Part shown: positions 1-64,000 of the stretch, piece after piece
Layout of the letters: the number at the start of each line of letters is the position of its first letter
Position numbering within the stretch: the first letter of the stretch is position 1
Assembly: GCF_024298765.1 (NCBI RefSeq)
Contig: NZ_CP101210.1
Length of the DNA stretch: 64,000 bases
Origin: Escherichia coli
Lineage (GTDB): Bacteria; Pseudomonadota; Gammaproteobacteria; Enterobacterales; Enterobacteriaceae
Reading direction: 5' to 3' (one strand)
Program-made: the position numbers and the translations under genes
Notes under the pieces: model-generated
Told to the model about the DNA's origin: nothing
Database searches by the model: none
The model's input: the letters and a program-made list of their open reading frames with translations, nothing else

Positions 1-21
1 ACGCAGATTGCCAATAACGTG

Positions 22-130
22 CTGCCGGATGATCCTGCCTACGGTTCTGGGCTGGGGACTTGTAAGCCTGATAAGACGCGTCAAGCGTCGTATCAGGCGC
101 TGAATGTCGGATGTGGCGTGCAGCCTACAA
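22..130. repeat. REP/BIME palindromic elements
   Basis: Imperfect palindromes of the GCCTGATAAGACGCG...CGTATCAGGC / GCCGGATG type, characteristic of enterobacterial REP elements; lie downstream of the ygcP stop. Confidence 0.6.
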
Positions 131-163
131 ATCACACAAATTCAACTCGTTACGAGTATCCCG

Positions 164-739
164 TCAAAGCAATTTTTTCGCTAACGTCCAGACCCCGGTA
201 TTCGTGGTGGAAAGCGCCACAACACCCGCGTTAATCGCATTACGCGCATCTTCTTCATCGCACACCAGCCCGCCGGCAATCAGCGGTTGGCGGATTTTCT
301 CCGTCACCCAGCCCAGCACTTTAGGCATACAGCCTGGCAGGATCTCAATACAATCCGGATTCGATTGCGCAACTTGCTTATCAATGTTGTGAAACGAAAT
401 CGAATCAACAATAAACAGGCGATGAATACAGAAAAAACCTTCCGCTCTTGCCGCTTTCAACATTGAGGCTTTGGTACTGATAATGCCGTCCGCCTCAGTC
501 ACCAGTTTCAAAAACTGAATCACCACTTCTTTATTTGACGCGCCTTCCAGCAAATCAACATGAATAAAAGCATATTTTCCGGCATTTTTAATCTTTTTAA
601 CGATTTGACTAATGGTGCAGATATTGCCGTACAACACGGAAATAAACTGGCATTCAGAGTCGATTGCCAGTTGCAGGCTGGCATTATCTTTAACGGCAGC
701 AATCACCGGATTCTGGCGGAGCAGGTGTAAGAGGGGCAT
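164..739 (-). CDS. ygcP: GlpP-like glycerol-3-phosphate responsive antiterminator family protein YgcP
   Basis: 191-aa ORF from track; sequence and length recognised as E. coli YgcP; synteny with ygcN/ygcO. Confidence 0.8.
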   Translation of the reverse strand: MPLLHLLRQNPVIAAVKDNASLQLAIDSECQFISVLYGNICTISQIVKKIKNAGKYAFIHVDLLEGASNKEVVIQFLKLVTEADGIISTKASMLKAARAEGFFCIHRLFIVDSISFHNIDKQVAQSNPDCIEILPGCMPKVLGWVTEKIRQPLIAGGLVCDEEDARNAINAGVVALSTTNTGVWTLAKKLL

Positions 740-755
740 AAATTATCCTTATTAT

Positions 756-1016
756 TTATCCAAAACGGTAGGTGATGCCGAATCCGGAAGGCGGATAGCG
801 CCACTGTTGTAGTGTTGATTCGTCGCACAGCAAACGGCAGGTGCCACACTCCAGGCAGCCGCGATAATCAACGCGTAAGTCACCTTCCGGTGTGAGCGAA
901 AAAAGACCAGCCGGACAAGCGTTAATCAACCGTTGTACCGTCTGACGCTCAACGGAGTCAGCCGGTACAATGTGCGGCGCATCGGCAACGCGCCAGAGAT
1001 TACGGGCTACAGACAT
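756..1016 (-). CDS. ygcO: FixX-like ferredoxin-like protein YgcO
   Basis: Track ORF 756..1052 (98 aa) contains cysteine cluster CLECGTC; likely true start is the internal Met giving 86 aa (MSVARNLW...); start position inferred. Confidence 0.7.
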   Translation of the reverse strand: MSVARNLWRVADAPHIVPADSVERQTVQRLINACPAGLFSLTPEGDLRVDYRGCLECGTCRLLCDESTLQQWRYPPSGFGITYRFG

Positions 1017-2278
1017 CGCAGACTCCTGATAACATCGCCCGCCAGATGCCACAGGCCGTGACGACGTAAATGACGCCAGAATAACTGGCGCAGCGGTGGA
1101 ACAGGTTTATCACCCTGATCCCATAAATCGCGGGAAATATCCTGCATTAACGCAGGCCACGCACGGTACCATCCAGGGCGTTGCAAAAGCGCCGGAACAT
1201 GCTGATAACGTTGTAGAACATCCCATAGCAGGCTGCGCTCGACGTTGTGATGATAAAGCGCAAACAGATTTTGCGGCTCGCGGTGCTGGCAGGCGCTTAT
1301 CAGCGTTTGTGCCGCCGCCTGCGTGCCAGTCAGCGCCATATCCATGCCGCGCACGGAAATTCCGGTATTGACGCAACTGCGCAACGCATCGCCCAGCAGC
1401 AGCCAGCCGTTACCGGCGTATTGCACCGGCATACTGTGCAAGCCACCTTCTGGCACCAGATGCGCACCATACTCCAGTGATTCCGTGTTTTTGATAAGCG
1501 GGCGCACTGCCGGATGCGTTTTAAAGCGAGCCAGCAGCTCGCTTGCCGGAACACGACTTTGCGTAAGGGAAGAGAGCGGGCAAACAATCCCTAACGAGAG
1601 CGTTTGTTGATTAGTATAAAGAAATGCGCCGCCGGGTAAGTCATCACAGATCCCGCCGCTGAACAGCAACGCTGCGCCTTCGTTATTCTCCAGATGAAAA
1701 CGTTCTTCAATAGCGGATGTTTCCAGCGACAGCACTTCTTTGATCCCCAACGCCATCGCTTCGCCAGCAGGACGAGTCACTAACCCGTGACGTTCAGCCA
1801 GGACGCTGTTGGCACCTTCTGCCAGCACCACATAACGGGCGCGAAGAATATCGTCACCACAAATGACACCACACACCCTGCCGTTTTCTTCATACAGTGC
1901 ATCTACCGTCGCACCGGGGATGCATTCGACACCTTCTTTTTCGGCTTCGGCAACCAGCCACGGATCGAATCGTGCACGTAATACACTCCAGGATTCACCG
2001 CCGGGCTGTAAGCTGGAAAACGTCGTTGCGCCATCTGGCGTTAACAGAGAAAGACTTTCGTGAGTGATGCGTCGTTCAAGGGGCGCGGTCAGGTGAAATT
2101 GTGGGAGGAGTTCCGCGAGCGCATGGGTGTATAGCCGCCCGCCGGAAAGATTTTTGCTGCCGGGAATTTCCGCTCGTTCCACTAACAAAACGGATAAACC
2201 CGCTCGCGCGCAGCGTAACGCGCAAGCGGTGCCAGCAATTCCGGCACCGATAATAATAATGTCGCAGTCGTCTTCCAT
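1007..2278 (-). CDS. ygcN: FixC-like FAD-dependent oxidoreductase YgcN
   Basis: Track ORF 1007..2308; N-terminal DIIIIGAGIAG Rossmann FAD motif; likely start at MEDDCD (423 aa). Confidence 0.8.
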   Translation of the reverse strand: MEDDCDIIIIGAGIAGTACALRCARAGLSVLLVERAEIPGSKNLSGGRLYTHALAELLPQFHLTAPLERRITHESLSLLTPDGATTFSSLQPGGESWSVLRARFDPWLVAEAEKEGVECIPGATVDALYEENGRVCGVICGDDILRARYVVLAEGANSVLAERHGLVTRPAGEAMALGIKEVLSLETSAIEERFHLENNEGAALLFSGGICDDLPGGAFLYTNQQTLSLGIVCPLSSLTQSRVPASELLARFKTHPAVRPLIKNTESLEYGAHLVPEGGLHSMPVQYAGNGWLLLGDALRSCVNTGISVRGMDMALTGTQAAAQTLISACQHREPQNLFALYHHNVERSLLWDVLQRYQHVPALLQRPGWYRAWPALMQDISRDLWDQGDKPVPPLRQLFWRHLRRHGLWHLAGDVIRSLRCL

Positions 2279-2355
2279 GTCATGCCCCAGATATCCAGAA
2301 CACAACACCCTAACATAGCGTTACTTAAGGGAAATTGACCGCCGACACACTCTTA

Positions 2356-2721
2356 TCATTCGCCGCGATAGATACAACCTGCGGTGCAGGTTTCTTTTAC
2401 CATCACCGCACTTAACAGCGGCACAACCGGTTTAACTTGATCCCAAATCCATTTTGCTAAAATTTCGCTGGTTGGGTTTTCCAGACCTGGAATATCATTG
2501 AGATAATGGTGATCGAGACGCTCGTAGGTTGGCTTAAACGCCGCTTTCAGTTCAGCGAAATCGATAATCCAGCCCGTATGCGGATCGACTTCCCCGGTAA
2601 TTTCCAGTCGCACCATAAAGGAATGCCCGTGCAGGCGACCACATTTATGCCCTTCCGGGACGTGTGGTAAGCGGTGAGCGGCTTCGAAGGTGAAATCTTT
2701 AAATAACGTGGTGGACATCAT
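2356..2721 (-). CDS. queD: 6-carboxy-5,6,7,8-tetrahydropterin synthase QueD
   Basis: Track ORF 2356..2805; 121-aa core from [18 protein letters not shown] recognised as QueD (PTPS family, CGRLHGHS zinc-binding motif); divergent from cysJ as in E. coli. Confidence 0.85.
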
Positions 2722-3036
2722 AATTTCTCTACATGACGATAAAACCGCCGTAGAGTACCGGAAAGGCTGTTTTTTCGCATTATCTAAAACGACTTTGTTG
2801 CGCAAAATCGCTGATTTATCTTAATGATTGGCTAAATTCATTTGTTTTTCATTGGGTTGGTTAATCTGTTTTGTTGTTAAAGACTATTGCTAAAACAGGT
2901 TAGTCGATTTGGTTATTAGTTATCGCTATCCCGTCTTTAATCCACACCGTTCACCCCGTTAACCTTACCTTCTCTTCTGTTTTATGGGCGCTGACAGGGC
3001 GCAGAAACAGCTTTGCTTACTGGAACATAACGACGC

Positions 3037-4836
3037 ATGACGACACAGGTCCCACCTTCCGCGTTGCTTCCGTTGAACCCGGAGCAACTGGCACGCCTTC
3101 AGGCGGCCACGACCGATTTAACTCCTACCCAGCTTGCCTGGGTTTCTGGCTATTTCTGGGGCGTGCTCAACCAGCAGCCTGCTGCGCTTGCAGCGACGCC
3201 AGCGCCCGCCGCAGAAATGCCGGGTATAACTATTATCTCCGCTTCGCAAACCGGCAATGCGCGCCGGGTTGCTGAAGCATTACGCGATGATTTATTAGCG
3301 GCAAAACTGAACGTTAAGCTGGTGAACGCGGGCGACTATAAATTCAAACAAATCGCCAGCGAAAAACTGCTCATCGTGGTGACGTCAACGCAAGGGGAAG
3401 GGGAACCGCCGGAAGAAGCCGTCGCGCTGCATAAGTTCCTGTTCTCCAAAAAAGCGCCAAAGCTGGAAAACACTGCATTTGCCGTGTTTAGCCTCGGCGA
3501 TAGCTCTTATGAATTTTTCTGCCAGTCCGGGAAAGATTTTGACAGCAAGCTGGCGGAACTGGGCGGTGAACGCCTGCTCGACCGTGTCGATGCCGACGTT
3601 GAATACCAGGCTGCTGCCATCGAGTGGCGCGCCCGCGTGGTTGATGCGCTTAAATCGCGTGCGCCTGTCACGGCACCTTCGCAATCCGTCGCTACTGGCG
3701 CGGTAAATGAAATCCACACCAGCCCGTACAGCAAAGACGCGCCGCTGGTGGCGAGCCTTTCGGTTAACCAGAAAATTACCGGGCGTAACTCTGAAAAAGA
3801 CGTTCGCCATATCGAAATTGACTTAGGTGACTCTGGCCTGCGTTACCAGCCGGGTGACGCGCTGGGCGTCTGGTATCAGAACGATCCGGCACTGGTGAAA
3901 GAACTTGTCGAACTGCTGTGGCTGAAAGGCGATGAACCTGTCACCGTTGACGGCAAAACGCTGACCCTGAGCGAAGCGCTACAGTGGCACTTTGAACTGA
4001 CCGTCAACACCGCGAATATTGTTGAGAACTACGCCACGCTTACCCGCAGCGAAACGCTGCTGCCGCTGGTGGGCGATAAAGCGAAGTTACAGCATTACGC
4101 CGCGACCACGCCGATTGTTGACATGGTGCGTTTCTCTCCGGCGCAACTGGATGCCGAAGCGCTGATTAACCTGCTGCGCCCGCTGACCCCGCGCCTGTAT
4201 TCCATCGCCTCCTCGCAGGCGGAAGTCGAGAACGAAGTACACGTCACCGTTGGCGTGGTGCGTTACGACGTGGAAGGCCGCGCCCGTGCCGGTGGTGCCT
4301 CCAGCTTCCTTGCGGACCGCGTGGAAGAAGAGGGCGAAGTCCGCGTATTTATCGAACATAACGACAACTTCCGCCTGCCAGCCAACCCAGAAACCCCGGT
4401 GATTATGATTGGCCCAGGCACCGGCATCGCGCCGTTCCGCGCCTTTATGCAGCAACGCGCCGCCGACGAAGCGCCGGGGAAAAACTGGCTGTTCTTTGGC
4501 AACCCGCACTTTACGGAAGATTTCCTCTACCAGGTGGAATGGCAGCGCTACGTCAAAGAGGGCGTGCTGACGCGTATCGATCTTGCCTGGTCGCGCGATC
4601 AAAAAGAAAAAATTTACGTACAAGACAAACTGCGCGAACAGGGCGCGGAGCTGTGGCGCTGGATCAATGACGGTGCCCATATTTATGTCTGCGGCGACGC
4701 TAATCGCATGGCGAAAGACGTTGAGCAGGCACTTCTGGAAGTGATTGCCGAATTTGGTGGCATGGACACCGAAGCGGCGGATGAATTTTTAAGTGAGCTG
4801 CGCGTAGAGCGCCGTTATCAGCGAGATGTCTACTAA
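3037..4836 (+). CDS. cysJ: sulfite reductase [NADPH] flavoprotein alpha subunit
   Basis: 599-aa ORF; recognised CysJ sequence; flavodoxin and FAD/NADPH domains; followed by overlapping cysI (TAATG). Confidence 0.95.
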
Positions 4837-6548
4837 TGAGCGAAAAACATCCAGGGCCTTTAGTGGTCGAAGGAAAACTGACAGACGCCGAGCGCATGAA
4901 GCTTGAAAGCAACTACCTGCGCGGCACCATTGCGGAAGATTTAAACGACGGTCTGACCGGCGGCTTTAAGGGCGACAACTTCCTGCTGATCCGCTTCCAC
5001 GGCATGTATCAGCAGGATGACCGCGACATCCGCGCCGAACGTGCTGAACAGAAGCTGGAGCCGCGCCACGCGATGCTGTTGCGCTGCCGTCTGCCGGGTG
5101 GCGTGATCACCACCAAACAGTGGCAGGCGATAGACAAATTTGCCGGTGAAAACACCATCTATGGCAGCATTCGCCTGACCAACCGCCAGACGTTTCAGTT
5201 CCACGGCATTCTGAAAAAGAACGTCAAACCGGTGCACCAGATGCTGCACTCGGTCGGCCTTGATGCGCTGGCGACTGCTAACGACATGAACCGTAACGTA
5301 CTCTGCACCTCGAACCCTTACGAGTCGCAACTGCACGCGGAAGCATATGAATGGGCGAAGAAAATCTCTGAACATCTGCTGCCTCGTACCCGCGCGTATG
5401 CGGAGATCTGGCTCGATCAGGAAAAAGTCGCCACTACTGATGAAGAGCCGATCCTTGGTCAGACCTACCTGCCGCGTAAGTTCAAAACCACGGTAGTGAT
5501 CCCGCCGCAGAACGATATCGATCTGCACGCCAACGACATGAACTTCGTGGCAATCGCCGAAAACGGCAAGCTGGTGGGCTTTAACCTGCTGGTGGGCGGT
5601 GGGCTTTCCATCGAACATGGCAACAAGAAAACCTACGCCCGCACGGCGAGTGAGTTTGGCTATCTGCCGCTGGAGCATACGTTGGCAGTGGCGGAAGCCG
5701 TCGTGACAACTCAGCGTGACTGGGGTAACCGAACCGATCGTAAAAATGCCAAAACCAAATACACGCTGGAGCGCGTAGGGGTTGAGACGTTTAAAGCGGA
5801 AGTTGAACGTCGCGCGGGGATCAAATTCGAGCCGATTCGCCCGTATGAGTTTACCGGACGCGGCGATCGTATTGGCTGGGTTAAGGGCATTGATGATAAC
5901 TGGCACCTGACGCTGTTTATCGAAAATGGTCGCATTCTTGATTATCCGGGACGTCCGCTGAAAACCGGCTTGCTGGAGATCGCGAAGATCCACAAAGGTG
6001 ATTTCCGCATTACGGCGAACCAGAATCTGATCATCGCCGGCGTGCCGGAAAGCGAGAAAGCGAAGATCGAGAAGGTCGCCAAAGAAAGCGGGTTAATGAA
6101 TGCCGTCACGCCGCAGCGTGAAAACTCAATGGCCTGCGTGTCATTCCCGACTTGCCCGCTGGCGATGGCGGAAGCGGAGCGTTTCCTACCGTCTTTTATC
6201 GACAACATCGATAATTTAATGGCGAAACATGGTGTCAGCGATGAGCATATCGTGATGCGTGTAACAGGCTGCCCGAACGGTTGTGGTCGCGCGATGCTGG
6301 CGGAAGTGGGTCTGGTGGGGAAAGCGCCGGGTCGCTACAACCTGCATCTTGGCGGCAACCGCATTGGGACACGTATCCCACGGATGTATAAAGAAAACAT
6401 CACCGAGCCGGAAATCCTGGCGTCGCTTGATGAACTGATAGGGCGCTGGGCGAAAGAGCGCGAAGCGGGTGAAGGCTTCGGCGACTTTACGGTGCGTGCG
6501 GGCATCATTCGCCCGGTGCTCGATCCGGCGCGCGATTTGTGGGATTAA
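4836..6548 (+). CDS. cysI: sulfite reductase hemoprotein beta subunit
   Basis: 570-aa ORF; recognised CysI sequence with siroheme/4Fe-4S cysteine motifs ([19 protein letters not shown]). Confidence 0.95.
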
Positions 6549-6564
6549 CCATTAGCCCGGTCTT

Positions 6565-6600
6565 GTAGGCCTGATAAGACGCGTGAGCGTCGCATCAGGC
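6565..6600. repeat. REP palindromic element
   Basis: Palindrome GCCTGATAAGACGCGTGAGCGTCGCATCAGGC in the cysI-cysH intergenic region. Confidence 0.6.
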
Positions 6601-6621
6601 AAGGCAAACAGTGAGGAATCT

Positions 6622-7356
6622 ATGTCCAAACTCGATCTAAACGCCCTGAACGAACTGCCGAAGGTAGATCGCATTCTGGCGCTGGCGGAAACTAACGCCG
6701 AACTGGAAAAACTGGACGCTGAAGGCCGCGTTGCCTGGGCGCTGGATAATCTGCCCGGTGAATATGTACTTTCTTCCAGCTTTGGCATTCAGGCGGCGGT
6801 GAGCCTGCATCTGGTGAATCAGATTCGCCCGGATATTCCGGTGATCCTCACCGATACCGGCTATCTGTTCCCAGAAACCTACCGCTTTATTGACGAGTTA
6901 ACGGACAAACTCAAGCTCAACCTGAAAGTGTACCGCGCTACCGAAAGCGCCGCCTGGCAGGAAGCGCGCTACGGTAAACTGTGGGAGCAGGGTGTTGAGG
7001 GGATTGAGAAGTACAACGAGATCAACAAAGTCGAACCGATGAACCGGGCGCTGAAAGAACTGAATGCGCAAACCTGGTTTGCTGGCCTGCGCCGTGAACA
7101 ATCCGGCAGCCGCGCCAATTTACCGGTGCTGGCAATTCAGCGTGGCGTATTTAAAGTGCTGCCGATTATCGACTGGGATAACCGAACTATTTATCAGTAC
7201 CTGCAAAAACATGGCCTGAAATATCACCCATTATGGGACGAAGGATATTTATCGGTCGGTGATACCCATACAACCCGTAAATGGGAACCCGGCATGGCGG
7301 AAGAAGAAACGCGTTTCTTTGGCTTAAAAAGAGAATGTGGGTTACACGAAGGGTAA
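6622..7356 (+). CDS. cysH: phosphoadenosine phosphosulfate (PAPS) reductase
   Basis: Track ORF 6583..7356; 244-aa protein from [17 protein letters not shown] recognised as CysH; ATG at 6622 preceded by GAGGAA. Confidence 0.9.
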
Positions 7357-7373
7357 ATATTGCCGGATAAATT

Positions 7374-7410
7374 AAACGCCCCTGTCAGAAATGATGGGGC
7401 GTTTTTATTT
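7374..7410 (+). terminator. Rho-independent terminator after cysH
   Basis: Hairpin AAACGCCCC / GGGGCGTTT followed by a T-run, read directly from the sequence. Confidence 0.6.
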
Positions 7411-7524
7411 TGCGAGCAGCATTCCGGCATTTAAAGGTGAACATCGCAGGGAGAATTAACAGGTATAGAATGGAGTTGGGTGCTTGAGGCTGTCTGGCGT
7501 TAAGCATTCGCGAGGTTCCAGATG

Positions 7525-7582
7525 GACAAAAGCCCCAGGCGATATTTCTATCAACCTGAGGCCAGCGTTCGAACCTAAGCAA
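7525..7582 (-). ncRNA. Sok-like antisense RNA of a hok/sok-type locus (predicted)
   Basis: On the minus strand: candidate -35 TTGCCT (plus 7611-7616) and -10 TAACAT (plus 7588-7593) with 17-bp spacing, then a ~57-nt transcript ending in hairpin GCCUCAGG...CCUGGGGC plus CUUUUGU. Size matches the Sok antisense RNA family; boundaries inferred. Confidence 0.4.
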
Positions 7583-7619
7583 TTCGAATGTTAGTCTCTT
7601 CTTTGCAGGGAGGCAAGAC

Positions 7620-7772
7620 ATGCTGACAAAATATGCCCTTGTGGCAATCATCGTACTGTGTTGTACAGTACTGGGATTCACGCTGATGGTAGGCGACTCG
7701 TTGTGTGAGTTGAGTATCAGAGAACGTGGTATGGAGTTTAAGGCAGTTCTCGCTTACGAATCGAAGAAGTAG
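7620..7772 (+). CDS. Hok/Gef family small membrane toxin (type I toxin)
   Basis: 50-aa ORF below the track length cutoff, read by hand: [50 protein letters not shown]. Hydrophobic N-terminal helix plus the conserved DSLCEL...AYES pattern of Hok family toxins; RBS GGGAGG upstream. Confidence 0.7.
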
Positions 7773-7778
7773 CCACCA

Positions 7779-7798
7779 CGCGGGGGTAAAACCCCGCG
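7779..7798 (+). other. Stable stem-loop at the 3' end of the hok-like mRNA (possible fold-back element)
   Basis: CGCGGGG-TAAAA-CCCCGCG perfect hairpin a few nt after the hok stop codon. Confidence 0.4.
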
Positions 7799-8009
7799 TA
7801 CTGAATTGTGATGGTTTGGTCTCCTGCACCCTTTTTTAATTTATATTGTTTATGTGAATATTATGCCTATGTTTATTATTTATATATATTATGGATGAAA
7901 ATCATTTAATTATTCACAATGTAAATATTTTATTGAAAGATATATGTCACAGATAATTTTTAATATATGCGTGAATATCCTTTAAGTTTTACTGAAGGAT
8001 AAAAATATT

Positions 8010-10667
8010 GTGACTTTCTTTTATTTCTGGGGAAAAACCCGACGCGGCGAGAAAGACGGGGGCGAAGACTATCACCTTCTTTGCTGGCATTCGCTGGATG
8101 TAGCCGCGATGGGCTATTTAATGGTTAAAAGCAATTGCTTCGGACTGGCTGGCTATTTTCGTCAATTAGGTTTCGCTGACACGGAGCTGGCAGCACAATT
8201 TTTCGCCTGGCTGCTGTGCTGGCACGATATTGGAAAATTTGCCCGCTCTTTTCAGCAACTTTACCTGCACCCACAACTCAAGGTTCCGGAAGGCGCAAGA
8301 AAGAATTACGAAAAGATCTCTCATTCAACGCTGGGCTACTGGTTGTGGAACCATTATTTAAGTGAATGTCAGGAGTTGCTTCCTTCATCTTCACTCTCTC
8401 CGCGCAAACTTAAACGGGTGATGGAGATGTGGATGCCCATGACTACCGGGCATCATGGTCGACCCCCTGAGCGTATGGATGAACTGGATAATTTTCTGCC
8501 TGAAGACAAAGGTGCCGCACGAGATTTTCTCCTTGCAATCAAGGTACTGTTTCCGCTCATAGAGATCCCCACATTCTGGGATGATGACGAGGGCGTTGAA
8601 CTTATAAAACAACTTTCCTGGTATATCTCTGCAACCGTCGTACTTGCAGACTGGACGGGATCGTCAACGCGATATTTTCCACGCGTTGCACAGGCAATGG
8701 ATATTGAAGATTACTGGCAGAAAACTTTAGTTCAGGCTCAAAACGCCTTAACCGTCTTTCCTCCAAAAGCAGAAAGCGCGCCTTTCACCGGAATTAATAC
8801 GCTGTTTCCTTTTATTGAGAATCCGACACCGCTACAGCAAAAGGTGCTGGATCTGGATATCAGCCAGCCGGGACCACAGTTATTTATTCTGGAGGATGTA
8901 ACCGGCGCAGGTAAAACAGAAGCGGCGCTTATCCTGGCGCACAGGTTGATGGCTGCGGGGAAAGCGCAGGGTTTGTTTTTTGGCCTGCCAACAATGGCAA
9001 CGGCCAATGCCATGTACGATCGACTGGTCAAAACCTGGCTTGCTTTCTATTCGCCAGAGTCCCGCCCCAGCCTGGTGCTGGCACACAGTGCCCGAACATT
9101 AATGGACCGCTTTAATGAATCACTCTGGTCCGGTGATTTAGTCGGGTCAGAAGAACCGGATGAACAAACGTTCAGTCAGGGATGTGCGGCCTGGTTTGCC
9201 GACAGTAACAAGAAGGCGCTACTGGCTGAAATTGGCGTCGGCACGCTGGATCAGGCGATGATGGCTGTGATGCCGTTCAAACATAATAATCTGCGGCTTC
9301 TGGGACTGAGTAACAAAATCCTGCTGGCTGATGAGATCCATGCCTGTGACGCTTACATGTCATGCATTCTTGAAGGGCTGATCGAGCGGCAGGCGCGTGG
9401 CGGAAACAGCGTCATTTTGCTTTCTGCCACGTTATCTCAACAGCAGCGCGACAAACTCGTCGCCGCCTTTGCGCGTGGTATAGAGGGCCAGCAAGAAGCT
9501 CCGTTGCTGGAAAAGGATGATTACCCCTGGCTGACGCACGTTACGAAATCCGATGTGCATTCACACCGGGTAGCGACGCGCAAAGACGTTGAGCGCAGCG
9601 TGAGTGTGGGTTGGCTTCATAGCGAACAAGAGTGTATTGCGCGTATCGAATCGGCGGTAAGTCAGGGGAAATGTATCGCCTGGATCCGAAATTCTGTCGA
9701 TGACGCCATCCAGGTTCATCGTCAGTTACTTGCCCGCGGCGTCATTCCTGCTTCCAGCCTTTCACTTTTTCATAGCCGCTTTGCTTTTAGCGATCGCCAG
9801 CGAATTGAAACGGAGACGCTGGCACGCTTTGGTAAAGAAGACTGTTCACAGCGTGCCGGAAAAGTCCTCATTTGTACTCAAGTCCTGGAGCAGAGCGTTG
9901 ACTGCGACCTGGACGAAATGATTTCCGACCTTGCCCCTGTTGATTTACTGATCCAGCGGGCGGGGCGATTACAGCGGCATATCCGCGATATTAATGGTCT
10001 GTTAAAGCGTGACGGAAAAGACGAGCGTTCCCCTCCTGAATTTCTGATTCTGGCTCCCGTCTGGGACGACTCTCCGGGTGACGAATGGTTTGGCAGCGCC
10101 ATGCGTAACAGTGCATATGTCTACCCCGATCATGGGCGAATCTGGCTGACGCAGCGTGTGCTGCGTGAGCAAGGCGCTATTCAGATGCCACACGCAGCCC
10201 GGCTTCTTATTGAATCAGTCTACGGTGAAGACGTGGCAATGCCGGAAGGATTTGCCCGCAGTGAGCAGGAGCAAGTGGGCAAATATTACTGCGATCGCGC
10301 AATGGCTAAAAAGTTTGTCCTGAACTTCAAGCCTGGCTATGCCGCCAATATCAACGATTACCTTCCGGAAAAGCTGTCGACACGTCTGGCTGAGGAATCT
10401 GTTTCCCTGTGGCTGGCTACCTGTATTGACGGTGTGGTGAAGCCTTATGCCACCGGTGCTCACGCATGGGAAATGAGCGTTGTCAGAGTGCGTCGAAGCT
10501 GGTGGAAAAAACATCGGGATGAGTTTTCTTTACTGGAAGGGGATGCGTTCAGGCAGTGGTGCATTGAACAGCGGCAAGATCCGGAGATGGCAAACGTGAT
10601 TTTAGTCACCGATGACGAAAGTTGCGGGTATTCGGCTATGGAAGGATTGACTGGCAAGGTTGGTTGA
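8010..10667 (+). CDS. cas3: CRISPR-associated helicase/nuclease Cas3 (type I-E)
   Basis: 885-aa ORF starting at GTG 8010 (AAGGA 10 nt upstream); HD-nuclease-like N-terminus (H..LDVAA, HDIGK) and DEAD/DEAH helicase motifs (GAGKTEAA, DEIH); first gene of the cas operon. Confidence 0.9.
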   Translation: MTFFYFWGKTRRGEKDGGEDYHLLCWHSLDVAAMGYLMVKSNCFGLAGYFRQLGFADTELAAQFFAWLLCWHDIGKFARSFQQLYLHPQLKVPEGARKNYEKISHSTLGYWLWNHYLSECQELLPSSSLSPRKLKRVMEMWMPMTTGHHGRPPERMDELDNFLPEDKGAARDFLLAIKVLFPLIEIPTFWDDDEGVELIKQLSWYISATVVLADWTGSSTRYFPRVAQAMDIEDYWQKTLVQAQNALTVFPPKAESAPFTGINTLFPFIENPTPLQQKVLDLDISQPGPQLFILEDVTGAGKTEAALILAHRLMAAGKAQGLFFGLPTMATANAMYDRLVKTWLAFYSPESRPSLVLAHSARTLMDRFNESLWSGDLVGSEEPDEQTFSQGCAAWFADSNKKALLAEIGVGTLDQAMMAVMPFKHNNLRLLGLSNKILLADEIHACDAYMSCILEGLIERQARGGNSVILLSATLSQQQRDKLVAAFARGIEGQQEAPLLEKDDYPWLTHVTKSDVHSHRVATRKDVERSVSVGWLHSEQECIARIESAVSQGKCIAWIRNSVDDAIQVHRQLLARGVIPASSLSLFHSRFAFSDRQRIETETLARFGKEDCSQRAGKVLICTQVLEQSVDCDLDEMISDLAPVDLLIQRAGRLQRHIRDINGLLKRDGKDERSPPEFLILAPVWDDSPGDEWFGSAMRNSAYVYPDHGRIWLTQRVLREQGAIQMPHAARLLIESVYGEDVAMPEGFARSEQEQVGKYYCDRAMAKKFVLNFKPGYAANINDYLPEKLSTRLAEESVSLWLATCIDGVVKPYATGAHAWEMSVVRVRRSWWKKHRDEFSLLEGDAFRQWCIEQRQDPEMANVILVTDDESCGYSAMEGLTGKVG

Positions 10668-10764
10668 GATGCCTGCGACAGGGCTCTCTGAATAGTTGAT
10701 ACACAGAAAAAGATGGAAGGATGGACAACCGGCCAGGGATGGTCTTTTTTACGAGAGGATGCGT

Positions 10765-12327
10765 ATGAACTCGTTTTCACTTCTGACAACCCCGTGGTTG
10801 CCCGTTCGTTTTAAAGACGGAACAACAGGCAAACTGGCGCCAGTCCATCTGGCGGATGAAAATGTTGTCGATATAGCTGCGCCGCGGGCAGATCTCCAGG
10901 GGGCGGCATGGCAGTTTTTGCTGGGGCTACTACAAACCAGCTTCGCGCCAAAAGATCATCGTCGTTGGGATGATATCTGGGAAGACGGACTGGAAGCTGA
11001 AAAGCTACGGGAGGCATTGCTGCCATTAGAGCACGCTTTCCAGTTTGGGCCAGATTCCCCTTCATTTATGCAGGATTTTGAGGCGCTCACGGGAGATAAA
11101 GTTCCGGTCGCTTCGCTACTGCCTGAGATTCCCGGCGTTCAAACAACAAAGTTTAATAAAGACCACTTTATCAAGCGTGGTGTAACGGAACACCTGTGCC
11201 CACAGTGTTCTGCACTAGCCTTGTTCTCTCTACAGTTAAATGCGCCGTCAGGCGGCAAAGGCTATCGCACCGGCTTACGCGGCGGTGGGCCGATGACTAC
11301 TCTGATTGAATTACAGGAATATCAGGGCAATCAACAAACTCCCTTGTGGCGCAAAATGTGGCTCAACGTGATGCCGCAGGATGAAGCCGACTTACCGCTA
11401 CCCAAAAAATTTGACGGTCTGGTTTTCCCCTGGCTTGGCCCGACGCGCACCAGCGAACTGGCCGGTGCGGTGGTAACCGATGATCAGGTTAATAAACTCC
11501 AGGCGTACTGGGGAATGCCGCGGCGTATTCGTATTGATTTTAATACCACGACAGTCGGCAACTGCGATATTTGCGGCGAGCAGAACGACGCGCTCCTGAG
11601 CCTGATGACGACCAAAAATTACGGTGCGAATTATGCCATGTGGCAGCATCCTTTAACGCCTTACCGTATACCACTTAAAGAGGGTGGCGAGTTTTACTCG
11701 GTCAAACCACAACCGGGCGGTTTAATCTGGCGCGACTGGTTAGGCCTTATCGAAACGGGTAAGTCAGAAAACAATACGGAACTTCCTGCACTGGTGGTGA
11801 AACTCTTTAATGCCAGCAGTCTGAAACAGGCAAAAGTGGGCCTATGGGGATTTGGTTATGATTTTGACAACATGAAAGCGCGCTGTTGGTACGAACACCA
11901 TTTCCCGCTACTGCTCAATAAAAAAGAAGGCCAGATACCGAAGCTGCGGCTGGCTGCGCAAACGGCTTCACGGATTCTGAGTCTGTTACGGAGTGCATTG
12001 AAAGAAGCATGGTTCTCCGATCCAAAAGGTGTAAGGGGTGATTTCAGTTTTGTGGATATCGACTTCTGGAACAAAACTCAGCATCGCTTCCTGAGGTTAG
12101 TGCGCCAAATTGAAGAAGGTCAGGATGCGGATGAATTACTCGGCAAATGGCAAAAGGAAATTTGGTTATTCGCGCGTCAGGATTTTGACGAGCGTGTATT
12201 CACTAATCCTTATGAGCCCGTTGATTTGAAACGCGTCATGACCGCGCGCAAGAAATATTTTACAACATCGGCGGAGAAGCAAAGTGCTAAAGCCGCCAGG
12301 GAGAAAAAGCAGGAGGCTGCTGAATGA
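10765..12327 (+). CDS. casA: Cascade large subunit Cse1/CasA (Cas8e)
   Basis: Track ORF 10696..12327; likely start ATG 10765 (MNSFSLLTTPWLPV) preceded by GAGAGG; position and size match the Cascade large subunit. Confidence 0.8.
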   Translation: MNSFSLLTTPWLPVRFKDGTTGKLAPVHLADENVVDIAAPRADLQGAAWQFLLGLLQTSFAPKDHRRWDDIWEDGLEAEKLREALLPLEHAFQFGPDSPSFMQDFEALTGDKVPVASLLPEIPGVQTTKFNKDHFIKRGVTEHLCPQCSALALFSLQLNAPSGGKGYRTGLRGGGPMTTLIELQEYQGNQQTPLWRKMWLNVMPQDEADLPLPKKFDGLVFPWLGPTRTSELAGAVVTDDQVNKLQAYWGMPRRIRIDFNTTTVGNCDICGEQNDALLSLMTTKNYGANYAMWQHPLTPYRIPLKEGGEFYSVKPQPGGLIWRDWLGLIETGKSENNTELPALVVKLFNASSLKQAKVGLWGFGYDFDNMKARCWYEHHFPLLLNKKEGQIPKLRLAAQTASRILSLLRSALKEAWFSDPKGVRGDFSFVDIDFWNKTQHRFLRLVRQIEEGQDADELLGKWQKEIWLFARQDFDERVFTNPYEPVDLKRVMTARKKYFTTSAEKQSAKAAREKKQEAAE

Positions 12328-12860
12328 GTATTGTAAAAGAGGAGCACAAAGCCACGCTGCGTAAATGGCACGAAGAGTTGCAGGAAAAACGCGGCAATCG
12401 TGCCAGTCTGCGGCGTAGCACAACGGTTAATGATGTTTGTCTGTCAGAAGGGTTTCGTTCTCTGCTGATGCAGACCCACACGTTGTGGAAAATTGAATCA
12501 CAGGAGTGGCGTTTTACCGCACTGGCGCTGGTTGCCGCCGTTGCCGCCAATGTAAAAGCCATTGATGAACGGCAGCCTTTTGCCGCGCAGTTGGCGGCGG
12601 TAATGTCTGAGGGGCGTTTTACTCGCCTGTCGGCAGTCAAAACGCCGGATGAATTACTGCGCCAGTTACGTCGCGCGGTCAAATTATTAAATGGTTCCGT
12701 CAATCTTATCTCTTTGGCAGACGATATTTTCCGCTGGTGCCAGGAGAGCGACGATCTGCTCAATCATCACCGCCGCCAGCAGCGGCCAACAGAATTTATC
12801 CGTATCCGCTGGGCGCTGGAATATTACCAGGCTGGCGACGCCGATAACGAACAAAATTAA
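12324..12860 (+). CDS. casB: Cascade small subunit Cse2/CasB (Cas11)
   Basis: 178-aa ORF; start overlaps the cse1 stop (ATGA); AGGAGG RBS; position in operon. Confidence 0.8.
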   Translation: MSIVKEEHKATLRKWHEELQEKRGNRASLRRSTTVNDVCLSEGFRSLLMQTHTLWKIESQEWRFTALALVAAVAANVKAIDERQPFAAQLAAVMSEGRFTRLSAVKTPDELLRQLRRAVKLLNGSVNLISLADDIFRWCQESDDLLNHHRRQQRPTEFIRIRWALEYYQAGDADNEQN

Positions 12861-12874
12861 TAAAGGACTATCTC

Positions 12875-13930
12875 ATGACGACATTTATTCAGCTTCATTT
12901 GTTAACCGCTTACCCTGCTGCCAACCTTAACCGTGATGACACCGGTGCGCCAAAAACTGTGGTACTGGGTGGAGCAACGCGTCTGCGCGTTTCCTCACAA
13001 AGTCTGAAACGTGCGTGGCGCACTTCTGCACTTTTTGAACAGGCACTGGCGGGCCATATTGGTATTCGCAGTGGGCGTATTGCGCGTGAGGCGGCAACTA
13101 TCCTGATTGAGAAAGGCATCGAAGAGAAAAAAGCCATCGAATGGGCGGCAAAAATTGCGGATTATCTTGGGAAAGCTAAAAACGACAAAAAACCAAAAGA
13201 TCCGCTCACTAACGCCGAAACTGAACAGCTAGTCCATATCAGCCCGGCAGAATTTGACGCCGTAAAAGCGCTGGCCCATCAACTGGCCGAAGAAAAGCGC
13301 GCGCCAAAAGAGGAAGATCTCGCTTTGTTACGTAAAGATCGCATGGCGGTAGATATCGCTATGTTTGGTCGTATGCTGGCGAATAAACCCGAATTTAATG
13401 TTGAAGCCGCCTGCCAGGTCGCGCATGCATTTGGTGTCAGTGAAACGATTGTCGAAGATGATTTTTTCACCGCCGTTGATGATTTGCGCCAGGCTTCTGA
13501 AGATGCCGGTGCCGGGCATCTTGGTGAAACCGGATTCGGTTCTGCGCTGTTCTACACCTATATCTGCATCGATAAAGATCTGCTGGTCGAAAACCTCGGC
13601 GGTGACGAAGCGTTAGCTAATCAGACCTTGCGCGCCTTTACGGAAGCCGCACTTAAAGTCTCCCCAACCGGCAAACAGAACAGCTTTGCCAGCCGTGCCT
13701 ACGCCTCCTGGGCGCTGGCAGAAAAAGGCACTGAACAACCACGCTCTCTGGCGGCGGCTTTCTATGAACCCATTAATGGCACCCTCCAGTTAGATGTGGC
13801 GGTGCAGCGTATTACAACGCTTCGCGAAAATATGAATACGGTCTATGAACAGAAGACCGAATGTGCAAGCTTTGACGTGATGAACAAACAGGGAAGCATG
13901 AAGGACGTGCTGGACTTTATCTGCGCGTAA
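12875..13930 (+). CDS. casC: Cascade backbone subunit Cas7e/CasC
   Basis: 351-aa ORF; N-terminus MTTFIQLHLLTAYPAANLNRDDTGAPKT recognised as the CasC family. Confidence 0.9.
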   Translation: MTTFIQLHLLTAYPAANLNRDDTGAPKTVVLGGATRLRVSSQSLKRAWRTSALFEQALAGHIGIRSGRIAREAATILIEKGIEEKKAIEWAAKIADYLGKAKNDKKPKDPLTNAETEQLVHISPAEFDAVKALAHQLAEEKRAPKEEDLALLRKDRMAVDIAMFGRMLANKPEFNVEAACQVAHAFGVSETIVEDDFFTAVDDLRQASEDAGAGHLGETGFGSALFYTYICIDKDLLVENLGGDEALANQTLRAFTEAALKVSPTGKQNSFASRAYASWALAEKGTEQPRSLAAAFYEPINGTLQLDVAVQRITTLRENMNTVYEQKTECASFDVMNKQGSMKDVLDFICA

Positions 13931-13940
13931 GGGGCGGCTA

Positions 13941-14687
13941 ATGAGCCAATATTTGATTTTTCAGCTTCATGGGCCAATGGCATCCTGGGGCGTCGATGCC
14001 CCTGGCGAAGTGCGTCATACCCATGAACTGCCTTCGCGCTCAGCATTGCTGGGGCTGCTGGCTGCCGGGGTAGGGATTCGGCGTGATGATACCGAACGAT
14101 TAAACGCGTTTAACCGCCACTATTCACTGGTGGTTTGCGCCAGCCGTAACCCGCGCTGGGCACGGGATTATCACACGGTCCAGATGCCAAAAGAGGTGCG
14201 TAAAGCGCGTTATTTCAGCCGTCGCGAAGAGTTGAGCGCCCCTGATCTTCTGAGCGCGATTATCTCCCGGCGCGACTACTACACCGATGCCTGGTGGATG
14301 GTGGCGGTGGCAACAACCCCCGATGCGCCTTACAGCCTTGAACAGTTGCAGGACGGTTTACGTCATCCGGTTTTTCCGCTTTATCTGGGGCGAAAAAGTC
14401 ATCCGCTGGCGTTACCACTTGCGCCGTTACTGCTCGAAGGCAACGCGTCTGATGTCTTACGTAACGCATACCAACAGTATCAGGATAGTTTCCGCGAACT
14501 GAAAGTCTCACTCCCGAAACTTCAGGATGAATGCTGGTGGGAAGGGGAACACGACGGCCTGGTCGCGAGCAAAATATTACGTCGCCGGGATGTTCCTTTA
14601 AATCGTCAGCAGTGGCTGTTTGGGGAACGCACCATCAATCAGGGGCCGTGGCTCAGCAAGGAGGAACCATGTACCTCTCAAGAATAA
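13941..14687 (+). CDS. casD: Cascade subunit Cas5e/CasD
   Basis: 248-aa ORF; N-terminus MSQYLIFQLHGPMASWG recognised as the Cas5e family. Confidence 0.85.
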   Translation: MSQYLIFQLHGPMASWGVDAPGEVRHTHELPSRSALLGLLAAGVGIRRDDTERLNAFNRHYSLVVCASRNPRWARDYHTVQMPKEVRKARYFSRREELSAPDLLSAIISRRDYYTDAWWMVAVATTPDAPYSLEQLQDGLRHPVFPLYLGRKSHPLALPLAPLLLEGNASDVLRNAYQQYQDSFRELKVSLPKLQDECWWEGEHDGLVASKILRRRDVPLNRQQWLFGERTINQGPWLSKEEPCTSQE

Positions 14688-15315
14688 CCTTACATACCGG
14701 CCAGCTTTCCCCAGCGCAGTTGCTGCATCTGGTGGATCGCGGTGAATATGTAATGCATCAGTGGCTGTGGGATCTTTTTCCTGGCGGCAAAGAAAGGCAA
14801 TTTCTTTATCGTCGGGAAGAACTCCAGGGGGCGTTTCGCTTTTTTGTCCTGTCGCAGGAACGCCCGGCGGAAAGTGATATTTTCACCATCGAATGCCGAC
14901 CATTTGCGCCAGAGTTGCGTACCGGACAATCCCTTTGTTTCAACCTGCGGGCGAATCCAACAATTTGTAAAGCGGGCAAACGCCACGACTTGCTGATGGA
15001 GGCGAAACGGCAGGTGAGGGGGCAGGTGGAAGGAAGTGATGTCTGGTTGCATCAACAACAGGCTGCGCTGGACTGGCTGGCAGCGCAGGGGGAGAGAAGC
15101 GGTTTTACACTGCTGGATACTTCGGTTGATGCCTACCGACAACAGCAACTGCGGCGGGAAAACTCCCGGCAACTGATCCAGTTCAGTAGCGTGGATTATA
15201 CGGGGATGCTTACGGTCACCGATCCTGGGTTATTTCTGCAACGTCTCAGTCAGGGGTATGGCAAAAGCCGGGCGTTCGGTTGTGGTCTGATGCTGATCAA
15301 ACCCGGAGCAGAGGC

Positions 15316-15319
<4 letters not shown>
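14669..15319 (+). CDS. casE: CRISPR RNA endoribonuclease Cas6e/CasE
   Basis: Track ORF 14531..15319; likely start ATG 14669 (MYLSRITL) with AAGGAGG RBS; glycine-rich C-terminal GCGLM loop typical of Cas6e. Confidence 0.85.
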
Positions 15320-16529
<1,210 letters not shown>

Positions 16530-16625
16530 GTTATCCGTTCTTTAAAAATAAGGAAATGTTTTAATTTAGTTGGTAGATTGTTGATGCGGAATAAATTTGT
16601 TTAAAAACAGTTATGTATGCTTAGT
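16530..16625 (+). promoter_or_regulatory. CRISPR leader (AT-rich, array promoter and integration site)
   Basis: About 96-bp AT-rich segment between the cas2 stop and the first repeat. Confidence 0.6.
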
Positions 16626-17935
16626 GTGTTCCCCGCGCCAGCGGGGATAAACCGCATTGAAAACATTGCCTTTATTTTATTTTTTGGTGTTCCCCGCGCC
16701 AGCGGGGATAAACCGGTGCCGCCGCTGGGCACTTCCTTCCCGTGAGTGTGTTCCCCGCGCCAGCGGGGATAAACCGCCCTGATAGCGTCCAGTTGAATGC
16801 GCGCCCGCGTGTTCCCCGCGCCAGCGGGGATAAACCGGCAGGCACGGGCAATATCAGACTCGGTCAAAGGTGTTCCCCGCGCCAGCGGGGATAAACCGCT
16901 CGGTTGTTTTCATATTACCGGCCTGCCACTGTGTTCCCCGCGCCAGCGGGGATAAACCGACAATATCCCGGACCGGGCGCTGATTTAGTCAGTGTTCCCC
17001 GCGCCAGCGGGGATAAACCGCGGACGGTGGGAATATAGAAAATCCGTCCACCGTGTTCCCCGCGCCAGCGGGGATAAACCGTTATACTCTTTTCATCGAC
17101 TAAGGAGGGGAGGGTGTTCCCCGCGCCAGCGGGGATAAACCGCAATAACGCAGCATCCAGGAAGCTGTTTCCGCGTGTTCCCCGCGCCAGCGGGGATAAA
17201 CCGCGATCGGTGAAGAGGTCCGCGAAATACTCACTGTGTTCCCCGCGCCAGCGGGGATAAACCGGCGATAGTTGATTCAGCCGCGCCAGCGAATGTGTGT
17301 TCCCCGCGCCAGCGGGGATAAACCGGGGCCGCCGCGAATTTACACACGATTCAATACGTGTTCCCCGCGCCAGCGGGGATAAACCGAACTGGTGCGCGAC
17401 GGCTGGCTAACAAAACGAGTGTTCCCCGCGCCAGCGGGGATAAACCGCGTGGCTGCGCTGGCCGTTGCAGCAGTTTGATGTGTTCCCCGCGCCAGCGGGG
17501 ATAAACCGCGTAAACGCCCCGTCGCCATTAATTTCGGGGTGTGTTCCCCGCGCCAGCGGGGATAAACCGTGGGATGAGCAAATAACGTCGTTTCCTAGAA
17601 AGTGTTCCCCGCGCCAGCGGGGATAAACCGCCGCCGTGCCAGTGATCCTCATACGGCCTGTTGTGTTCCCCGCGCCAGCGGGGATAAACCGAAATTAAGA
17701 ACGGCGTAAACGACGGCAGCATGGTGTTCCCCGCGCCAGCGGGGATAAACCGGTGATGATTCAGAGCAGACATTAGCCCGCGCTGTGTTCCCCGCGCCAG
17801 CGGGGATAAACCGGGTAAAAACACGGTCTGAACCGACATTCATGTGTGTTCCCCGCGTCAGCGGGGATAAACCGGACGCACTGGATGCGATGATGGATAT
17901 CACTTAGAATTCCCCGCCCCTGCGGTAGAACTCCC
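16626..17935 (+). CRISPR. Type I-E CRISPR array: 21 repeats of GTGTTCCCCGCGCCAGCGGGGATAAACCG plus a degenerate terminal repeat, 21 spacers of 32 nt
   Basis: Repeats counted by hand at 16626, 16687, 16748 ... 17846 with an exact 61-bp period. Repeat 21 (17846-17874) carries one substitution (GCGTCAGCG); the terminal repeat 17907-17935 (GAATTCCCCGCCCCTGCGGTAGAACTCCC) matches about 18/29. Confidence 0.97.
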
Positions 17936-17955
17936 AACTCCCATTTTCATACCCA

Positions 17956-18993
17956 TCAAGACGCCTTCGCCAGCTCCTTCACCAGCGGTAGCATTATCCG
18001 CATAACATCACGGCAGCGACGTTCTATTCTTCCTGGAAGTGCCTTATCAATATGTTGTTGATTATCCAGTCTTACGTCATGCCAGCTATTTCCCGCAGGG
18101 AATGCAGCTGTTTTTGCGCGTTGCTGATAACCATCCTTATTCCCAAGATTCCAATTTGTTGCTTCTACCGAAAGTACGGCAATACCGGCTTTGTCGAAAA
18201 CTTCGGCGTCATTACAACAGCCAGTACCCTTCGGATAATTTTTATTCAAACCCGGATTGGTCGTTGCGGCAATTCCATGACTACGCGCAATTGCCAGCGC
18301 CCTGTCGTGCGTTAATTTCCTTACTGCTTCAGGGGTTTTTACACCGCTGTTGAAATACAATTTATCGCCAACAATTAAGTTATCGAGATTAATCACCAGC
18401 AGCGTATTTTTCTTTTCGGTGTCACTCATCCGCTTGAGTAAATTCTCAGCGCCTAATTTTCCTTCCTCTTCGCCGCTGGTCGCCACAAATCGAATACCAT
18501 ACTCGGTAGGCGTATTTTTCAGGCGTTCAGCCAGTTCCAGCATGACACCTAAACCTGCGGCGTTATCATCCATTCCTTGTAACGTTAGCCCGCCGAGATT
18601 GGCATCGGCGTCAGCATCGCTCAGCGGGGCGTAAGTATCCAGATGCGCCATAATGATGATCTGCTGCGGCGCTTTGCCTTCATGAGCGGCAATCACCGTA
18701 CTTCCCGTCACGTTATGCCAGCTCTTGCGATTATCGCGGGCGGTATAAATATACCGACTATTAAATGTCCGAATATCACTGCGATAACCCATTTGCTGAA
18801 ACTGCTGGCGAATATAATCGGCAGATAACATTTCTGCAGGAGTTCCGGTCATGCGTCCCGGAAAGAAAGTAGCAATATGTCGTGCCTGGGTATTAGCAAA
18901 ATCGCCAGGTTTAGGTGACGAGGCGTGTACGGGGAGAATAAAGCATACGCCGAGCGCCAGGGCAGCGGTACGGTGGCGCAATGCGGAAAACAT
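17956..18993 (-). CDS. iap: alkaline phosphatase isozyme conversion aminopeptidase
   Basis: 345-aa ORF with signal peptide; recognised as Iap; convergent with the CRISPR array as in E. coli. Confidence 0.9.
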   Translation of the reverse strand: MFSALRHRTAALALGVCFILPVHASSPKPGDFANTQARHIATFFPGRMTGTPAEMLSADYIRQQFQQMGYRSDIRTFNSRYIYTARDNRKSWHNVTGSTVIAAHEGKAPQQIIIMAHLDTYAPLSDADADANLGGLTLQGMDDNAAGLGVMLELAERLKNTPTEYGIRFVATSGEEEGKLGAENLLKRMSDTEKKNTLLVINLDNLIVGDKLYFNSGVKTPEAVRKLTHDRALAIARSHGIAATTNPGLNKNYPKGTGCCNDAEVFDKAGIAVLSVEATNWNLGNKDGYQQRAKTAAFPAGNSWHDVRLDNQQHIDKALPGRIERRCRDVMRIMLPLVKELAKAS

Positions 18994-19244
18994 AGTGAGT
19001 CCTTAAATACCATGCAAATTTTTTTACCGCCATAGTATGAAACTGCCGCTGCGCTAAAACAATTTCAAATCTTCCTAAACGCCCGAAATCCGGTGCCTTA
19101 AGCACTTTTTGATATTAGCTTTGCCAAATCGTTATTCCGTTAAGGAACTACTCATTCTAATTGGTAATTTCATTCGTTCTCTTACGCTCCCTATAGTCGA
19201 AACATCTGATGGCAAGAAAATAGCGGTATTGCAAAGGAACGGTT

Positions 19245-20153
19245 ATGGATCAAAAACGACTTACTCACCTGCGGCAACTGGAGGCGGAAAGCATCCACAT
19301 TATTCGCGAGGTGGCGGCAGAATTCTCAAATCCGGTGATGCTCTACTCTATCGGTAAAGATTCCAGCGTCATGCTGCATCTGGCGCGCAAGGCGTTTTAT
19401 CCAGGTACGCTGCCTTTCCCGTTGCTGCATGTCGATACCGGCTGGAAATTCCGCGAGATGTATGAGTTCCGCGATCGTACGGCTAAAGCCTACGGCTGCG
19501 AGCTGCTGGTGCATAAAAACCCGGAAGGCGTGGCGATGGGGATTAATCCATTCGTTCATGGCAGCGCGAAACATACCGATATTATGAAAACTGAAGGCCT
19601 GAAACAGGCGCTGAATAAATACGGTTTTGATGCCGCCTTCGGTGGTGCGCGCCGTGACGAAGAGAAATCCCGCGCTAAAGAGCGAATCTACTCTTTCCGT
19701 GACCGCTTCCATCGCTGGGATCCGAAAAATCAGCGCCCGGAGCTGTGGCACAACTACAACGGGCAAATTAACAAAGGCGAAAGCATTCGCGTCTTCCCGC
19801 TCTCTAACTGGACCGAGCAGGATATCTGGCAATACATCTGGCTGGAAAATATCGACATTGTTCCGCTGTATCTCGCTGCGGAACGTCCGGTTCTGGAACG
19901 CGACGGTATGTTGATGATGATTGATGACAACCGTATCGACCTGCAACCGGGCGAAGTGATCAAAAAACGGATGGTGCGTTTCCGTACGCTGGGCTGCTGG
20001 CCGCTGACCGGTGCGGTGGAGTCAAATGCACAAACACTGCCGGAGATCATCGAAGAGATGCTGGTTTCCACCACCAGTGAACGTCAGGGCCGCGTGATTG
20101 ACCGCGACCAGGCGGGGTCTATGGAGCTGAAAAAACGTCAGGGGTATTTTTAA
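19245..20153 (+). CDS. cysD: sulfate adenylyltransferase subunit 2
   Basis: 302-aa ORF recognised as CysD (PAPS reductase-like fold, SIGKDSSV motif). Confidence 0.95.
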
Positions 20154-20154
20154 G

Positions 20155-21582
20155 ATGAACACCGCACTTGCACAACAAATCGCCAATGAAGGCGGCGTCG
20201 AAGCCTGGATGATTGCGCAACAACATAAAAGCCTGCTGCGTTTTCTGACCTGTGGTAGCGTCGATGACGGCAAAAGTACCCTGATTGGTCGCCTGCTGCA
20301 CGATACCCGCCAAATCTACGAAGATCAGCTCTCATCGCTGCATAACGACAGTAAGCGTCACGGCACCCAGGGCGAAAAGCTGGATCTGGCACTGCTGGTG
20401 GACGGCCTGCAAGCTGAGCGCGAACAGGGCATCACTATTGATGTGGCCTACCGCTATTTCTCTACCGAGAAGCGTAAATTTATTATCGCCGACACCCCAG
20501 GGCACGAGCAGTACACCCGCAATATGGCGACTGGCGCATCGACATGTGAACTGGCGATCTTACTGATCGATGCCCGTAAAGGCGTGCTCGATCAGACCCG
20601 TCGTCACAGTTTTATCTCCACACTGTTGGGGATCAAACATCTGGTCGTGGCGATCAACAAAATGGATCTGGTGGATTACAGTGAAGAGACGTTCACCCGT
20701 ATTCGTGAAGATTATCTGACTTTTGCCGGGCAGCTGCCGGGTAATCTGGATATCCGCTTTGTGCCGCTCTCCGCACTGGAAGGCGACAACGTGGCTTCGC
20801 AAAGTGAAAGTATGCCGTGGTACAGCGGTCCGACACTGCTCGAAGTGCTGGAAACCGTGGAGATCCAGCGAGTGGTGGATGCTCAGCCAATGCGCTTCCC
20901 GGTGCAGTACGTTAACCGTCCGAATCTCGATTTTCGTGGCTACGCCGGAACGCTGGCATCCGGTCGCGTGGAAGTCGGGCAACGTGTCAAAGTGCTGCCC
21001 TCTGGTGTGGAATCAAACGTCGCGCGGATCGTGACTTTTGATGGCGATCGCGAAGAAGCCTTTTCCGGAGAAGCGATCACCCTGGTGCTGACGGATGAGA
21101 TCGACATCAGCCGTGGCGATCTGCTGCTGGCGGCAGACGAAGCGTTACCGGCTGTGCAGAGCGCGTCGGTGGATGTGGTATGGATGGCGGAACAGCCGCT
21201 TTCCCCGGGCCAGAGTTATGACATCAAAATTGCCGGTAAGAAGACGCGTGCTCGTGTTGATGGCATTCGTTATCAGGTTGATATCAATAACCTTACCCAA
21301 CGCGAAGTTGAAAACCTGCCGCTGAACGGCATCGGCCTGGTAGATCTCACCTTTGACGAGCCACTGGTGTTAGATCGTTATCAGCAAAACCCGGTTACAG
21401 GTGGGCTGATTTTTATCGATCGCCTGAGTAATGTGACCGTAGGTGCCGGTATGGTGCACGAACCAGTTAGCCAGGCAACTGCTGCGCCATCTGAATTCAG
21501 TGCATTCGAACTGGAATTGAATGCCCTGGTTCGCCGCCATTTCCCGCATTGGGGTGCGCGCGATTTACTGGGAGATAAATAA
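20155..21582 (+). CDS. cysN: sulfate adenylyltransferase subunit 1 (GTPase)
   Basis: 475-aa ORF; GTPase motifs [18 protein letters not shown]; recognised as CysN. Confidence 0.95.
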
Positions 21583-22187
21583 TGGCTCTGCATGACGAAA
21601 ACGTCGTCTGGCATAGCCACCCAGTAACTCCGCAACAACGCGAACAGCACCACGGTCATCGTGGTGTTGTGCTGTGGTTTACCGGCCTCTCTGGTTCCGG
21701 TAAATCAACCGTCGCGGGGGCGCTGGAGGAGGCGTTACATAAACTTGGCGTCAGTACGTATCTGCTGGATGGCGACAATGTTCGCCACGGATTATGCAGC
21801 GATCTCGGTTTTAGCGATGCCGATCGTAAAGAGAATATCCGTCGCGTCGGTGAAGTGGCGAATTTGATGGTTGAAGCCGGACTGGTGGTGCTGACCGCAT
21901 TCATCTCGCCACACCGCGCCGAACGCCAGATGGTTCGTGAACGCGTAGGAGAAGGGCGCTTTATCGAAGTGTTTGTCGATACGCCGCTGGCGATTTGCGA
22001 AGCCCGCGATCCAAAAGGCTTATATAAGAAAGCGCGTGCCGGTGAACTGCGCAACTTTACGGGAATAGATTCCGTTTACGAAGCGCCTGAATCGGCAGAA
22101 ATTCATCTCAATGGTGAACAATTAGTAACAAATTTGGTACAGCAATTATTAGATCTGTTGAGACAGAACGATATTATCAGATCCTGA
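21582..22187 (+). CDS. cysC: adenylyl-sulfate (APS) kinase
   Basis: 201-aa ORF; P-loop GLSGSGKST; recognised as CysC. Confidence 0.95.
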
Positions 22188-22236
22188 GACACCACCGGGT
22201 TTCCATGCCCGGTTCGTCAAAGTAACAGGATCAAAT

Positions 22237-22560
22237 ATGCGTAATAGCCATAACATTACACTAACAAATAACGACAGCCTTACTGAGGATGAAGAAACCA
22301 CATGGTCACTGCCTGGTGCCGTGGTCGGTTTTATCTCATGGTTATTTGCGCTGGCGATGCCGATGTTGATTTATGGCTCTAACACGCTGTTCTTCTTTAT
22401 CTACACCTGGCCTTTCTTTCTGGCACTGATGCCTGTCGCGGTAGTGGTGGGGATTGCGCTGCATTCATTGATGGACGGAAAGCTACGCTACAGTATTGTT
22501 TTCACCCTGGTGACAGTAGGCATTATGTTTGGCGCACTGTTTATGTGGCTACTGGGCTAA
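22237..22560 (+). CDS. ygbE: inner membrane protein YgbE (DUF3561)
   Basis: 107-aa hydrophobic ORF in the conserved position between cysC and ftsB. Confidence 0.75.
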   Translation: MRNSHNITLTNNDSLTEDEETTWSLPGAVVGFISWLFALAMPMLIYGSNTLFFFIYTWPFFLALMPVAVVVGIALHSLMDGKLRYSIVFTLVTVGIMFGALFMWLLG

Positions 22561-22753
22561 TTTGTACTTTCTTGTCTCCTCTGTTCATAATTCAAACCGT
22601 AACTAATAATGAGATTATGTTCTGCACGCCCTGGGTATACGTAACAATGGACAAATGTGGTACATTTGCCCGCGTTGTCGCGGTATCCCCAACAGAGGAT
22701 GTAGAGTCGTCTTCGGATGCATGGGATGATGATGCCGTTTTTCAGGGGGCAGG

Positions 22754-23065
22754 ATGGGTAAACTAACGCTGCTGTTGCTGGCTATTCTGGTCTGGCTACA
22801 GTATTCGCTGTGGTTCGGTAAGAACGGTATACATGACTATACTCGCGTCAATAATGATGTGGCGGCACAGCAAGCTACAAACGCGAAACTTAAAGCGCGA
22901 AACGATCAGCTTTTTGCCGAAATTGACGATCTCAATGGCGGCCAGGAGGCGCTCGAAGAGCGTGCGCGTAATGAACTCAGCATGACCAGGCCGGGCGAAA
23001 CTTTTTATCGTCTGGTGCCTGACGCGTCGAAGCGCGCACAGTCTGCGGGGCAAAACAATCGATAA
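22754..23065 (+). CDS. ftsB: cell division protein FtsB
   Basis: 103-aa ORF; N-terminal TM segment plus coiled coil; recognised as FtsB. Confidence 0.9.
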
Positions 23066-23083
23066 ATCAGCCCGGGAATTAAC

Positions 23084-23794
23084 ATGGCAACCACTCATTT
23101 GGATGTTTGCGCCGTGGTTCCGGCGGCCGGATTTGGCCGTCGAATGCAAACGGAATGTCCTAAGCAATATCTCTCAATCGGTAATCAAACCATTCTTGAA
23201 CACTCGGTGCATGCGCTGCTGGCGCATCCCCGGGTGAAACATGTCGTCATTGCCATAAGTCCTGGCGATAGCCGCTTTGCACAACTTCCTCTGGCGAATC
23301 ATCCACAAATCACGGTTGTTGATGGTGGTGAAGAGCGTGCCGATTCCGTGCTGGCAGGTCTGAAAGCCGCTGGCGACGCGCAGTGGGTATTGGTGCATGA
23401 CGCCGCTCGTCCTTGTCTGCATCAGGATGACCTCGCGCGATTGTTGGCGTTGAGCGAAACCAGCCGCACGGGAGGGATCCTCGCCGCGCCGGTGCGCGAT
23501 ACGATGAAACGCGCCGAGACGGGTAAAAATGCCATTGCTCACACCGTTGATCGCAATGGCTTATGGCACGCACTGACGCCGCAATTTTTCCCTCGTGAGT
23601 TGTTACATGACTGTCTGACTCGCGCTTTAAATGAAGGCGCTACCATTACCGATGAGGCCTCGGCGCTGGAATATTGCGGTTTTCATCCGCAACTTGTTGA
23701 AGGCCGCGCGGATAACATCAAGGTAACGCGTCCGGAGGATTTGGCGCTGGCCGAATTTTACCTCACCCGAACCATCCATCAGGAGAATACATAA
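23084..23794 (+). CDS. ispD: 2-C-methyl-D-erythritol 4-phosphate cytidylyltransferase
   Basis: 236-aa ORF recognised as IspD. Confidence 0.95.
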
Positions 23795-24273
23795 TGCGAA
23801 TTGGACACGGTTTTGACGTACACGCCTTTGGCGGTGAAGGCCCAATTATCATTGGTGGCGTGCGCATTCCTTACGAAAAAGGGCTGCTGGCGCATTCTGA
23901 TGGCGACGTGGCGCTGCATGCGTTGACCGATGCATTGCTTGGCGCGGCGGCGCTGGGAGATATCGGCAAGCTGTTCCCGGATACCGATCCGGCATTTAAA
24001 GGTGCCGACAGCCGCGAGCTGTTGCGCGAAGCCTGGCGTCGTATTCAGGCGAAAGGTTATGCCCTCGGCAACGTCGATGTCACTATCATCGCGCAGGCGC
24101 CGAAGATGCTGCCGCATATCCCACAAATGCGCGTGTTTATTGCCGAAGACCTCGGCTGCCATATGGATGATGTTAACGTGAAAGCCACTACTACGGAAAA
24201 ACTGGGATTTACCGGACGTGGGGAAGGGATTGCCTGTGAAGCGGTGGCGCTACTCATTAAGGCAACAAAATGA
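23794..24273 (+). CDS. ispF: 2-C-methyl-D-erythritol 2,4-cyclodiphosphate synthase
   Basis: 159-aa [15 protein letters not shown]... recognised as IspF. Confidence 0.95.
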
Positions 24274-25299
24274 TTGAGTTTGATAATCTCACTTACCTCC
24301 ACGGTAAACCGCAAGGCACCGGGCTGCTGAAAGCCAATCCGGAAGACTTTGTGGTGGTGGAAGATTTGGGCTTTGAGCCTGATGGTGAAGGTGAGCATAT
24401 TTTGGTTAGAATCCTCAAAAACGGCTGCAATACCCGTTTTGTGGCGGATGCACTGGCGAAATTCCTGAAAATTCATGCCCGTGAAGTCAGCTTCGCTGGG
24501 CAAAAAGACAAACATGCTGTTACGGAACAGTGGTTATGTGCTCGCGTGCCGGGCAAGGAAATGCCCGATCTGAGCGCCTTTCAACTGGAAGGCTGCCAGG
24601 TGATGGAGTATGCGCGGCACAAGCGCAAGCTGCGTTTAGGCGCGCTGAAAGGTAACGCCTTTACCCTGGTTCTGCGCGAAGTGAGCAATCGCGATGACGT
24701 TGAACAACGTCTGATCGATATTTGCGTAAAAGGTGTACCGAACTACTTCGGTGCCCAACGTTTTGGGATTGGCGGTAGCAACTTGCAGGGCGCGCTGCGC
24801 TGGGCGCAAACCAATACTCCGGTGCGCGATCGCAATAAACGTAGTTTTTGGTTGTCGGCAGCCCGCAGTGCGTTGTTTAATCAGATTGTTGCTGAGCGCC
24901 TCAAAAAAGCAGACGTTAATCAAGTTGTTGACGGCGATGCGCTACAATTAGCCGGACGTGGTAGCTGGTTTGTCGCAACCACCGAAGAACTGGCGGAATT
25001 ACAGCGTCGCGTCAACGATAAAGAGCTGATGATAACCGCCGCATTGCCGGGCAGTGGCGAATGGGGAACTCAGCGTGAAGCGCTGGCATTCGAACAAGCA
25101 GCTGTCGCCGAAGAAACTGAATTACAAACCTTACTGGTGCGCGAAAAAGTTGAAGCCGCGCGCAGAGCGATGCTGCTGTATCCGCAACAATTAAGCTGGA
25201 ACTGGTGGGATGACGTCACCGTAGAAATCCGTTTCTGGCTTCCGGCGGGAAGTTTTGCAACCAGCGTTGTCAGGGAACTTATCAACACAACAGGTGATT

Positions 25300-25319
<20 letters not shown>
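24270..25319 (+). CDS. truD: tRNA pseudouridine(13) synthase
   Basis: 349-aa ORF recognised as TruD. Confidence 0.9.
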
Positions 25320-26681
<1,362 letters not shown>

Positions 26682-26820
26682 AACGTGAGGAAATACCTGG
26701 ATTTTTCCTGGTTATTTTGCCGCAGGTCAGCGTATCGTGAACATCTTTTCCAGTGTTCAGTATGGTGCCTTGCACGGTAATTATGTCACTGGTTATTAAC
26801 CAATTTTTCCTGGGGGATAA

Positions 26821-27960
26821 ATGAGCGCGGGAAGCCCAAAATTCACCGTTCGCCGCATTGCGGCTTTGTCACTGGTTTCGCTATGGCTGGCAGGCTGTTC
26901 TGACACTTCAAATCCACCGGCACCGGTCAGCTCCGTTAATGGCAATGCGCCTGCAAATACCAATTCTGGTATGTTGATTACGCCGCCGCCGAAAATGGGG
27001 ACGACGTCTACAGCGCAGCAACCGCAAATTCAGCCGGTACAGCAGCCACAAATTCAGGCTACTCAACAACCGCAAATCCAGCCAGTACAGCCAGTAGCTC
27101 AGCAGCCGGTACAGATGGAAAACGGACGCATCGTCTACAACCGTCAGTATGGGAACATTCCGAAAGGCAGTTATAGCGGCAGTACCTATACCGTGAAAAA
27201 AGGCGACACACTTTTCTATATCGCCTGGATTACTGGCAACGATTTCCGTGACCTTGCTCAGCGCAACAATATTCAGGCACCATATGCGCTGAACGTCGGT
27301 CAGACCTTACAGGTGGGTAATGCTTCCGGTACGCCAATCACTGGCGGAAATGCCATTACCCAGGCCGACGCAGCAGAGCAAGGAGTTGTGATCAAGCCTG
27401 CACAAAATTCCACCGTTGCTGTTGCGTCGCAACCGACAATTACGTATTCTGAGTCTTCGGGTGAACAGAGTGCTAACAAAATGTTGCCGAACAACAAGCC
27501 AACTGCGACCACGGTCACAGCGCCTGTAACGGTACCAACAGCAAGCACAACCGAGCCGACTGTCAGCAGTACATCAACCAGTACGCCTATCTCCACCTGG
27601 CGCTGGCCGACTGAGGGCAAAGTGATCGAAACCTTTGGCGCTTCTGAGGGGGGCAACAAGGGGATTGATATCGCAGGCAGCAAAGGACAGGCAATTATCG
27701 CGACCGCAGATGGCCGCGTTGTTTATGCCGGTAACGCGCTGCGCGGCTACGGTAATCTGATTATCATCAAACATAATGATGATTACCTGAGTGCCTACGC
27801 CCATAACGACACAATGCTGGTCCGGGAACAACAAGAAGTGAAGGCGGGGCAAAAAATAGCAACCATGGGTAGCACCGGAACCAGTTCAACACGCTTGCAT
27901 TTTGAAATTCGTTACAAGGGGAAATCCGTAAACCCGCTGCGTTATTTGCCGCAGCGATAA
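26821..27960 (+). CDS. nlpD: murein hydrolase activator lipoprotein NlpD (LysM + M23 domain)
   Basis: 379-aa ORF with lipoprotein signal (LAGCS), Q/P-rich repeat linker and LysM/M23 regions; the rpoS promoter is known to lie within this gene in E. coli. Confidence 0.9.
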
Positions 27961-28022
27961 ATCGGCGGAACCAGGCTTTTGCTTGAATGTTCCGTCAAGG
28001 GATCACGGGTAGGAGCCACCTT

Positions 28023-29015
28023 ATGAGTCAGAATACGCTGAAAGTTCATGATTTAAATGAAGATGCGGAATTTGATGAGAACGGAGTTGAGGTTTTTGAC
28101 GAAAAGGCCTTAGTAGAAGAGGAACCCAGTGATAACGATTTGGCCGAAGAGGAACTGTTATCGCAGGGAGCCACACAGCGTGTGCTGGACGCGACTCAGC
28201 TTTACCTTGGTGAGATTGGTTATTCACCACTGTTAACGGCCGAAGAAGAAGTTTATTTTGCGCGTCGCGCACTGCGTGGAGATGTCGCCTCTCGCCGCCG
28301 GATGATCGAGAGTAACTTGCGTCTGGTGGTAAAAATTGCCCGCCGTTATGGCAATCGTGGTCTGGCGTTGCTGGACCTGATCGAAGAGGGCAACCTGGGG
28401 CTGATCCGCGCGGTAGAGAAGTTTGACCCGGAACGTGGTTTCCGCTTCTCAACATACGCAACCTGGTGGATTCGCCAGACGATCGAACGGGCGATTATGA
28501 ACCAAACCCGTACTATTCGTTTGCCGATTCACATCGTAAAGGAGCTGAACGTTTACCTGCGAACCGCACGCGAGTTGTCCCATAAACTGGACCACGAACC
28601 AAGTGCGGAAGAGATCGCAGAGCAACTGGATAAGCCAGTTGATGACGTCAGCCGTATGCTTCGTCTTAACGAGCGCATTACCTCGGTAGACACCCCGCTG
28701 GGTGGTGATTCCGAAAAAGCGTTGCTGGACATCCTGGCCGATGAAAAAGAGAACGGTCCGGAAGATACCACGCAAGATGACGATATGAAGCAGAGCATCG
28801 TCAAATGGCTGTTCGAGCTGAACGCCAAACAGCGTGAAGTACTGGCACGTCGATTCGGTTTGCTGGGGTACGAAGCGGCAACACTGGAAGATGTAGGTCG
28901 TGAAATTGGCCTCACCCGTGAACGTGTTCGCCAGATTCAGGTTGAAGGCCTGCGCCGTTTGCGCGAAATCCTGCAAACGCAGGGGCTGAATATCGAAGCG
29001 CTGTTCCGCGAATAA
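28023..29015 (+). CDS. rpoS: RNA polymerase sigma factor RpoS (sigma-38)
   Basis: Track ORF 27987..29015; 330-aa protein from [21 protein letters not shown] recognised as RpoS; codon 33 is GAG (Glu). Confidence 0.95.
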
Positions 29016-29030
29016 GTAAGCATCTGTCAG

Positions 29031-29066
29031 AAAGGCCAGTCTCTTATGAGGCTGGCCTTTTTCTTT
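29031..29066 (+). terminator. Rho-independent terminator after rpoS
   Basis: 13-bp stem AAAGGCCAGTCTC / GAGGCTGGCCTTT with TTAT loop, followed by a T-run. Confidence 0.7.
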
Positions 29067-29092
29067 TGTATGGGGAGTTGGTATGTTTCGTC

Positions 29093-29125
29093 GCCTGGAT
29101 AAGACACGTCAGCGTCCCATCCGGC
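29093..29125. repeat. REP-like palindrome
   Basis: GCCTGGATAAGACACGTCAGCGTCCCATCCGGC, a REP-type imperfect palindrome between rpoS and hosA. Confidence 0.5.
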
Positions 29126-29135
29126 AATCAACATC

Positions 29136-29543
29136 CTATTTGCTCATCATCTTGCGCACCAGCTGCATAAACAGCTCCTGCTCTTCTCCACTCAAACGCC
29201 CCAAAAATTCCTCATCCACACTGTCACCTATCGGTATCGCCGCAGCAAGTATCTTTTCGCCTTCGGCAGTCAGCCAGACAAAGCGTCGCCGCTTGTCAGC
29301 GGCGTCATGTTCACGTCTGACTAAGCCACGATTTTCCATTCTTGCCAACATTTCTGCCAGCGTTGCTTTGGTGCTGACTGCTGCTTCTATCAGTGCCACC
29401 TGTTCGATACCAGGCTTATCAGCAATGGCGCGCATCACCGCGTACTGTGGTTTGGTCAGGTCAGGTAACTCGTGCTGCCAGCGAGCTGTATGCTGCTGAA
29501 AAAGCTGTCGTAACTGATGGAACGCTTTATTTCGTAACGCCAT
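29136..29543 (-). CDS. hosA: MarR/SlyA-family transcriptional regulator HosA
   Basis: Track ORF 29136..29576; likely 135-aa protein from MALRNKAFHQLRQLF; winged-helix MarR-like sequence; recognised as the SlyA homologue found next to rpoS in non-K-12 E. coli. Confidence 0.75.
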   Translation of the reverse strand: MALRNKAFHQLRQLFQQHTARWQHELPDLTKPQYAVMRAIADKPGIEQVALIEAAVSTKATLAEMLARMENRGLVRREHDAADKRRRFVWLTAEGEKILAAAIPIGDSVDEEFLGRLSGEEQELFMQLVRKMMSK

Positions 29544-29658
29544 GTAAACTCCGGGCAAACTATCTGCCGCTATCATAGCGGTTTTTCAGTGACGAAGAAG
29601 ATGTTGTTACTTTTCAGCGCTTGCCGCGATGAAAACAGAGGCGTATTTTAATAATAAC

Positions 29659-29672
29659 GTTCGTATACGAAC
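29659..29672. promoter_or_regulatory. Perfect 14-bp palindrome GTTCGTATACGAAC upstream of ecdB (candidate MarR-type operator)
   Basis: Perfect dyad read from the sequence, 17 bp upstream of the ecdB start, in the hosA/ecdB divergent region. Confidence 0.45.
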
Positions 29673-29689
29673 AATTTAGAGAGTAAGCA

Positions 29690-30283
29690 ATGAAACTGAT
29701 CGTCGGGATGACAGGGGCTACCGGTGCGCCTCTTGGTGTGGCATTACTGCAAGCGCTGCGGGAGATGCCGAATGTCGAGACTCATCTGGTGATGTCGACG
29801 TGGGCGAAAACCACCATTGAACTGGAAACGCCTTACAGCGCCCGCGATGTTGCTGCCCTCGCAGACTTCAGCCATAACCCGGCGGATCAGGCGGCGACCA
29901 TCTCCTCAGGTTCCTTTCGTACCGACGGCATGATCGTTATTCCGTGCAGTATGAAAACGCTCGCCGGTATCCGTGCCGGTTACGCCGATGGCCTGGTGGG
30001 GCGCGCGGCGGACGTCGTGCTCAAAGAAGGCCGCAAACTAGTGCTGGTGCCGCGTGAAATGCCGCTTAGCACCATCCATCTCGAAAATATGCTCGCACTT
30101 TCACGCATGGGCGTGGCGATGGTGCCGCCGATGCCTGCCTTTTATAACCATCCCGAAACGGTAGATGACATTGTCCACCACGTGGTAGCCCGCGTGCTGG
30201 ATCAATTTGGCCTCGAACATCCCCACGCCAGGCGCTGGCAAGGATTGCCGCAGGTCCGGAATTTTTCTCAGGAGAATGAATAA
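29690..30283 (+). CDS. ecdB: UbiX-family flavin prenyltransferase (Pad1-like; partner of a UbiD-type decarboxylase)
   Basis: 197-aa ORF MKLIVGMTGATGAPLG... typical UbiX/Pad1 fold; symbol from memory of E. coli O157-type annotation (also called pad1/kpdB). Confidence 0.8.
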   Translation: MKLIVGMTGATGAPLGVALLQALREMPNVETHLVMSTWAKTTIELETPYSARDVAALADFSHNPADQAATISSGSFRTDGMIVIPCSMKTLAGIRAGYADGLVGRAADVVLKEGRKLVLVPREMPLSTIHLENMLALSRMGVAMVPPMPAFYNHPETVDDIVHHVVARVLDQFGLEHPHARRWQGLPQVRNFSQENE

Positions 30284-31710
30284 TGGCATTTGATGATTTA
30301 CGCAGCTTTTTACAGGCGCTTGATGACCACGGCCAGTTACTGAAAATCAGCGAAGAGGTGAACGCGGAACCGGATCTGGCAGCCGCAGCCAACGCCACCG
30401 GGCGTATCGGCGACGGCGCGCCCGCGCTTTGGTTTGATAATATTCGCGGCTTTATCGATGCCCGCGTGGCAATGAACACCATCGGTTCCTGGCAGAACCA
30501 CGCGATTTCCCTCGGCCTGCCGCCAAACACCCCGGTTAAAAAACAGATTGATGAGTTTATCCGCCGCTGGGATAACTTCCCCATTGCCCCGGAGCGCCGC
30601 GCCAATCCAGCCTGGGCGCAGAACACCGTCGATGGCGACGAGATCAACCTGTTCGATATTCTGCCACTGTTTCGTTTAAACGACGGTGATGGCGGTTTCT
30701 ATCTCGACAAAGCGTGCGTGGTTTCCCGCGATCCGCTTGATCCGGATAACTTCGGCAAGCAGAACGTCGGCATCTACCGTATGGAAGTGAAGGGTAAGCG
30801 TAAGCTCGGTCTGCAACCGGTGCCGATGCACGATATCGCCCTGCATCTGCATAAAGCGGAAGAGCGCGGTGAAGATCTGCCGATTGCAATCACGCTCGGT
30901 AACGATCCGATCATCACCCTGATGGGGGCCACGCCGCTGAAATACGATCAGTCTGAGTATGAAATGGCAGGCGCGCTGCGCGAAAGCCCGTACCCGATCG
31001 CCACCGCCCCGCTGACCGGTTTTGATGTGCCGTGGGGCTCGGAAGTGATCCTCGAAGGGGTCATCGAAAGCCGTAAACGCGAAATCGAAGGGCCGTTCGG
31101 TGAGTTTACCGGGCACTACTCCGGCGGGCGTAATATGACCGTCGTGCGCATTGATAAAGTCTCTTATCGCAGCAAACCCATTTTTGAATCGCTCTATCTC
31201 GGGATGCCGTGGACGGAAATCGACTACCTGATGGGGCCAGCCACCTGCGTGCCGCTGTATCAGCAACTGAAAGCCGAGTTCCCGGAAGTGCAGGCGGTGA
31301 ACGCCATGTACACCCACGGCCTTCTGGCGATTATCTCCACCAAAAAACGCTACGGCGGCTTTGCCCGCGCGGTGGGCCTGCGTGCGATGACCACGCCGCA
31401 CGGTCTGGGCTACGTGAAGATGGTGATTATGGTCGATGAAGACGTTGATCCGTTCAACCTGCCGCAGGTGATGTGGGCGCTCTCCTCGAAAGTGAACCCG
31501 GCAGGGGATTTGGTGCAGTTGCCGAATATGTCCGTGCTGGAACTCGACCCCGGCTCAAGCCCGGCCGGTATCACCGACAAGCTGATTATCGACGCCACCA
31601 CGCCTGTCGCTCCGGACAACCGTGGTCACTACAGCCAGCCGGTGGTGGATTTACCGGAAACCAAAGCCTGGGCTGAAAAACTGACCGCTATGCTGGCCGC
31701 ACGTCAATAA
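30283..31710 (+). CDS. ecdC: UbiD-family (prenyl-FMN dependent) aromatic acid decarboxylase, catalytic subunit
   Basis: 475-aa ORF, start overlapping the ecdB stop; recognised as the UbiD family (yclC-like). Confidence 0.8.
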   Translation: MAFDDLRSFLQALDDHGQLLKISEEVNAEPDLAAAANATGRIGDGAPALWFDNIRGFIDARVAMNTIGSWQNHAISLGLPPNTPVKKQIDEFIRRWDNFPIAPERRANPAWAQNTVDGDEINLFDILPLFRLNDGDGGFYLDKACVVSRDPLDPDNFGKQNVGIYRMEVKGKRKLGLQPVPMHDIALHLHKAEERGEDLPIAITLGNDPIITLMGATPLKYDQSEYEMAGALRESPYPIATAPLTGFDVPWGSEVILEGVIESRKREIEGPFGEFTGHYSGGRNMTVVRIDKVSYRSKPIFESLYLGMPWTEIDYLMGPATCVPLYQQLKAEFPEVQAVNAMYTHGLLAIISTKKRYGGFARAVGLRAMTTPHGLGYVKMVIMVDEDVDPFNLPQVMWALSSKVNPAGDLVQLPNMSVLELDPGSSPAGITDKLIIDATTPVAPDNRGHYSQPVVDLPETKAWAEKLTAMLAARQ

Positions 31711-31720
31711 GGAGAACAAG

Positions 31721-31957
31721 ATGATTTGTCCACGTTGTGCCGATGAACAGATTGAAGTGATGGCGAAATCGCCGGTAAAAGATGTCTGGATGGTCTACCA
31801 GTGCCAGCATTGCCTCTATACCTGGCGCGATACCGAACCGCTACGCCGCACCAGCCGCGAACATTATCCCGAAGCGTTCCGCATGACGCAGAAAGATATT
31901 GATGACGCGCCGATGGTGCCGAGCATCCCGCCGCTGCTGGCGGAAGGTAAGCGCTAA
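31721..31957 (+). CDS. ecdD: small subunit of the phenolic acid decarboxylase (YclD-like, Cys-rich)
   Basis: 78-aa ORF with CxxC...CxxC spacing, directly downstream of the UbiD-like gene. Confidence 0.65.
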   Translation: MICPRCADEQIEVMAKSPVKDVWMVYQCQHCLYTWRDTEPLRRTSREHYPEAFRMTQKDIDDAPMVPSIPPLLAEGKR

Positions 31958-31958
31958 A

Positions 31959-31990
31959 TAAAAGGTCCGATGCCCATCGGACCTTTTATT
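31959..31990. terminator. Bidirectional Rho-independent terminator between convergent ecdD and ygbN
   Basis: Stem AAAGGTCCGATG / CATCGGACCTTT flanked by an A-run on one side and a T-run on the other. Confidence 0.65.
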
Positions 31991-31994
31991 AAGG

Positions 31995-33359
31995 TCAAAT
32001 TACCGCCCATACGCACCAGGTAATTAAGAATCCGGTAAAACCGAGAATGGTCGTTAACACTGTCCAGGTTTTCAGACCGTCTGCTACCGACAACCCCAGA
32101 TATTTGGTCACAATCCAGAACCCTGAGTCATTAATATGTGACGCACCAAGCCCACCAAAGCAGGCTGCCAGCGTCACCAATACGCACTGAATCGGATTCA
32201 ATCCCATCACCGCTTCTGAGAGTAACCCGCCGGTTGTCAGGATTGCTACGGTTGCTGATCCCTGCGATGCACGCAGCGCCAGTGAAATAATAAATGCGGC
32301 TGGTAACAGAGGCAGGTCAATCATTTGTAGCATGTTGGCAAGGGCTTTGCCGACGCCCGATTCCACCAGCACTTTGCCAAATACCCCTCCAGCACCAGTA
32401 ACCAAAATCACTACCGCCGCAGTGGGAAGGGCTGAGCCCATAATGTCGCTGGTGTGTTGTAAGCTCCAGCCGCGACGTAAAGCCAATAACCAGAATGCCA
32501 GCACCAGCGCAATCATTAGAGCTACCATTGGTGAGCCGATCAGCTGTAGCGTACCAAGCAGGGGATGCGAAGGCGGCATCAGTGTTGCGGAAACCGTACC
32601 CGCCATGATAATCGCGATAGGAATAACAATTAGCGAGGTGACCAGCGCGACGCCCGGTGGATTTATTTTATCGCTTAATTTTGTCGCGCCTTCCTCACTG
32701 GCCGGAGCCAGTTGCATCTGTTCCAGTACCTCGACCGACATCGCATATTGGCGCTTATTGATTATTTTCGCTGCAAAGTAGCCAACAATCCCTACGGGAA
32801 TAGAAATCGCAATACCGATGATGGTTAGCCAGCCGATGTCTGCGTGGAGTAACCCCGCTGCGGCGACAGGGCCTGGATGCGGCGGTACCGCCACGTGAAC
32901 AGTGAGCATGATCCCAGCGACAGGCAGGCCAAATTTGAGTGGTGATATTTTGGCAACCTTGGCAAAACCGTAAATGATTGGCGCAAGAATAATAAAGCCG
33001 ACATCAAAGAAGACGGGAATACCGAGGAAGAACGCTGCCAGAGTCAGCGCAGCGATAGTTCGTTTGTCGCCTAACTTGCGACTGAAATAATTAGCCAGTG
33101 ACTCTGCACCACCAGAGTGTTCGATCATACGCCCCAGCATAGCGCCCAGACCAATAATAATAGTGACGGAACCAAGCACACCGCCCATCCCGGCGATCAT
33201 CACTTTACCCACTTCGCCCGCCGGTATACCCGCCGCAAGTGCGACTAACAGGCTGACGAGGAGCAGAGCAACGAATGGTTGTACCTTTGCCTTGATGACC
33301 AGCAGCAACAGCATGATTACGCCAGCTAACGCAATGCATAACAATGTAATTGTGGACAT
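31995..33359 (-). CDS. ygbN: GntP-family permease YgbN
   Basis: 454-aa polytopic membrane ORF recognised as YgbN. Confidence 0.85.
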   Translation of the reverse strand: MSTITLLCIALAGVIMLLLLVIKAKVQPFVALLLVSLLVALAAGIPAGEVGKVMIAGMGGVLGSVTIIIGLGAMLGRMIEHSGGAESLANYFSRKLGDKRTIAALTLAAFFLGIPVFFDVGFIILAPIIYGFAKVAKISPLKFGLPVAGIMLTVHVAVPPHPGPVAAAGLLHADIGWLTIIGIAISIPVGIVGYFAAKIINKRQYAMSVEVLEQMQLAPASEEGATKLSDKINPPGVALVTSLIVIPIAIIMAGTVSATLMPPSHPLLGTLQLIGSPMVALMIALVLAFWLLALRRGWSLQHTSDIMGSALPTAAVVILVTGAGGVFGKVLVESGVGKALANMLQMIDLPLLPAAFIISLALRASQGSATVAILTTGGLLSEAVMGLNPIQCVLVTLAACFGGLGASHINDSGFWIVTKYLGLSVADGLKTWTVLTTILGFTGFLITWCVWAVI

Positions 33360-33447
33360 GGGAAACCCTGTCTGAAAGTTATAGTTAACCTACCCCATCC
33401 GTAGATGGGGGGATGTATGGGTACGTTGTAATTAGGGATTGAGCGAA

Positions 33448-34224
33448 TTAGCGCCAGGCGTCAAACCAGCCAAGCCCTTCTTCGGTGAGGCCACGAGGTT
33501 TGTATTCACAACCGATCCAGCCCTGATATCCCACTTCATCGAACAGGCGGAACAGCCACGGATAGTTGATTTCTCCATCGTCCGGTTCATGTCGATCAGG
33601 TAGTCCGGCAATTTGTACGTGCGCATATTTCCCGGCGTAGTCGCGGATTAAATGCGTCAGGTTGCCATCTACTTTTTGCGCATGGAAAGTATCTAGTTGA
33701 ATAAAAACGTTATCTCGCGCAACCTCTTCAACAATAGCCAGTGCCTGATACTGGCTGGAGAAGAGATAATGAGGCTTAACGCCGGGGCTGAGTGCTTCAA
33801 CCAATATTCGCTTGCCGTGTGGCGCAAAGTGGTCGGCAGCGTAGCGGAGATTATCAATAAATACTGCCCGGTACCGTTCAGCATCTTCGCCAGCGGGCAC
33901 GACGCCTGCCATCACATGGACTTGTTCACAATTGAGCGCCAATGCATATTCCAGTGCCAGGTCGATGTCTGCACGTGCTTCGTGCTCACGTCCGGGAAGG
34001 GCGGATAATCCCCATTCTCCCGCATTAATATCTCCGGGAGCGGTATTGAACAGCGCCAGCGTCAGGTGGTTTTGCGCCAGTTGCTGCTGGATTTGCTGGG
34101 GGGAGTAGTCATAGGGAAACAGAAACTCCACAGCATCGAACCCGGCTTTTCGCGCTGCGGCGAAGCGTTCAATAAAAGGCACTTCGGTGAACATCATGGA
34201 TAAATTAGCTGCAAAACGAGGCAT
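33448..34224 (-). CDS. ygbM: hydroxypyruvate isomerase-like / 2-oxo-tetronate isomerase YgbM
   Basis: 258-aa ORF, TIM-barrel sugar isomerase-like; conserved position in the ygbJKLMN cluster. Confidence 0.8.
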
Positions 34225-34228
34225 TGCA

Positions 34229-34867
34229 TTAACTCCTTAATTCCGCAATTTCACCTGCGGTCAGATAACGGATCGGGCGGTCACCGAGAATAAAAATCAG
34301 CTTTGCCGTTTCCTCCAGCTCTTCCATATTGTTGGCGGCTTCTTGCAGGCTTTCACCACAAACCACTGGGCCATGATTTGCCAGTAAAAAAGCCTGATTG
34401 TCTGCTGCCAGTTCCGCCAGATCCTGTGCGATGCGTTTATCGCCCGGTCGGTAATAAGGCACCAGCGGGATATTTCCCATCCGCATCACCACGTATGGTG
34501 TGAACGGACGAATAACGTTGCTGCTGTCCAGCCCTTGCAGGCAGGAAAGCGCCGTCGACCATGTGCTGTGCAAATGCACCACCGCTTTACAGCGCGGATT
34601 GTTGCGATACAGCGCCAGATGAAAGAGCACCTCTTTCGAGGGTTTGTCACCACTTAACCATTCGCCATCCGCGGCGACTTTGGAAAGCCGCTGCGGATCG
34701 AGATTGCCCAGGCATGAACCTGTCGGTGTCGCCAGTAAATTCCCGTCAGGTAAAAGCAGCGACAGATTGCCAGCCGAACCGGTTGCATAGCCGCGCTGAA
34801 AGAATGAACTGGCAATCCGCGTCATCTCCTCTCGCAAAGACTGCTCTACTTTTGCGAAATCGCTCAT
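34229..34867 (-). CDS. ygbL: class II aldolase/adducin family protein YgbL
   Basis: 212-aa ORF; synteny. Confidence 0.8.
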
Positions 34868-36126
34868 GATAAAAACTCTCTTTGGGCTCGTGAAAAAAAG
34901 GCTTCATCACCGAAGTTGCCAGATTTAAGGGCGAGTGAGACAGGCTTATCCAGTGCGTTTACCCACGGCACGCCGGGGGAAATGGTTGGGCCAATATGAA
35001 ACCCTTTTATTCCCAGGCTCTGTGTGACTACGCCGGAGGTCTCACCGCCTGCGACAATAAAGCGTGTCACGCCTTCCGCTGCTAACCGCGCCGCTAGTTG
35101 AGAAAACAGTGTTTCTACTGCCTGACTGGCTTTTTGTGCACCGTATTGCTGTTGAATTGCTGCCAATGCGTCAGTGCTGGCGGTGGCAAAAACCAGTGGA
35201 GCAAGTACACTTTCCTGGCCCAGAACCCACTCTGCCAGCTCGTGTGCATAAGCGGCCAGAGTTTCGGTTGAGAGGCAGCGTGCCACATCAACCTCACGGG
35301 CTGGTGCAATTTGACGGTAATGTGCCACCTGGCGGTTGGTCATTTGAGAGCATGAACCGGAGAGCACTACGCCGCGCCCAGCGAGCGGACGCCCTGCTTC
35401 GCGAGCCTGGTTACCGTTTTCTTGCGCCCACTGCCGGGCCAGGCCAATCGCCAGACCAGAACCGCCCGTTACCAGTGGGGCATCGCGCAAGGCTTCCCCC
35501 TGAATTTCCAGATGGTGTTCGGTCAGCGCATCAAGCACCGCGTAGCGATAGCCCTCTTGCTGTAAGCGAGCCAGCTCCTGACGAACGGCATCCACACCTT
35601 GTTCGAAAACATGTGCCGAAACGACGCCGCAGCGCCCTGTGGACTGCGCTTCAACCAGACGGGGAAGATAGCTGTCGGTCATGGGATTTACCGGGTGATG
35701 GCGCATTCCGGATTCGGCCAGCAGTTGATTCATTACGAACAAATACCCCTGATAAACCGTACGTCCGTTGACCGGCAGGGCCGGAGAGAAGACCGTAAAC
35801 GGCGTGTCGAGAGCATCCATTAATGCATCGGTAACCGGGCCGATATTACCTTTCGCAGTACTGTCGAAAGTAGAGCAGTATTTGAAATAGATCTGTTTGC
35901 AACCTTGCTGTTGCAACCAGCTCAGAGCCGCCAGCGATTGCTGTGTGGCTTCAACCACCGGACAGGAACGCGTTTTCAGGCTGATCACCAGTGCGTCGAT
36001 TGCTTCCGGCATTTTACCTGTTGGAACACCGTTAATTTGTACCGTTGGTAGACCGTTTTCCACCAGAAAACTGGCGATATCCGTCGCGCCGGTAAAATCA
36101 TCGGCGATAACGCCAATCTTGATCAT
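34864..36126 (-). CDS. ygbK: four-carbon acid sugar kinase family protein YgbK
   Basis: 420-aa ORF, N-terminus MIKIGVIADDFTGATD typical of the DUF1537 kinase family; synteny. Confidence 0.8.
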   Translation of the reverse strand: MIKIGVIADDFTGATDIASFLVENGLPTVQINGVPTGKMPEAIDALVISLKTRSCPVVEATQQSLAALSWLQQQGCKQIYFKYCSTFDSTAKGNIGPVTDALMDALDTPFTVFSPALPVNGRTVYQGYLFVMNQLLAESGMRHHPVNPMTDSYLPRLVEAQSTGRCGVVSAHVFEQGVDAVRQELARLQQEGYRYAVLDALTEHHLEIQGEALRDAPLVTGGSGLAIGLARQWAQENGNQAREAGRPLAGRGVVLSGSCSQMTNRQVAHYRQIAPAREVDVARCLSTETLAAYAHELAEWVLGQESVLAPLVFATASTDALAAIQQQYGAQKASQAVETLFSQLAARLAAEGVTRFIVAGGETSGVVTQSLGIKGFHIGPTISPGVPWVNALDKPVSLALKSGNFGDEAFFSRAQREFLS

Positions 36127-37031
36127 GATTTCGCTCCCGGTAGGGTGATGCCAGAGAAAATCTTGATAACTGCGCTATCGTCTTCTTTCCCGTAACCCGC
36201 GTTACTGGCGCTGGTGAACATATTCAATGCTGTTGAGGCCAATGGCAGCGGGAAGTGCAGGGCTTTGGCGGTATCGGCAACCAGACCAAGATCCTTAACA
36301 AAAATATCGACGGCTGAATGCGGGGTGTAATCGCCATCCACCACATGACGCATCCGGTTTTCGAACATCCATGAATTTCCGGCGGCATTGGTCACGACGT
36401 CATACATCACATCCAGCGGGATCCCCGCACGGGCTGCAAGTGCCATCGCTTCGGCTCCGGCAGCAATATGTACGCCCGCTAACAACTGGTGAATAATTTT
36501 TACGGTCGAACCCAGTCCCGGTTCTGAACCGATGCGATAAACTTTTCCGGCAACGGCTTCCAGCACGGGTGCCAGTCGTTCAAAGGCAATATCGCTACCG
36601 GAGGCCATGACAGTCATTTCACCGTTAGCGGCTTTTACTGCACCACCAGAAACTGGCGCATCCAGCATTTCCAGATCGAATCCAGCCAGAGCGGTAGCAA
36701 TTTCTTGCGCATCAGCACTGGCGATAGTGGAAGAAACCATTACTGCCGTACCGGGTTTCAGATGTTGTGCAACGCCTTTTCCACCAAACAGCACCTGTTT
36801 AACCTGGGTCGCATTGACCACCAGCACCAGCAGAGCGTCCAGTTTTTCGGCAAACGTCGCGGCGTTATCAGAAACCCCGCAAGCACCAGCCTCTTTCAAC
36901 GTAGCGCAGGCATTGCTGTTCAGGTCTGCGCCCCAGGTAGAAAGACCTGCGCGGACACATGACAGTGCTGCTCCCATTCCCATTGACCCTAAGCCAACGA
37001 TACCGACATGAAACTCCGATCCCGTTTTCAT
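36123..37031 (-). CDS. ygbJ: 3-hydroxyisobutyrate dehydrogenase-family NAD-dependent dehydrogenase YgbJ
   Basis: 302-aa ORF with N-terminal GxGxxG (VGIVGLGSMGMG). Confidence 0.85.
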   Translation of the reverse strand: MKTGSEFHVGIVGLGSMGMGAALSCVRAGLSTWGADLNSNACATLKEAGACGVSDNAATFAEKLDALLVLVVNATQVKQVLFGGKGVAQHLKPGTAVMVSSTIASADAQEIATALAGFDLEMLDAPVSGGAVKAANGEMTVMASGSDIAFERLAPVLEAVAGKVYRIGSEPGLGSTVKIIHQLLAGVHIAAGAEAMALAARAGIPLDVMYDVVTNAAGNSWMFENRMRHVVDGDYTPHSAVDIFVKDLGLVADTAKALHFPLPLASTALNMFTSASNAGYGKEDDSAVIKIFSGITLPGAKS

Positions 37032-37226
37032 CTGCTCTCCTTGTTAATTTAAGTGATATTTTGTTTGATGTTGTGAATATAAGCGCGGAAAGATAACGAT
37101 ATGGTGAGCTGATTCACAAAAATTAACATTGTGTGTTATTTTATGTGAACTAAGCGTTAGTTGCGCCGCGCACGTTTCGCAGGCAAATAGCGTAGAATGT
37201 CAGCAGGACAAAGGAAGGAGCAAAAG

Positions 37227-37994
37227 TTGATACCCGTAGAGCGTCGCCAAATCATCCTTGAGATGGTAGCTGAAAAAGGCATTGTTAGTATTGCTGAACT
37301 AACGGACAGAATGAATGTGTCACATATGACCATTCGTCGGGATTTACAAAAACTGGAGCAGCAGGGAGCCGTTGTGCTGGTGTCCGGGGGCGTCCAGTCT
37401 CCGGGACGGGTGGCGCATGAACCTTCTCATCAGGTAAAAACTGCGCTGGCAATGACGCAAAAAGCGGCTATTGGCAAGCTGGCGGCAAGTCTTGTTCAGC
37501 CGGGACGTTGTATCTATCTGGATGCGGGAACGACCACGTTAGCGATTGCACAGCATCTGATTCACATGGAGCCACTCACAGTGGTTACTAACGACTTCGT
37601 TATTGCGGACTACTTGCTCGACAACAGTAATTGCACAATTATTCACACTGGTGGCGCAGTGTGTCGGGAAAACCGTTCCTGTGTTGGGGAAGCCGCTGCG
37701 ACCATGCTGCGTAGCCTGATGATTGATCAGGCTTTTATTTCTGCATCGTCATGGAGTATGCGGGGGATCTCTACGCCAGCAGAAGATAAAGTCACGGTGA
37801 AAAGGGCGATTGCCAGTGCCAGCCGTCAGCGAGTTTTGGTCTGTGATGCGACGAAATATGGACAGGTGGCGACATGGCTGGCGTTACCATTAAGCGAGTT
37901 TGATCAGATCATTACTGACGACGGTCTGCCGGAGAGTGCCAGCCGCGCGCTGGCGAAGCTGGATCTCTCTTTGCTGATAGCGAAAAATGAATAA
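37227..37994 (+). CDS. ygbI: DeoR-family transcriptional regulator YgbI
   Basis: Track ORF 37197..37994; likely TTG start at 37227 (L-IPVERRQIILEMV) after AAGGAAGGAG; DeoR HTH plus sugar-binding domain. Confidence 0.75.
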   Translation: MIPVERRQIILEMVAEKGIVSIAELTDRMNVSHMTIRRDLQKLEQQGAVVLVSGGVQSPGRVAHEPSHQVKTALAMTQKAAIGKLAASLVQPGRCIYLDAGTTTLAIAQHLIHMEPLTVVTNDFVIADYLLDNSNCTIIHTGGAVCRENRSCVGEAAATMLRSLMIDQAFISASSWSMRGISTPAEDKVTVKRAIASASRQRVLVCDATKYGQVATWLALPLSEFDQIITDDGLPESASRALAKLDLSLLIAKNE

Positions 37995-38044
37995 TGACCT
38001 GCAATAACGCCGGGTTACTCATGCTTCACAGAAGAAGCATGAGA

Positions 38045-38701
38045 CTACTTTATTTTATAAAATGACAGCCGCCCGCTTTTCGGCGATCCGGTATCTATAT
38101 AAATCTGGTTAGCGAACGTCTGAATGTTATCAAACATCATATGTCCAAATATAAAATAATCAGCGCCGTTTATTTGTTGTAACTCGCCATTAAGCGATTT
38201 CTGCACACGATCAACAGGCCAGAGTAGTTCTCTCTCCGCTATTTCTTTGCCAAACTGATACTCCTTCCCCGGATAATCTGCATGTGCGATGACATATTTT
38301 ATGGTGTCGTTAGTGATTTCAATAATATGTGGAAGGTGATGGAATTTCAGCAACAGATCTATTGCCTCTTGTTGCTCTGAATCATTTAAATCGAAAAACC
38401 AGTCACCACCGCTGGCAAGCCACATATTGCCATCGCCGGTCGCGAACGCATCCAACGCCATCGCTTCGTGGTTGCCTTTGACGGAGATAAACCAGGGCTG
38501 GTTTAACAGGCGCAGCACGTTAAGACTCTCGGGCCCACGATCGATGTTATCGCCGACAGAAATAAGCAAGTCGGTTTCAGGACAAAAAGAGAGTTGATGT
38601 AAGCGGGATTGTAATAATTGATAGTCACCATGAATATCACCAACGGCCCATATATGGTGATAGTGATGGGCATTGATTTTTTGGTAGCGTGTAGATGGCA
38701 T
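38045..38701 (-). CDS. pphB: serine/threonine protein phosphatase 2
   Basis: 218-aa ORF with metallophosphatase motifs GDIHG, GDNIDRG, GNHE; recognised as PphB/PrpB. Confidence 0.85.
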   Translation of the reverse strand: MPSTRYQKINAHHYHHIWAVGDIHGDYQLLQSRLHQLSFCPETDLLISVGDNIDRGPESLNVLRLLNQPWFISVKGNHEAMALDAFATGDGNMWLASGGDWFFDLNDSEQQEAIDLLLKFHHLPHIIEITNDTIKYVIAHADYPGKEYQFGKEIAERELLWPVDRVQKSLNGELQQINGADYFIFGHMMFDNIQTFANQIYIDTGSPKSGRLSFYKIK

Positions 38702-38806
38702 GGTTTTACCCTGTAAAATAAGATTTCCTATTATACAGGGTATTTTTATTTGATTCGTCAGTTGTCGTTAATATTCCCGATAGCAAAAGACTATCGGGAA
38801 TTGTTA

Positions 38807-41368
38807 TTACACCAGACTCTTCAAGCGATAAATCCACTCCAGCGCCTGACGCGGGGTGAGTGAATCTGGGTCGAGATTTTCCAGTGCTTCGACCGCAGGC
38901 GACGTTTCTTCTGGCACTGACAGCAAAGACATTTGCGTACCATCCACTTGCGTCGCGGCGGCGTTCGGCGAAATGCTTTCCAGCTCACGCAGTTTTTGCC
39001 GTGCGCGCTTAATAACCTCTTTTGGCACGCCGGCCAGAGCTGCAACCGCCAGGCCGTAGCTTTTGCTCGCTGCGCCATCCTGCACGCTGTGCATAAAGGC
39101 AATGGTGTCGCCGTGCTCCAGTGCATCGAGATGCACGTTGGCGACGCCTTCCATTTTCTCCGGTAACTGGGTCAGCTCGAAATAGTGGGTAGCAAACAAC
39201 GTCAACGCTTTAATCTTATTCGCCAGATTTTCCGCGCACGCCCACGCCAGCGACAGACCATCGTAAGTGGACGTTCCACGCCCAATCTCATCCATCAGCA
39301 CCAGACTGTACTCGGTGGCGTTATGTAAAATATTGGCGGTTTCGGTCATTTCCACCATAAAGGTTGAACGCCCGGATGCCAGATCATCCGCTGCCCCTAC
39401 GCGGGTAAAGATGCGATCGATAGGTCCAATCTCGACTTTTTGTGCCGGTACATAGCTGCCGATGTAGGCCATCAGCGCAATCAGTGCGGTCTGGCGCATA
39501 TAGGTACTTTTACCGCCCATATTCGGACCGGTAATGATCAACATGCGACGCTGCGGCGACAGGTTCAGCGGGTTGGCGATAAACGGCTCATTCAGCACCT
39601 GTTCAACCACCGGATGGCGGCCTTCGGTGATGCGAATACCCGGTTTATCAATAAAGGTCGGGCAGGTGTAGTTCAGCGTATAGGCCCGTTCCGCCAGGTT
39701 CACCAGCACGTCGAGTTCCGCCAGCGCGCTCGCGCTCTGTTGCAACGCTTCCAGATGCGGCAACAGCAGGTCGAACAACTCTTCATAAAGCTGTTTTTCC
39801 AGTGCCAGTGCTTTGCCTTTTGAAGTGAGAACTTTGTCTTCGTACTCTTTTAGCTCTGGAATAATGTAGCGCTCGGCGTTTTTCAGCGTCTGGCGACGCA
39901 TGTAATTGATGGGTGCCAGATGGCTTTGTCCACGGCTGATCTGAATGTAATAACCATGAACCGCGTTAAAGCCGACTTTCAGGGTGTCCAGGCCAGTACG
40001 TTCACGCTCGCGGACTTCCAGACGCTCCAGATAATCGGTCGCGCCGTCAGCCAGCGCGCGCCATTCATCCAGTTCTTCGTTATAACCAGTCGCAATAACA
40101 CCACCGTCGCGTACCAGCACCGGCGGCGTGTCGATGATTGCTCGCTCCAGCAGGTCGCGCAGTTCGGCAAACTCGCCCATCTTCTCACGCAGTGCTTGTA
40201 CCGGGGCGCTATCGACACCTTCCAGTTGCGCGCGCAGCTCCGGCAGTTGCTGGAAAGCGTGACGCATACGGGCCAGATCGCGTGGACGAGCAGTTCGTAA
40301 AGCCAGACGCGCCAGAATACGTTCCAGGTCGCCGACCTGACGCAGTACCGGCTGCAGCTCGGCGGTGAAATCCTGCAATGCGCCAATAGTTTGCTGGCGC
40401 TCAAGCAACACGCGGGTATCGCGCACTGGCATATGCAGCCAGCGTTTCAGCATACGACTACCCATCGGCGTTACAGTACAGTCGAGCACTGAAGCCAGCG
40501 TATTTTCCGCACCGCCGGCCAGGTTCTGAGTAATTTCCAGGTTACGACGCGTCGCGGCATCCATAATGATGCTGTCCTGCTGACGTTCCATAGTGATAGA
40601 ACGAATATGCGGCAGGGTCGTGCGTTGGGTATCTTTCGCATACTGCAACAGACAACCGGCAGCACAAAGTCCGCGTGGTGCGTTCTCCACACCAAAACCG
40701 ACCAGATCTCGGGTGCCAAATTGCAGGTTCAATTGCTGGCGAGCGGTGTCGATTTCAAACTCCCACAGCGGGCGACGACGCAGGCCGCGGCGACCTTCAA
40801 TCAGCGACATCTCGGCGAAATCTTCCGCATACAGTAATTCCGCTGGATTCGTACGTTGCAGTTCTGCCGCCATCGTTTCGCGGTCCGCCGGTTCGCTCAG
40901 GCGAAAACGCCCGGAGCTGATATCCAGCGTGGCGTAGCCGAACCCCTTGCTGTCCTGCCAGATAGCCGCCAGCAGGTTGTCCTGACGTTCCTGCAACAGC
41001 GCTTCATCGCTGATGGTGCCCGGCGTAACGATACGGACAACTTTGCGCTCGACCGGCCCTTTGCTGGTCGCCGGATCGCCAATCTGTTCACAAATAGCAA
41101 CCGATTCGCCCTGATTCACCAGTTTGGCGAGGTAGTTTTCCACCGCATGGTAGGGAATCCCCGCCATCGGGATCGGCTCTCCCGCCGAAGCACCGCGTTT
41201 GGTCAGTGAAATATCCAGCAGTTGCGATGCGCGTTTTGCGTCGTCATAAAACAGTTCATAAAAATCACCCATCCGGTAAAACAGCAGGATCTCGGGATGC
41301 TGGGCTTTCAGCTTGAGATACTGCTGCATCATGGGCGTATGGGCATCGAAATTTTCTATTGCACTCAT
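38807..41368 (-). CDS. mutS: DNA mismatch repair protein MutS
   Basis: 853-aa ORF recognised as MutS (Walker [10 protein letters not shown]). Confidence 0.97.
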
Positions 41369-41612
41369 GGGGTTATGTCCGGTTCCCTGATATTAAATGG
41401 GGTGTGATGGTTTTTATTTTCGTTGTAATCACATAAGGCGCACATGATACCGGAGTTAATCATTTCAGGGGAAGAAGCGAACGGCGAGTTCTTGATGGTG
41501 ATTCCGGGAAAGATGCTGTTTTGCAGCTTTTGCGTGATGACGATGAAACAAGATCGCAAAATTCGTCGGTTGAAGAAACCTCCTCCTTCAGAGACATAGT
41601 CCCCTTTAAAAT

Positions 41613-41635
41613 TAAGTTGTAATATAAATGCACCT
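41613..41635. promoter_or_regulatory. Candidate NsrR-type operator upstream of ygbA
   Basis: Half-sites AAGTTGTAATA / AAATGCACCTT separated by 1 nt; the second half (reverse complement AAGGTGCATTT) matches 10/11 of the NsrR half-site consensus as I recall it. ygbA is a known NsrR target in E. coli. Confidence 0.35.
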
Positions 41636-41653
41636 TAAGAGTATGGAGGCAGC

Positions 41654-41998
41654 ATGTCCGGCAAGCGTATCTCTCGTGAAAAACTGACGATTAAAAAAAT
41701 GATCGATCTTTATCAAGCGAAATGCCCGCAGGCGTCAGCGGAGCCGGAGCATTACGAGGCGTTGTTTGTTTACGCGCAAAAGCGGCTGGATAAATGTGTG
41801 TTCGGCGAAGAGAAACCAGCCTGTAAGCAGTGTCCGGTGCACTGTTACCAGCCTGCAAAGCGTGAAGAGATGAAACAGATTATGCGTTGGGCCGGGCCGA
41901 GAATGCTGTGGCGTCATCCGATCTTAACCGTGCGTCATCTCATCGATGACAAGCGTCCGGTGCCGGAGTTGCCAGAAAAATATCGTCCAAAGAAATAA
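41654..41998 (+). CDS. ygbA: nitrous oxide-stimulated promoter family protein YgbA
   Basis: 114-aa Cys-rich ORF in conserved position divergent from mutS. Confidence 0.8.
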   Translation: MSGKRISREKLTIKKMIDLYQAKCPQASAEPEHYEALFVYAQKRLDKCVFGEEKPACKQCPVHCYQPAKREEMKQIMRWAGPRMLWRHPILTVRHLIDDKRPVPELPEKYRPKK

Positions 41999-42036
41999 AT
42001 CTGCCGGAGAGCCATACTCTCCGGCAAATACGGCGC

Positions 42037-42465
42037 TTACGCTTTGGTGGCAATCAGGATGGCTGATGCTTTGATCAATGCAATAACGCGCGAGCCAGTG
42101 GTGAGTTTCATTTCATCCTGACTTTCATTTGTTACCACTGCCACAATTTCAAAACCCGCATCCGTTTTGATATGGACAGTGGCGTTCACTGCGCCTTCGG
42201 TGATTGTCGACACGCTGCCAGCAAACTGGTTGCGAGCAGAGAATTTCAGTCCACAGTCTTCCGTTGCCAGCGTGACCCACGGGGCTTTAATCAGGGCAAT
42301 CGCTTCTTTCCCTTTCGCCAGACCCAGCGCTTGCTGGCTGCTGTGAGTCACAATTGCCACCAGCTTTGCACCACCTGCCAGCGTCAGTTCTACTTCGTCA
42401 TTCACCGCGCCCATTGCTACTGCGCTAACTGTTCCGGTTAATTGATTTCTTGCTGAAACTGCCAT
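42037..42465 (-). CDS. tandem TOBE-domain molybdate/molybdenum-pterin-binding (Mop-like) protein
   Basis: Track ORF 42037..42504; likely start at 42465 (MAVSARNQLTG) after AAAGGAGG. Two repeats of the SARNQ...G.V...ALIKA TOBE/Mop pattern. Confidence 0.65.
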   Translation of the reverse strand: MAVSARNQLTGTVSAVAMGAVNDEVELTLAGGAKLVAIVTHSSQQALGLAKGKEAIALIKAPWVTLATEDCGLKFSARNQFAGSVSTITEGAVNATVHIKTDAGFEIVAVVTNESQDEMKLTTGSRVIALIKASAILIATKA

Positions 42466-42509
42466 ACTGCCTCCTTTCATTGAATGTTGATCGAGTATAA
42501 CCACATCTG

Positions 42510-44588
42510 TTAAATCAATGCCGATTTATCAATTCCCAGTCGCTTCATTCGTGACAGCAGAGTCGTGCGTTTCAGCCCCAGACGTTGCGCAGCGCCTTTA
42601 GGCCCGGCAACCACGCCGTTTGTTTCTTTCAGCACGCGAACAATCAACTGATATTCATCTTCGCCCTCCTGGGCGACAACCGTTGCGGCAGGCGGCGTTT
42701 CAGGTTCTGGTAAAGCAATATCTGGCAATGACAGCTGCAGCACGTTGCCGCGTGTTAGCAATACCGCGCGCTCAATGACGTTTTCCAGCTCACGCACGTT
42801 GCCCGGCCATTCCATGTTGCTCAGGATGCGCAGCGTCTCGGCAGGAATGCTGTCGATATTGCGCCCCAGACGACGGGCAATTTTGAAGGTAAAGGCTTTC
42901 GCCAGCAGCGGAATATCTTCCGGACGCTCGCGTAGTGGCGGCAGGTGGATCGGGAATACGTTCAGACGGTAATAGAGATCGCTACGGAACTCTCGGTCGG
43001 CGACCATTTTTTTCAGATCGCGGTTAGTCGCGGCAATTAAACGTACGTCCGTCTGAATGATTTTGTTGCTGCCGAGACGTTCAAACTCCTGTTCCTGTAA
43101 TACACGCAGCAACTTCGGCTGTAACTCCAGCGGCATATCGCCCACTTCATCGAGGAATAGTGAGCTTTTATCCGCCAGTTCAAAACGACCAATGCGCTGA
43201 GCGCTGGCACCGGTAAAAGCCCCACGCTCATGACCAAATAGATCGCTTTCCAGCAATCCGGCAGGCATCGCCGCGCAGTTCATTTTGACCATGCGGCGAT
43301 TATTACGCCCACTGAGATTATGGATCGCGCGGGCAATCAGCTCTTTACCTGTACCAGTTTCACCGAGGATCAGAACGGTACTGTCACTTTGCGCCACCAT
43401 TTCAACTTGTTTAAGTACGCTGTACATGGCTTCGCTGCGGCCAATAATCTCGCCAAATTCACTATCAACATTGTTGAGCTGCTCGGTCAGGGCGAGGTTT
43501 TCATCAACCAGCCGTTCTTTCAGACGATGAATTTCCTGATAGGCGAGGGCGTTATCGACAGCGATTGCCACACGTTCGGCAATCTGGCGCAGTAAATTCA
43601 GATTGGTAGTGGTAAAGACTTTCTCTTCGCATTGCGCCAGTTTTAGCACGCCCAGCATAGTGTCGCCAGACATCAGCGGTAACAGGCACAAGGTTTGAAT
43701 CTGGTTGCCCCAGGTGTTGAACAACATGCGTTCATAGGGGGCTAAATCGTCCCGCTCGTGGAGATTAATCAACAGCATCTCTTTACTTTTGAAGACGCGT
43801 TCGGTGAGGGTTCCGGCTTCATCGACTTCGCTCTGTTCGTGGGCGGGATGCTGTTTATCAAGATAGTGAGTGGAGTAGATGTTGAGTTTGTTTTTACGGT
43901 GGCTGCGTAAGACGATGCTGATATCGTCAATGTCGAAATAGTAATGGATTTCTTTGGCGACTTCGCTGACCAGTTCGTCCATATCCAGGCGGGAAAGCAC
44001 CGCGTTAGTGATGGCGACCAGGATGCGGAAGTTATCGCGTTCCCGGCATAACAACTCATAGTCGACATTGTTAACGACGCGGCTCTGGATTTGTTCGGTG
44101 ACGACAGAAACGATCTGCGTAAATGTTTGCAGACGATTGAACTCTTTTTCGCTCCAGGGGCGATCGTCATGACGAATAAATTCACAGCCACCAAAAATAT
44201 GCCCTTCCGCCGCCAGTGGCATCAGGCAATAGTGACCAAATTTGGGGTATAGCCCACCTGTGGCCAGCTGCGGCCAGGTTTCACAAAATTCTTCGTAACT
44301 GCAATGCAGCGTATCAGGGCGCGACAAAATGCTGCGTACCGGACCGTGTGCCAGAACAGTTTCGTCTTCATATTTAATGGGGGTGTCTTTTTCACGCGAT
44401 GCGTAATAAGACGCACGTTGAGTCTGCGCTTGCCACAACACAATAGCCGCGTTGTCGGCGAGCGCAGAACGCTTTACCAGTTGCGAAAGAGCCTCACACA
44501 GCGAGGCCAGATCGGGCTGCTGCAATAGTGTCCGAGTGATGTCGAACAACCCTTGCTGTCCGAGATCACTCATCGGTGTATATGACAT
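42510..44588 (-). CDS. fhlA: formate hydrogenlyase transcriptional activator FhlA (sigma-54 dependent)
   Basis: Track ORF 42510..44624; likely 692-aa protein from MSYTPMSDLGQQGLF; AAA+ sigma-54 activator motifs (GETGTGKE, GAFTGA) and C-terminal HTH. Confidence 0.9.
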   Translation of the reverse strand: MSYTPMSDLGQQGLFDITRTLLQQPDLASLCEALSQLVKRSALADNAAIVLWQAQTQRASYYASREKDTPIKYEDETVLAHGPVRSILSRPDTLHCSYEEFCETWPQLATGGLYPKFGHYCLMPLAAEGHIFGGCEFIRHDDRPWSEKEFNRLQTFTQIVSVVTEQIQSRVVNNVDYELLCRERDNFRILVAITNAVLSRLDMDELVSEVAKEIHYYFDIDDISIVLRSHRKNKLNIYSTHYLDKQHPAHEQSEVDEAGTLTERVFKSKEMLLINLHERDDLAPYERMLFNTWGNQIQTLCLLPLMSGDTMLGVLKLAQCEEKVFTTTNLNLLRQIAERVAIAVDNALAYQEIHRLKERLVDENLALTEQLNNVDSEFGEIIGRSEAMYSVLKQVEMVAQSDSTVLILGETGTGKELIARAIHNLSGRNNRRMVKMNCAAMPAGLLESDLFGHERGAFTGASAQRIGRFELADKSSLFLDEVGDMPLELQPKLLRVLQEQEFERLGSNKIIQTDVRLIAATNRDLKKMVADREFRSDLYYRLNVFPIHLPPLRERPEDIPLLAKAFTFKIARRLGRNIDSIPAETLRILSNMEWPGNVRELENVIERAVLLTRGNVLQLSLPDIALPEPETPPAATVVAQEGEDEYQLIVRVLKETNGVVAGPKGAAQRLGLKRTTLLSRMKRLGIDKSALI

Positions 44589-44661
44589 TTTGTTCTTCCA
44601 GGAAAGCACCGCAAAGCGGTGCAAAAGGTCATTGACTAACTATAGGAGATTTAGAATTTTA

Positions 44662-45672
44662 TTAGCATATACGCGGAAGCGGTTCGGCGTGCGGTAGATC
44701 GAGGGTTCGTTTCACGCCATACAGACCGGCAAGACGAACACCTTTACGTTCTACTACTTCGCCAATCAGCGCCGCATCTTTTCCCAATGGATGGGAATGT
44801 AACGCCGCCAGCACTTGCTCTGCTGCGTTGCGTTCAACGGCGATCACCAGTTTGCCTTCGTTGGCAAAGTTAAGGGCGTCCAGTCCCAGCAGTTCGCAAA
44901 CGCCGCGCACAGCAGGTTTAACCGGCAGTGCCGCTTCTGAAAGTTCAATACCACAACCGCAGGCTGCCGCGAACTCATGAACCACCGCGTTTACACCACC
45001 ACGGGTGGCATCACGCAGCGCTTTCACGCCGGGAATGTCACGCAGCGTCTGAATAAGCGGCGTCAGCACCGCGCAGTCGCTGACCAGTTCTCCATCCAGC
45101 CCTAGTTGCTCACGCAGGTTAAGGATAGTCGCCCCATGGTCGCCGAGTGTACCGCTAACCAGCAATACATCGCCTGCGGTTAGCGTCTGTGCGCCCCAGT
45201 GAATATTCGCCGGAATTGCGCCCATGCCAGCGGTGTTGATAAACAGTTTATCTGCCGCGCCGCGCTGTACCACTTTGGTATCGCCAGTAACGATGGCAAT
45301 GCCTGCCGCGCGGGCGGTTTCTGCCATGCTGGTCACTACGGCTTTCAGTGTCTCCATCGGCAATCCTTCTTCGAGGATAAAGCCACAGGAGAGATAGCGC
45401 GGAATTGCGCCACTGACCGCAACGTCATTGGCGGTGCCGCAAATCGCCAGCTTGCCGATATTACCGCCAGGAAAGAACAGCGGGTCAATGACGTAACTGT
45501 CGGTTGAGAACGCCAGACGGTCGCCTTCCGCTACCAGCTGTGCCAAATCAAGACGGGCCTGATCTTCCTGCTCTGCCAGCCACGGGTTGGCAAAGGCTTC
45601 CATAAACAGGCTGTTGATTAATTGCTGCATCGCCTGGCCGCCGCTACCGTGGGCGAGTTGGATATTATTCAC
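44662..45672 (-). CDS. hypE: hydrogenase maturation carbamoyl dehydratase HypE
   Basis: 336-aa ORF ending in PRIC (C-terminal Cys). Confidence 0.9.
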   Translation of the reverse strand: MNNIQLAHGSGGQAMQQLINSLFMEAFANPWLAEQEDQARLDLAQLVAEGDRLAFSTDSYVIDPLFFPGGNIGKLAICGTANDVAVSGAIPRYLSCGFILEEGLPMETLKAVVTSMAETARAAGIAIVTGDTKVVQRGAADKLFINTAGMGAIPANIHWGAQTLTAGDVLLVSGTLGDHGATILNLREQLGLDGELVSDCAVLTPLIQTLRDIPGVKALRDATRGGVNAVVHEFAAACGCGIELSEAALPVKPAVRGVCELLGLDALNFANEGKLVIAVERNAAEQVLAALHSHPLGKDAALIGEVVERKGVRLAGLYGVKRTLDLPHAEPLPRIC

Positions 45673-46790
45673 GCTTCACTCTCCTGCTGACGATACTGAT
45701 ACCACGCGGCGCACGCTCCTTCGGAGGAAACCATCAGCGCACCAAACGCGGTTTGAGGATTACAGGTGTTACCAAACAGCGGGCATTGATGCGGCTTACA
45801 TTTGCCCGTCAAGACTTCGCCACAACGCGCACGCAGGTCATCGCAGACCTGCTGCGGTGCCGGGCGGAAATGTGTTTCGGCATCGAATCGTTGATAATCC
45901 GGCGTCAGGTGCACGCCAGAAGATTCAATCACGCCTAAGCCGCGCCATTCACTGTCGCCGTTGACACAGAACACATCGGCAATCGCCTGTTGCGCCAGCA
46001 GGTTACCGGCATCCGGTACCACCCGACGATACTGATTCTCTACCTTGCTGTGGGCCGCTATTTTCTGCTCCACCAGCATCACCACGCCTTGCAGTAGATC
46101 AAGGGGTTCGAAACCAGCGACCACCAGCGGGCGATGAAAATCGCTGGCGATAAAATTATAGGCATCAGTGCCGATAACCATACTGACGTGGCCCGGCGCG
46201 AGGAACGCGTCGATACCGTTATCTGGCTGTTCCAGCAAACTGCGCAGCGTCGGGATAAGCGTAATGTGCTGGCAGAAGAAGTAAAAATTCTGCACATCGC
46301 GGGCTTTCGCCTGTTGCAGAGTGATGGCGGTGGTCGGCATGGTGGTTTCAAAACCTAAGCCGAAGAATACCACTTTACGGGTTGGATTCTCCTGCGCCAG
46401 TTTTAACGCATCCATTGGCGAGTAAACGATGCGCACATCGGCACCGCGTGCTTTTGCCTGCAACAGCGACCCCTGTTTCCCTGGTACGCGCATGGCATCG
46501 CCAAAGGTACAGAAGATGACTTCCGGATGGCTGGCAATCTCCACGCAGGTGTCGATTCTACCCATTGGCAGTACGCACACCGGGCAACCCGGACCGTGGA
46601 TAAACTCAACGTTTTCCGGTAGCAACTGGTCGAGGCCGAATTTAAAAATGGCGTGGGTATGACCGCCACACACTTCCATAATCCGCAGAGGGCGTTCGGC
46701 GGTGTAAGAGAGATGTGAAGCACGTTCGCGCAGATGCTCAATTAACTGCATCACCTGTTCCGGCGCGCGATATTCATCAACAAAACGCAT
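45669..46790 (-). CDS. hypD: hydrogenase maturation factor HypD
   Basis: 373-aa ORF with CGxH and C-terminal Cys motifs. Confidence 0.9.
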   Translation of the reverse strand: MRFVDEYRAPEQVMQLIEHLRERASHLSYTAERPLRIMEVCGGHTHAIFKFGLDQLLPENVEFIHGPGCPVCVLPMGRIDTCVEIASHPEVIFCTFGDAMRVPGKQGSLLQAKARGADVRIVYSPMDALKLAQENPTRKVVFFGLGFETTMPTTAITLQQAKARDVQNFYFFCQHITLIPTLRSLLEQPDNGIDAFLAPGHVSMVIGTDAYNFIASDFHRPLVVAGFEPLDLLQGVVMLVEQKIAAHSKVENQYRRVVPDAGNLLAQQAIADVFCVNGDSEWRGLGVIESSGVHLTPDYQRFDAETHFRPAPQQVCDDLRARCGEVLTGKCKPHQCPLFGNTCNPQTAFGALMVSSEGACAAWYQYRQQESEA

Positions 46791-47062
46791 TATTTTTCCT
46801 CGCCATACAACAGCGCGCCGACATCTGGCTCAACGTCAAACATGTTTTGTAAGGCGTCGAGAGTGTCGCGTGCTTCGGCTTCATTAATTACGCTCATGGC
46901 AAAGCCAACGTGAACCAGTACCCACTGGCCCACGCGTGGCTGACCGTTTTCATCGCAGCTGCCGACTAACGTTAAATCGACATCGCGCTGAATGCCGCAG
47001 ACGTCGACTTTCGCCTGGTTGCCGTCAATAGTGCGGATCTGGCCGGGAACGCCTATGCACAT
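46790..47062 (-). CDS. hypC: hydrogenase maturation chaperone HypC
   Basis: Track ORF 46790..47089; true protein must start MCIGVPG (Cys2 essential), giving 90 aa. Confidence 0.85.
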
Positions 47063-47925
47063 CGCTGTGTCTCCAGCCAGTTCAGCCACTGGTCCATCCC
47101 TTCGCCGCTGGTGGCGGAAATAAGGATGATTTCAATTTCTGGATTGACTTCACGGGCGCAGGCGATGCACTTCTCAACGTCGAAATTGAGATACGGCAGC
47201 AAGTCAACTTTGTTGAGCAGCATCAGCGAGGCGGCGGCAAACATGTGCGGATATTTCAGCGGTTTGTCTTCACCTTCGGTAACGGAAAGCACCGCCACTT
47301 TGTGTTTTTCACCGAGATCGAAGCTGGCCGGGCAAACGAGGTTACCGACGTTTTCGATAAACAGAATACCGTTATCGTCCAGTGGCAGGCGCGGCGCGGC
47401 GTCGGCAATCATCTGTGCGTCAAGATGGCAGCCTTTACCGGTGTTCACCTGAATCGCTGGGGTGCCGGTAGCGCGAATGCGTGCGGCATCGTTCACGGTT
47501 TGCTGGTCACCTTCAATAACCGCGCACGGAACGCTGTCTTTCAGGCGCATTAAAGTTTCCGTCAGCAGGGTGGTTTTACCGGAACCAGGGCTGGAAACCA
47601 GGTTGAGCACCAGTTGCTTGCGGGCAGCAAAGCGCGCGCGGTTGCGTTCAGCCAGACGGTTATTTTTGTCCAGCACGTCAATTTCGACTTCCAGCATCCG
47701 ACGCTGGCTCATGCCCGGCGCGTGAGTGCCCGCTTCGCCATGACCGTAATGCAGGTCGCCTTCTTCAGTCTGGCTGGGGGTAAATTCAGGCGCTTTAATG
47801 CCGGTGATTTTCATCTTCGGGCGTGCCGCCGGGGCAAATGGCGCGCTACGAAACGCGGAATGAGGGTTATGTTCATCACCCTCAATATAGAGGTTGCCTT
47901 CACCGCAACCGCATGTTGTACACAT
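47053..47925 (-). CDS. hypB: hydrogenase nickel incorporation GTPase HypB
   Basis: 290-aa ORF with N-terminal MCTTCGC metal-binding motif and His-rich stretch; GTPase P-loop GSGKTT. Confidence 0.9.
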
Positions 47926-47928
47926 CGC

Positions 47929-48279
47929 TCACTCCTGGTCTATTTCTATCCGCCGAATCTGTAAACCGTCGTCTGCCACAATCTGTAGCATGTCACCATG
48001 ACACTGTGGACAGCGGCGGACGCGCTGGGTCAGTAGCGTCACATACTGTTGGCATGTTTCACACCAGCATTCGGCCTCTTGTTCTTCGAGGTGCAGTTTA
48101 CAACCTTCCGCCACGCTGCCGCGGCAAACCAGATCAAAACAAAAGGCAAGAGAGCTGGTTTCGACACAAGAAAATGCGCCAATTTTGAGCCAGACCCCAG
48201 TTACGCGTTTTGCGCCGTGTTTTGCGGCCTGCTGTTCGATCAATTCCAGTGCCCGTTGGCAGAGGGTTATTTCGTGCAT
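47929..48279 (-). CDS. hypA: hydrogenase nickel insertion protein HypA
   Basis: Track ORF 47929..48291; likely 116-aa protein from MHEITLCQ with CxxC...CxxC zinc site. Confidence 0.9.
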   Translation of the reverse strand: MHEITLCQRALELIEQQAAKHGAKRVTGVWLKIGAFSCVETSSLAFCFDLVCRGSVAEGCKLHLEEQEAECWCETCQQYVTLLTQRVRRCPQCHGDMLQIVADDGLQIRRIEIDQE

Positions 48280-48308
48280 ATCGCCTCCCATTAACTATTG
48301 CCAGCTAC

Positions 48309-48326
48309 AAGCAATAATTGTGCCAG
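48309..48326 (-). promoter_or_regulatory. sigma-54 promoter (-24/-12) of the hyp operon
   Basis: Minus-strand TGGCACAATTATTGCT matches the TGGCAC-N5-TTGC consensus. Confidence 0.6.
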
Positions 48327-48438
48327 TGTTGATTATCCCTGCGGTGAATAATGTCGATGATGTCGAAATGACACGTCGACACGGCGACGAAATTCATCTT
48401 TAGCTTAAAAATCGCTTTAATAACAATAAATTAAAAGT

Positions 48439-48454
48439 TGGCACAAAAAATGCT
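48439..48454 (+). promoter_or_regulatory. sigma-54 promoter (-24/-12) of the hyc operon
   Basis: TGGCACAAAAAATGCT, GG and GC elements 12 bp apart; about 37 bp upstream of the hycA ATG. Confidence 0.6.
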
Positions 48455-48490
48455 TAAAGCTGGCATCTCTGTTAAACGGGTAACCTGACA

Positions 48491-48952
48491 ATGACTATTT
48501 GGGAAATAAGCGAGAAAGCCGATTACATCGCACAGCGGCATCGTCGCCTACAGGACCAGTGGCACATCTACTGCAATTCGCTGGTTCAGGGAATCACGTT
48601 ATCGAAAGCGCGCCTGCATCACGCCATGAGCTGCGCGCCGGACAAAGAACTCTGTTTCGTCCTTTTTGAACATTTTCGTATTTACGTCACCCTGGCGGAT
48701 GGCTTTAACAGCCACACCATCGAGTATTACGTCGAAACAAAAGATGGTGAAGACAAACAGCGGATTGCGCAGGCGCAACTGAGCATTGACGGCATGATTG
48801 ATGGCAAGGTCAACATCCGCGATCGCGAACAGGTTCTGGAACACTATCTCGAAAAAATCGCTGGCGTTTACGACAGCTTATACACCGCCATTGAAAACAA
48901 TGTGCCGGTGAATTTAAGCCAACTGGTAAAGGGACAAAGCCCGGCAGCATGA
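48491..48952 (+). CDS. hycA: formate hydrogenlyase regulatory protein HycA
   Basis: 153-aa ORF recognised as HycA. Confidence 0.9.
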   Translation: MTIWEISEKADYIAQRHRRLQDQWHIYCNSLVQGITLSKARLHHAMSCAPDKELCFVLFEHFRIYVTLADGFNSHTIEYYVETKDGEDKQRIAQAQLSIDGMIDGKVNIRDREQVLEHYLEKIAGVYDSLYTAIENNVPVNLSQLVKGQSPAA

Positions 48953-49076
48953 GCTGAGGCTTTGCCCGTTTTGCAGGCGTTACGCCTGTTTGGGGATGGG
49001 CGTGTCGATGAGTGTCGAAAATGACATTTCATCGGCATGTTTTCGTCAAAAATGACAATCACCTGAGGAATGCCTG

Positions 49077-49688
49077 GTGAATCGTTTTGTAATTGCTGAC
49101 TCCACGCTCTGTATCGGCTGCCACACCTGTGAGGCCGCCTGTTCAGAGACGCATCGCCAGCACGGCCTGCAATCAATGCCGCGCCTGCGAGTGATGCTCA
49201 ATGAAAAAGAATCTGCGCCGCAGCTCTGTCACCACTGTGAAGATGCGCCCTGTGCGGTGGTTTGCCCGGTTAACGCCATCACCCGCGTTGATGGGGCCGT
49301 GCAGTTGAATGAAAGTCTGTGCGTAAGCTGCAAACTGTGCGGCATCGCCTGCCCGTTTGGCGCAATTGAATTTTCCGGCAGCCGTCCGCTGGATATTCCG
49401 GCAAACGCCAATACCCCGAAAGCGCCACCGGCACCGCCTGCTCCGGCGCGTGTCAGCACATTGCTTGACTGGGTGCCAGGTATTCGCGCGATCGCCGTCA
49501 AATGTGACCTTTGTAGCTTTGATGAACAAGGTCCGGCCTGCGTGCGGATGTGCCCGACTAAAGCCCTGCATCTGGTGGATAACACCGATATCGCCCGCGT
49601 CAGCAAACGTAAGCGTGAGCTGACTTTTAACACGGATTTTGGCGATCTCACCTTGTTTCAGCAGGCTCAAAGTGGAGAGGCTAAATGA
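49077..49688 (+). CDS. hycB: formate hydrogenlyase iron-sulfur subunit HycB
   Basis: 203-aa ORF with four CxxCxxCxxxCP ferredoxin motifs. Confidence 0.9.
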   Translation: MNRFVIADSTLCIGCHTCEAACSETHRQHGLQSMPRLRVMLNEKESAPQLCHHCEDAPCAVVCPVNAITRVDGAVQLNESLCVSCKLCGIACPFGAIEFSGSRPLDIPANANTPKAPPAPPAPARVSTLLDWVPGIRAIAVKCDLCSFDEQGPACVRMCPTKALHLVDNTDIARVSKRKRELTFNTDFGDLTLFQQAQSGEAK

Positions 49689-51511
49689 GCGCAATTTCCC
49701 TGATCAATAGCGGCGTGGCGTGGTTTGTCGCCGCCGCTGTTCTGGCATTTCTCTTTTCTTTTCAAAAGGCGCTAAGCGGCTGGATAGCCGGAATTGGCGG
49801 CGCGGTTGGTAGCCTGTATACGGCAGCCGCGGGCTTCACAGTGCTGACTGGCGCGGTTGGCGTGAGCGGTGCGCTGTCGCTGGTAAGCTACGATGTGCAA
49901 ATCTCTCCGCTTAATGCGATTTGGCTGATTACGCTCGGCCTATGCGGTCTGTTTGTCAGCCTCTACAACATTGACTGGCATCGCCACGCGCAGGTGAAGT
50001 GCAACGGCTTGCAGATCAATATGTTGATGGCTGCCGCCGTCTGCGCCGTCATCGCCAGCAACCTCGGCATGTTCGTGGTAATGGCCGAAATCATGGCCCT
50101 GTGTGCGGTGTTCCTCACCAGCAACAGCAAAGAGGGCAAACTGTGGTTTGCGCTGGGGCGTCTTGGCACTCTGCTGCTGGCGATTGCCTGCTGGCTGCTG
50201 TGGCAGCGTTACGGCACGCTGGATCTGCGCCTGCTGGATATGCGTATGCAACAGCTGCCGCTCGGTTCCGATATCTGGCTGCTCGGTGTGATTGGCTTTG
50301 GCCTGCTGGCCGGGATTATTCCGCTGCACGGCTGGGTGCCACAGGCACATGCCAACGCCTCTGCGCCAGCTGCCGCGCTGTTTTCCACGGTAGTCATGAA
50401 AATTGGCCTGCTGGGCATTTTAACTCTGTCACTACTGGGCGGTAATGCACCGCTGTGGTGGGGGATCGCACTGCTGGTACTCGGCATGATCACCGCATTC
50501 GTCGGCGGTCTGTATGCGTTGATGGAACATAATATCCAACGTCTGCTGGCTTACCACACCCTGGAAAATATCGGCATCATCCTGCTGGGGCTGGGCGCTG
50601 GCGTAACGGGTATCGCGCTCGAACAACCGGCGCTGATTGCCCTTGGTCTGGTTGGTGGTCTGTACCATCTGCTTAACCATAGCCTGTTCAAGAGCGTACT
50701 GTTCCTTGGTGCGGGGAGCGTCTGGTTCCGTACCGGTCATCGCGATATCGAAAAACTCGGTGGTATTGGCAAGAAAATGCCGGTTATCTCCATCGCCATG
50801 TTAGTCGGGCTGATGGCAATGGCTGCGCTGCCGCCGCTGAACGGGTTTGCCGGGGAATGGGTTATCTATCAATCCTTCTTCAAACTGAGCAATAGTGGCG
50901 CGTTTGTTGCCCGTCTTCTCGGGCCGCTGCTCGCCGTGGGGCTGGCAATTACCGGTGCGCTGGCGGTGATGTGTATGGCGAAAGTTTATGGCGTTACTTT
51001 CCTCGGCGCGCCGCGTACCAAAGAGGCCGAAAACGCCACCTGTGCGCCGCTCCTGATGAGCGTAAGCGTAGTGGCACTGGCGATTTGCTGCGTAATTGGC
51101 GGTGTTGCTGCGCCGTGGCTACTGCCGATGCTCTCTGCTGCTGTACCTCTGCCGCTGGAGCCTGCTAACACCACCGTTTCTCAACCCATGATCACGTTGC
51201 TGCTGATTGCCTGCCCGCTGCTGCCATTCATCATTATGGCGATTTGCAAAGGCGATCGTTTGCCGTCGCGTTCCCGCGGCGCGGCCTGGGTGTGCGGCTA
51301 CGATCATGAAAAATCAATGGTGATTACCGCTCACGGTTTTGCCATGCCGGTGAAACAGGCGTTTGCGCCGGTGCTGAAACTACGCAAATGGCTGAATCCG
51401 GTGTCGCTGGTGCCGGGCTGGCAGTGCGAGGGGAGTGCGTTGCTGTTCCGCCGGATGGCGCTGGTTGAACTGGCGGTACTGGTGGTGATTATTGTTTCAC
51501 GAGGAGCCTGA
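49685..51511 (+). CDS. hycC: formate hydrogenlyase membrane subunit HycC
   Basis: 608-aa polytopic membrane ORF (NuoL/M/N-like). Confidence 0.9.
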   Translation: MSAISLINSGVAWFVAAAVLAFLFSFQKALSGWIAGIGGAVGSLYTAAAGFTVLTGAVGVSGALSLVSYDVQISPLNAIWLITLGLCGLFVSLYNIDWHRHAQVKCNGLQINMLMAAAVCAVIASNLGMFVVMAEIMALCAVFLTSNSKEGKLWFALGRLGTLLLAIACWLLWQRYGTLDLRLLDMRMQQLPLGSDIWLLGVIGFGLLAGIIPLHGWVPQAHANASAPAAALFSTVVMKIGLLGILTLSLLGGNAPLWWGIALLVLGMITAFVGGLYALMEHNIQRLLAYHTLENIGIILLGLGAGVTGIALEQPALIALGLVGGLYHLLNHSLFKSVLFLGAGSVWFRTGHRDIEKLGGIGKKMPVISIAMLVGLMAMAALPPLNGFAGEWVIYQSFFKLSNSGAFVARLLGPLLAVGLAITGALAVMCMAKVYGVTFLGAPRTKEAENATCAPLLMSVSVVALAICCVIGGVAAPWLLPMLSAAVPLPLEPANTTVSQPMITLLLIACPLLPFIIMAICKGDRLPSRSRGAAWVCGYDHEKSMVITAHGFAMPVKQAFAPVLKLRKWLNPVSLVPGWQCEGSALLFRRMALVELAVLVVIIVSRGA

Positions 51512-51513
51512 GA

Positions 51514-52437
51514 ATGAGTGTTTTATATCCGTTAATTCAGGCGCTGGTGTTATTTGCCGTTGCGCCGCTGCTCTCCGGTATTACCCGCGTAGCGCGCGCC
51601 CGCTTGCATAACCGTCGTGGGCCGGGCGTGTTGCAGGAGTATCGCGACATTATCAAACTGCTGGGGCGTCAGAGCGTTGGCCCGGATGCCTCCGGCTGGG
51701 TGTTCCGCCTGACGCCGTATGTGATGGTGGGCGTCATGCTGACTATCGCCACTGCGCTGCCGGTGGTGACCGTCGGTTCTCCGCTGCCGCAACTGGGCGA
51801 TTTGATCACTTTACTGTATCTCTTTGCCATCGCGCGTTTCTTCTTTGCCATTTCTGGTCTGGATACCGGTAGCCCGTTTACCGCTATCGGCGCGAGCCGT
51901 GAAGCGATGCTTGGCGTGTTGGTTGAACCGATGCTGCTGCTTGGTCTGTGGGTTGCGGCGCAGGTTGCCGGTTCCACCAACATCAGCAACATCACCGACA
52001 CCGTTTATCACTGGCCGCTGAGCCAGAGCATCCCGCTGGTGCTGGCGCTTTGTGCCTGTGCATTCGCCACCTTTATCGAAATGGGCAAACTGCCGTTCGA
52101 CCTGGCGGAAGCCGAGCAGGAGTTGCAGGAAGGTCCGCTCTCTGAGTATAGCGGCAGCGGCTTTGGCGTCATGAAATGGGGCATCAGCCTGAAACAGCTG
52201 GTGGTGTTGCAGATGTTCGTCGGGGTGTTTATTCCGTGGGGACAAATGGAAACCTTCACCGTCGGTGGGCTGCTGCTGGCGCTGGTGATTGCCATCGTCA
52301 AACTGGTGGTTGGCGTCCTGGTTATCGCGCTGTTCGAAAACAGCATGGCCCGTCTGCGTCTTGATATTACTCCGCGCATTACCTGGGCCGGGTTTGGCTT
52401 TGCATTTTTAGCGTTCGTCTCCTTGCTGGCGGCGTGA
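51514..52437 (+). CDS. hycD: formate hydrogenlyase membrane subunit HycD
   Basis: 307-aa membrane ORF (NuoH-like). Confidence 0.9.
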   Translation: MSVLYPLIQALVLFAVAPLLSGITRVARARLHNRRGPGVLQEYRDIIKLLGRQSVGPDASGWVFRLTPYVMVGVMLTIATALPVVTVGSPLPQLGDLITLLYLFAIARFFFAISGLDTGSPFTAIGASREAMLGVLVEPMLLLGLWVAAQVAGSTNISNITDTVYHWPLSQSIPLVLALCACAFATFIEMGKLPFDLAEAEQELQEGPLSEYSGSGFGVMKWGISLKQLVVLQMFVGVFIPWGQMETFTVGGLLLALVIAIVKLVVGVLVIALFENSMARLRLDITPRITWAGFGFAFLAFVSLLAA

Positions 52438-52454
52438 TTAAAGAGAGTTTGAGC

Positions 52455-54164
52455 ATGTCTGAAGAAAAATTAGGTCAACATTATCTCGCCGCGCTGAATG
52501 AAGCATTTCCTGGCGTCGTGCTGGACCACGCCTGGCAGACCAAAGATCAGCTGACTGTCACCGTAAAGGTGAACTATCTGCCGGAAGTAGTGGAGTTTCT
52601 CTATTACAAGCAGGGTGGCTGGCTGTCGGTGCTGTTTGGTAACGACGAACGTAAACTGAATGGTCATTACGCCGTTTATTACGTGCTGTCGATGGAGAAG
52701 GGCACCAAATGCTGGATAACCGTGCGCGTTGAAGTTGACGCCAACAAACCGGAATATCCGTCCGTAACGCCGCGCGTTCCGGCGGCGGTATGGGGCGAGC
52801 GTGAAGTGCGCGATATGTACGGTTTGATTCCGGTAGGGCTGCCGGATGAACGTCGTCTGGTGCTGCCGGATGACTGGCCGGATGAACTTTATCCGCTGCG
52901 TAAAGACAGCATGGATTATCGTCAACGTCCGGCACCGACTACCGATGCTGAAACCTACGAGTTCATCAACGAACTGGGCGACAAGAAAAACAACGTCGTG
53001 CCGATTGGTCCGCTGCACGTTACTTCCGACGAACCGGGTCACTTCCGTCTGTTCGTCGATGGCGAAAACATTATCGACGCCGACTACCGCCTGTTCTATG
53101 TCCATCGCGGCATGGAAAAACTGGCGGAAACCCGCATGGGTTACAACGAAGTGACCTTCCTCTCTGACCGTGTGTGCGGGATCTGCGGCTTTGCTCACAG
53201 CACCGCCTACACCACGTCGGTGGAAAACGCGATGGGTATTCAGGTGCCAGAACGTGCGCAGATGATCCGCGCCATTCTGTTGGAGGTGGAACGCCTGCAC
53301 TCGCATCTGCTCAACCTCGGCCTCGCCTGTCACTTTACCGGCTTCGACTCCGGCTTTATGCAGTTCTTCCGCGTGCGTGAAACCTCCATGAAAATGGCAG
53401 AGATCCTTACCGGTGCACGTAAAACCTACGGCCTGAACCTGATCGGCGGGATTCGTCGCGATCTGCTGAAAGACGACATGATCCAGACCCGCCAGCTGGC
53501 ACAACAGATGCGTCGTGAAGTGCAGGAGCTGGTGGATGTGCTGCTGAGCACACCGAACATGGAACAGCGCACCGTCGGCATTGGTCGTTTGGACCCGGAA
53601 ATCGCCCGCGATTTCAGTAACGTTGGCCCGATGGTTCGCGCCAGCGGTCACGCCCGCGATACTCGCGCCGATCACCCGTTTGTCGGTTATGGCCTGCTGC
53701 CAATGGAAGTCCACAGCGAGCAGGGCTGCGACGTTATTTCCCGTCTGAAAGTGCGAATCAACGAGGTCTATACCGCGCTGAACATGATCGACTACGGTCT
53801 GGATAACCTGCCGGGCGGTCCGTTGATGGTAGAAGGTTTTACCTACATTCCGCACCGTTTTGCGCTGGGCTTTGCCGAAGCGCCGCGCGGCGACGATATC
53901 CACTGGAGCATGACCGGCGACAACCAGAAGCTGTACCGCTGGCGCTGCCGTGCCGCGACCTACGCGAACTGGCCGACCCTGCGCTACATGCTGCGCGGCA
54001 ACACCGTTTCCGATGCGCCGCTGATTATCGGTAGCCTGGACCCTTGCTACTCCTGTACCGACCGCATGACCGTGGTCGATGTGCGTAAGAAGAAGAGCAA
54101 AGTGGTGCCGTACAAAGAACTCGAGCGTTACAGCATTGAGCGTAAAAACTCGCCGCTGAAATAA
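52455..54164 (+). CDS. hycE: hydrogenase 3 large subunit HycE
   Basis: Track ORF 52434..54164; likely start ATG 52455 (MSEEKLGQHYL), 569 aa; NiFe-binding Cys motifs (RVCGICGFAH, DPCYSCTDR). Confidence 0.9.
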   Translation: MSEEKLGQHYLAALNEAFPGVVLDHAWQTKDQLTVTVKVNYLPEVVEFLYYKQGGWLSVLFGNDERKLNGHYAVYYVLSMEKGTKCWITVRVEVDANKPEYPSVTPRVPAAVWGEREVRDMYGLIPVGLPDERRLVLPDDWPDELYPLRKDSMDYRQRPAPTTDAETYEFINELGDKKNNVVPIGPLHVTSDEPGHFRLFVDGENIIDADYRLFYVHRGMEKLAETRMGYNEVTFLSDRVCGICGFAHSTAYTTSVENAMGIQVPERAQMIRAILLEVERLHSHLLNLGLACHFTGFDSGFMQFFRVRETSMKMAEILTGARKTYGLNLIGGIRRDLLKDDMIQTRQLAQQMRREVQELVDVLLSTPNMEQRTVGIGRLDPEIARDFSNVGPMVRASGHARDTRADHPFVGYGLLPMEVHSEQGCDVISRLKVRINEVYTALNMIDYGLDNLPGGPLMVEGFTYIPHRFALGFAEAPRGDDIHWSMTGDNQKLYRWRCRAATYANWPTLRYMLRGNTVSDAPLIIGSLDPCYSCTDRMTVVDVRKKKSKVVPYKELERYSIERKNSPLK

Positions 54165-54173
54165 GGAATCGCC

Positions 54174-54716
54174 ATGTTTACCTTTATCAAAAAAGTCATC
54201 AAAACCGGCACGGCGACCTCGTCTTATCCGCTGGAGCCGATTGCGGTTGATAAAAACTTCCGTGGTAAGCCAGAGCAGAACCCGCAGCAGTGCATCGGCT
54301 GCGCGGCCTGCGTCAATGCCTGCCCGTCAAACGCCTTAACGGTTGAAACCGACCTCGCCACAGGAGAGCTGGCCTGGGAGTTTAATCTCGGGCGCTGCAT
54401 CTTCTGTGGACGCTGCGAAGAAGTTTGCCCGACGGCGGCGATCAAACTGTCGCAAGAGTACGAACTGGCGGTGTGGAAGAAAGAAGACTTCCTCCAACAG
54501 TCCCGCTTCGCGCTGTGCAACTGCCGCGTCTGCAATCGTCCTTTCGCCGTCCAGAAAGAGATCGACTACGCCATTGCGCTGCTTAAGCACAACGGCGACA
54601 GCCGCGCGGAAAACCACCGCGAAAGCTTTGAGACTTGCCCGGAATGTAAGCGCCAGAAATGCCTGGTGCCGTCCGACCGTATTGAACTGACTCGCCATAT
54701 GAAAGAGGCCATCTGA
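54174..54716 (+). CDS. hycF: formate hydrogenlyase iron-sulfur subunit HycF
   Basis: 180-aa ORF with ferredoxin Cys clusters. Confidence 0.9.
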
Positions 54717-55483
54717 TGAGCAATTTATTAGGCCCCCGTGACGCCAACGGCATTCCGGTCCCGATGACGGTGGATGAATCCATCGCCAGCATGAAGGCGT
54801 CGTTACTGAAAAAAATCAAACGTTCTGCCTACGTTTACCGCGTGGACTGCGGCGGCTGCAACGGCTGCGAAATCGAAATTTTCGCCACGCTTTCGCCGCT
54901 GTTCGATGCAGAACGCTTCGGCATTAAAGTCGTCCCGTCACCGCGTCATGCGGATATTTTACTGTTTACCGGCGCGGTCACCCGTGCAATGCGATCCCCT
55001 GCGCTGCGTGCGTGGCAGTCCGCGCCGGACCCGAAAATCTGTATCTCTTACGGTGCCTGCGGTAACAGCGGCGGGATCTTCCACGATCTCTACTGCGTGT
55101 GGGGCGGTACGGATAAAATCGTTCCAGTGGATGTTTATATCCCTGGCTGCCCGCCAACGCCTGCCGCCACGCTGTACGGCTTTGCGATGGCGCTCGGCCT
55201 GCTGGAGCAGAAAATCCACGCCCGTGGGCCGGGTGAGCAGGATGAACAACCGGCGGAGATCCTGCATGGCGATATGGTGCAGCCGCTGCGCGTGAAAGTG
55301 GATCGCGAAGCACGCCGCCTGGCAGGTTATCGTTACGGTCGTCAGATTGCCGATGACTTCCTGACACAGTTAGGGCAGGGCGAAGAGCAGGTTGCACGCT
55401 GGCTGGAAGCGGAAAACGATCCGCGTCTGAACGAGATTGTCAGCCATCTGAATCATGTTGTTGAAGAGGCGCGTATCCGATGA
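54716..55483 (+). CDS. hycG: hydrogenase 3 small subunit HycG
   Basis: 255-aa ORF, NuoB-like Cys motifs. Confidence 0.9.
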
Positions 55484-55890
55484 GTGAAAAGGTGGTGTTC
55501 AGTCAACTGAGCCGTAAATTTATTGATGAGAACGATGCCACGCCCGCCGAGGCGCAGCAGGTGGTCTATTACAGCCTGGCGATTGGTCACCACCTTGGGG
55601 TTATCGATTGCCTGGAAGCGGCGCTCACCTGTCCGTGGGATGAATATCTGGCATGGATTGCCACTCTGGAGGCGGGCAGCGAAGCCCGCCGCAAAATGGA
55701 AGGCGTGCCGAAATATGGTGAGATCGTCATCGACATTAACCATGTGCCGATGCTGGCCAACGCATTCGATAAAGCCCGGGCAGCGCAAACTTCGCAGCAG
55801 AAGGAATGGAGTACAATGCTGTTAAGTATGCTGCATGATATTCATCAGGAAAACGCCATCTATTTGATGGTGAGGAGATTGCGTGACTGA
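55480..55890 (+). CDS. hycH: formate hydrogenlyase maturation protein HycH
   Basis: 136-aa ORF; synteny. Confidence 0.85.
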
Positions 55891-56353
55891 CGTTTTACTC
55901 TGTGTTGGCAATAGCATGATGGGCGATGATGGCGCAGGCCCGCTACTGGCGGAAAAGTGCGCCGCCGCGCCGAAAGGTCACTGGGTGGTGATTGACGGCG
56001 GTAGTGCACCGGAAAACGACATTGTCGCTATTCGCGAACTGCGCCCGACACGACTGCTGATTGTCGACGCCACGGATATGGGGCTAAACCCCGGCGAGAT
56101 CCGCATCATCGATCCGGATGATATCGCCGAGATGTTTATGATGACTACCCATAACATGCCGTTGAACTACCTTATCGACCAGTTAAAAGAAGACATTGGC
56201 GAAGTGATTTTCCTCGGCATCCAGCCGGATATCGTCGGCTTTTACTACCCGATGACCCAGCCGATTAAAGATGCGGTAGAAACCGTTTATCAACGACTGG
56301 AAGGCTGGGAAGGGAATGGCGGATTCGCGCAGTTAGCGGTGGAAGAAGAGTAG
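55883..56353 (+). CDS. hycI: hydrogenase 3 maturation endopeptidase HycI
   Basis: 156-aa [23 protein letters not shown]... typical of hydrogenase maturation proteases. Confidence 0.9.
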   Translation: MTDVLLCVGNSMMGDDGAGPLLAEKCAAAPKGHWVVIDGGSAPENDIVAIRELRPTRLLIVDATDMGLNPGEIRIIDPDDIAEMFMMTTHNMPLNYLIDQLKEDIGEVIFLGIQPDIVGFYYPMTQPIKDAVETVYQRLEGWEGNGGFAQLAVEEE

Positions 56354-56423
56354 TTTTTCAGTAAGGAATCAGGACAGGGATGTTCTTGATGAGGGAATCA
56401 GAACTGATAGCAAACGCCAGATT

Positions 56424-56502
56424 GCCCGATGCGCTGCGCTTATCGGGCCTACCTGGTTCGTGCGACATGTAGGCCGGATAAGGCGTTCACGCCGCATCCG
56501 GC
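56424..56502. repeat. BIME (two inverted REP elements)
   Basis: GCCCGATGCGCTGCGCTTATCGGGCCTAC and GTAGGCCGGATAAGGCGTTCACGCCGCATCCGGC between the convergent hycI and ascB ends. Confidence 0.65.
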
Positions 56503-56510
56503 ACTGTTAC

Positions 56511-59401
<2,891 letters not shown>

Positions 59402-59486
59402 CGGATTTTATCCTGTTATCAGTAGGGTAGATGTAGTAGTTATCAGTCGACGTGACGGAAAAATGCCGATGCTGAAACGGAATTAA

Positions 59487-59498
59487 GAAACCGGTTTC
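59487..59498. promoter_or_regulatory. Candidate AscG operator 1 (perfect palindrome GAAACCGGTTTC)
   Basis: 12-bp perfect dyad in the ascF/ascG divergent region, GalR/LacI-type operator shape. Confidence 0.5.
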
Positions 59499-59560
59499 AC
59501 AAAATCATGAATAGTTGTCACTAAATAAGCAAGAGAGTTAATTGTTCATTTTTTATATTT

Positions 59561-59574
59561 GTGAAACCGGTCAC
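59561..59574. promoter_or_regulatory. Candidate AscG operator 2 (GTGAAACCGGTCAC)
   Basis: Imperfect dyad related to the first site, 74 bp downstream. Confidence 0.45.
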
Positions 59575-59660
59575 CTGAATATTTTTCCCGCCGATTGCGC
59601 AAGGACAATCGGCAAACGGTGCAGTACACTGCGTTGATTACGTGTAAAGGGATGAAAATG

Positions 59661-60671
59661 ATGACGACGATGCTGGAAGTGGCGAAGCGCGCCGGGGTTT
59701 CAAAAGCGACCGTTTCCCGCGTGCTTTCAGGTAATGGCTACGTCAGCCAGGAGACTAAAGATCGCGTGTTTCAGGCGGTAGAAGAGAGCGGTTACCGTCC
59801 AAACTTGCTGGCGCGCAATCTGTCGGCGAAGAGTACTCAGACGCTGGGGCTGGTCGTGACCAACACGCTTTACCATGGCATTTATTTTAGTGAATTACTG
59901 TTTCATGCCGCGCGAATGGCGGAAGAGAAAGGGCGACAGTTGCTATTGGCAGATGGTAAACATAGCGCCGAAGAAGAGCGCCAGGCGATTCAGTATCTGC
60001 TGGATTTGCGCTGCGACGCCATCATGATTTACCCGCGCTTTTTAAGCGTGGATGAGATTGATGACATCATTGACGCACACAGTCAGCCGATAATGGTGCT
60101 TAATCGCCGCCTGCGCAAAAACAGCAGCCATAGCGTCTGGTGCGATCATAAACAGACCAGCTTTAACGCCGTGGCAGAGTTGATAACCGCCGGACATCAG
60201 GAGATTGCTTTCCTTACCGGCTCGATGGATTCCCCCACCAGCATTGAACGTCTTGCCGGATATAAAGACGCGCTGGCGCAGCATGGTATTGCGTTCAATG
60301 AAAAACTTATCGCTAACGGTAAATGGACGCCTGCCTGCGGGGCCGAAGGGGTAGAAACGTTGCTCGAACGTGGGGCTAAATTTAGCGCGTTAGTTGCCAG
60401 TAACGACGATATGGCGATAGGTGCGATGAAAGCGTTGCACGAGCGCGGCGTAGCGGTGCCAGAGCAGGTGTCAGTTATCGGATTCGATGATATCGCTATT
60501 GCCCCCTACACCGTTCCGGCGCTCTCCAGCGTAAAAATTCCGGTGACTGAGATGATTCAGGAAATAATTGGGCGGCTGATATTTATGCTCGATGGTGGTG
60601 CTTACACACCGCCGAAAACCTTCAGCGGAAAACTGATCCGCCGCGACTCCCTCATTGCTCTTTCGCGATAA
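59661..60671 (+). CDS. ascG: LacI/GalR-family repressor AscG
   Basis: Track ORF 59595..60671; likely start at MTTMLEVAKRAGVSKATVSRV (336 aa); ATG codons at 59652/59658/59661 make the exact start uncertain. Confidence 0.85.
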   Translation: MTTMLEVAKRAGVSKATVSRVLSGNGYVSQETKDRVFQAVEESGYRPNLLARNLSAKSTQTLGLVVTNTLYHGIYFSELLFHAARMAEEKGRQLLLADGKHSAEEERQAIQYLLDLRCDAIMIYPRFLSVDEIDDIIDAHSQPIMVLNRRLRKNSSHSVWCDHKQTSFNAVAELITAGHQEIAFLTGSMDSPTSIERLAGYKDALAQHGIAFNEKLIANGKWTPACGAEGVETLLERGAKFSALVASNDDMAIGAMKALHERGVAVPEQVSVIGFDDIAIAPYTVPALSSVKIPVTEMIQEIIGRLIFMLDGGAYTPPKTFSGKLIRRDSLIALSR

Positions 60672-60684
60672 ACATTGTCATCAC

Positions 60685-60719
60685 ATGTCATCGTCACTAG
60701 TGTCGATGACATCGTTTTT
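60685..60719 (+). other. 9-bp perfect inverted repeat ATGTCATCG...CGATGACAT followed by T-run (putative ascG terminator and/or regulatory site for hydN)
   Basis: Inverted repeat with 10-nt spacer and downstream TTTTT read from the sequence; function inferred. Confidence 0.35.
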
Positions 60720-60819
60720 CCTGCATTACAGAATTTAATTTCTTTAAATAACAGTAAATTAAAAACTGGCATGATTTGTGAATGTATCGGCGCATTAACT
60801 GTCATTGCTGGAGAATTTG

Positions 60820-61347
60820 ATGAACCGTTTCATCATTGCTGACGCGAGTAAATGTATTGGTTGCCGTACCTGTGAAGTGGCGTGCGTGGTTTCTCATCAG
60901 GAAAATCAGGACTGTGCATCGCTGACCCCGGAAACTTTTTTACCGCGAATCCATGTCATTAAAGGTGTGAACATTTCCACGGCGACAGTTTGCCGTCAGT
61001 GTGAAGATGCACCGTGCGCTAACGTCTGTCCGAATGGTGCTATCAGTCGTGATAAAGGGTTTGTTCATGTGATGCAGGAACGTTGTATTGGTTGCAAAAC
61101 CTGCGTTGTGGCTTGCCCGTATGGCGCGATGGAAGTGGTGGTACGTCCGGTGATTCGCAACAGCGGCGCGGGGCTGAATGTACGGGCTGACAAAGCCGAA
61201 GCCAATAAATGCGACCTCTGTAACCATCGTGAAGACGGCCCGGCGTGTATGGCGGCTTGCCCGACCCATGCGCTGATTTGTGTCGATCGTAATAAACTTG
61301 AACAACTGAGTGCAGAAAAACGTCGCCGTACGGCGCTGATGTTCTAA
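60820..61347 (+). CDS. hydN: electron transport protein HydN (4Fe-4S ferredoxin-type)
   Basis: Track ORF 60805..61347; likely start ATG 60820 ([22 protein letters not shown]), 175 aa. Confidence 0.9.
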
Positions 61348-61499
61348 AAATCTTACTGAACTGTTCTGGCATCAAAGGAATTCCCGGAAATATTCGTAGA
61401 ATACGGAGCGGGCGGTATCGCCGACCTGTGATTGCCGGATACGACGCTGTCGTGTCCGGCAGGGCGGGTTACGCAATTCATGATGGCGGGAATAACTCA

Positions 61500-63752
61500 A
61501 TGGCAAAAAACACATCTTGCGGTGTCCAACTGCGTATTCGTGGCAAAGTGCAGGGCGTCGGTTTTCGTCCGTTTGTCTGGCAGCTAGCACAGCAATTAAA
61601 TCTTCACGGCGATGTCTGTAATGACGGCGATGGAGTGGAAGTCCGGCTGCTGGAAGACCCGGAAACGTTTCTTGTGCAGTTGCATCAGCACTGCCCGCCG
61701 CTGGCGCGTATTGATAGCGTCGAGCGTGAGCCGTTTATCTGGTCACAACTGCCCACCGAGTTCACTATACGCCAGAGCACAGGCGGCACCATGAATACGC
61801 AAATTGTTCCCGATGCCGCGACTTGCCCTGCCTGTCTTGCCGAAATGAATACCCCAGGCGAACGACGCTGGCGTTATCCGTTTATCAACTGTACTCACTG
61901 TGGTCCGCGTTTCACCATTATTCGCGCGATGCCTTACGACCGCCCGTTTACCGTGATGGCGGCGTTTCCGCTGTGTCCGGCCTGTGACAAAGAATATCGC
62001 GACCCGCTCGATCGTCGCTTCCACGCCCAGCCGGTGGCCTGCCCGGAGTGTGGCCCACATCTTGAATGGGTAAGTCATGGTGAACATGCAGAACAAGAGG
62101 CGGCATTACAGGCAGCTATCGCACAGTTAAAAATGGGCAACATTGTCGCCATCAAAGGGATTGGCGGATATCATCTTGCCTGCGATGCACGTAACAGTAA
62201 CGCGGTGGCGACACTGCGGGCGCGCAAACATCGCCCGGCGAAACCGCTGGCGGTTATGTTGCCAGTGGCAGAAGGTTTACCAGACGCTGCCCGTCAGTTG
62301 CTTACCACACCCGCCGCGCCGATTGTGCTGGTGGATAAAAAATACGTTCCTGAGCTTTGTGATGATATCGCCCCTGGCCTTAACGAAGTTGGGGTGATGT
62401 TGCCTGCGAACCCGCTCCAGCATTTGCTGTTACAGGAACTGCAATGCCCGCTGGTGATGACCTCCGGCAACCTGAGCGGTAAACCACCGGCTATCAGCAA
62501 CGAACAGGCGCTGGCGGATTTGCAGGGCATTGCCGACGGATTCTTGATACATAACCGCGACATCGTGCAGCGGATGGATGATTCGGTGGTGCGCGAAAGC
62601 GGCGAAATGCTGCGCCGTTCGCGGGGGTATGTGCCGGATGCGCTGGCTTTGCCTCCGGGCTTTAAAAATGTTCCGCCTGTGCTGTGTCTCGGCGCGGATC
62701 TGAAAAATACCTTCTGCCTGGTGCGCGGTGAACAAGCGGTGTTGAGCCAGCATCTGGGCGATTTAAGTGACGATGGCATCCAGATGCAGTGGCGCGAAGC
62801 GTTACGCCTGATGCAAAACATCTACGATTTCACTCCGCAATACGTTGTGCATGACGCGCATCCGGGCTATGTCTCCAGCCAGTGGGCGCGCGAAATGAAT
62901 CTGCCGACGCAAACGGTGCTGCATCATCATGCTCATGCGGCGGCGTGTCTGGCAGAACATCACTGGCCGCTGGATGGCGGTGATGTCATTGCGTTGACGC
63001 TCGACGGTATCGGTATGGGGGAGAACGGCGCTTTATGGGGCGGCGAGTGCCTGCGGGTGAACTATCGCGAATGCCAGCACCTGGGCGGCTTGCCAGCGGT
63101 GGCGCTTGCTGGTGGCGATTTGGCGGCGAAGCAGCCGTGGCGTAACCTGCTGGCGCAGTGCCTGCGCTTTGTGCCGGAGTGGCAGAATTACCCTGAAACG
63201 GCAAGTGTGCAACAGCAAAACTGGAGCGTGCTGGCGCGGGCCATTGAGCGTGGAATTAACGCGCCGCTGGCGTCATCGTGTGGGCGTTTGTTCGATGCTG
63301 TGGCGGCGGGACTGGGCTGTGCGCCAGCCACGTTAAGTTATGAAGGTGAAGCGGCTTGTGCGCTGGAGGCGCTGGCGGCTTCGTGCCACGGCGTGACGCA
63401 TCCGGTGACGATGCCGCTGGTGGACAATCAACTGGATCTCGCCACTTTCTGGCAGCAGTGGCTGAGCTGGCAGGCTCCGGTTAATCAACGCGCGTGGGCG
63501 TTTCATGATGCGCTGGCGCAGGGTTTTGCCGCGTTGATGCGTGAGCAGGCCACGATGCGGGGTATCACTACGCTGGTATTTAGCGGCGGAGTTATTCATA
63601 ACCGTTTGCTGCGTGCACGTCTGGCGCATTATCTTGCTGATTTTACGTTGCTCTTCCCGCAGAGTTTACCGGCGGGCGATGGTGGATTGTCTCTGGGGCA
63701 GGGGGTTATTGCTGCGGCGCGCTGGTTAGCGGGTGAAGTCCAGAACGGATAA
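61500..63752 (+). CDS. hypF: carbamoyltransferase HypF (hydrogenase maturation)
   Basis: Track ORF 61428..63752; likely start ATG 61500 ([24 protein letters not shown]), 750 aa; acylphosphatase, zinc-finger CxxC pairs, YrdC and Kae1-like regions. Confidence 0.9.
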
Positions 63753-63776
63753 AGCGTGTTGCATTTGGACACCATT

Positions 63777-63960
<184 letters not shown>

Positions 63961-64000
63961 GGCACTGTAGCTCGCCTACACCGGCAACGTTTTCAACAAT

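Follow-up and report, generated by a model that had tools for sequence, protein, structure and literature searches.

Analysis of a 64,000-nucleotide stretch of Escherichia coli DNA (contig NZ_CP101210.1; hereafter the window) indicates that the locus between cysH and cas3 is, very probably, E. coli hokX/sokX, a chromosomal hok/sok-family type I toxin-antitoxin module that is complete in sequence. Judged by sequence and by comparison with related loci, the module comprises a 50-aa toxin gene under selection, an mRNA of ~360 nt with ends that can pair, complementarity between an mRNA loop and Sok, and a minus-strand SokX gene. A first-pass annotation, made from the letters of the window, had placed a hok/sok-type module with an intact toxin ORF at 7510-7800, and this proposal is supported, at the level of sequence, by Pfam, by an Rfam leader match, by long-range pairing of the tac and fbi elements of the mRNA, and by the position of sokX. 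The module is indeed present in that interval, but the functional unit is wider, and a useful point to be taken from the analysis is that the complete unit spans ~7466..7837. By analogy, we infer that HokX is toxic, that Sok is expressed, that the mRNA is processed at its 3' end, and that RNase III cleaves the duplex.

The hokX/sokX module is already known, including its ties to IS186 insertions and to variants of the type I-E CRISPR-Cas locus, and the find is correct but ordinary. The RefSeq label at 7620..7772 is "Hok/Gef family protein" (WP_000956458.1), the same label stands at the same position across thousands of E. coli genomes, and most E. coli strains carry hokX/sokX beside cysH, with cysH directly upstream and cas3 or iap downstream. 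Both the name hokX/sokX and the site between cysH and cas3/iap are in the literature (PMC12736100, PMC7232551, PMC3903273); the name is used for E. coli B, AIEC NRG857c, and UPEC, and ~90% of UPEC strains carry the module (PMC12736100). Absence of the toxin gene is confined to the K-12-type cas-E2 variant, and IS186 is inserted next to the locus (PMC3903273, PMC7232551); correspondingly, the module accompanies the cas-E1 variant and is lacking where the K-12 cas variant occurs (PMC3903273). The literature on hokX/sokX yielded no experiment on this locus. The window locus and the published locus occupy the same place (3' of cysH, before cas3/iap), encode proteins that are identical or nearly so, and show no difference of substance, the window having the full arrangement (hok, fbi, cas-E1). 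Outside correct annotation, the finding is of little import: the module is of a textbook type, is named, and is in RefSeq.

The toxin gene is as follows:

7620..7772, plus strand: hokX coding sequence, encoding a 50-aa Hok/Gef family membrane toxin (assigned by Pfam, by HokE identity, and by RefSeq)

The hydrophobic N-terminus, DSLCEL core, and AYES tail that the first-pass annotation had read in this ORF are all present. Pfam PF01848 (HOK_GEF) matches residues 5-46 of the protein over the full model (positions 1-42 of 42; E 6.3e-10), and HokX has the traits of the Hok/Gef family: a length of ~50 aa, a hydrophobic N-terminal TM segment, a conserved Cys in a (D/K)(S/D/T)LCE motif, and a C-terminal A(Y/C)(E/K/T) motif. 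Alignment with Hok family proteins, which had been proposed as a check, reveals significant similarity. The nearest K-12 paralogue is HokE (78% identity), followed by HokA (48%), HokC (39%), and HokB (33%), and most plasmid Hok proteins are ~42% identical to HokX; residues C14, T16, L28, E30, E39, and A45 are invariant in the alignment with K-12 HokA, HokB, HokC, and HokE, and DSLCEL and LAYES are present. HokX homologues number 318, with PF01848 and Hok names (nearly all of the 120 listed carry the PF01848 tag), and the best homologues among the matches listed have E values of ~1e-23. HokX scores 53 bits against the NCBIfam HokA equivalog model NF007290 (curated cut-off 89) and 39.5 bits against the NCBIfam Hok subfamily model NF007279 (curated cut-off 73). 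Because both scores are below the cut-offs, we assign HokX not to HokA but to a separate orthologue group nearest HokE.

To the window locus we compared 40 related loci from other enterobacterial species, in differing genomic contexts, giving a set of 41 loci. The 50-codon hok ORF is intact in 41 of the 41, the dN/dS ratio is 0.146 (0.155 when the codons that served in the search pattern are dropped), and the variable columns are distributed 21/14/39 over codon positions 1/2/3. We conclude from these comparisons that hokX is under clear purifying selection, with dN/dS ~0.15.

The features of the hok mRNA, in order along the plus strand, are as follows:

7466..7471, plus strand: probable hok -10 box TAGAAT, 6 nt 5' of the mRNA start; similarity between loci begins here
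7478..7837, plus strand: predicted full-length hok mRNA, ~355-360 nt, with 5' end at GGGTGC and 3' end at the T-run after fbi
7478..7490, plus strand: tac element GGGUGCUUGAGGC, the mRNA 5' end, with either fbi or ucb as pairing partner
7488..7527, plus strand: 5' leader stem-loop, with compensatory changes and present in the Rfam consensus structure
7530..7536, plus strand: ucb-like box AAGCCCC, paired with positions 1-8 in the Rfam consensus and assigned by analogy to plasmid R1
7558..7598, plus strand: Sok-target (sokT) hairpin, with a stem of 5 + 10 bp and GAGG (7558-7561) in its 5' arm
7608..7613, plus strand: hok Shine-Dalgarno GGGAGG, 6 nt 5' of the ATG and, on the opposite strand, overlapping the Sok -35
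7819..7831, plus strand: fbi element GUCUCCUGCACCC, able to pair with tac; a T-run (7832-7837) comes next, right after which similarity between loci ends

The ends of the predicted mRNA coincide with two kinds of boundary. The full-length hok-leader match to Rfam RF01794 starts at 7478 and scores 111.7 bits, as compared to a gathering score of 59 (E 5.5e-26), and conservation among the 41 loci runs from the hok promoter and stops abruptly after CACCC and the T-run. The hok promoter has a weak -35 (ATCGCA, 7443-7448), and TA..AT of the -10 box is kept among the 41 loci as TAGAAT, TAAGAT, TATGAT, or TACGAT. A scan for consensus promoters and terminators missed the hok promoter, the Sok promoter, and the Sok terminator, all of which lie just below its thresholds; all three are placed instead by homology and conservation. 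The Rfam 'sok' model marks the sense-strand hok mRNA leader, not the antisense RNA, and automated annotation based on this model would place 'sok' on the wrong strand. Minus-strand ORFs at 7575..7829 (84 aa) and 7385..7681 (98 aa) have no RefSeq annotation and lie antisense to the conserved coding and RNA unit.

The minimum-energy fold of the hok mRNA (-127.8 kcal/mol, z -2.98) joins the 5' end to the 3' end, and the tac-fbi pairing, which comprises 6 + 5 bp in the window, is part of this fold. Among the 41 loci, tac residues G1-C6, U8-A10, G12, and C13 are invariant, the 6-bp core of the tac-fbi helix has 99.6% of cells paired, and, in 15 loci, a change of U7 to C in tac is accompanied by a change of U to G in its fbi partner. 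Folding revealed no convincing local terminator hairpin in front of the 7832-7837 T-run, which is preceded by the long-range tac-fbi helix only. The ucb-like box may be the alternative partner of tac in processed mRNA, as in R1: 6 of the 7 tac-ucb pairs are invariant, and the pairing is possible in all loci. The leader stem-loop shows compensatory double changes at 7 of its 10 pairs, with 88.7% of cells paired in the 41 loci. The sokT hairpin has a local fold of -17.1 kcal/mol (z -3.9), with compensatory changes at 3 of 8 tested pairs, and its loop (7574-7582, CCUAAGCAA) can base-pair with the 7 nt at the 5' end of SokX and holds CUAA, a YUNR motif predicted to form a U-turn. The sequence GGAGGCAA at the hok Shine-Dalgarno is invariant in all 41 loci.

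A further structured element lies between the hok stop codon and fbi:

7778..7799, plus strand: GC-rich 3' hairpin of 8 bp with loop GUAAAA; not a terminator

This element corresponds to the perfect stem-loop that the first-pass annotation had placed at 7779..7798 (CGCGGGG/GTAAAA/CCCCGCG), with one further A-U pair (7778/7799); among the 41 loci, 96.9% of cells are paired and 2 pairs are compensatory. In other strains, the 3' hairpin is the insertion site of IS186/IS421. The IS junction in strain 17MR471, with GGGGGTAAAACCC on one side and ATAAGCGCT on the other, is of the same type as the junctions at K-12 hokC and hokE, and in E. coli B-type strains an IS lies within the 3' hairpin of hokX, whereas the window has an uninterrupted hairpin and fbi. 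An IS insertion that removes fbi is found in ~15% of E. coli genomes.

The antisense gene has two predicted features:

7588..7616, minus strand: SokX promoter, with -35 TTGCCT (7616..7611), a spacer of 17 nt, and -10 TAACAT (7593..7588)
7522..7580, minus strand: predicted SokX antisense RNA, ~55-59 nt, with 5' tail GCUUAGG..., placed from the K-12 sokX (b4701) annotation

The position of the SokX gene coincides with that of annotated K-12 sokX. The -35/-10 pair on the opposite strand and the antisense RNA of ~57 nt ending in a hairpin and U-run, both of which had been proposed from the letters, are found, with a predicted start at G7580; the terminator hairpin spans 7562..7532 and the U-run 7531..7528. 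The Sok -35 box and -10 positions T1, A2, A5, and T6 are invariant in the 41 loci, and folding of the antisense RNA, another proposed check, gives -22.7 kcal/mol (z -3.57). Because an antisense G-U pair reads as A-C on the sense strand, the Sok terminator was assessed in a separate antisense alignment, in which 92.6% of cells of the terminator hairpin are paired across 36 distinct sequences. The predicted gene has two weak points: the promoter matches just 8 of 12 consensus positions, under the 9-of-12 threshold of the scan, and the terminator U-run has just 4 U. Loci of the hok/sok family are defined, in part, by long-range tac-fbi pairing of the 5' and 3' mRNA ends, by a target hairpin having a YUNR motif and a loop complementary to the Sok 5' tail, and by a cis antisense gene that has its own promoter and terminator and overlaps the leader; each of these is found in the window at the level of sequence.

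By analogy to plasmid R1, tac-fbi pairing would keep full-length hok mRNA closed and inert; slow 3' trimming would take off fbi, upon which tac would re-pair with ucb; and the refolded mRNA would be open both to translation and to Sok binding. SokX, if abundant and unstable as in R1, would bind the hairpin loop, RNase III would cut the duplex, and no Hok would be made. A drop in SokX would, by the same analogy, allow Hok to enter the inner membrane and membrane potential to collapse.

The part of the R1 scheme that transfers least readily to the window concerns mok. A short ORF precedes hok:

7588..7626, plus strand: 12-codon leader ORF, in the +1 frame relative to hok, with its stop overlapping the hok ATG; role uncertain

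The first-pass annotation had described this ORF as resembling a shortened mok. The ORF is present, and its TGA (7624-7626) does overlap the hok start (ATGCTGA), but the interpretation as a shortened mok is poorly supported. According to that interpretation, the ORF is a true mok, ribosomes end at the TGA and restart at the hok ATG, and Sok blocks translation of the ORF. The stop-start overlap is typical of coupling; among the 40 related loci, 23 have a leader ATG in the +1 frame with the same spacing (1 shortened by an early stop), and 10 more have the ATG fused in frame to hok. However, no Shine-Dalgarno is present upstream of the 12-codon ORF, the ATG is part of the sokT stem (its 3' arm), and the frame relation to hok varies among loci. 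Nor does SokX, as had been proposed, cover the initiation region of the ORF: the predicted SokX start, 7580, falls 8 nt before the ATG (7588), which leaves the start codon uncovered, and Sok pairing with the 5' arm of the stem would free the ATG, not hide it. In addition, the leader ATG lies opposite part of the Sok -10 hexamer; A7588 and T7589 can be explained by the invariant -10 positions T6 and A5, whereas G7590 cannot, and G7590 is variable, the ATG being absent (ATA) in 7 of the 40 related loci. We consider a true shortened mok at this position to be somewhat unlikely.

In R1, hok has a long mok frame, translation of which is required for hok translation, and a hok/sok locus is expected to have a mok frame that starts within the Sok-covered region. 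In the window, the usual mok start position (7569-7571, behind the GAGG at 7558-7561) is TCG, and the 12-codon +1 ORF starts outside that region. The codon aligned to 7569-7571 is TCG or CCG in other Escherichia and Pseudocitrobacter hokX loci, in contrast to ATG in K-12 mokB and mokC and in the Klebsiella, Enterobacter, and Pluralibacter loci (9 of 40). Because the mok start is TCG, the 12-codon ORF has no Shine-Dalgarno, and its frame is not conserved, the requirement for mok translation may not apply here, and it is not obviously applicable to the hokX/hokE clade. The 7 related loci that have no mok-like ORF nevertheless keep hok, which suggests that the clade does not need mok. Given the lack of the usual mok start and the variation of the leader ATG among species (+1 frame, in-frame fusion, or no ATG), we propose, tentatively, that Hok translation in the hokX/hokE clade may be mok-independent, that SokX control may act solely through duplex-triggered mRNA decay and refolding, and that the leader ATG may be a mere complement of the Sok -10.

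Absence of the usual mok start also bears on whether Hok is made at all. The first-pass annotation had placed sokX, and no annotated toxin gene, at this position in K-12, and this was right: the cysH-cas3 gap of MG1655 is annotated with the ncRNA sokX (b4701) only. The comparison with the K-12 intergenic sequence that it had called for shows homology to the window up to the hok ATG and no further, K-12 keeping the leader and sokX only. Thus, hokX could be intact in sequence but silent or strongly attenuated in the window, Hok being made rarely or never because the usual mok position lacks a start codon, with the SokX RNA and the structured mRNA being mainly what persists functionally. The TCG at 7569-7571, TCG or CCG in its Escherichia and Pseudocitrobacter counterparts, and ATG in the other loci noted above fit such silence, as do the retention of the whole leader and sokX in K-12 without hok and the tolerance of fbi-removing IS insertions in the proportion of E. 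coli genomes given above. However, a dN/dS of ~0.15 and an intact ORF in every locus compared are hard to explain without any translation; hok has its own strong ribosome-binding site, with 6-nt spacing, that is invariant in all loci; and the retention of hok in the loci lacking a mok-like ORF suggests that mok is dispensable in the clade. We therefore regard a silent hokX as unlikely.

The AT-rich stretch upstream of cas3 that had been described is present (~7840-8000, 17-26% GC), and cas3 starts ~170 nt downstream of the module on the same strand. This proximity, the lack of a strong local terminator after the module (there being just tac-fbi and the T-run), and the presence of hokX with cas-E1 and its absence with the K-12 variant (PMC3903273) could suggest that the module is an addiction or guard element of the adjacent type I-E CRISPR-Cas system, or that it provides read-through into cas3. 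The distribution of the module argues against this. Strains without any cas genes keep the module beside cysH, in a cysH-hok-iap arrangement, as do strains in which IS421 took the place of the cas operon; K-12, conversely, has cas without hok; and in Pseudocitrobacter, Pluralibacter, and other genera the module is linked to cysH, not to cas3. With hok found without cas, cas found without hok, and the linkage being to cysH, we consider a CRISPR-Cas guard function highly improbable and reject it.

The closest paralogue of hokX/sokX is K-12 hokE/sokE, which has 78% protein identity to it and the same leader layout. The Sok 5' ends of the two loci are homologous, lying 40 nt before the hok ATG in hokX and 44 nt before it in hokE, and hokE shares the 3' hairpin, with IS186 at the same spot. 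The two loci differ in chromosomal site, hokE being on the ybdK side of the K-12 chromosome; in tac, which in hokE has C at position 7 and a compensating G in fbi; and in the leader, where an additional TATA (4 nt) ahead of the hok ATG brings the hokE leader ATG into the hok frame (MVVPSSHGGNIN-MLTKY...), whereas the hokX leader ATG is in the +1 frame.

The paradigm of the family is hok/sok (parB) of plasmid R1, the parts list of which, as generally known, is common to hokX/sokX. R1 hok/sok encodes a Hok/Gef toxin and has ucb, and its full-length mRNA is closed by tac-fbi pairing; its target hairpin is recognised by the 5' tail of a ~60-nt antisense RNA, and the Sok promoter overlaps the hok ribosome-binding region. 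R1 hok/sok is plasmid-borne, whereas hokX/sokX is chromosomal, and plasmid Hok proteins are only ~42% identical to HokX; intact chromosomal hok loci reportedly gave no post-segregational killing (Pedersen and Gerdes, 1999). R1 also has the long mok frame, whereas hokX has no start codon at the corresponding place. If Hok translation in the hokX/hokE clade is indeed mok-independent, the clade would represent a departure from the R1 paradigm inside the family.

The ORF at 7620..7772, read in the first-pass annotation as a 50-aa Hok/Gef toxin, is present in the sequence, and its product, HokX, matches the whole HOK_GEF model of Pfam (E 6.3e-10). A protein search with HokX returned 318 Hok/Gef proteins (top E ~1e-23), and Rfam model RF01794 gives a full-length match with a score of 111.7 bits versus a gathering score of 59. 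The hok/sok signals at this locus are not due to chance. They also mark a feature that is already known, since the hokX/sokX locus has been named and described previously. According to PMC7232551, the first report of hokX is from E. coli B, where the gene is inactivated by an insertion element, and AIEC NRG857c carries an intact hokX within the cysH-iap region; in a UPEC collection, hok and sokX both adjoin cysH 'In 90% of strains', the others being K-12-like (PMC12736100). Megablast with 7360-7860 matched 5,425 of 5,426 complete E. coli genomes, 4,146 of them with at least 80% query coverage, and the annotation under the match is 'Hok/Gef family protein' (in strain 104, WP_000956458.1, between cysH and cas3).

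To K-12 proteins, HokX shows identities of 78% (HokE), 48% (HokA), 39% (HokC), and 33% (HokB), and to most plasmid Hok proteins ~42%. In NCBIfam, it scores under the cut-offs of both the HokA and the Hok subfamily models, which places HokX in an orthologue group of its own and not in HokA. For comparative analysis, 41 DNA stretches were gathered from enterobacterial assemblies, one genome per species, with a degenerate pattern for EFKAVLAYE, and 40 complete hokX/hokE-type loci out of these were aligned with the window. The 50-codon hok ORF is intact in 41/41 loci, with 21, 14, and 39 variable columns at codon positions 1, 2, and 3. Mean dN/dS is 0.146, or 0.155 without the nine search-pattern codons, an estimate to be read with the caveat that the conserved peptide was the means of finding the loci; the low values indicate that HokX is under purifying selection.

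The similarity among the 41 loci starts at a probable −10 box, TAGAAT (7466-7471), 6 nt 5' of GGGTGC at 7478, and stops abruptly past CACCC and a T-run (7831 and 7832-7837). Because these limits are shared across differing genomic contexts, the unit is ~370 nt, from about 7466 to about 7837; the extent first proposed, 7510-7800, lies within the module and is too narrow. The unit contains the following elements, named after those of plasmid R1 hok/sok.

7478-7490, plus strand: tac, GGGUGCUUGAGGC, the predicted mRNA 5' end
7530-7536, plus strand: ucb-like AAGCCCC, alternative partner of tac
7558-7598, plus strand: sokT hairpin, 15 bp, with a 9-nt loop, CCUAAGCAA, carrying a YUNR motif (CUAA); fold z −3.9
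7608-7613, plus strand: hok ribosome-binding site GGGAGG, 6 nt 5' of the ATG, invariant
7778-7799, plus strand: GC-rich 3' hairpin after the hok stop, conserved, with 2 covarying pairs
7819-7831, plus strand: fbi, GUCUCCUGCACCC, partner of tac
7616..7611 and 7593..7588, minus strand: SokX promoter, −35 TTGCCT and −10 TAACAT, 17-nt spacer
7580..7522, minus strand: SokX, 59 nt, placed by mapping K-12 sokX onto the window

In the window, tac and fbi pair through 6 and 5 bp flanking a 2-nt mismatch, and the minimum-energy fold of 7478-7838 (−127.8 kcal/mol, z −2.98) is closed by exactly these ends. In the 6-bp core, 99.6% of cells are paired when all loci are compared, and with C in place of U at tac position 7 the partner is G in 15 loci. 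The alternative tac-ucb pairing encloses a stem-loop that shows compensatory double changes in 7 of its 10 pairs, and this structure is also present in the Rfam consensus; the sokT hairpin shows covariation in 3 of 8 tested pairs. The perfect stem-loop noted at 7779..7798 is present and extends to 7778/7799; having no U-run behind it, it is not a terminator.

The minus-strand −35/−10 pair and hairpin/U-run transcript read at first pass map to K-12 sokX. Transcription would start at G7580, 7 nt beyond the −10 box, and the RNA contains a hairpin (7562..7532) followed by a short U-run (7531..7528). The start of K-12 sokE is homologous: it lies 44 nt from the hokE ATG, versus 40 nt in the window, and a 4-nt insertion makes up the difference. 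SokX folds into a 5' tail and a long hairpin, then CUUUUG (−22.7 kcal/mol, z −3.57), and among 36 distinct sequences 92.6% of hairpin cells are paired, most pairs being invariant. The −35 box, which the hok ribosome-binding site overlaps on the opposite strand, and −10 positions T1, A2, A5, and T6 show no variation in 41/41 loci. The Sok promoter fits the consensus at only 8/12 positions and the Sok terminator has a short U-run, and both therefore escaped simple consensus scans. RF01794, named 'sok antitoxin (CssrC)', matches 7478-7635 on the plus strand, from the hok mRNA leader to the hok start region. The model thus covers the sense leader and not the ~59-nt minus-strand SokX, and 'sok' annotation derived from it is on the wrong strand and ~100 nt too long.

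The 12-codon ORF at 7588..7626 had been likened to a shortened mok with its initiation region covered by Sok. The ORF is present in the sequence and its TGA does overlap the hok ATG; the mok reading is not well supported, and the coverage does not hold. SokX begins at 7580, and ATG 7588 therefore lies outside SokX, in the 3' arm of the sokT stem. In the window, no Shine-Dalgarno sequence precedes this ATG. The ATG is common to 33/40 related loci and its frame is not conserved: 23 loci have it in the +1 frame with an overlapping TGA (1 shortened by an early stop) and 10 as an in-frame hok fusion, at 33- or 36-nt spacing; in the other 7 loci the codon is ATA. A7588 and T7589 stand opposite the invariant Sok −10 T6 and A5, and G7590 is variable. 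K-12 mokC and mokB begin 7-9 nt behind GAGG, on the 5' side of the hairpin. An ATG is found at that position in 9/40 related loci (Klebsiella, Enterobacter, Pluralibacter), and in 7 of these 17 codons run from it without a break into hok, giving the 67-aa database forms; the window codon (7569-7571) is TCG, and no in-frame start was found upstream of the hok ATG. It is unlikely that 7588..7626 is a working coupling frame. We conclude that the observation of the first-pass annotation is confirmed and that its reading as a hok/sok-type module is supported, by the Pfam and Rfam matches, the conserved RNA elements, and SokX, except for the mok detail and the unit extent.

From a further leader ATG, at 7522, an 18-codon frame runs to the stop TAA 7576 (plus-strand leader ORFs 7522-7578 and 7484-7594). 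K-12 and some other strains carry a loop variant, CCCAAAC, without this stop. Loss of the stop, together with small indels, leads gene callers to predict N-terminally extended 'Hok' proteins of 81-83 aa (database proteins P0006, P0007, and P0010), which are probably artefacts.

The module lies in the following surroundings.

4836..6548: cysI
to 7356: cysH, end
7380-7399: terminator-like hairpin of cysH
~7840-8000: AT-rich stretch, 17-26% GC, between the hok module and cas3
8010..10667: cas3, intact 885-aa ORF, GTG start
3' of cas3: remaining type I-E cas operon
16744-17511: CRISPR array downstream of the cas operon, repeat GTGTTCCCCGCGCCAGCGGGGATAAACCG, 61-nt period
17956..18993, minus strand: iap, after the CRISPR array, followed by cysDN

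This cas/CRISPR/iap layout corresponds to cas-E1 'arrangement A' of Almendros et al. 2014, and the window Cas3 differs from the K-12 variant. Strain 104 is 100% identical to the window over 7360-7860; in RefSeq its cas3 is frameshifted and its casA has an internal stop (stretch L001, 3608-6308), and the window cas3 is uninterrupted. The window thus comes from another strain or diverges from strain 104 further downstream. A REP-like palindrome in the cysI/cysH gap (6569-6601) matches naRNA4 (RF02564) below threshold on both strands (33.6 bits versus a gathering score of 59.5).

In K-12 MG1655, in agreement with the first-pass annotation, sokX (b4701, 2887353..2887411) is annotated, the only feature in the cysH-cas3 gap, and there is no toxin gene. 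Collinearity between K-12 and the window runs from cysH via the entire leader through the hok ATG, past which the two diverge completely; the junction (window 7620-7622; ~3314 in stretch L003) reads GGCAAGACATG/TGTATATC versus GGCAAGACATG/CTGACAAA. This boundary, exactly past the ATG, indicates that the K-12-type cas-E variant took the place of all sequence from hok codon 2 on and left K-12 with an orphan promoter, leader, and sokX.

A query comprising the hok 3' half, hairpin, and fbi (7700-7838) matched 4,220 of 5,426 complete E. coli genomes (78%), with at least 80% coverage, and hence a stretch contiguous through fbi, in 3,416 (63% of all). The remaining ~22% are K-12-like or without the region. 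Other E. coli strains have cysH-hok-iap without cas genes or CRISPR array, and similarity stops just past fbi. The cysH-linked module also occurs in other Escherichia species, Pseudocitrobacter, Pluralibacter, and one further enterobacterium; since only some of these cases have cas3 on the far side, the module belongs to the cysH flank and not to CRISPR-Cas. Stretches L024, L026, L034, and L035, from several species (an Enterobacter sp., Escherichia whittamii, and Klebsiella spallanzanii), each contain a pair of same-strand hokX/hokE-type loci ~500 bp apart (~1,200 bp in L035), as if the entire module had been duplicated locally. A hok-pattern match in Marinobacter sp. B9-2 (L015), on a 2.3-kb low-coverage contig, is probably enterobacterial contamination.

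In ~800 E. coli genomes (~15% of complete genomes), the match breaks off at ~7794, within the 3' hairpin. In 17MR471, an IS421/IS186-family element lies in this hairpin (junction GGGGGTAAAACCC/ATAAGCGCTAAC), the cas operon is absent, and no fbi sequence was found within the 5.4-kb stretch examined. K-12 hokC and hokE have an IS186 junction of the same kind. The hairpin is a recurrent IS186/IS421 target (window 7778-7799; stretches L049, 2925-2945, L004, and L006), and a GC-rich site beside hokX is the IS186 insertion point of Almendros et al. (PMC3903273), by whose account hokX accompanies the cas-E1 variant and is missing with the K-12 variant.

For the mechanism, we observe the elements and their conservation and infer all kinetic and functional steps by analogy with plasmid R1. 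Full-length hok mRNA would be locked by tac-fbi pairing; 3' trimming would free tac to pair with ucb, and the refolded RNA would be translatable and able to bind Sok. SokX would dock at the hairpin loop and RNase III would cleave the duplex, keeping Hok off; upon loss of SokX, Hok would depolarise the inner membrane. The first seven nt of SokX are complementary to the target-hairpin loop, as is known for R1 Sok.

Follow-up and report, generated by a model that had tools for sequence, protein, structure and literature searches.

[quoted passage not shown] I regard the chances as about balanced that cas3, Cascade and cas1-cas2 are largely co-regulated from this cas3-upstream island. Judged from sequence and comparative analysis, expression of E1-type cas3 and Cascade as one unit is plausible but unproven; a literature search turned up neither transcript nor start-site nor ChIP data from E. 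coli E1 strains.

Under this proposal, the main regulatory DNA of the E1 locus would be the island of ~170-200 bp directly 5' of cas3. Its AT-rich tract would be coated by H-NS and the promoter would be silent under laboratory conditions, to be switched on by a CRP/FNR-family activator, possibly Fnr under anoxia, acting at a site whose distal half would be poor in the window allele. A transcript starting near 7985 would then run through cas3, across the 97-nt spacer and into cse1 to cas2, with cse1 translated from its own ribosome-binding site. This would contrast with K-12, whose casA promoter is separate and lies in a 414-bp AT-rich spacer under H-NS/LeuO control.

Identity and prevalence of the locus

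The gene order cas3-cse1-cse2-cas7-cas5-cas6e-cas1-cas2-CRISPR is present between cysH and iap, and all eight cas ORFs are intact (ORF list, blastp).

7478..7635, + strand: sok antitoxin RNA region of a hok/sok module (Rfam RF01794, 111.7 bits, E=8e-26)
7621..7773, + strand: hok-family toxin gene, 50 aa (annotated as 'Hok/Gef family protein' in matching genomes)
about 7780..7797, + strand: G+C-rich hok terminator hairpin (read directly from the sequence)
7806..8009, + strand: AT-rich cas3 upstream region, 204 bp, 22.1% G+C (composition)
8010..10667, + strand: cas3, 885 aa, E1 type (ORF list, blastp, matching-genome annotation)
10668..10764, + strand: cas3-cse1 spacer, 97 bp, 49.5% G+C (composition, promoter scan)
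10765..12327, + strand: cse1/casA, 520 aa, E1 type (blastp comparisons)
12324..16529, + strand: cse2-cas7-cas5-cas6e-cas1-cas2 (ORF list, annotation of matching genome, blastp)

The cas3 start is a GTG that is kept across genera, and the gene ends in TGA at 10665..10667; the ATG of cse1 is at 10765, behind the ribosome-binding site GAGAGGA (10753..10759), and from cse2 to cas2 neighbouring genes overlap or stand at most 14 bp apart. The window allele has one extra T 5' of the GTG, as a result of which the NCBI pipeline annotates cas3 as 'frameshifted' in strain CT30, which is identical.

This locus is the already described cas-E1 variant, and its architecture is known too (Almendros 2014, PMC3903273, the source of the E1/E2 naming of E. 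coli cas variants). Structurally I find no difference from E. coli cas-E1 / cas-EO, the O157:H7-type I-E system (Diez-Villasenor 2013, PMC3737337; Almendros 2014, PMC3903273): the window and annotated cas-E1 genomes have in common the chromosomal site cysH-hok/sok...iap, the gene order and the 97-bp cas3-cse1 gap, at 93-100% nucleotide identity. From cysH to cse1 the identity to O157:H7 F7349, where the gap is also 97 bp, is 93.7%. The window's CRISPR repeat consensus, GTGTTCCCCGCGCCAGCGGGGATAAACCG, is the reverse complement of CGGTTTATCCCCGCTGGCGCGGGGAACAC and hence of the 'A' repeat type (…GGGGAACAC), which goes with the E1 cas variant (PMC3737337). Furthermore, hok/sok, found in all strains but E2 carriers (Almendros 2014, PMC3903273), adjoins cas3 in the window, as expected of E1.

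The first-pass annotation had called this arrangement a variant, a label that inverts the frequencies in complete E. coli genomes: the E1 junction occurs in 2429 of 5426 (~45%) and the K-12 junction in 1125 (~21%), making the E1 form about twice as common. What is known of how E. coli controls CRISPR-Cas (H-NS silencing, LeuO, and CRP at Pcas) was learned almost entirely in K-12, and the E1 layout of control DNA differs from that of K-12. If E1 has one promoter, most E. coli would fall outside the K-12 Pcas/LeuO paradigm. The cas3 promoter would then set the conditions under which most natural and pathogenic E. coli, O157:H7 among them, switch CRISPR on, with anoxia as one candidate inducing condition, as in Citrobacter rodentium, and this would bear on phage therapy, plasmid spread and the long-standing apparent inactivity of E. 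coli CRISPR.

The AT-rich region upstream of cas3

The extreme AT-richness that had been noticed 5' of cas3 is borne out, this being the lowest-G+C stretch of the window. Windows of 204 bp across the 64 kb average 53.3% G+C (sd 5.2%); only 0.047% of them are as low as 7806..8009, and every one of these overlaps the tract. The minimum lies at 7833..8036 (19.6%), and the next-lowest region reaches 33.3%. The compositional mark of an H-NS-silenced promoter is thus present (22% vs 53% G+C), and in the related S. Typhi system cas3 is reportedly silenced by H-NS (PMC8039139). Sigma70-like sites are dense, with 19 in 7774..8009, or 80 per kb as against 4.45 per kb window-wide. This density, together with alignment to the experimentally tested cas3 promoter of C. 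rodentium, supports the earlier view of the tract as a promoter region.

A candidate activator site and -10 block

Alignment with the C. rodentium cas3 upstream region singles out two elements.

7937..7950, + strand: CRP/FNR-family palindrome AAGATATATGTCAC
7973..7978, + strand: candidate -10 hexamer GAATAT within the conserved block GTAAATAT (cross-genus alignment)

In C. rodentium the cas3 promoter of the I-E locus is activated by Fnr, and mutating the Fnr site abolishes both CRISPR immunity and anoxic induction of cas3 (Campbell et al. 2025, PMC12669028). That site, TTGATTGAAATCAC, lies at 1781..1794 of the locus I retrieved, agreeing with PMC12669028, and the upstream regions of C. rodentium and the window can be aligned, the same -10-like block following the palindrome in both. 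The promoter-proximal block GTAAATAT, the ribosome-binding site and the GTG/TTG start are all homologous by this alignment. The centre of the palindrome lies 66.5 nt 5' of the cas3 GTG in the window and at -69.5 in C. rodentium, a 3-nt indel apart. By position, then, AAGATATATGTCAC is the homologue of the C. rodentium Fnr site, in a form that is degenerate in the window allele: it matches the Fnr consensus TTGAT-N4-ATCAA at 10 of 14 positions (4 mismatches), whereas C. rodentium has 1 mismatch, O157:H7 (CTGATATATATCAC) has 2 and other E1 alleles have 2-3. These other alleles read CTGAT, ACGAT or ATGAT..ATCAC; by comparison, the distal half-site of the window (AAGAT) is poorer, and the right half contains a G (GTCAC). 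The promoter-proximal TCACA half is kept, with the -10-like block correctly spaced; the hexamer reads AAATAT in most E1 alleles and AATTAT in C. rodentium. If the palindrome acts as a class II activator site, transcription would start near 7985. E. coli is absent from the genera for which the source data of Fig. 1i in PMC12669028 give a predicted Fnr site.

A more specific version of the proposal, which I hold as a tentative and rather doubtful one, is that all E1 cas genes stand under one H-NS-prone, CRP/FNR-responsive promoter, and that the half-site alleles CTGAT, ACGAT, ATGAT and AAGAT set anoxic or gut inducibility, the window allele being a weak responder.

The cas3-cse1 spacer: one unit or two

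The gap between cas3 and cse1 had been described as short and not AT-rich, which is correct at 97 bp and 49.5% G+C. This G+C is unremarkable, lying at the 26th percentile of windows of that length. The spacer is G-rich (31 G, 17 C); it has the same length in every E. coli E1 allele sampled and is 89 bp long in E. albertii.

10731..10750, + strand: weak 5-bp hairpin GGCCA-GGGA-TGGTC followed by T6 (terminator-like scan)

The hairpin-T6 element stands directly 5' of the cse1 ribosome-binding site, in a block also found in Intestinirhabdus alba. It is at best a leaky terminator or attenuator, as predicted from its sequence, and the spacer as a whole folds no better than shuffled sequence (z=-0.79). 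Under the one-unit proposal transcription would read through the spacer, which holds no good promoter and only this weak hairpin-T6, and whose G-richness would make it a poor Rho loading site.

A serious contender, though one I place below an even chance, is that there are two units: cas3 on its own AT-rich promoter, and cse1 to cas2 and the CRISPR transcribed mainly from a weak, activator-dependent (e.g. LeuO-dependent) promoter either within the final few hundred bases of cas3 or in the 97-bp spacer. The short gap would then reflect compaction only, and Cas3 and Cascade would be under separate control. The hairpin and T6 could weaken read-through, which would suit such an arrangement, as would the top promoter-like match in the spacer (TTGATA-15-AAGGAT with an upstream TG, score 5.7). 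Spacer diversity is also lower than at third codon positions (0.06 vs 0.10), which hints at a function of the spacer itself. However, a consensus scan found no sigma70-like site scoring at least 6 in the 600 bp before cse1, where K-12 has many, and H-NS and LeuO would lack an AT-rich target there, the 3' end of cas3 and the spacer having G+C of 0.47-0.55. Nor is the spacer homologous in sequence to that of K-12. Promoter prediction, proposed earlier as a check, thus gives an island dense in sites and a spacer and cas3 3' end without a convincing promoter. The 3' end of cas3 may nonetheless contain a weak extra promoter.

Variation in the tract

Among nine E1 alleles the distal part (7841..7930) is hypervariable (diversity 0.124, as against 0.10 at third codon positions) and the proximal part (7931..8009) is conserved (0.033). 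An improbable reading is that the locus is decaying or largely silent and the tract ('IG4', Almendros 2014) a non-functional, horizontally acquired remnant bordering the cas-E1 cassette, one that varies freely and attracts insertions and is without particular regulatory significance: the distal part is at least as variable as synonymous sites and partly missing in E. albertii and Escherichia sp. MOD1, IS421 lies directly upstream in several genomes, and the activator site is degenerate in the window, but the proximal 80 bp are conserved in E. coli and alignable with the tested C. rodentium promoter, all eight cas ORFs are intact, and the IS insertion point is the G+C-rich hok terminator (7783..7794), outside the AT tract.

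Comparison with known systems

The Cse1 of the window is 72-77% identical to those of Citrobacter, Salmonella and Klebsiella (Salmonella 73-75%, C. rodentium 72%). Salmonella and the window have cas3 and cse1 closely linked and an AT-rich region 5' of cas3; they differ in the upstream neighbour (sopD in Salmonella, hok/sok in the window) and in an extra block of ~86 bp between cas3 and cse1 in E. coli and E. albertii. PMC8039139, drawing on work in S. Typhi (Medina-Aparicio 2011, 2017), lists five transcription units, among them an independent cas3 and, apart from it, an operon from cse1 to the CRISPR under LeuO, H-NS and Lrp control, and this favours two units. So does the gap of 11 bp in the S. 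enterica locus that I retrieved, which may come from a serovar other than Typhi. Because such a gap and, by that account, a separate S. Typhi cse1 operon are both on record, a short, non-AT-rich gap does not by itself prove one unit, and internal promoters within cas3, of a kind that consensus scans would miss, are possible. In the window I identified no counterpart of the separate cse1 promoter reported for S. Typhi.

Close spacing of cas3 and cse1 is common in relatives: across 56 species loci, the gap is at most 120 bp (short or overlapping) in 27, and in these the cas3 upstream region is more AT-rich (median -14.5 vs -6.5 G+C points; Mann-Whitney p=5e-4, a value that ignores phylogeny).

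The expression data from C. rodentium point both ways. Under anoxia cas3 through cas2 rise jointly (log2 2.84 for cas3, 2.2-2.6 for casA-E and 1.9 for cas2), whereas in mouse faeces the fold-changes are unlike (log2 4.9 for cas3, 1.6 for casA and 0.35 for cas2), and this excess of cas3 is an argument for either separate control of cas3 and Cascade, as two units would have it, or attenuation between them. The C. rodentium spacer is also different: it is 495 bp long, as against the window's 97 bp, and contains relics of CRISPR repeats as well as a strong promoter-like site (12.3).

Co-regulation from the cas3-upstream island would set the E1 locus apart from K-12, with which it has in common the I-E subtype, chromosomal site and gene order. 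The identity to K-12 is 85-86% for Cas1 and Cas2 but only 21-35% for the effector proteins (Cas3 29%, Cse1/CasA 21%; blastp), and hok, present in the window, is absent from K-12. Comparison of the K-12 locus with window positions 6001..19500 (blastn) gave no match between 7622 and 15337, and hence no spacer homology. The longer AT-rich region that the first-pass annotation placed before K-12 casA does exist: MG1655 has 414 bp between cas3 and casA, with a G+C of 29.5% overall and as low as 19% in some 100-bp stretches, and K-12 therefore does not have the same short gap. The K-12 region 5' of cas3 is only moderately AT-rich (36.8% G+C over 133 bp). In K-12 (cas-E2), Pcas lies in the cas3-casA spacer under H-NS/LeuO/CRP control (Pul 2010, Westra 2010; as cited in PMC4782391 and PMC7019758). 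That spacer contains strong promoter-like sites and the window's does not, the best consensus-scan scores before casA/cse1 being 8.3-11.1 in K-12 and 5.7 in the window.

Locus and variant identity

The cas genes in the window belong to a second E. coli I-E variant, which is previously described and has been named cas-EO (PMC3737337) and cas-E1 (PMC3903273), the K-12 form being cas-E2. The locus is laid out as follows.

Features of the locus (window coordinates)
up to 7356: cysI and cysH, sulfate-assimilation genes bounding the cas locus on one side
7478..7635: sok (Rfam)
7621..7773: hok, completing a sok/hok module between cysH and cas3
8010..10667: cas3, GTG start at 8010, TGA stop at 10665..10667
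10765..12327: cse1, ATG start at 10765
after cse1, to the cas2 end at 16529: cse2, cas7, cas5, cas6e, cas1 and cas2, in this order
about 16625..17900: leader and CRISPR array, beyond cas2
far side of the CRISPR array, minus strand: iap

Cas3, Cse1, Cas7, Cas5 and Cas6e are just 21-35% identical to their K-12 counterparts, Cas1 and Cas2 are 85-86% identical, and Cse2 had no significant match in K-12. Two further hallmarks of E1 were found, namely hok/sok beside cas3 and the 'A' type repeat. When 7300..11300 was searched by megablast in 5,426 complete E. coli genomes, 2,423 of them matched over at least 80% of its length; these include O157:H7 (93.7% identity) and an avian strain, CT30 (100%). 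Of the 5,426 genomes, 2,429 have the E1 cas3-cse1 junction and 1,125 that of K-12; thus, K-12 represents the minority form. Cse1 from the window shares 72-77% identity with its counterparts in Citrobacter, Salmonella, Klebsiella and Raoultella. Published work already covers the variant, its prevalence and the elements flanking it, and thousands of annotated genomes show the 97-bp gap between cas3 and cse1.

A 7-kb contig labelled as a MAG of the actinobacterium Collinsella sp. (JAIJJM010000114.1) carries a cas3-cse1 region 97% identical to E. coli E1, likewise with a 97-bp gap, and is almost certainly an E. coli contaminant from binning. On the cysH side, homology between the window and K-12 stops at 7622; the hok/sok module is intact in the window (7478..7773), and in K-12 just a sokX remnant survives (13354..13412 of the K-12 locus, L001). 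In CT30, otherwise 100% identical to the window here, an IS421 element (IS4/IS186-like; 650..1762 of the CT30 locus, L093) lies in the G+C-rich hok terminator hairpin (window 7783..7794) with a 12-bp target duplication, just ahead of the AT-rich promoter island of cas3. IS421 is found in this interval in several further E1 genomes as well (hits H2, H5 and H14), in agreement with the IS186 hot spot of Almendros 2014.

The AT-rich island upstream of cas3

The first-pass annotation had pointed to a strongly AT-rich region before cas3, and this proved correct: at 22.1% G+C, 7806..8009 lies below the 53.3% average of the window and is the lowest stretch in the 64 kb, with a minimum of 19.6% at 7833..8036 and a next-lowest region of 33.3%. 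A strict promoter scan returned 0 sites in both the island and the gap, and a position-weight scan, whose hits are consensus matches only, was used instead. It placed 19 sigma70-like sites scoring at least 6 in 7774..8009, equivalent to 80 per kb versus 4.45 per kb window-wide. Rfam assigned no RNA family to either the gap or the AT tract; sok was the only family hit.

The island has two parts. Diversity across nine E. coli E1 alleles is 0.124 in its hypervariable distal part (7841..7930), some of which is missing in E. albertii. Over the proximal 80 bp (7931..8009), which can be aligned across genera, the nine alleles are conserved (0.033 versus 0.10 at third codon positions). Central to this proximal part is a palindrome, which Citrobacter rodentium ICC168 carries as TTGATTGAAATCAC (L084 1781..1794), its centre 69.5 nt ahead of the GTG start. 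It is the Fnr site that Campbell et al. 2025 (PMC12669028) described; mutating it removed CRISPR immunity as well as the anoxic induction of cas3. The positional homologue in the window is AAGATATATGTCAC (7937..7950, centre -66.5). The promoter-proximal half, TCACA, is invariant in Escherichia, and the distal half-site varies by allele: CTGAT in O157:H7, ACGAT, ATGAT, and AAGAT in the window, the poorest match. Further downstream, a -10-like block is conserved, reading GAATAT in the window (7973..7978), AAATAT in the majority of alleles and AATTAT in C. rodentium; after it come a ribosome-binding site, AAGGA (7995..7999), and the GTG. Because the spacing of the -10-like block fits a class II activator-dependent promoter, such a promoter may operate here, with transcription predicted to start near 7985. 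H-NS would probably bind the island, judging from base composition and from the silencing of S. Typhi cas3 by H-NS reported in PMC8039139.

A second Fnr-like match with 2 mismatches, TGGATGAAAATCAT (7892..7905), had appeared to sit 69.5 nt before the NCBI-called O157:H7 cas3 ATG. It was ruled out: in the window that ATG (7967) is not in the cas3 reading frame, and the cross-genus start is GTG 8010. The genuine counterpart, by position, of the C. rodentium site is 7937..7950. The NCBI pipeline places the E1 cas3 start at an ATG 42 nt upstream of this GTG (window 7967..8012; 7665 in L002, an annotated E1 genome locus). An additional T in the window allele (aagTTTTactg) shifts that ATG out of the reading frame; CT30 cas3 (L093 2117..4817) is therefore labelled a 'frameshifted' pseudogene although the ORF from GTG 8010 is intact, which is probably an annotation artefact.

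The cas3-cse1 gap and its relatives

The gap is indeed short and not AT-rich, as had been claimed: at 97 bp (10668..10764) and 49.5% G+C it is unremarkable. Its sole terminator-like feature is a 5-bp hairpin with T6 (10731..10750) abutting the cse1 ribosome-binding site, and the gap RNA folds no better than shuffled sequence (z=-0.79). G-rich RNA is a poor Rho loading site, and the gap, with 31 G and 17 C, would therefore be one. Since it varies somewhat less than synonymous sites do (0.06 versus 0.10), the gap may have a function, at minimum as a ribosome-binding site. A sliding scan of third-codon-position diversity along cas3, meant to reveal a promoter embedded towards the 3' end, gave slightly lower values there (0.08-0.09 versus a mean of 0.12), from 11 sequences, which are too few for interpretation. 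Short direct repeats, GATGGAAG / GATGGACA / GGGATGGTC, occupy 10713..10744, and exactly one 8-bp unit is missing from the gap in E. albertii and Escherichia sp. MOD1.

Among 80 species-level loci with Cse1 relatives, in each of which cas3 was located, 56 have cas3 directly upstream on the same strand, and their spacing indicates that tight cas3-cse1 linkage is common.

Spacing between cas3 and cse1 (56 loci)
overlap to 20 bp: 17 loci; 11 bp in S. enterica diarizonae, C. youngae, Phytobacter and K. grimontii
21-120 bp: 10 loci; E. albertii 89 bp
121-250 bp: 3 loci
251-620 bp: 13 loci; C. rodentium (495 bp) was fetched separately, outside the 56
over 620 bp: 13 loci; room enough for inserted genes

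Escherichia differs from the 11-bp genera by an additional block of about 86 bp, the 3' half of which (GATGGAYAAC..CCAGGGAYGG..T-run..CGAGAGGAT) is common to Intestinirhabdus alba. Relative to the locus, the G+C of the cas3 upstream region has a median of -14.5 points where gaps are at most 120 bp versus -6.5 where they are long (Mann-Whitney p=5e-4, not corrected for phylogeny), which fits an association of short gaps with control DNA placed before cas3.

Two degenerate I-E CRISPR repeats, GCTTATCCCCGCTGGCGCGAGGAAC and GGTTTATCCCCTTCCTGGAAGGGGAAT, lie about 32 bp apart in the C. rodentium spacer (L084 4506..5000). The spacer also has a promoter-like site close to consensus (TTGAAC-17-TATTAT, scoring 12.3) and one copy of the TTACGAGAGGATG block that E. 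coli has ahead of cse1. It resembles a relic mini-array that has inserted between the two genes.

One transcription unit or two

That cas3 and Cascade are transcribed as one unit, or predominantly by read-through, has in my estimate an even chance of being correct. Sequence scans revealed neither a promoter nor a convincing terminator in the gap. Anoxia induces the C. rodentium locus as a whole (log2 2.84 for cas3, 2.2-2.6 for casA-E and 1.9-2.1 for cas1-2), and immunity in this species is lost on mutating the site upstream of cas3 (PMC12669028).

A separate internal cse1 promoter is somewhat less probable. PMC8039139, citing work on S. Typhi, describes cas3 as a unit of its own and cse1..CRISPR as a separate operon under LeuO, H-NS and Lrp; as the gap is just 11 bp in the fetched S. 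enterica locus, this scheme would there require a promoter inside cas3. In mouse faeces, the rise in C. rodentium cas3 far exceeds that in casA (log2 4.9 versus 1.6). Against such a promoter, the position-weight scan of the 600 bp before E1 cse1 found no site scoring at least 6 (the best scores 5.7; the K-12 spacer has sites at 8-11 and the C. rodentium spacer one at 12.3), nor was there any AT-rich stretch before cse1 or homology of the gap to the K-12 spacer. An internal promoter and read-through from cas3 can coexist. That the arrangement is a non-functional remnant seems to me very improbable.

Comparison with known systems

Control at the cas3 promoter in Enterobacteriaceae is an idea already in Campbell et al. 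2025 (PMC12669028). The literature searched yielded no published transcript or regulation data for E. coli E1 strains, and the work on the cas3 promoter and CRP (PMC7019758) and that on hns (PMC5394155) were both done in MG1655. The observation itself is sound and the proposal of one unit for E1 is reasonable, if unproven. The longer AT-rich spacer attributed to K-12 is real: in MG1655, cas3-casA spans 414 bp at 29.5% G+C, with stretches near 19%, whereas the region upstream of cas3, unlike that of the E1 window, is merely moderately AT-rich. Thus, the AT-rich island has effectively switched place between the two forms, lying before cas3 in E1 and between cas3 and casA in K-12.

Follow-up and report, generated by a model that had tools for sequence, protein, structure and literature searches.

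A type I-E CRISPR-Cas locus of the cas-E1 variant at the cysH-iap site of Escherichia coli and the start of its cas3 gene

Does the cas cluster lying between cysH and iap in this E. coli chromosome represent a complete and intact CRISPR-Cas system of type I-E, to which variant does it belong, and is its cas3 gene broken by an extra T, as the RefSeq annotation of equivalent alleles implies? The window, by which we mean the whole stretch of 64,000 nucleotides analysed, is E. coli chromosome with the neighbourhood order cysJIH, hok/sok, cas, CRISPR, iap, cysDNC, and its positions 8010-17935 hold cas3, cse1/casA, cse2/casB, cas7e, cas5e, cas6e, cas1e and cas2e, followed by a leader and a repeat array. 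With high confidence we regard it as a complete, coding-intact type I-E locus of the cas-E1 form (cas-EO, O157:H7-type) at the cysH-iap site, in which cas3 is most likely translated from the GTG codon at 8010.

Gene content and variant identity

Eight co-directional, uninterrupted open reading frames occupy the plus strand between 8010 and 16529, and all eight Cas proteins score above the curated cut-offs of the NCBIfam type I-E models. The open reading frame listing of the locus contained no cas4 and no other extra frame within the operon. The cas3 gene (8010..10667, plus strand; 885 aa from GTG), identified by NCBIfam profiles, phmmer, residues and a Shine-Dalgarno motif, encodes an HD nuclease fused to an SF2 helicase. 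Its product exceeds the cut-offs of both TIGR01596 cas3_HD (87.1 bits) and TIGR01587 cas3_core (214.3 bits), matches the solved Cas3 structures 4Q2C and 6C66/4QQW in phmmer, and has motifs that align with those of structurally solved I-E Cas3 proteins. This single chain carries the N-terminal HD motif residues together with helicase motifs I, II, III and VI, and residues H72, D73, K76, K302, D441, E442, H444, S472 and T474 are conserved. The catalytic positions followed in Cas3, Cas1 and Cas6e are those which we take to have been established by mutant studies in K-12.

The Cascade genes, likewise on the plus strand, comprise cse1/casA (cas8e; 10765..12327; 520 aa; TIGR02547, 606.8 bits, cut-off 70.05), coding for the large subunit and free of internal stops in the window, cse2/casB (cas11e; 12324..12860; 178 aa; TIGR02548, 105.4 bits, cut-off 28.5), cas7e/casC, coding for the backbone (12875..13930; 351 aa; TIGR01869, 445 bits), cas5e/casD (13941..14687; 248 aa; TIGR01868, 159.6 bits) and cas6e/casE, coding for the pre-crRNA endoribonuclease (14669..15319; 216 aa; TIGR01907, 287.8 bits), the last three all scoring above cut-off. 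The catalytic histidine of Cas6e is kept, H30 aligning with H20 of K-12. On the same strand follow the integrase gene cas1e (15316..16239; GTG start; 307 aa; TIGR03638, 380.9 bits), with conserved E141, H208, D218 and D221, and cas2e (16236..16529; 97 aa; TIGR01873, 133 bits). For casA, cas6e and cas1 the longest frame begins too far upstream; the likely starts at 10765, 14669 and 15316 follow Shine-Dalgarno motifs and the PGAP annotation of MSHS 133, a near-identical strain. Gaps of 97 nt (cas3/casA), 14 nt (casB/cas7) and 10 nt (cas7/cas5) stand beside overlaps of 4 nt (casA/casB), 19 nt (cas5/cas6e), 4 nt (cas6e/cas1) and 4 nt (cas1/cas2). The first-pass annotation, which had described a complete eight-gene set of uninterrupted frames with tight or overlapping junctions, intact by sequence, agrees with the frames, profile scores and junction coordinates; alignment of the Cas3 HD and helicase motifs and of the Cas1 residues revealed no loss.

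Comparison with K-12, the experimental model of type I-E (casABCDE12 plus cas3), revealed the same subtype, gene order and design of 29-nt repeats and 32-nt spacers, with Cas1 and Cas2 85% and 86% identical, the catalytic residues the same and the trailer-end spacer common to both. In contrast, identity falls to 21-35% in the effectors Cas3, CasA, Cas7, Cas5 and Cas6e (Cas3 29%, CasA 21%, Cas7 31%), and BLASTP found no significant similarity between the two CasB proteins. The divergence of Cas3 from K-12 that had been noticed at its N-terminus is real, but it is not confined there, the 29% identity being that of the whole length. The scores against the K-12-type models stayed below cut-off (PRK09694 for Cas3, 421.9 bits against 569; PRK09693 for CasA, 106 bits against 576), and on these scores and the Cas3 and CasA identities membership in the K-12 form, cas-E2, was rejected. 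The repeat is A-type here and T-type in K-12, the cas3-casA gap measures 97 nt against 414 nt, the G+C content over 8010-16529 is 51.9% against 44.8%, and hok/sok, intact here, is reduced to sokX in K-12. The hok/sok module lies between cysH and cas3 (Rfam sok, 111.7 bits, 7478-7635), and a Hok/Gef coding sequence is annotated in the near-identical relative MSHS 133.

These features match those of a system already known and well described. The cas-E1/cas-EO system with CRISPR2.1 (Diez-Villasenor 2013, PMC3737337; Almendros 2014, PMC3903273; 'var. B-8552' of PMC12736100) has the same cysH-iap site, hok/sok and gene order, the same A-type repeat (GTG... on this strand; GTGTTCCCC... equals ...GGGGAACAC); the ATG-type PAM reported for it may be shared as well. 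The published mean G+C of the cas genes is about 53.5% for E1, to which our value is close, and about 45.6% for E2, and hok/sok is associated with E1 and absent from E2 strains (PMC3903273). The K-12 identities, the G+C content and hok/sok all match the published E1 description (PMC3903273, PMC12736100); nothing of substance differs, and the features proper to this locus are a minority T4 run before cas3 and its own 21 spacers. The judgement that the system is a known type I-E and not novel is borne out by this match (PMC3903273, PMC3737337). The further description of it as an 'alternative' variant shared with some E. coli and Salmonella stands as far as a non-K-12 variant and an identical Salmonella repeat are concerned, but cas-E1/cas-EO with A-type repeats predominates in E. 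coli over the minority form E2 of K-12 (PMC3903273, PMC3737337), and the Salmonella effectors are only moderately similar. In Salmonella enterica I-E systems the 29-nt repeat is identical and the flanking genes are the same (cysH ... iap-like peptidase, cysDNC), except that sopD adjoins cas3 in place of hok/sok. The typical Salmonella Cas3 is about 64% identical to that of the window over the N-terminal 300 aa, while in S. Senftenberg NCTC10384 the effectors are 35-56% identical (Cas3 44%) and cas3 is inverted.

Among 5426 complete E. coli genomes compared, 2406 cover the locus at the threshold of at least 80% query coverage. MSHS 133 covers 100% of it, differing by two SNPs only and a one-unit shift of array register; one of these SNPs is non-synonymous and lies in cas5e (S132 here, R there; S as well in strain 104). 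Strain 104 is one SNP away from the window across the cas region and has a nonsense codon in casA, which in so close a relative indicates that selection for keeping the system is not strong. The cas3 gene is 94.3% nucleotide-identical to one O157:H7 allele.

Leader, array and presumed activity

Downstream of cas2e, the AT-rich CRISPR leader (type L1/A; 16530..16625, plus strand; 96 nt; about 35% G+C) can be aligned in blocks with the K-12 and Salmonella leaders; it is identical to that of the other E1 strains MSHS 133 and 104 and diverged from that of K-12. The array (CRISPR2.1/CRISPR-I; 16626..17935, plus strand) alternates 22 repeats, each of 29 nt, with 21 spacers, all of 32 nt, in a period of exactly 61 nt. 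Twenty repeats match GTGTTCCCCGCGCCAGCGGGGATAAACCG perfectly, against one mismatch in repeat 21 and 11 in the terminal repeat 22 (17907-17935); the pattern gave 21 matches at no more than 3 mismatches against 0 expected from 100 shuffles. Folding of the partly palindromic repeat gives a hairpin with 7 bp in the stem and 4 nt in the loop, at -15.2 kcal/mol (z = -3.2). Both the leader followed by a 22-repeat array 3' of the cas genes (16530-17935) and the difference from the K-12 repeat at position 2 (T here, A in K-12, GAGTTCCCC...) had been recognized correctly at first pass.

From the established type I-E pathway we infer how the locus would be expressed, process its crRNAs, interfere with targets and acquire spacers. 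The array would be transcribed from the leader and each repeat cleaved by Cas6e at the 3' base of the hairpin, giving 61-nt crRNAs in which the 32-nt spacer stands between the 8-nt handle AUAAACCG and a 21-nt hairpin handle. Cse1, Cse2, Cas7e, Cas5e and Cas6e would assemble on the crRNA into Cascade, which would locate protospacers flanked by AWG (ATG/AAG; CAT/CTT on the other strand) and form an R-loop. Cas3, recruited by Cascade, would then nick and degrade the target by its HD nuclease and helicase, and Cas1-Cas2 would integrate new spacers at the repeat nearest the leader.

Searches of the phage and plasmid collections gave targets for two of the 21 spacers, and the AWG flank of the variant was checked on these two. 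For spacer 16 (17570-17601) the targets are Salmonella IncFII plasmids, matched at 31/33 positions with an ATG PAM. Spacer 20 (17814-17845) matches the P1/P7-like phages P7 and SJ46 at 100%, with the non-canonical PAM CTG in both and ATG in the P1 copy. The acquisition motif reported for cas-E1/cas-EO is CAT/CTT (CWT; AWG on the spacer strand), with CAT (ATG) frequent, that of K-12 being CTT, and the ATG PAMs of spacer 16 and of the P1 copy agree with it (PMC3737337). Spacer 21, at the trailer end, is the last spacer of K-12.

An intact locus may nevertheless be silent. We consider it somewhat probable that the system is cryptic, repressed in the H-NS manner as in K-12, conferring little current immunity and carrying spacers that are old relics, a reading of its activity which is compatible with an intact cas-E1 locus. 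The K-12 system is silenced by H-NS. The 230 nt upstream of cas3 (7780..8009, plus strand) have a G+C content of only 26.5%, and by this composition, and in analogy to the H-NS-silenced cas promoters of K-12, the region presumably comprises the promoter or regulatory region and the 5' UTR; a simple scan found no consensus sigma-70 promoter upstream of cas3. Along with the low G+C of this region and of the leader, the small number of matched spacers and the trailer-end spacer common even to K-12 are consistent with silence, as are the arrays of close relatives, which have the same spacers, differ by internal deletions only and show no new leader-proximal spacers and no sign of recent acquisition. 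Against it, H-NS control has been demonstrated for K-12 (E2), whose promoter regions have no sequence relationship to those here, and cas3 is under purifying selection, which implies at least occasional use of the gene.

The start of cas3

At 7987-7990 the window has a run of four T (T4), aligned with three (T3) in the alleles of 899 codons; relative to T3 this is a 1-nt insertion 20 nt upstream of GTG 8010. In T3 alleles the frame opened by ATG 7967 runs on into cas3 and gives the annotated 899-aa form, whereas, as the alignment of alleles reveals, the T4 run turns it into an ORF of 11 codons (ATG...TAA; 7967..8002, plus strand). Complete E. coli genomes with the T3 32-mer (2618) are about 20 times commoner than those with the T4 32-mer (131), and in RefSeq/PGAP identical or equivalent T4 alleles of MSHS 133, 104, 042 and GMF054 are labelled as 'frameshifted' pseudogenes.

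Both the label and the rarity of T4 would fit a decaying system, in which ATG 7967 is the real start and the added T truly frameshifts cas3; Cas3 would be absent or poorly made, so that crRNA processing and target binding could proceed but DNA destruction could not. The casA nonsense mutation of strain 104 points the same way, and in some sampled T4 genomes the feature in the cas3 region is named only Cas3'' HD endonuclease, which may reflect further truncation. We nevertheless regard decay as unlikely. GTG 8010 is preceded at 10 nt by an AAGGA Shine-Dalgarno motif, whereas none was found before ATG 7967. Four diverged orthologues lack the 14-codon extension and begin at the position of GTG 8010, with 3-6 residues ahead of the YWGK motif, and in the Salmonella orthologue the aligned start codon is a GTG, 45 nt downstream of an in-frame stop. 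Counted from the GTG, the NCBIfam Cas3 alignment opens at residue 2, and every motif, the first HD-motif histidine (H27) included, lies downstream of this start. The T4 alleles occur on three backgrounds 5-6% apart, and all retain the 885-codon frame at a dN/dS of about 0.14 (0.126-0.148, the same as the 0.128-0.172 among T3 alleles); this low ratio could also be due simply to recent, recurrent slippage of the T run.

Orthologue starts, the Shine-Dalgarno motif and the frame kept in T4 alleles under low dN/dS therefore favour GTG 8010, the start chosen at first pass, short of proving it. The most likely reading of the sequence is thus that cas3 is translated from this codon, which places the extra T in the 5' UTR and leaves the gene unbroken, and that the 'frameshifted' call in RefSeq is probably wrong. 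N-terminal length varies among Cas3 proteins, that of T. fusca having about 20 residues before the WGK motif, like the 899-aa form, so a genuine 14-aa extension may exist.

Cas3 level limits I-E immunity and autoimmunity, and lineages could therefore toggle interference strength without gene loss if the T3/T4 homopolymer were a recurrent slip-strand switch tuning Cas3 dosage, T3 allowing an ATG-initiated 899-aa isoform and T4 opening an 11-codon upstream ORF that would end 7 nt before the GTG and make Cas3 synthesis hinge on reinitiation or translational coupling; we consider this very unlikely, the occurrence of T4 on at least three diverged backgrounds being compatible with recurrence and equally with a neutral 5'-UTR indel.

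Implications for cas-E1 systems

The locus itself has little discovery value, as variant status, repeat type, leader, hok/sok neighbour and PAM preference have all been published. It calls for care in transferring results from the K-12 model to E1, with effectors 21-35% identical and a CasB not detectably similar. In RefSeq the annotated start of E1-type cas3 probably adds 14 codons too many, in which case the 'frameshifted cas3' pseudogene calls of at least 131 complete genomes would probably be spurious and counts of intact CRISPR-Cas systems in E. coli surveys would be biased.

Gene content and variant identity

An ORF scan of the window revealed eight open reading frames at 8010-16529 on the + strand, all in the same direction and with zero internal stops. 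The likely coordinates of the genes that follow cas3, likewise on the + strand, are 10765-12327 for casA, 12324-12860 for casB, 12875-13930 for cas7e, 13941-14687 for cas5e, 14669-15319 for cas6e, 15316-16239 for cas1e and 16236-16529 for cas2e; a Shine-Dalgarno-like motif precedes each start from casA through cas2e, and the longest-ORF starts lie too far upstream for casA, cas6e and cas1. All eight proteins exceeded the curated cut-offs of the NCBIfam type I-E models, with bit scores of 606.8 (Cse1), 105.4 (Cse2), 445 (Cas7e), 159.6 (Cas5e), 287.8 (Cas6e), 380.9 (Cas1e) and 133 (Cas2e) and, for Cas3, of 87.1 with the HD model and 214.3 with the helicase core model. These uninterrupted ORFs and their family assignments bear out the complete type I-E locus read by the first-pass annotation, whose coordinates and counts proved correct in the ORF scan and repeat counts. 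The system is an already known one.

The same annotation had taken the locus for a variant other than that of K-12, and this was confirmed. The window proteins scored under the cut-offs of the K-12-specific models PRK09694 (Cas3) and PRK09693 (CasA), and identity to the K-12 proteins is 29% for Cas3, 21% for CasA, 31% for Cas7, 35% for Cas5 and 27% for Cas6e, with no significant similarity for CasB; Cas1 and Cas2 are 85% and 86% identical. The G+C content of the operon is 51.9%, as against 44.8% in K-12. The locus is the published cas-E1 (cas-EO) variant, whose A-type repeats, L1 leader and upstream hok/sok module are all present in the window. The literature treats this variant as the primary form in E. 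coli, carried by the majority, and the E2 variant of K-12 as a replacement that came later and occurs in a minority of strains (PMC3903273; PMC3737337; PMC12736100). A 9.9-kb query found a match in 4305 of 5426 complete genomes, 2406 of them with at least 80% of the query length. In a 13.9-kb comparison with strain MSHS 133, the differences amount to two SNPs and the content of the array. Strain 104 has a single SNP relative to the window over the whole cas region, at window position 11432; it introduces a stop at codon 223 of casA, which is intact in the window.

The earlier interpretation thus stands overall, with refinements. Its expectation of a close relative in Salmonella failed for the first such locus retrieved, that of S. 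Senftenberg NCTC10384, which was rejected as a third, more distant cas-E variant in which cas3 has the opposite orientation to casA and encodes a protein with 44% identity to the Cas3 of the window and 33% to that of K-12. The record that carries it (NZ_LN868944.1, 'plasmid 2', 728 kb) is a PLSDB plasmid entry containing the chromosomal core genes cysH, cysDNC, ispDF and rpoS.

The gene order on the E. coli chromosome is cysJIH, hok/sok, cas, CRISPR, iap and cysDNC. The hok/sok module (7478-7772) sits between cysH and cas3 and comprises an Rfam sok match (RF01794) at 7478-7635 (111.7 bits) and a 50-codon Hok/Gef ORF at 7620-7772; such a module is known to accompany the E1 variant, whereas K-12 retains just a sokX remnant. 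At the gathering threshold, sok was the sole Rfam family here, and no CRISPR repeat family was reported. G+C content is 26.5% in the 230 nt ahead of cas3, a value that would accord with silencing of the H-NS type seen in K-12. In a consensus scan for promoters and terminators, no usable site emerged ahead of cas3, casA or the array, and promoter-like sites were fewer in the window than in shuffled sequences.

Repeat array and spacer targets

An AT-rich leader of 96 nt (16530-16625) is followed by an array with a period of exactly 61 nt and 21 spacers of 32 nt each. The repeat GTGTTCCCCGCGCCAGCGGGGATAAACCG occurs in 20 perfect copies and a 21st with one mismatch, and the terminal repeat (17907-17935) is degenerate, with 11 mismatches; at up to three mismatches there are 21 occurrences, as compared with none in 100 shuffles. 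The predicted fold of the repeat (-15.2 kcal/mol, z = -3.2) is a 7-bp GC stem closed by a tetraloop. No further copies were found elsewhere in the 64-kb window, so CRISPR2.2/2.3 lie outside it.

The 75 mismatches to MSHS 133 at 16838-16990 could be taken for three replaced internal spacers; spacer-by-spacer comparison rejected this and revealed a register shift. MSHS 133 lacks window spacer 4 and retains one spacer that the window has lost between spacers 6 and 7, and the array of strain 104 lacks spacers 3-6 and can hold at most one of spacers 18 and 19. The arrays of these closest relatives (region 16838-16991) differ by internal losses of repeat-spacer units only, and no newly acquired spacer is present at the leader-proximal end in any of the three. 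I-E arrays of E. coli are viewed as old and seldom updated, and the deletion-only differences, together with the casA nonsense codon of strain 104, fit this view. Spacer 21 (17875-17906) corresponds, with 2 mismatches, to the last spacer of K-12, and the penultimate repeat of K-12 is of the GTG (A) type (region 2690-2760 of the K-12 locus); both features agree with the published proposal of an E2 module inserted into an E1-type array that was already there.

Among 50,697 phage records, spacer 20 (17814-17845) was the only one with a match. It matches P7, SJ46 and P1-like phages at 33/33 positions, the last repeat G included, within the lxr/upf94.2 gene. In P7 and SJ46, where the protospacer is perfect, the flanking triplet is a non-canonical CTG; in P1 it is the canonical ATG, but the protospacer has four mismatches, including one at position 4. 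Escape mutations in both phage lineages could account for this pattern. In a plasmid search, spacer 16 (17570-17601) matched Salmonella IncFII virulence plasmids at 31/33 positions with an ATG PAM; this motif, which reads CAT on the opposite strand, has been reported as the most frequent one where the array has a leader of this type (PMC3737337). Self-targeting was not detected: with up to 8 mismatches allowed, no spacer had a second match within the 64-kb window.

Catalytic residues and predicted mechanism

Alignment of the Cas3 HD and helicase motifs and the Cas1 catalytic residues, which had been named earlier as a check, found all of them retained. In Cas3 these are the HD residues H27, H72, D73, K76, H149-H150 and D214, Walker A (K302), the DEIH box (D441, E442, H444), motif III (S472, T474) and motif VI (QRAGR); in Cas1 they are E141, H208, D218 and D221. 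The catalytic histidine of Cas6e (H30) is retained as well. Retention is the result of the alignment itself, at positions which we take to be catalytic from K-12 mutant studies.

The predicted mechanism follows the established I-E pathway. Transcription of the array would start from the leader, and Cas6e would cut after the hairpin to release 61-nt crRNAs with the 5' handle AUAAACCG, on which Cascade would assemble. Recognition of an AWG PAM by Cse1 would be followed by R-loop formation and by recruitment of Cas3 for processive degradation of the target, and the first repeat would be the site where Cas1-Cas2 integrate new spacers.

The 5' end of cas3

RefSeq annotates cas3 as frameshifted in MSHS 133 and strain 104, whose cas3 sequences are identical to that of the window, from an ATG that corresponds to window position 7967, and does the same for the equivalent alleles of 042 and GMF054. 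In the alignment, TTTT (T4) at window 7987-7990 stands opposite TTT (T3) in alleles that are annotated as intact, with 899 codons, and the frameshift call arises because T4 here replaces the T3 of most E. coli. A T4-specific 32-mer occurs in 131 complete genomes and the T3 version in 2618.

Several observations argue for the GTG at 8010, which opens an 885-codon frame, as the real start. Four diverged orthologues (49-65% identical) begin with MSIYHYWGK, MFNYWGK, MNIYNYWGK and MNSLWYWGK, which align with MTFFYFWGK at the GTG start of the window, and in a further orthologue the start is an ATG that aligns nearly there, two codons farther downstream. The cas3 of a Salmonella locus adjoining sopD has a GTG start at the same aligned position, preceded by GGAG, with an in-frame stop 45 nt upstream. 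GTG 8010 has an AAGGA motif 10 nt upstream; ATG 7967 is preceded by A/T alone, and the ORF that it opens in the window is 11 codons long and ends at 8002, 7 nt short of the GTG. T4 occurs on at least three cas3 backgrounds; in the three compared (window, 042 and GMF054), which are 5-6% apart in nucleotides, the 885-codon frame is kept, and pairwise dN/dS of the T4 alleles (0.126-0.148) is indistinguishable from that of T3 alleles (0.128-0.172).

The counter-reading, that cas3 truly starts at ATG 7967 and is frameshifted by T4, gains from the roughly 20-fold greater frequency of T3 and from the variable length of Cas3 proteins N-terminal of the WGK motif (about 20 residues in T. fusca); the low dN/dS of T4 alleles would also follow from recent recurrent slippage. 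Given the orthologue starts, the Salmonella GTG, the AAGGA motif and the retained frame, we consider this the less probable account. The start likely lies at GTG 8010, with the T3/T4 indel in the 5' UTR, and cas3, judged by its sequence, is very probably functional.

A search for an outgroup through the coding pattern FWGKTRRGE, with one genome per species, gave no usable genome: it matched E. coli, by chance a Balneolales MAG, a contig labelled Pseudocitrobacter vendiensis (NZ_CALSBS010000035.1) and nothing else. With 91.7% identity to window 5519-9227 (cysI, cysH, hok and the 5' end of cas3) and a T4 allele of its own, this contig is too close to decide the start codon; such unexpected closeness suggests transfer, mislabelling or contamination. 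A literature search for reports of a cas3 frameshift or start codon gave nothing relevant. As a useful by-product, the start of E1-type cas3 is likely mis-set in RefSeq, an error to which at least 131 complete genomes would owe a pseudogene call.

Follow-up and report, generated by a model that had tools for sequence, protein, structure and literature searches.

Organization of the CRISPR array and the cas operon

The window, i.e., the whole 64-kb stretch of Escherichia coli DNA analyzed, contains a CRISPR array of 21 repeats and 21 spacers that ends in a degenerate terminal repeat. The array is located between cas2 and iap, and a cas3-cse1-cse2-cas7-cas5-cas6e-cas1-cas2 operon lies upstream on the same strand. 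Downstream, iap on the opposite strand is followed by cysDNC; cysJIH is found beyond cas3, with cysH on the cas3 side. All eight type I-E cas families scored above the curated NCBIfam cut-offs. The locus is E. coli CRISPR1 (CRISPR2.1), type I-E, and no observation speaks against this identity. Its features are listed below; the start coordinates of cse1, cas6e and cas1e were taken from the identical annotation of strain MSHS 133.

7967-10667, + strand: cas3 (HD nuclease and helicase); cas3_HD and cas3_core (NCBIfam) pass their cut-offs on the ORF at 8010-10667
10765-12327, + strand: cse1/casA, large Cascade subunit and PAM reader (TIGR02547, 606.6 bits, cut-off 70)
12324-12860, + strand: cse2/casB (TIGR02548, 105.4 bits)
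12875-13930, + strand: cas7/casC (TIGR01869, 445 bits)
13941-14687, + strand: cas5/casD (TIGR01868, 159.6 bits)
14669-15319, + strand: cas6e/casE, pre-crRNA endonuclease (TIGR01907, 286.9 bits)
15316-16239, + strand: cas1e, spacer integrase (TIGR03638, 380.7 bits)
16236-16529, + strand: cas2e (TIGR01873, 133 bits)
16530-16625, + strand: AT-rich leader, 96 nt (27% G+C at 16500-16599), homologous to the K-12 CRISPR-I leader
16626-17935, + strand: CRISPR array, annotated as CRISPR in the near-identical MSHS 133
17846-17874, + strand: repeat 21 with C13>T, a tetraloop change
17875-17906, + strand: spacer 21, the oldest or "anchor" spacer
17907-17935, + strand: degenerate terminal repeat, 29 nt, GAATTCCCCGCCCCTGCGGTAGAACTCCC, homologous to the K-12 terminal repeat
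17956-18993, - strand: iap, conserved gene at the trailer-side boundary (NF007568, 702.7 bits; annotation of relatives)

The 29-nt repeat, GTGTTCCCCGCGCCAGCGGGGATAAACCG, was found in 20 exact copies at positions 16626 + 61i (i = 0 to 19), and repeat 21 deviates from it by the single substitution C13>T. The repeats span 16626-17874 with a period of exactly 61 bp; no further copy was found elsewhere in the 64-kb window on either strand. A chance origin is excluded by 21 in-register copies at a fixed period. The repeat forms a hairpin of 7 bp closed by a 4-nt loop (-15.2 kcal/mol, z = -3.2), and since C13>T falls in the loop it leaves the hairpin and its minimum free energy unchanged. All 21 spacers are 32 nt long and different, with no pair identical at 16 or more of the 32 positions in register. 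The exact periodicity over 16626-17935, the single point-mutated repeat near the distal end, the degenerate terminal repeat and the 21 distinct 32-nt spacers had all been put forward in a preliminary description made from the sequence alone, and each was found as described. No Rfam family matched within the array at gathering thresholds.

Mechanically called ORFs of 81-103 amino acids cross the array on the - strand. They are composed of repeat copies and were rejected as spurious. These ORFs could be taken to mean that the region is protein-coding, or a tandem repeat of another kind. However, besides the ORFs being built of repeats, the 32-nt units are mutually unrelated, every relative carries a CRISPR annotation here and the spacers match mobile DNA (see below), and we therefore dismiss this explanation altogether.

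The CRISPR-I (CRISPR2.1) array of K-12 likewise lies between cas2 and iap, and has a homologous leader and degenerate terminal repeat. The two leaders align without gaps and with conserved blocks, and the repeats are identical at 28 of 29 positions. Spacers are 32 nt long in both arrays, except for two K-12 spacers of 33 nt. The K-12 array has 13 spacers compared to 21 here; its oldest spacer is identical to spacer 21 at 30 of 32 positions, whereas the remaining spacers all differ. Of its spacers and terminal elements, K-12 shares no more than this oldest spacer and the degenerate terminal repeat, a conserved anchor of the kind usually seen on the trailer side. The cas operon was found to be the other, non-K-12, E. 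coli I-E sequence variant, judged by scores on K-12-type models (Cse1 105.7 bits versus a cut-off of 576; Cas3 421.9 versus 569). A simple sigma-70 consensus scan of the leader returned no promoter, which says little about its function. Salmonella enterica CRISPR1, also type I-E, probably has the same repeat sequence and gene order as the locus described here, but differs in species and spacers, and its arrays matched the whole-array query through repeat similarity only.

Targets and PAMs of the spacers

We located protospacers for seven of the 21 spacers (1, 4, 14, 16, 17, 19, and 20); the other 14 had no target in the collections searched. All identified targets reside in prophages, phage-plasmids or plasmids. 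The spacers, presented at first as being of unknown origin, can thus be assigned in part. The seven assigned spacers and spacer 7 are as follows.

16655-16686, + strand: spacer 1; 32/32 to the 3' end of a CI-like repressor gene, lambdoid prophage; PAM ATG
16838-16869, + strand: spacer 4; 32/32 between an integrase-adjacent DUF4224 gene and the next annotated gene, lambdoid prophage
17021-17052, + strand: spacer 7; internal stem of 6 bp, loop of 16 nt; searches of IMG/VR, GTDB genomes and metagenomes gave no target
17448-17479, + strand: spacer 14; 32/32 to a tail gene of a P2-like prophage; PAM ACG
17570-17601, + strand: spacer 16; 30/32 (mismatches at 11 and 21) to virulence plasmids of Salmonella Dublin/Gallinarum/Pullorum; PAM ATG
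17631-17662, + strand: spacer 17; weak match, 30/32 (E = 0.02), to a spike-protein gene of the STEC379 prophage; PAM ATC
17753-17784, + strand: spacer 19; 32/32 to a small DUF6890 gene before the tape-measure gene, P2-like prophage; PAM ATG
17814-17845, + strand: spacer 20; 32/32 to the lxr/upf94.2 gene of P7, SJ46 and about 100 P1-like phage-plasmids

Spacers 1 and 4 target one lambdoid prophage family on the same strand, at sites 3.6-4.9 kb apart, and a spacer present only in relatives (b) targets the same prophage on that strand. The target of spacer 1 was also found on two IMG/VR contigs (L013 and L020). The low G+C content of this spacer (22%), already pointed out in the preliminary description, is explained by its derivation from the AT-rich end of the phage repressor gene. 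For spacer 4 the target was present in about 440 E. coli genomes, including an O25b:H4-ST131 strain, and on 11 IMG/VR contigs. Spacers 14 and 19 both have their target in a single P2-like prophage of strain 40EC, again on the same strand and 4 kb apart, and a second relative-only spacer (j) matches this prophage as well. The region targeted by spacer 16 has no annotated gene or sizeable ORF, and the STEC379 prophage matched by spacer 17 contains baseplate genes. Spacer 20 differs from P1 itself by four mismatches, with ATG as the PAM. Going by these matches, the array is an inherited record of encounters with temperate elements, namely lambdoid prophages of one family, a P2-like prophage, phage-plasmids of the P1/P7 type and a Salmonella plasmid of the IncF type. 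The kinds of targets agree with the finding that E. coli CRISPR1 spacers are directed almost exclusively against prophages, in arrays that are stable, and that among known phages P1, RCS47, and SJ46 are targeted most (Dion et al., 2024, PMC10910852).

A search of INPHARED with the whole array (E ≤ 1) gave a true match for spacer 20 only, all other hits being repeat-based matches to mislabelled array fragments. When PLSDB was searched with the spacers only, matches were limited to spacers 16 and 20, apart from those of spacer 21 to chromosomes entered there as plasmids. IMG/VR was scanned with the first 29 nt of a spacer, with N at every sixth position, and gave no match for spacers 2, 3, 5, 6, 7, 8, and 12. 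Spacers 2 and 7 were likewise without a match in the GTDB species-representative genomes, and the sole match of spacer 7 in metagenomes fell in a further E. coli array instead of a protospacer. Comparison of all 21 spacers with the whole E24377A and 40EC prophages at 23 or more of 32 positions, a level which shuffled spacers reach, retrieved only the known perfect matches.

Spacer 7 had been described as containing an internal hairpin reminiscent of a terminator. The 6-bp stem does fold (-9.7 kcal/mol, z = -1.9), as well as which 10 of 200 shuffled sequences fold. A terminator was rejected: the loop is 16 nt long, the stem is followed by a repeat rather than a U tract, and a terminator scan was silent.

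Self-targeting had also been raised for the array. Within the 64-kb window no spacer has a match above the shuffled controls, the best reaching 22 of 32 positions compared to 23 of 32 for shuffled spacers. In the closest complete genomes, MSHS 133, 104, and E166, spacers 1-19 match only their own arrays, at one place per record. About 10% of E. coli genomes contain a second occurrence of one of their spacers (Dion et al., 2024, PMC10910852), which lends some credit to an array acting on the host itself through self-targeting or regulatory crRNAs instead of on mobile elements. Both results above speak against this, as does the location of every identified target in a prophage, phage-plasmid or plasmid, and we regard such a role as highly improbable here.

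An AAG-type PAM had been expected next to genuine protospacers, but mainly ATG was found. ATG flanks the targets of spacers 1, 16, and 19 and of relative-only spacer b, while ACG was found for spacer 14, ATC for spacer 17, and AGG for relative-only spacer j. At the two remaining targets the PAM is polymorphic. That of spacer 4 is ATG in about 12 genomes and four viral contigs, and CTG in most of the approximately 424 genomes with a three-mismatch allele, some of which have CTT. For spacer 20, about 99 plasmids have CTG, and ATG is found in P1 and a single plasmid (CP088811.1). Altogether, five of the seven targets have ATG in at least one natural allele, far above the chance expectation of 1/64. 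ATG, which prevails as the PAM, is the second of the two motifs covered by the AWG consensus. It differs from the AAG preferred by K-12 Cas1-Cas2 according to Musharova et al. (2019, PMC6568314), who ascribe the preference for ATG among natural E. coli spacers to non-K-12 Cas1-Cas2 variants.

Array history among related strains

The spacer order was compared with seven complete-genome relatives (181.1, MSHS 133, 104, GPEC60-33-648, 20Ec-P-124, SCU-171, and 21F61). The CRISPR1 arrays of 181.1, MSHS 133, 104, GPEC60-33-648, and 20Ec-P-124 share the locus, leader, repeat, spacers and spacer order with the window. Strain 181.1 has spacers 1-21 in the same order together with five more units, giving 1 2 3 4 b c 5 6 a 7-13 d 14-19 19 20 21; four of these units (b, c, a and d) and the duplicate of spacer 19 are missing from the array in the window. 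The arrays of the other six strains are other subsets of a larger set, with internal gaps. In all seven relatives spacer 1 is found at the start and spacers 20 and 21 at the end, and the differences between them consist of internal presence or absence and one duplication only. Since the differences are purely internal, the array in the window is an internal-deletion derivative of the longer array of 181.1.

Spacer 1 had been presumed to be the newest one. It is leader-proximal, but its presence in all seven relatives means that it is not a recent acquisition. The presence of all spacers in relatives, the fixation of spacer 1 and the loss of internal units only indicate that the array is not growing in this lineage. 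Public genomes already contain all 21 spacers. Arrays with several of them were found in about 70 of 5,426 complete RefSeq genomes, and the exact combination of the window in none of these.

The best match was MSHS 133 (96.8% over the array and its flanks), which lacks spacer 4 and has the extra spacer a. This difference is trivial. Over the first 48.9 kb the window deviates from MSHS 133 only by one SNP (position 14334) and in the section of the array containing spacers 4-6. Positions 39001-64000 are 100% identical to MSHS 133, E166, 104, and several avian O78:H4 strains.

A sister array was found on a metagenomic contig (L032), which has spacers a, 7-12, and 15-21 in common with the arrays above and four unrelated spacers at the leader end in place of spacers 1-6 of the window. 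A common trailer part next to a different leader part directly supports growth at the leader end. The trailer-side sharing extends to K-12 for spacer 21, while the leader end is fixed in the closest lineage. Leader-proximal acquisition, as originally proposed from the repeat pattern, is thereby borne out by the sister array as well as by the I-E cas operon upstream, the K-12-homologous leader, the anchor spacer and the terminal repeat.

cas3 and the functional state of the locus

The roles of crRNA, Cascade, Cas3, and Cas1-Cas2 are established for the type I-E family. By analogy, transcription of the array would start in the AT-rich leader and follow the + strand, and Cas6e would cleave at the 3' base of the 7-bp repeat hairpin to yield 61-nt crRNAs, each consisting of the 8-nt 5' handle AUAAACCG, a 32-nt spacer and the hairpin. 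Cascade loaded with crRNA would then recognize AWG-flanked protospacers through PAM and seed, Cas3 would degrade the target, and Cas1-Cas2 would insert new spacers at the leader end.

One feature of the cas3 gene is relevant to this mechanism. Alignment with the intact 899-amino acid allele of strain EC21Z-151 revealed a single 1-nt insertion, an extra T in the T run at 7987-7990. The insertion is at codon 7, and reading from the annotated ATG at 7967 consequently ends after 11 codons with a stop at 8000. An ORF of 885 amino acids reopens at a GTG at 8010, which is preceded by AAGGA 10 nt upstream and begins roughly where K-12-type Cas3 starts; its HD and helicase domains are complete. A near-full-length Cas3 could be made from this GTG. 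The identical cas3 of MSHS 133 and FDAARGOS_1287 is labelled "frameshifted" in RefSeq. The lesion may be silent or may abolish interference, so that the capacity for interference is uncertain in this lineage.

E. coli I-E operons are silenced by H-NS in the laboratory. This known silencing and the frameshift at codon 7 of cas3 suggest that the locus is largely dormant. We are confident that it represents a conventional E. coli type I-E CRISPR1 array in its usual cas2-iap position, a static and probably largely dormant inherited record of temperate elements.

Two other functional states were considered. The locus could be a fully active defence that still interferes and acquires spacers, in which case Cas3 would be made from the GTG at 8010 and natural conditions would allow expression of the operon. 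In favour of this, every cas ORF is open and scores above the cut-off of its family, and the ORF at 8010 encodes complete domains behind a plausible ribosome-binding site. In addition, MSHS 133, 104, and E166 are without protospacers for spacers 1-19 outside their arrays, which fits exclusion of the prophages, and several spacers fall on one strand of one prophage, as priming would produce. However, all seven complete-genome relatives have an identical spacer 1, and every difference is an internal loss; RefSeq treats this cas3 allele as a pseudogene; and stable arrays as well as laboratory silencing have been reported for E. coli (PMC10910852). Full activity is therefore unlikely.

Somewhat more probable, yet still doubtful, is that the locus is a dead relic in which the cas3 frameshift has abolished interference, the array being kept by vertical inheritance and eroding by deletion. 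The 1-nt insertion with its early stop agrees with this, as do relatives distinguished only by deletions and one duplication. Also, the commonest alleles of two perfect targets have a C at -3, which blocks direct interference in K-12 (PMC4678831). Against it, the seven other cas genes and the 885-amino acid cas3 ORF are intact over about 8.5 kb, and 20 of the 21 repeats are perfect. A long-dead operon would be expected to carry more lesions than the one SNP found outside the array in the first 48.9 kb relative to MSHS 133. A largely dormant array remains our preferred interpretation.

Both the locus and its kinds of targets are already known, and this is a textbook E. coli CRISPR1. The analysis is nevertheless useful in that targets were assigned to seven spacers, ATG was documented as the PAM for this cas variant, and the lineage was found to have a 5' frameshift in cas3 that bears on the usability of the spacer memory.

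The PAM alleles of spacers 4 and 20 provide a further observation. In the K-12 system a C at -3 disrupts activity, and with CTG as the PAM direct interference is blocked while priming is supported for just one spacer (Xue et al., 2015, PMC4678831); these rules come from experiments in K-12, and the operon here is the other E. coli I-E variant. The rare ATG and dominant CTG alleles at these two unrelated perfect targets may be footprints of real CRISPR pressure, and the same-strand clusters (1, 4, and b; 14 and 19) may have arisen by priming. Primed adaptation would yield such clusters. Many of the sampled genomes apparently belong to one clone, with ST131-type strains recurring among the listed matches, and the alleles of spacer 4 are separated by three neighbouring substitutions when one alone would allow escape. 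We consider this interpretation quite improbable. If escape and priming rather than sampling account for the pattern, E. coli I-E systems would be active against temperate elements in the wild despite their reputation for being silent. With ATG rare and CTG common at two targets independent of each other, the PAM polymorphism provides a small lead as to whether E. coli CRISPR is ever active in nature.

Targets of the spacers and their PAM alleles

Several spacers of the CRISPR1 array have their targets grouped on a single strand of a prophage. The sites of spacers 4 and 1, together with that of spacer b, which is carried only by arrays of relatives, lie on one strand of one lambdoid prophage (record L022) within a span of approximately 7 kb. 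The sites of spacers 19 and 14 are likewise found on one strand of one P2-like prophage (record L023, strain 40EC), separated by 4 kb.

L022 3433-3464, 7001-7032 and 10577-10608, one strand: lambdoid prophage protospacers (spacers 4, 1 and b)
L023 7001-7032 and 11041-11072, one strand: P2-like prophage protospacers (spacers 19 and 14)

The same-strand clusters on both prophages resemble the pattern of primed adaptation.

The canonical ATG PAM was the minority allele, and CTG, with a C at position -3, the majority, among the records for the targets of both spacer 4 and spacer 20. The perfect protospacer of spacer 4 (surrounding sequences L009, L011 and L010) carries ATG in about 12 E. coli genomes and CTG in about 424, while that of spacer 20 in P1/P7-like phage-plasmids (L003 and L006; CP088811.1) carries ATG in one plasmid versus CTG in about 99. 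This CTG majority could be the result of PAM escape or, alternatively, of clonal sampling.

Related arrays

A sister E. coli array occupies nucleotides 1-1157 of a metagenome contig (L032; SKEC01039028.1). It has spacers a, 7-12 and 15-21 in common with the lineage of the window, while its four leader-proximal spacers differ from those of the window. The C13>T variant of the repeat is present in the first two repeats of the sister array, and in the window in the last full repeat only. In the array of E. coli 181.1 (L027) spacer 19 is tandemly duplicated, which shows that repeat-mediated duplication occurs in this array lineage in addition to deletion.

Other E. coli lineages carry near-copies of two of the spacers in their own CRISPR arrays: a version of spacer 5 (window 16899-16930) identical at 30 of 32 positions in about 125 genomes, and a 24-nt stretch identical to part of spacer 12 (window 17326-17357) in about 150. 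The near-copies suggest that E. coli lineages have sampled the same targets repeatedly.

The cas3 reading frame and other features

Relative to the intact allele, cas3 of the window has a 1-nt insertion in codon 7, in the T run at 7987-7990. The annotated frame (region 7967-8012) meets a stop at 8000, and an ORF of 885 aa restarts from GTG at 8010. RefSeq labels the identical cas3 of MSHS 133 and FDAARGOS_1287 a frameshifted pseudogene.

A hok/sok-type toxin-antitoxin module is located between cysH and cas3 (7478-7772), and two short tandem repeats with a 24-nt unit lie within the coding genes nlpD and otnK.

7478-7635: sok, Rfam match, 111.7 bits
7620-7772: Hok/Gef CDS
27019-27083: 24-nt tandem repeat in nlpD, 2.7 copies
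36011-36057: 24-nt tandem repeat in otnK, 2.0 copies

The rpoS-mutS interval is variable between E. coli strains. In the window it holds, just downstream of rpoS (29136-31957), a MarR-family regulator gene and three clustered genes for subunits B, C and D of a hydroxyarylic acid decarboxylase.

Follow-up and report, generated by a model that had tools for sequence, protein, structure and literature searches.

The convergent meeting of a type I-E CRISPR array with the iap gene in Escherichia coli leaves one to ask where transcription of the pre-crRNA ends and what becomes of RNA made beyond the last repeat. We looked at one such junction within a stretch of 64,000 nt of E. coli DNA (NZ_CP101210.1; hereafter the window, from whose first base all positions are counted). 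An earlier note on this DNA had placed the end of the array close against the iap stop codon with no recognisable terminator between them, so that polymerases running past the array would produce RNA antisense to iap. The features referred to below are collected in Table 1.

Table 1 Features of the array-iap junction and its surroundings in the window
Feature	Position	Strand	Description
cas2e	16236..16529	+	TIGR01873 Cas2e, 133 bits; annotated at identical coordinates in MS1679
CRISPR leader, I-E1 variant	16530..16625	+	96 nt, AT-rich
boxA-like motif GTTCTTTAAAAA	16537..16548	+	10/12 to GCTCTTTAACAA; ends 77 nt before repeat 1
Type I-E CRISPR array	16626..17874	+	21 regular repeats and 20 of the 21 spacers, period 61 nt
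Last (oldest) spacer	17875..17906	+	32 nt; conserved among array-bearing E. coli in alignments
Extended terminal-repeat hairpin	17906..17934	-	12 bp including G.U pairs (predicted fold)
Degenerate terminal repeat	17907..17935	+	GAATTCCCCGCCCCTGCGGTAGAACTCCC; 18/29 to consensus
C-rich, G-poor stretch, candidate Rho loading (rut) region	17909..17986	+	35 C, 10 G, 24 YC dimers
Gap, terminal repeat to iap stop	17936..17955		20 nt; homologous in E. albertii
iap (alkaline phosphatase isozyme conversion aminopeptidase)	17956..18993	-	345-aa ORF; TGA at 17956-17958

Anatomy and inheritance of the junction

The array is built of 21 regular, partly palindromic 29-nt repeats of type I-E (GTGTTCCCCGCGCCAGCGGGGATAAACCG), which start at positions 16626 to 17846 with every spacing being 61 nt, and of 21 unique spacers of 32 nt each. 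The cas genes adjoin it: cas6e, cas1e and cas2e were recognised by equivalog matches upstream on the + strand, cas2e closes the type I-E cas operon, and the AT-rich leader that starts directly downstream separates cas2 from repeat 1. Leaders near-identical to this one are present in E. albertii, O157:H7 and Pseudocitrobacter. The annotation of MS1679, a strain that is collinear with the window from its first base onwards and nearly identical in sequence (upstream of the array 2 substitutions in 16.6 kb, downstream 4 in 31 kb), shows the complete cas3-casABCDE-cas1-cas2 set. We take + to be the crRNA-sense strand because the cas genes and the leader lie upstream on it and the array closes, at its distal end, with the decayed repeat.

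The final regular repeat, at 17846-17874, agrees with the consensus in 28 of 29 positions. A 22nd repeat would be expected to start at 17846 + 61 = 17907, and the decayed repeat lies exactly in this register; scores equal to or above its own occur at only 6 of the 124,944 off-array positions on the two strands of the window. Register and an identity of 18/29 agree on 17935 as its end, where the earlier note had put it. It has the attributes of a degenerate terminal repeat, being leader-distal, iap-proximal and preceded by a conserved ancestral spacer. This last spacer and the degenerate repeat form the tandem at the iap-proximal end that has been put forward as a recombination 'anchor' and is kept in all main E. 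coli lineages (Almendros 2014, PMC3903273).

On the other side of the gap, positions 17956-17958 read TCA on the + strand, that is TGA on the minus strand, and close an ORF that matches the iap equivalog NF007568 over its full length (residues 1-345) with 702.7 bits against a cut-off of 298. RefSeq annotates iap both in the near-identical MS1679 and in K-12, and with cysD at 19245-20153 the cysD-iap-CRISPR synteny is present. The stop codon is thus where it had been claimed to be, on the strand opposite to the array, and that a polymerase leaving the array is antisense to iap follows from orientation, the + strand being crRNA-sense and iap lying on the - strand.

None of this is peculiar to the window. 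CRISPR repeats were first noticed in 1987 adjoining iap (Ishino 1987, as cited in PMC3497052), and the K-12 CRISPR-I (CRISPR2.1)/iap junction occupies the same site, cysH-cas-array-iap-cysD, and shares with the window the convergent orientation, the last spacer, a homologous decayed repeat, the 20-nt gap and the distance to the stop (Ishino et al. 1987; Diez-Villasenor 2010; Almendros 2014, PMC3903273). The two differ in that the window carries the I-E1 cas and leader variant (cas2e of 97 aa; leader like those of O157:H7, E. albertii and Salmonella) and K-12 the I-E2 variant, and in spacer content, the window having 21 spacers. The junction is found in 3343 of 5426 complete E. coli genomes (~62%), with the window type of terminal repeat in ~2217 and the K-12 type in ~1126 of them. 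The remaining ~38% are without it, and in the array-less strain MS8345 a hok/gef gene lies 124 nt from iap instead.

A comparison of iap loci from 80 Enterobacteriaceae species identified type I-E arrays convergent on iap in 11, where 14-91 nt separate the last repeat that can be recognised from the stop codon (14 nt in Salmonella diarizonae, 14-32 in Citrobacter, 27 in Raoultella and 54 in Enterobacter), and a co-directional array at iap in none of the 80. E. albertii has the same convergent geometry and a homologous 20-nt gap. Over Salmonella, Citrobacter, Raoultella, Enterobacter and E. albertii the distance is 14-55 nt. The post-array sequence is not conserved from genus to genus. From the convergent arrays in these 11 species and in E. 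albertii we infer that the abutment is old and inherited. The iap-array junction of the window is therefore an ordinary, inherited and already known one.

Terminators and structure at the array end

A terminator scan detected no intrinsic terminator on either strand from 17472 to 18295, and the junction has no G+C-rich hairpin with an immediate U-tract. The claim that no recognisable terminator separates the array from iap therefore holds for the intrinsic type; for the Rho-dependent type it does not stand as worded, as a rut-like composition is present on the + strand (see below). When the same rule was re-implemented and applied to the iap loci of the 80 species, no terminator was found between array and iap in the 11 other array-abutting species, and 47 of the 69 array-less iap loci were also without one; the contrast between array-bearing and array-less loci is only suggestive. 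In some array-less genera, Kosakonia/Phytobacter among them (AAAAAGGGAGC-ATCG-GCTCCCTTTTT), a clean bidirectional terminator follows iap directly. Such bidirectional terminators are at the same place as the window junction, between convergent units, but the window hairpin at 17906-17934 has no flanking U/A tracts and falls outside their definition on both strands. A weak hairpin followed by a T-rich site in antisense iap (AACGTCAC..GACGTT, at ~+67 to +120), which occurs in E. albertii and MOD1-EC7003, was dropped as a candidate because its stem is mismatched in the window and it is absent from the predicted fold. A search of 16300-19300 against Rfam gave no match at E<=1, and hence no described RNA family at the junction.

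In the terminal repeat just 4 bp of the Cas6e stem are left (CCGC/GCGG). The 5' end of the repeat itself, (G)GAGTTC, returns as an exact reverse complement in the tail, GAACTCC, and the repeat is predicted to fold into an extended hairpin. One could therefore suppose that the decayed repeat is kept as a structural element of the iap 3' end, a REP-like hairpin ~20 nt past the stop that would define or protect the 3' end of the mRNA and curb antisense transcription of the array from iap. The predicted energies on iap-sense RNA, -15.1 kcal/mol for the window allele and -20.5 kcal/mol for the K-12 allele (z about -3.3 to -4.5 against shuffles), are consistent with such a role, as is the lack of any other iap terminator, but there is no U-tract after the hairpin on either strand, the + strand continuing CAACTCCCAUUUU and the - strand AAGUGAUAUCC.

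The alleles can be read in two ways. The window allele (AGAATT-CCCCGCCCC...) departs from that of K-12 (GGAGTTCCCCCGCCTC..., also given as GGAGTTCC...) by two G-to-A changes in the outer stem, which weaken the predicted crRNA-sense hairpin from -17.9 to -6.6 kcal/mol and stay paired, as G-C to G.U, on the iap-sense strand only. Both variable stem positions are, however, C-to-T-type transitions and this asymmetry could be chance; with two common alleles and a few rare ones the variation is too thin for covariation, and selection and drift are inseparable. The match of the GAACTCC tail to the 5' end of the repeat recurs in a rare, less decayed allele, MEC2025-PR, which has a full Cas6e stem and the same tail (8 genomes, 100% identity). 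Against this, the terminal-repeat element is missing in Escherichia sp. MOD1-EC7003, the terminus of E. coli SCPM-O-B-8794 is a different one, the E. albertii tail (AATATCT) is only partly complementary, and the extended palindrome was not seen at the array terminus in any other genus examined. Persistence of the tandem in all main E. coli lineages would fit selection for the hairpin, but the DNA-level 'anchor' idea (PMC3903273) or plain inheritance already explains its retention, and a role of the hairpin in iap is in our view unlikely. We also considered the terminal repeat to be a palindromised chimera of a forward 5' half and a reverse-complement 3' half; this matches the E. coli tail GAACTC but is supported neither by the E. 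albertii tail nor by any other genus, and was rejected.

Rho loading sites (rut) are ~80 nt long, C-rich, G-poor and unstructured, and Rho-dependent terminators suppress antisense and untranslated transcription. The 78-nt C-rich tract of the window runs from the terminal repeat across the gap and over the final ~10 codons of iap (~30 nt), read in antisense. In being C-rich, G-poor, weakly structured, untranslated and ~70-80 nt long it has the composition of a Rho loading site; the mean unpaired probability in the predicted ensemble is 0.93 for the gap and 0.55-0.58 on either side of it. The likeness to known rut sites is one of composition only (35 C and 10 G in 78 nt, largely unpaired). The C-minus-G value of 17909-17986 is the second-highest distinct peak in the 64 kb, where about ten distinct peaks reach a value of at least 21 and one exceeds that of the junction, and ~11 of the 25 excess C are accounted for by conserved C-terminal codons of iap read in antisense, which are there with or without an array. 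These ten or so similar peaks and the share of the signal that is iap codon content set the tract apart from known rut sites. The iap-sense RNA of the junction is G-rich (10 C and 33 G).

Every array-bearing E. coli sampled has a C-minus-G of 24-26, against 6 for the array-less MS8345. C-richness as a general property of array-iap junctions was rejected, the median C-minus-G in other genera being 3, and judged from these sequences it is specific to E. coli.

Fate of transcripts leaving the array

The leader carries a boxA-like motif, and the same motif was found at an equal distance from the first repeat in Salmonella, Enterobacter, Pseudocitrobacter, K. grimontii, Phytobacter and the divergent K-12 leader, the position being kept in at least 10 genera or variants. 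When the leader was shuffled, a match of 10/12 arose in only 22 of 5000 cases. The array of Salmonella Typhimurium CRISPR-I is, like that of the window, a type I-E array directly downstream of cas2, and its tested boxA lies 78 bp upstream of the array, as against 77 nt in the window (PMC7665894). In S. diarizonae, too, the array leads into the 3' end of iap, across a gap of 14 nt. Within Salmonella I-E arrays Rho terminates transcription and boxA/Nus prevents this only partly, such that the use of distal spacers is still Rho-limited despite an intact boxA (Stringer et al. 2020, PMC7665894). Recruitment of NusB/E-SuhB and boxA-dependent protection from Rho have been demonstrated only in Salmonella and Vibrio (PMC7665894), and a role of GTTCTTTAAAAA in E. 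coli is suggested by its likeness to the tested Salmonella boxA. By homology polymerases at the window array are probably Rho-resistant, and hence more of them would reach the array end. The Salmonella junction differs from that of the window in its terminal repeat, where decay is confined to the 3' end, and in not being markedly C-rich (C-minus-G of 2 at the same register).

We therefore favour the following course of events. Transcription of the array would proceed on the + strand, starting in the cas operon, the leader or both, the polymerase would probably gain a Nus antitermination complex at the boxA-like motif, as Salmonella homology suggests, and Cas6e would cut the transcript at every regular repeat. 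With no intrinsic terminator to halt them, polymerases that reach 17874 would copy the last spacer, then the decayed repeat and the 20-nt gap, and so enter iap in antisense. The trailing RNA, from the last Cas6e cut at ~17867 onwards, would be untranslated, C-rich, G-poor and largely unstructured, and Rho may be expected to stop most of it before more than a few hundred nt of iap have been copied in antisense. Cas6e cleaves a repeat stem at its 3' base and remains bound (PMC3497052); because the stem of the terminal repeat is decayed, RNA past the last Cas6e cut is probably unprocessable and not Cascade-loaded. This RNA should be unstable, and would decay fast because the decayed repeat cannot hold Cas6e/Cascade. 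As the cas genes of E. coli are repressed by H-NS (PMC3497052), any antisense effect on iap would be small and incidental, and no regulatory device.

Built on an established anatomy, orientation, lack of an intrinsic terminator, base composition and conservation, the reading of an ordinary inherited junction without a dedicated terminator, where read-through is incidental and curbed by H-NS, Rho and decay, has in our estimate a probability of roughly 70%; Nus loading, Rho termination, rapid decay and a negligible effect on iap are its inferred parts. The boxA-like motif, which favours read-through, and the C-rich tract, which favours Rho termination, pull in opposite directions, and read-through could exceed the level supposed here because a Nus-modified polymerase resists Rho. 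Neither iap nor cas2 nor CRISPR is listed in a K-12 3'-end map, and a full-text literature search found no published 3'-end data for the locus or read-through into iap. RNA ends at the last repeat would be an ambiguous sign of termination, because Cas6e cuts make ends there regardless.

Substantial read-through of the pre-crRNA could act as a cis-antisense RNA or by transcriptional interference at the iap 3' end, in which case activation of CRISPR-Cas would lower or alter iap expression. The units are convergent, only 20 nt separate the terminal repeat from the stop and intrinsic terminators are absent; a conserved boxA-like element implies a Rho-resistant polymerase at the array end, but in Salmonella Rho still limits the expression of distal spacers (PMC7665894), the rut-like tract of the window would curtail the antisense RNA, and the locus is silenced by H-NS (PMC3497052). 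The abutment persists across genera, for which one inherited insertion site is sufficient to account, and there is no sequence sign of selection for coupling, the post-array sequence differing between genera. The many E. coli genomes without the junction, among them the strain with hok/gef next to iap, also speak against a regulatory link, which we regard as improbable.

One might further see in the decayed repeat a strand-asymmetric insulator, with a Rho-loading tract on the crRNA strand and a protective G.U hairpin on the iap strand. Read-through on the crRNA strand would then end just inside antisense iap, the 3' end of the iap mRNA would be fixed and protected and anti-crRNA transcription limited, and selection beyond the 'anchor' effect would explain the tandem in nearly all array-bearing E. 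coli; we hold this to be quite improbable. The least probable alternative is that head-on collision of convergent polymerases in the junction sets both 3' ends, as has been proposed for convergent E. coli genes in a preprint (bioRxiv 10.1101/2022.10.23.513370), since, although terminator-like sites are absent from both strands for hundreds of nt and the G-rich iap-sense RNA would be a poor Rho substrate, collision requires both units to be transcribed appreciably together when CRISPR-cas is H-NS-silenced (PMC3497052), and iap has no entry in the K-12 3'-end map.

Bearing on type I-E array expression

The anatomy of the junction is already documented and is common to thousands of genomes. The question at stake is a minor one, namely how transcription of type I-E pre-crRNA is brought to a close and whether polymerases antiterminated by Nus run on into the adjacent gene. 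Its answer would leave our understanding of CRISPR or of iap unchanged. It would refine models of array expression, in which Rho is set against boxA, and of the insulation of horizontally acquired, H-NS-silenced loci from housekeeping neighbours.

Spacing and composition of the array-iap junction

We compared the separation of array and iap in species other than Escherichia coli. Superficieibacter electus retains a 2-repeat array remnant with a 91-nt gap to the iap stop, and on the strand heading to iap this gap is extraordinarily C-rich, with 39 C and 3 G in 78 nt. Pseudocitrobacter vendiensis (locus L040) and K. grimontii carry extra DNA, giving an array-iap separation of 359 nt. Read by eye, the extra DNA of L040 contains a candidate hairpin and T-tract, CAGTCCGG-AA-CCGGACTG-TTTT, while a rule-based scan returned no terminator-like site in this locus. 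The orientation of this putative element, as judged by eye, would fit the stopping of transcription bound for iap, and unlike P. vendiensis the E. coli junction is without such insulation. Within the 64-kb window the highest C-minus-G value for any 78-nt stretch was 26, at a peak which lies in an intergenic region and at the 5' end of the gene for hydroxyarylic acid decarboxylase subunit B; the neighbouring gene, divergently oriented, encodes a regulator of the MarR family.

In E. coli the tail of the terminal repeat, GAACTCC, is reverse-complementary to the 5' end of that repeat, and the two ends can therefore pair as an extended hairpin at 17906-17934. The same tail is found together with a complete Cas6e stem in a rare terminal-repeat allele, GAGCTCCCCCGCGTCAGCGGGGAACTCCC, of E. 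coli MEC2025-PR (L094 61-89), an allele present at 100% identity in eight genomes. In E. albertii, in contrast, the tail reads AATATCT.

Further features of the window
Feature	Position	Strand	Remark
Hok/Gef family toxin gene	7620-7772	+	between cysH and cas3
boxA-like motif GTTCTTTAAAAA	16537-16548	+	directly 3' of cas2e stop; end 77 nt ahead of first repeat
Terminator-like site nearest past iap	17429-17415	-	weak
Highest C-minus-G peak (78 nt)	29155-29232	+	value 26

Leader, cas3 and spacer content

The boxA-like motif of the leader recurs at the same distance in the leaders of Salmonella, Enterobacter, Pseudocitrobacter, K. grimontii, Phytobacter and K-12, the last of these being a different leader variant. 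Its position in the window agrees with that of the boxA of Salmonella CRISPR-I, which has been tested by experiment (Stringer et al. 2020, PMC7665894).

In the near-identical, collinear E. coli MS1679, cas3 is annotated at 7967-10667 (+) as a frameshifted pseudogene, and across this region the window differs by a single substitution, at 10043, and by no indel. As the longest ORF here (8010-10667, 885 aa) is out of frame with 7967, CRISPR interference may be impaired in the window, or the cas3 start may simply be mis-modelled. The flanks of the two genomes differ by 6 substitutions in about 48 kb. The window array (16626-17906) holds 21 spacers and that of MS1679 (16626-17386) 13, with only 9 in common; these keep their order and include the first spacer as well as the final three. 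Because each array has internal spacers absent from the other, the two probably derive from a longer ancestral array through internal deletions that occurred independently. The array-less strain MS8345 encodes the same Hok/Gef protein (WP_000956458.1; L003 2235-2387) 124 nt from iap, and the entire cas3-to-array segment is thus absent there.

Possible transcription from iap into the array

For iap, too, no terminator was found past the stop codon on the minus strand (17400-17955), where the nearest terminator-like site is weak. The RNA that would pass from iap into the array is rich in G at the junction (10 C and 33 G) and hence a poor Rho substrate. With neither a terminator nor a good Rho substrate on this strand, iap transcripts may run on, antisense to the oldest CRISPR spacers.

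Follow-up and report, generated by a model that had tools for sequence, protein, structure and literature searches.

In-frame length variants of a 24-nt coding repeat in the linker of Escherichia coli NlpD

VNTRs in the coding regions of bacterial envelope proteins have in-frame units, vary in length among strains, and have their breakpoints at repeated sequence. For E. coli NlpD, "unusual amino acid repeat sequences" were reportedly named by Ichikawa et al. in 1994 (J Bacteriol 176:1630; see also Lange and Hengge-Aronis 1994). The repeat that we analyse here lies in the same gene and in the same N-terminal proline/glutamine-rich region, and it does not differ in kind. In other words, the repeat has been known since nlpD was first described, and our census of its copy number is an addition to that description rather than a new feature. 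A limited literature search found no paper that describes length polymorphism of the E. coli nlpD repeat. Like the coding-region VNTRs, the nlpD array has head-to-tail units, differs in copy number among strains, and keeps the reading frame. However, it is far less variable than the VNTRs that are used for typing, as its units are 62-88% identical to each other and 98.6% of genomes have the same length.

A P/Q-rich N-terminal repeat is present in NlpD from both E. coli and Salmonella and is absent from Yersinia (Tidhar et al., PMC2736372). Another strain-specific in-frame indel in nlpD has been described in Salmonella Typhimurium UK-1, which has a 12-bp in-frame deletion that the authors judged to be outside of the rpoS promoter (PMC3391293). 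The deleted string was given as CTTGTTGCGGCG, and its reverse complement (CGCCGCAACAAG) is Q/P-type coding sequence. This deletion resembles the variants that we describe below in being strain-specific and in frame, but it is from another species whose repeat is degenerate instead of a clean 8-residue repeat.

The window (the whole stretch of E. coli DNA that we analysed, 64,000 nt) contains the gene order surE-pcm-nlpD-rpoS at 25.3-29.0 kb, based on the open reading frames in the window and the annotation of E. coli strain 104. The ATG of rpoS is at 28023. Strain 104 (from chicken, China) is 99.9% identical to the window from position 16931 onward. The matching region is annotated as nlpD across E. 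coli genomes (5,420 complete genomes). The main features of this gene are:

26821..27960, + strand: nlpD coding sequence, 379 amino acids with an ATG start (from the list of open reading frames, the Pfam matches, and an N-terminus that is conserved in homologues)
26821..26898, + strand: lipoprotein signal peptide, ending in the lipobox L-A-G-C (read from the translation; the codon for Cys26 is 26896-26898)
27187..27315, + strand: LysM domain, residues 123-165, the first folded domain past the linker (PF01476, E = 2.7e-12)
27655..27936, + strand: degenerate LytM/M23 domain (Peptidase_M23), residues 279-372 (PF01551, E = 4.6e-33)

The matches to PF01476 and PF01551 both exceed the Pfam cut-offs. 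The lipobox (LAGC) is at residues 23-26, and all 32 homologues share A24, G25, and C26. The LytM/M23 domain has relatives in PDB, namely DipM and EnvC. Intact M23 enzymes have the metal-binding motifs HxxxD and HxH; in the translation of NlpD these motifs are degenerate, with NKGID in place of HxxxD and RLH in place of HxH. From its predicted domains, we identify the protein as NlpD, an outer-membrane lipoprotein with a LysM domain and a degenerate LytM domain, and the gene order fits. NlpD has a role in the activation of the amidase AmiC at the division site (PMC5533458). A second linker, between LysM and LytM (27490-27650, residues ~225-255), is rich in Thr, Ser, Pro, and Val and is of low complexity.

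RefSeq/PGAP now places the start of nlpD at TTG 26866, which gives a protein of 364 amino acids. This start is just 11 residues ahead of the lipobox cysteine, and the N-region would then lack charges. A start at ATG 26821 instead yields a signal peptide of 26 residues and is preceded by GGGGATAA; also, residues 1-18 are almost invariant among homologues. The true form of NlpD looks like the longer one (379 amino acids, starting at ATG 26821).

The repeat region (27016-27114) lies within nlpD, in the part that separates the lipidated Cys26 from the LysM domain (which starts at residue 123). Position 27016 is in frame, and the 99 nt encode residues 66-98. The units and the exact repeats within this region are:

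27016..27039, + strand: repeat unit 1, QQPQIQPV, CAGCAACCGCAAATTCAGCCGGTA (residues 66-73)
27040..27063, + strand: repeat unit 2, QQPQIQAT, CAGCAGCCACAAATTCAGGCTACT, the diverged unit (residues 74-81)
27064..27087, + strand: repeat unit 3, QQPQIQPV, CAACAACCGCAAATCCAGCCAGTA (residues 82-89)
27088..27114, + strand: degenerate tail, QPVAQQPVQ (residues 90-98)
27079..27096, + strand: perfect 9-nt tandem, (CAGCCAGTA)x2, encoding QPV-QPV, the site of the +/-9-nt variants (from TRF)
27031..27042 and 27103..27114, + strand: 12-nt exact direct repeat, CAGCCGGTACAG, copies 72 nt apart
27019..27029 and 27067..27077, + strand: 11-nt exact direct repeat, CAACCGCAAAT, copies 48 nt apart
27025 and 27049, + strand: 9-nt exact direct repeat, CAAATTCAG, copies 24 nt apart

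A preliminary description of this DNA had reported tandem imperfect repeats at 27016-27115 that encode the Q/P-rich linker of NlpD. The coordinates, the gene, and the linker were right, but the unit was given as QQPQIQPVQ, and it is 8 residues long, not 9. The same description called the ~24-nt copies near-identical, which does not hold: units 1 and 2 are identical at 17 of 24 positions, units 1 and 3 at 21 of 24, and units 2 and 3 at 15 of 24. Units 1 and 3 have three differences, and every one is synonymous. TRF reports a period of 24 nt with 2.7 copies and 70% matches. The 24-nt repeat exceeds what is expected by chance. (The self-match at period 24 is 44/72, as compared to 33.4 +/- 1.5, with a maximum of 38, in 200 shuffles of the codons of nlpD; 0 of the 200 shuffles reached 44.) The exact stretch shared by neighbouring units is at most 9 nt, and the only adjacent perfect repeat in the array is the 9-nt QPV tandem, not the 24-nt units. 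In K-12 and O157, this 9-nt tandem is imperfect (GTG/GTA).

For a census of copy number, we used 5,426 complete genomes of E. coli from RefSeq, of which 5,420 have the nlpD region. Length variants were found in 75 of these 5,420 genomes (1.4%), none of them by a step of a single unit, and the remaining 98.6% have a single common length. The expectation that copy number could vary between strains was borne out: the repeat number is not identical in all strains, and there are five classes of variants. First, 61 genomes lack 48 nt, which leaves one unit. These were identified with an 84-nt junction query and a strict E-value limit, and the same 61 genomes were reconfirmed with a 292-nt query, each with a single ungapped match of 292 nt. 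Second, two genomes lack 72 nt (Z142-6 and USDA-ARS-USMARC-49610). Third, PapRG-04-4, from a baboon, has 48 additional nt and hence five units. Finally, allele-specific queries identified seven genomes with 9 nt fewer (one QPV copy) and four genomes with 9 nt more (three QPV copies). Every length change is divisible by 3 and, on translation, each allele reads through the region intact; there are no frameshift variants among the observed length variants.

There were no two-unit or four-unit alleles among the 5,420 genomes, as judged with synthetic queries that rank such alleles first; these queries did bring out the +48 allele and the +/-9 alleles. No change by a single unit (+/-24 nt) was observed, despite the 9-nt exact repeat whose copies are 24 nt apart, so the length of a repeat does not by itself predict which events occur or persist. 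We also ran a further panel of 37 junctions, which represented, for three allele backgrounds, every in-frame deletion or duplication that has 6 nt or more of microhomology, and which had random 30-nt spacers. (In local validation, common alleles scored 56 or less and controls scored 64 or more.) This panel found no new variant and returned only five genomes that were already known. One group of ~64 genomes with partial coverage had been a candidate for an allele with QQPQIQSA at unit 2, but QQPQIQSA is found at unit 2 in only nine genomes, and the group has the 48-nt deletion instead.

The genome counts are not counts of events and are biased by sampling; for instance, many of the genomes are O157:H7. 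The 61 genomes that lack 48 nt fall into five identity classes. One of these classes (~28 genomes) includes O157:H7 strains EC4115, TW14359, SS17, and SS52 and their relatives; O157:H7 ATCC 43890 has three units. Judging from the strain names, the O157:H7 carriers of the deletion would be clade 8. In the literature that we searched, there was no relevant publication that ties nlpD to VNTR typing or to O157:H7 clade 8. If a wider survey agrees, the 48-nt deletion could be a simple marker of the O157:H7 group to which EC4115 and TW14359 belong.

We also note that the 5' region of nlpD has no match in 6 of the 5,426 genomes, and one or two others show partial coverage (<80%). In one genome, the match to nlpD is split into two places, which suggests that nlpD is interrupted. 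The missing, split, or partial matches could reflect deletions of nlpD-rpoS or an insertion in nlpD.

For each class of variant that was observed, the strain's own background contains an exact direct repeat, 7 nt or longer, to which the change maps. The corresponding repeats in the window are the 12-nt repeat at a distance of 72 nt (for -72 and +72), the 11-nt repeat at 48 nt (for -48 and +48), and the adjacent 9-nt tandem (for -9 and +9). The 72-nt deletion in Z142-6 has its junction where the two 12-nt copies are joined, and the reciprocal event, a 72-nt duplication at the same 12-nt repeat, is seen in L016, a draft assembly of E. coli. The common -48 allele, as carried by ECCWS199, O157:H7 TW14359, and P276M, has a hybrid unit (CAGCAACCGCAAAT joined to CCAGCCAGTG) with the crossover within the 11-nt repeat; the +48 allele has the reciprocal hybrid unit, also with the crossover at the 11-nt repeat. 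PEC145 lacks 48 nt but has unit 1 intact, so this is a second and independent -48 event. By our reading of the alleles, the crossover in PEC145 is at a 7-nt match (GTGCAGC) that is present in a K-12-like background. The +9 allele is found in two distinct backgrounds. Given at least two types of -48 junctions, five classes of flanking sequence, and two backgrounds for +9, these events recur.

The 24-nt units change in effective steps of 48 and 72 nt, and never by one unit, because units 1 and 3 are alike and unit 2 has diverged. The rule from the census is that every class of variant corresponds to an exact direct repeat and that there are no single-unit changes. Replication slippage or short-homology recombination is our proposed mechanism for the length events. 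Assemblers can collapse short repeats, and some of the variants are rare (the +48 allele is a singleton and the -72 allele is a pair), which might raise the concern that the variants are artefacts of assembling or sequencing a repetitive stretch. This is very improbable. The full array is 99 nt, which is below read length; many laboratories contributed the 61 complete genomes that carry the -48 allele, among them O157:H7 EC4115 and TW14359, which were finished independently; the -48 protein allele tops a cluster of 191 members (P0008) in another collection; and the reciprocal products (-48/+48 and -72/+72) have identical crossover sites.

The main promoter of rpoS is at -601 to -566 of rpoS (PMC1852560). 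Given the ATG at 28023, this corresponds to ~27422-27457, with the -35 about 310 nt downstream of the end of the array. Scans of both strands with Rfam and with consensus promoters and terminators found nothing in the array and no promoter-like site in or near it. These results bear on whether the array is a contingency (phase-variable) locus, where NlpD, or rpoS downstream of it, would often be switched on and off or between states by slippage. Such a role might be imagined for a tandem repeat that is within a gene of the nlpD-rpoS operon and whose copy number differs among strains, but we give it almost no credence. None of the observed changes disturbs the frame (each is a multiple of 3), adjacent units share no more than 9 exact nt, and one length accounts for 98.6% of genomes. 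Inheritance of the variants looks clonal, for instance in the O157:H7 group. Furthermore, the array ends ~310 nt before the -35 of the main promoter of rpoS, and promoter-like sites are absent in and near it on both strands. By the criteria for contingency loci, this role is disfavoured. We would not expect the array to be a phase-variation switch or to have a role in the function of the rpoS promoter.

Beyond E. coli, a protein search found three units in E. fergusonii, ending in SV, SA, and PV. An Escherichia assembly (L015 1501-2718, GCA_026283405.1) that is ~91-93% identical to the window across surE-rpoS has seven QQPQIQxx units. These seven units result from an exact tandem duplication of 72 nt (three units), which looks recent. 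In Citrobacter, Salmonella, Kosakonia, Enterobacter, and others, the equivalent position is occupied by a degenerate Q/P/V stretch with indels of its own. For example, K. cowanii has runs of QPV at this position, and C. freundii has a deletion of 13 residues between two copies of QIQPV. In an alignment of 32 sequences, the columns for residues 66-89 are 56% gaps, and the flanking blocks (residues 50-60 and 99-122) have zero gaps. The repeat is the most length-variable part of the linker in the Enterobacteriaceae, and it lies between conserved blocks. Within the tail, Q90 and V97 are invariant, and the remainder is largely conserved across the Enterobacteriaceae.

Among the three units in the window, the 18 nt that encode QQPQIQ have four variable sites, and 4/4 of the changes are synonymous changes at the third position. 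By our own count, these six codons allow 54 single-base changes, of which 9 (about 1 in 6) are synonymous. The last two codons of the units vary non-synonymously: they encode PV, AT, and PV in the window and SA or PM in other strains. Because all four of the changes in QQPQIQ are synonymous, the duplication appears to be old and constrained at the peptide level. The synonymous divergence among the units also means that most of the DNA homology that slippage needs is gone. We think it quite probable that the segment arose long ago, when a 24-nt unit encoding QQPQIQ and two free residues was triplicated in frame; this confidence is for the entire explanation, including the tether, slippage, and neutrality, taken jointly.

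We propose that the repeat acts mainly as part of a flexible tether in the outer-membrane lipoprotein NlpD. If so, then 1 to 5 units (or 7 units, in a related lineage of Escherichia) would be tolerated, and the copy number would have little or no effect on phenotype. In-frame drift in the length of a low-complexity linker is expected and ordinary behaviour. The N-terminal linker of NlpD was predicted to be disordered by DISOPRED (Tsang et al. 2017, PMC5533458). AlphaFold2, run with an alignment of 32 sequences, gave a mean pLDDT of 34, with even the M23 domain left unresolved, and we found no relatives in PDB that cover the linker, so for disorder we rely on the published prediction. In another study, NlpD lacking residues 29-64 was impaired in (Lol-dependent) sorting to the outer membrane (El Rayes et al., bioRxiv 10.1101/2021.01.05.425367). 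That construct retains the repeat (residues 66-98), as the deletion ends just ahead of unit 1. The repeat sits inside the linker of NlpD, which is one of the disordered linkers considered in that study, along with those of RcsF and Pal.

We also noticed a block of 12 residues (residues 49-60; 26965-27000) that is almost invariant in the Enterobacteriaceae, with a mean column entropy of 0.30 and no gaps, despite its location in the linker predicted to be disordered. This block is removed by the published deletion of residues 29-64, and it, rather than the length of the linker, might explain the sorting defect.

Besides E. coli, the exact QQPQIQ is found in E. fergusonii and in the 7-unit Escherichia allele. 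This exact conservation suggests that the sequence may be more than a neutral spacer, and it counts against a pure tether. An alternative is that QQPQIQ is a functional short linear motif (for septal targeting, for binding a partner, or for handling by Lol), that its copies tune NlpD, and that the variants are adaptive. The synonymous changes at 4/4 of the variable sites in QQPQIQ, while the last two codons are free (PV, AT, SA, or PM), would fit with this, as would the exact conservation of the hexapeptide in both E. fergusonii and the 7-unit allele. By itself, the N-terminal linker is weakly enriched at mid-cell (PMC5533458), and the -48 allele is common to all of the ~28 genomes of the O157:H7 group in one identity class. 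However, the repeat is wholly absent from NlpD of Yersinia (PMC2736372) and is merely a degenerate Q/P/V stretch in Salmonella, Citrobacter, Kosakonia, and others. Also, alleles with one unit or five units are found in otherwise ordinary isolates from many hosts, and no phenotype was reported in the literature that we searched. Overall, we consider a functional motif to be unlikely. A more specific form of this idea, which we rate slightly lower still, is that QQPQIQ is a selected motif whose dose (1, 3, 5, or 7 copies) sets the reach or the strength of NlpD's engagement of the septal wall or of a partner. If this were true, then the one-unit allele of the O157:H7 EC4115/TW14359 group and of ~30 other genomes would have a measurable phenotype of the cell envelope. 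The natural alleles with 1, 3, or 5 units (and 7 units in a related Escherichia) are ready material for comparing the effects of tether length and of the QQPQIQ motif.

A few observations from elsewhere in the window are worth recording. Between rpoS and ygbN, at 29136-31957, there are a MarR-family regulator (on the minus strand) and a non-oxidative hydroxyarylic acid decarboxylase, represented by its three subunits B, C, and D. K-12 presumably lacks this insert. The insert falls in the variable mutS-rpoS region, which is discussed in PMC4209514. The window also contains a type I-E CRISPR-Cas locus at ~7970-17630. In strain 104, the cas3 of this locus is frameshifted and casA has an internal stop. 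The window and strain 104 differ by an offset of 244 nt that is resolved inside the CRISPR array, and four fewer 61-nt repeat-spacer units in the window would fit this offset. Finally, 7478-7635 matches the sok antitoxin RNA from Rfam (111.7 bits, as compared to a gathering score of 59). This match adjoins a gene of the Hok/Gef family (from the annotation of strain 104), and the region is a predicted chromosomal toxin-antitoxin locus of the hok/sok type next to cysH.
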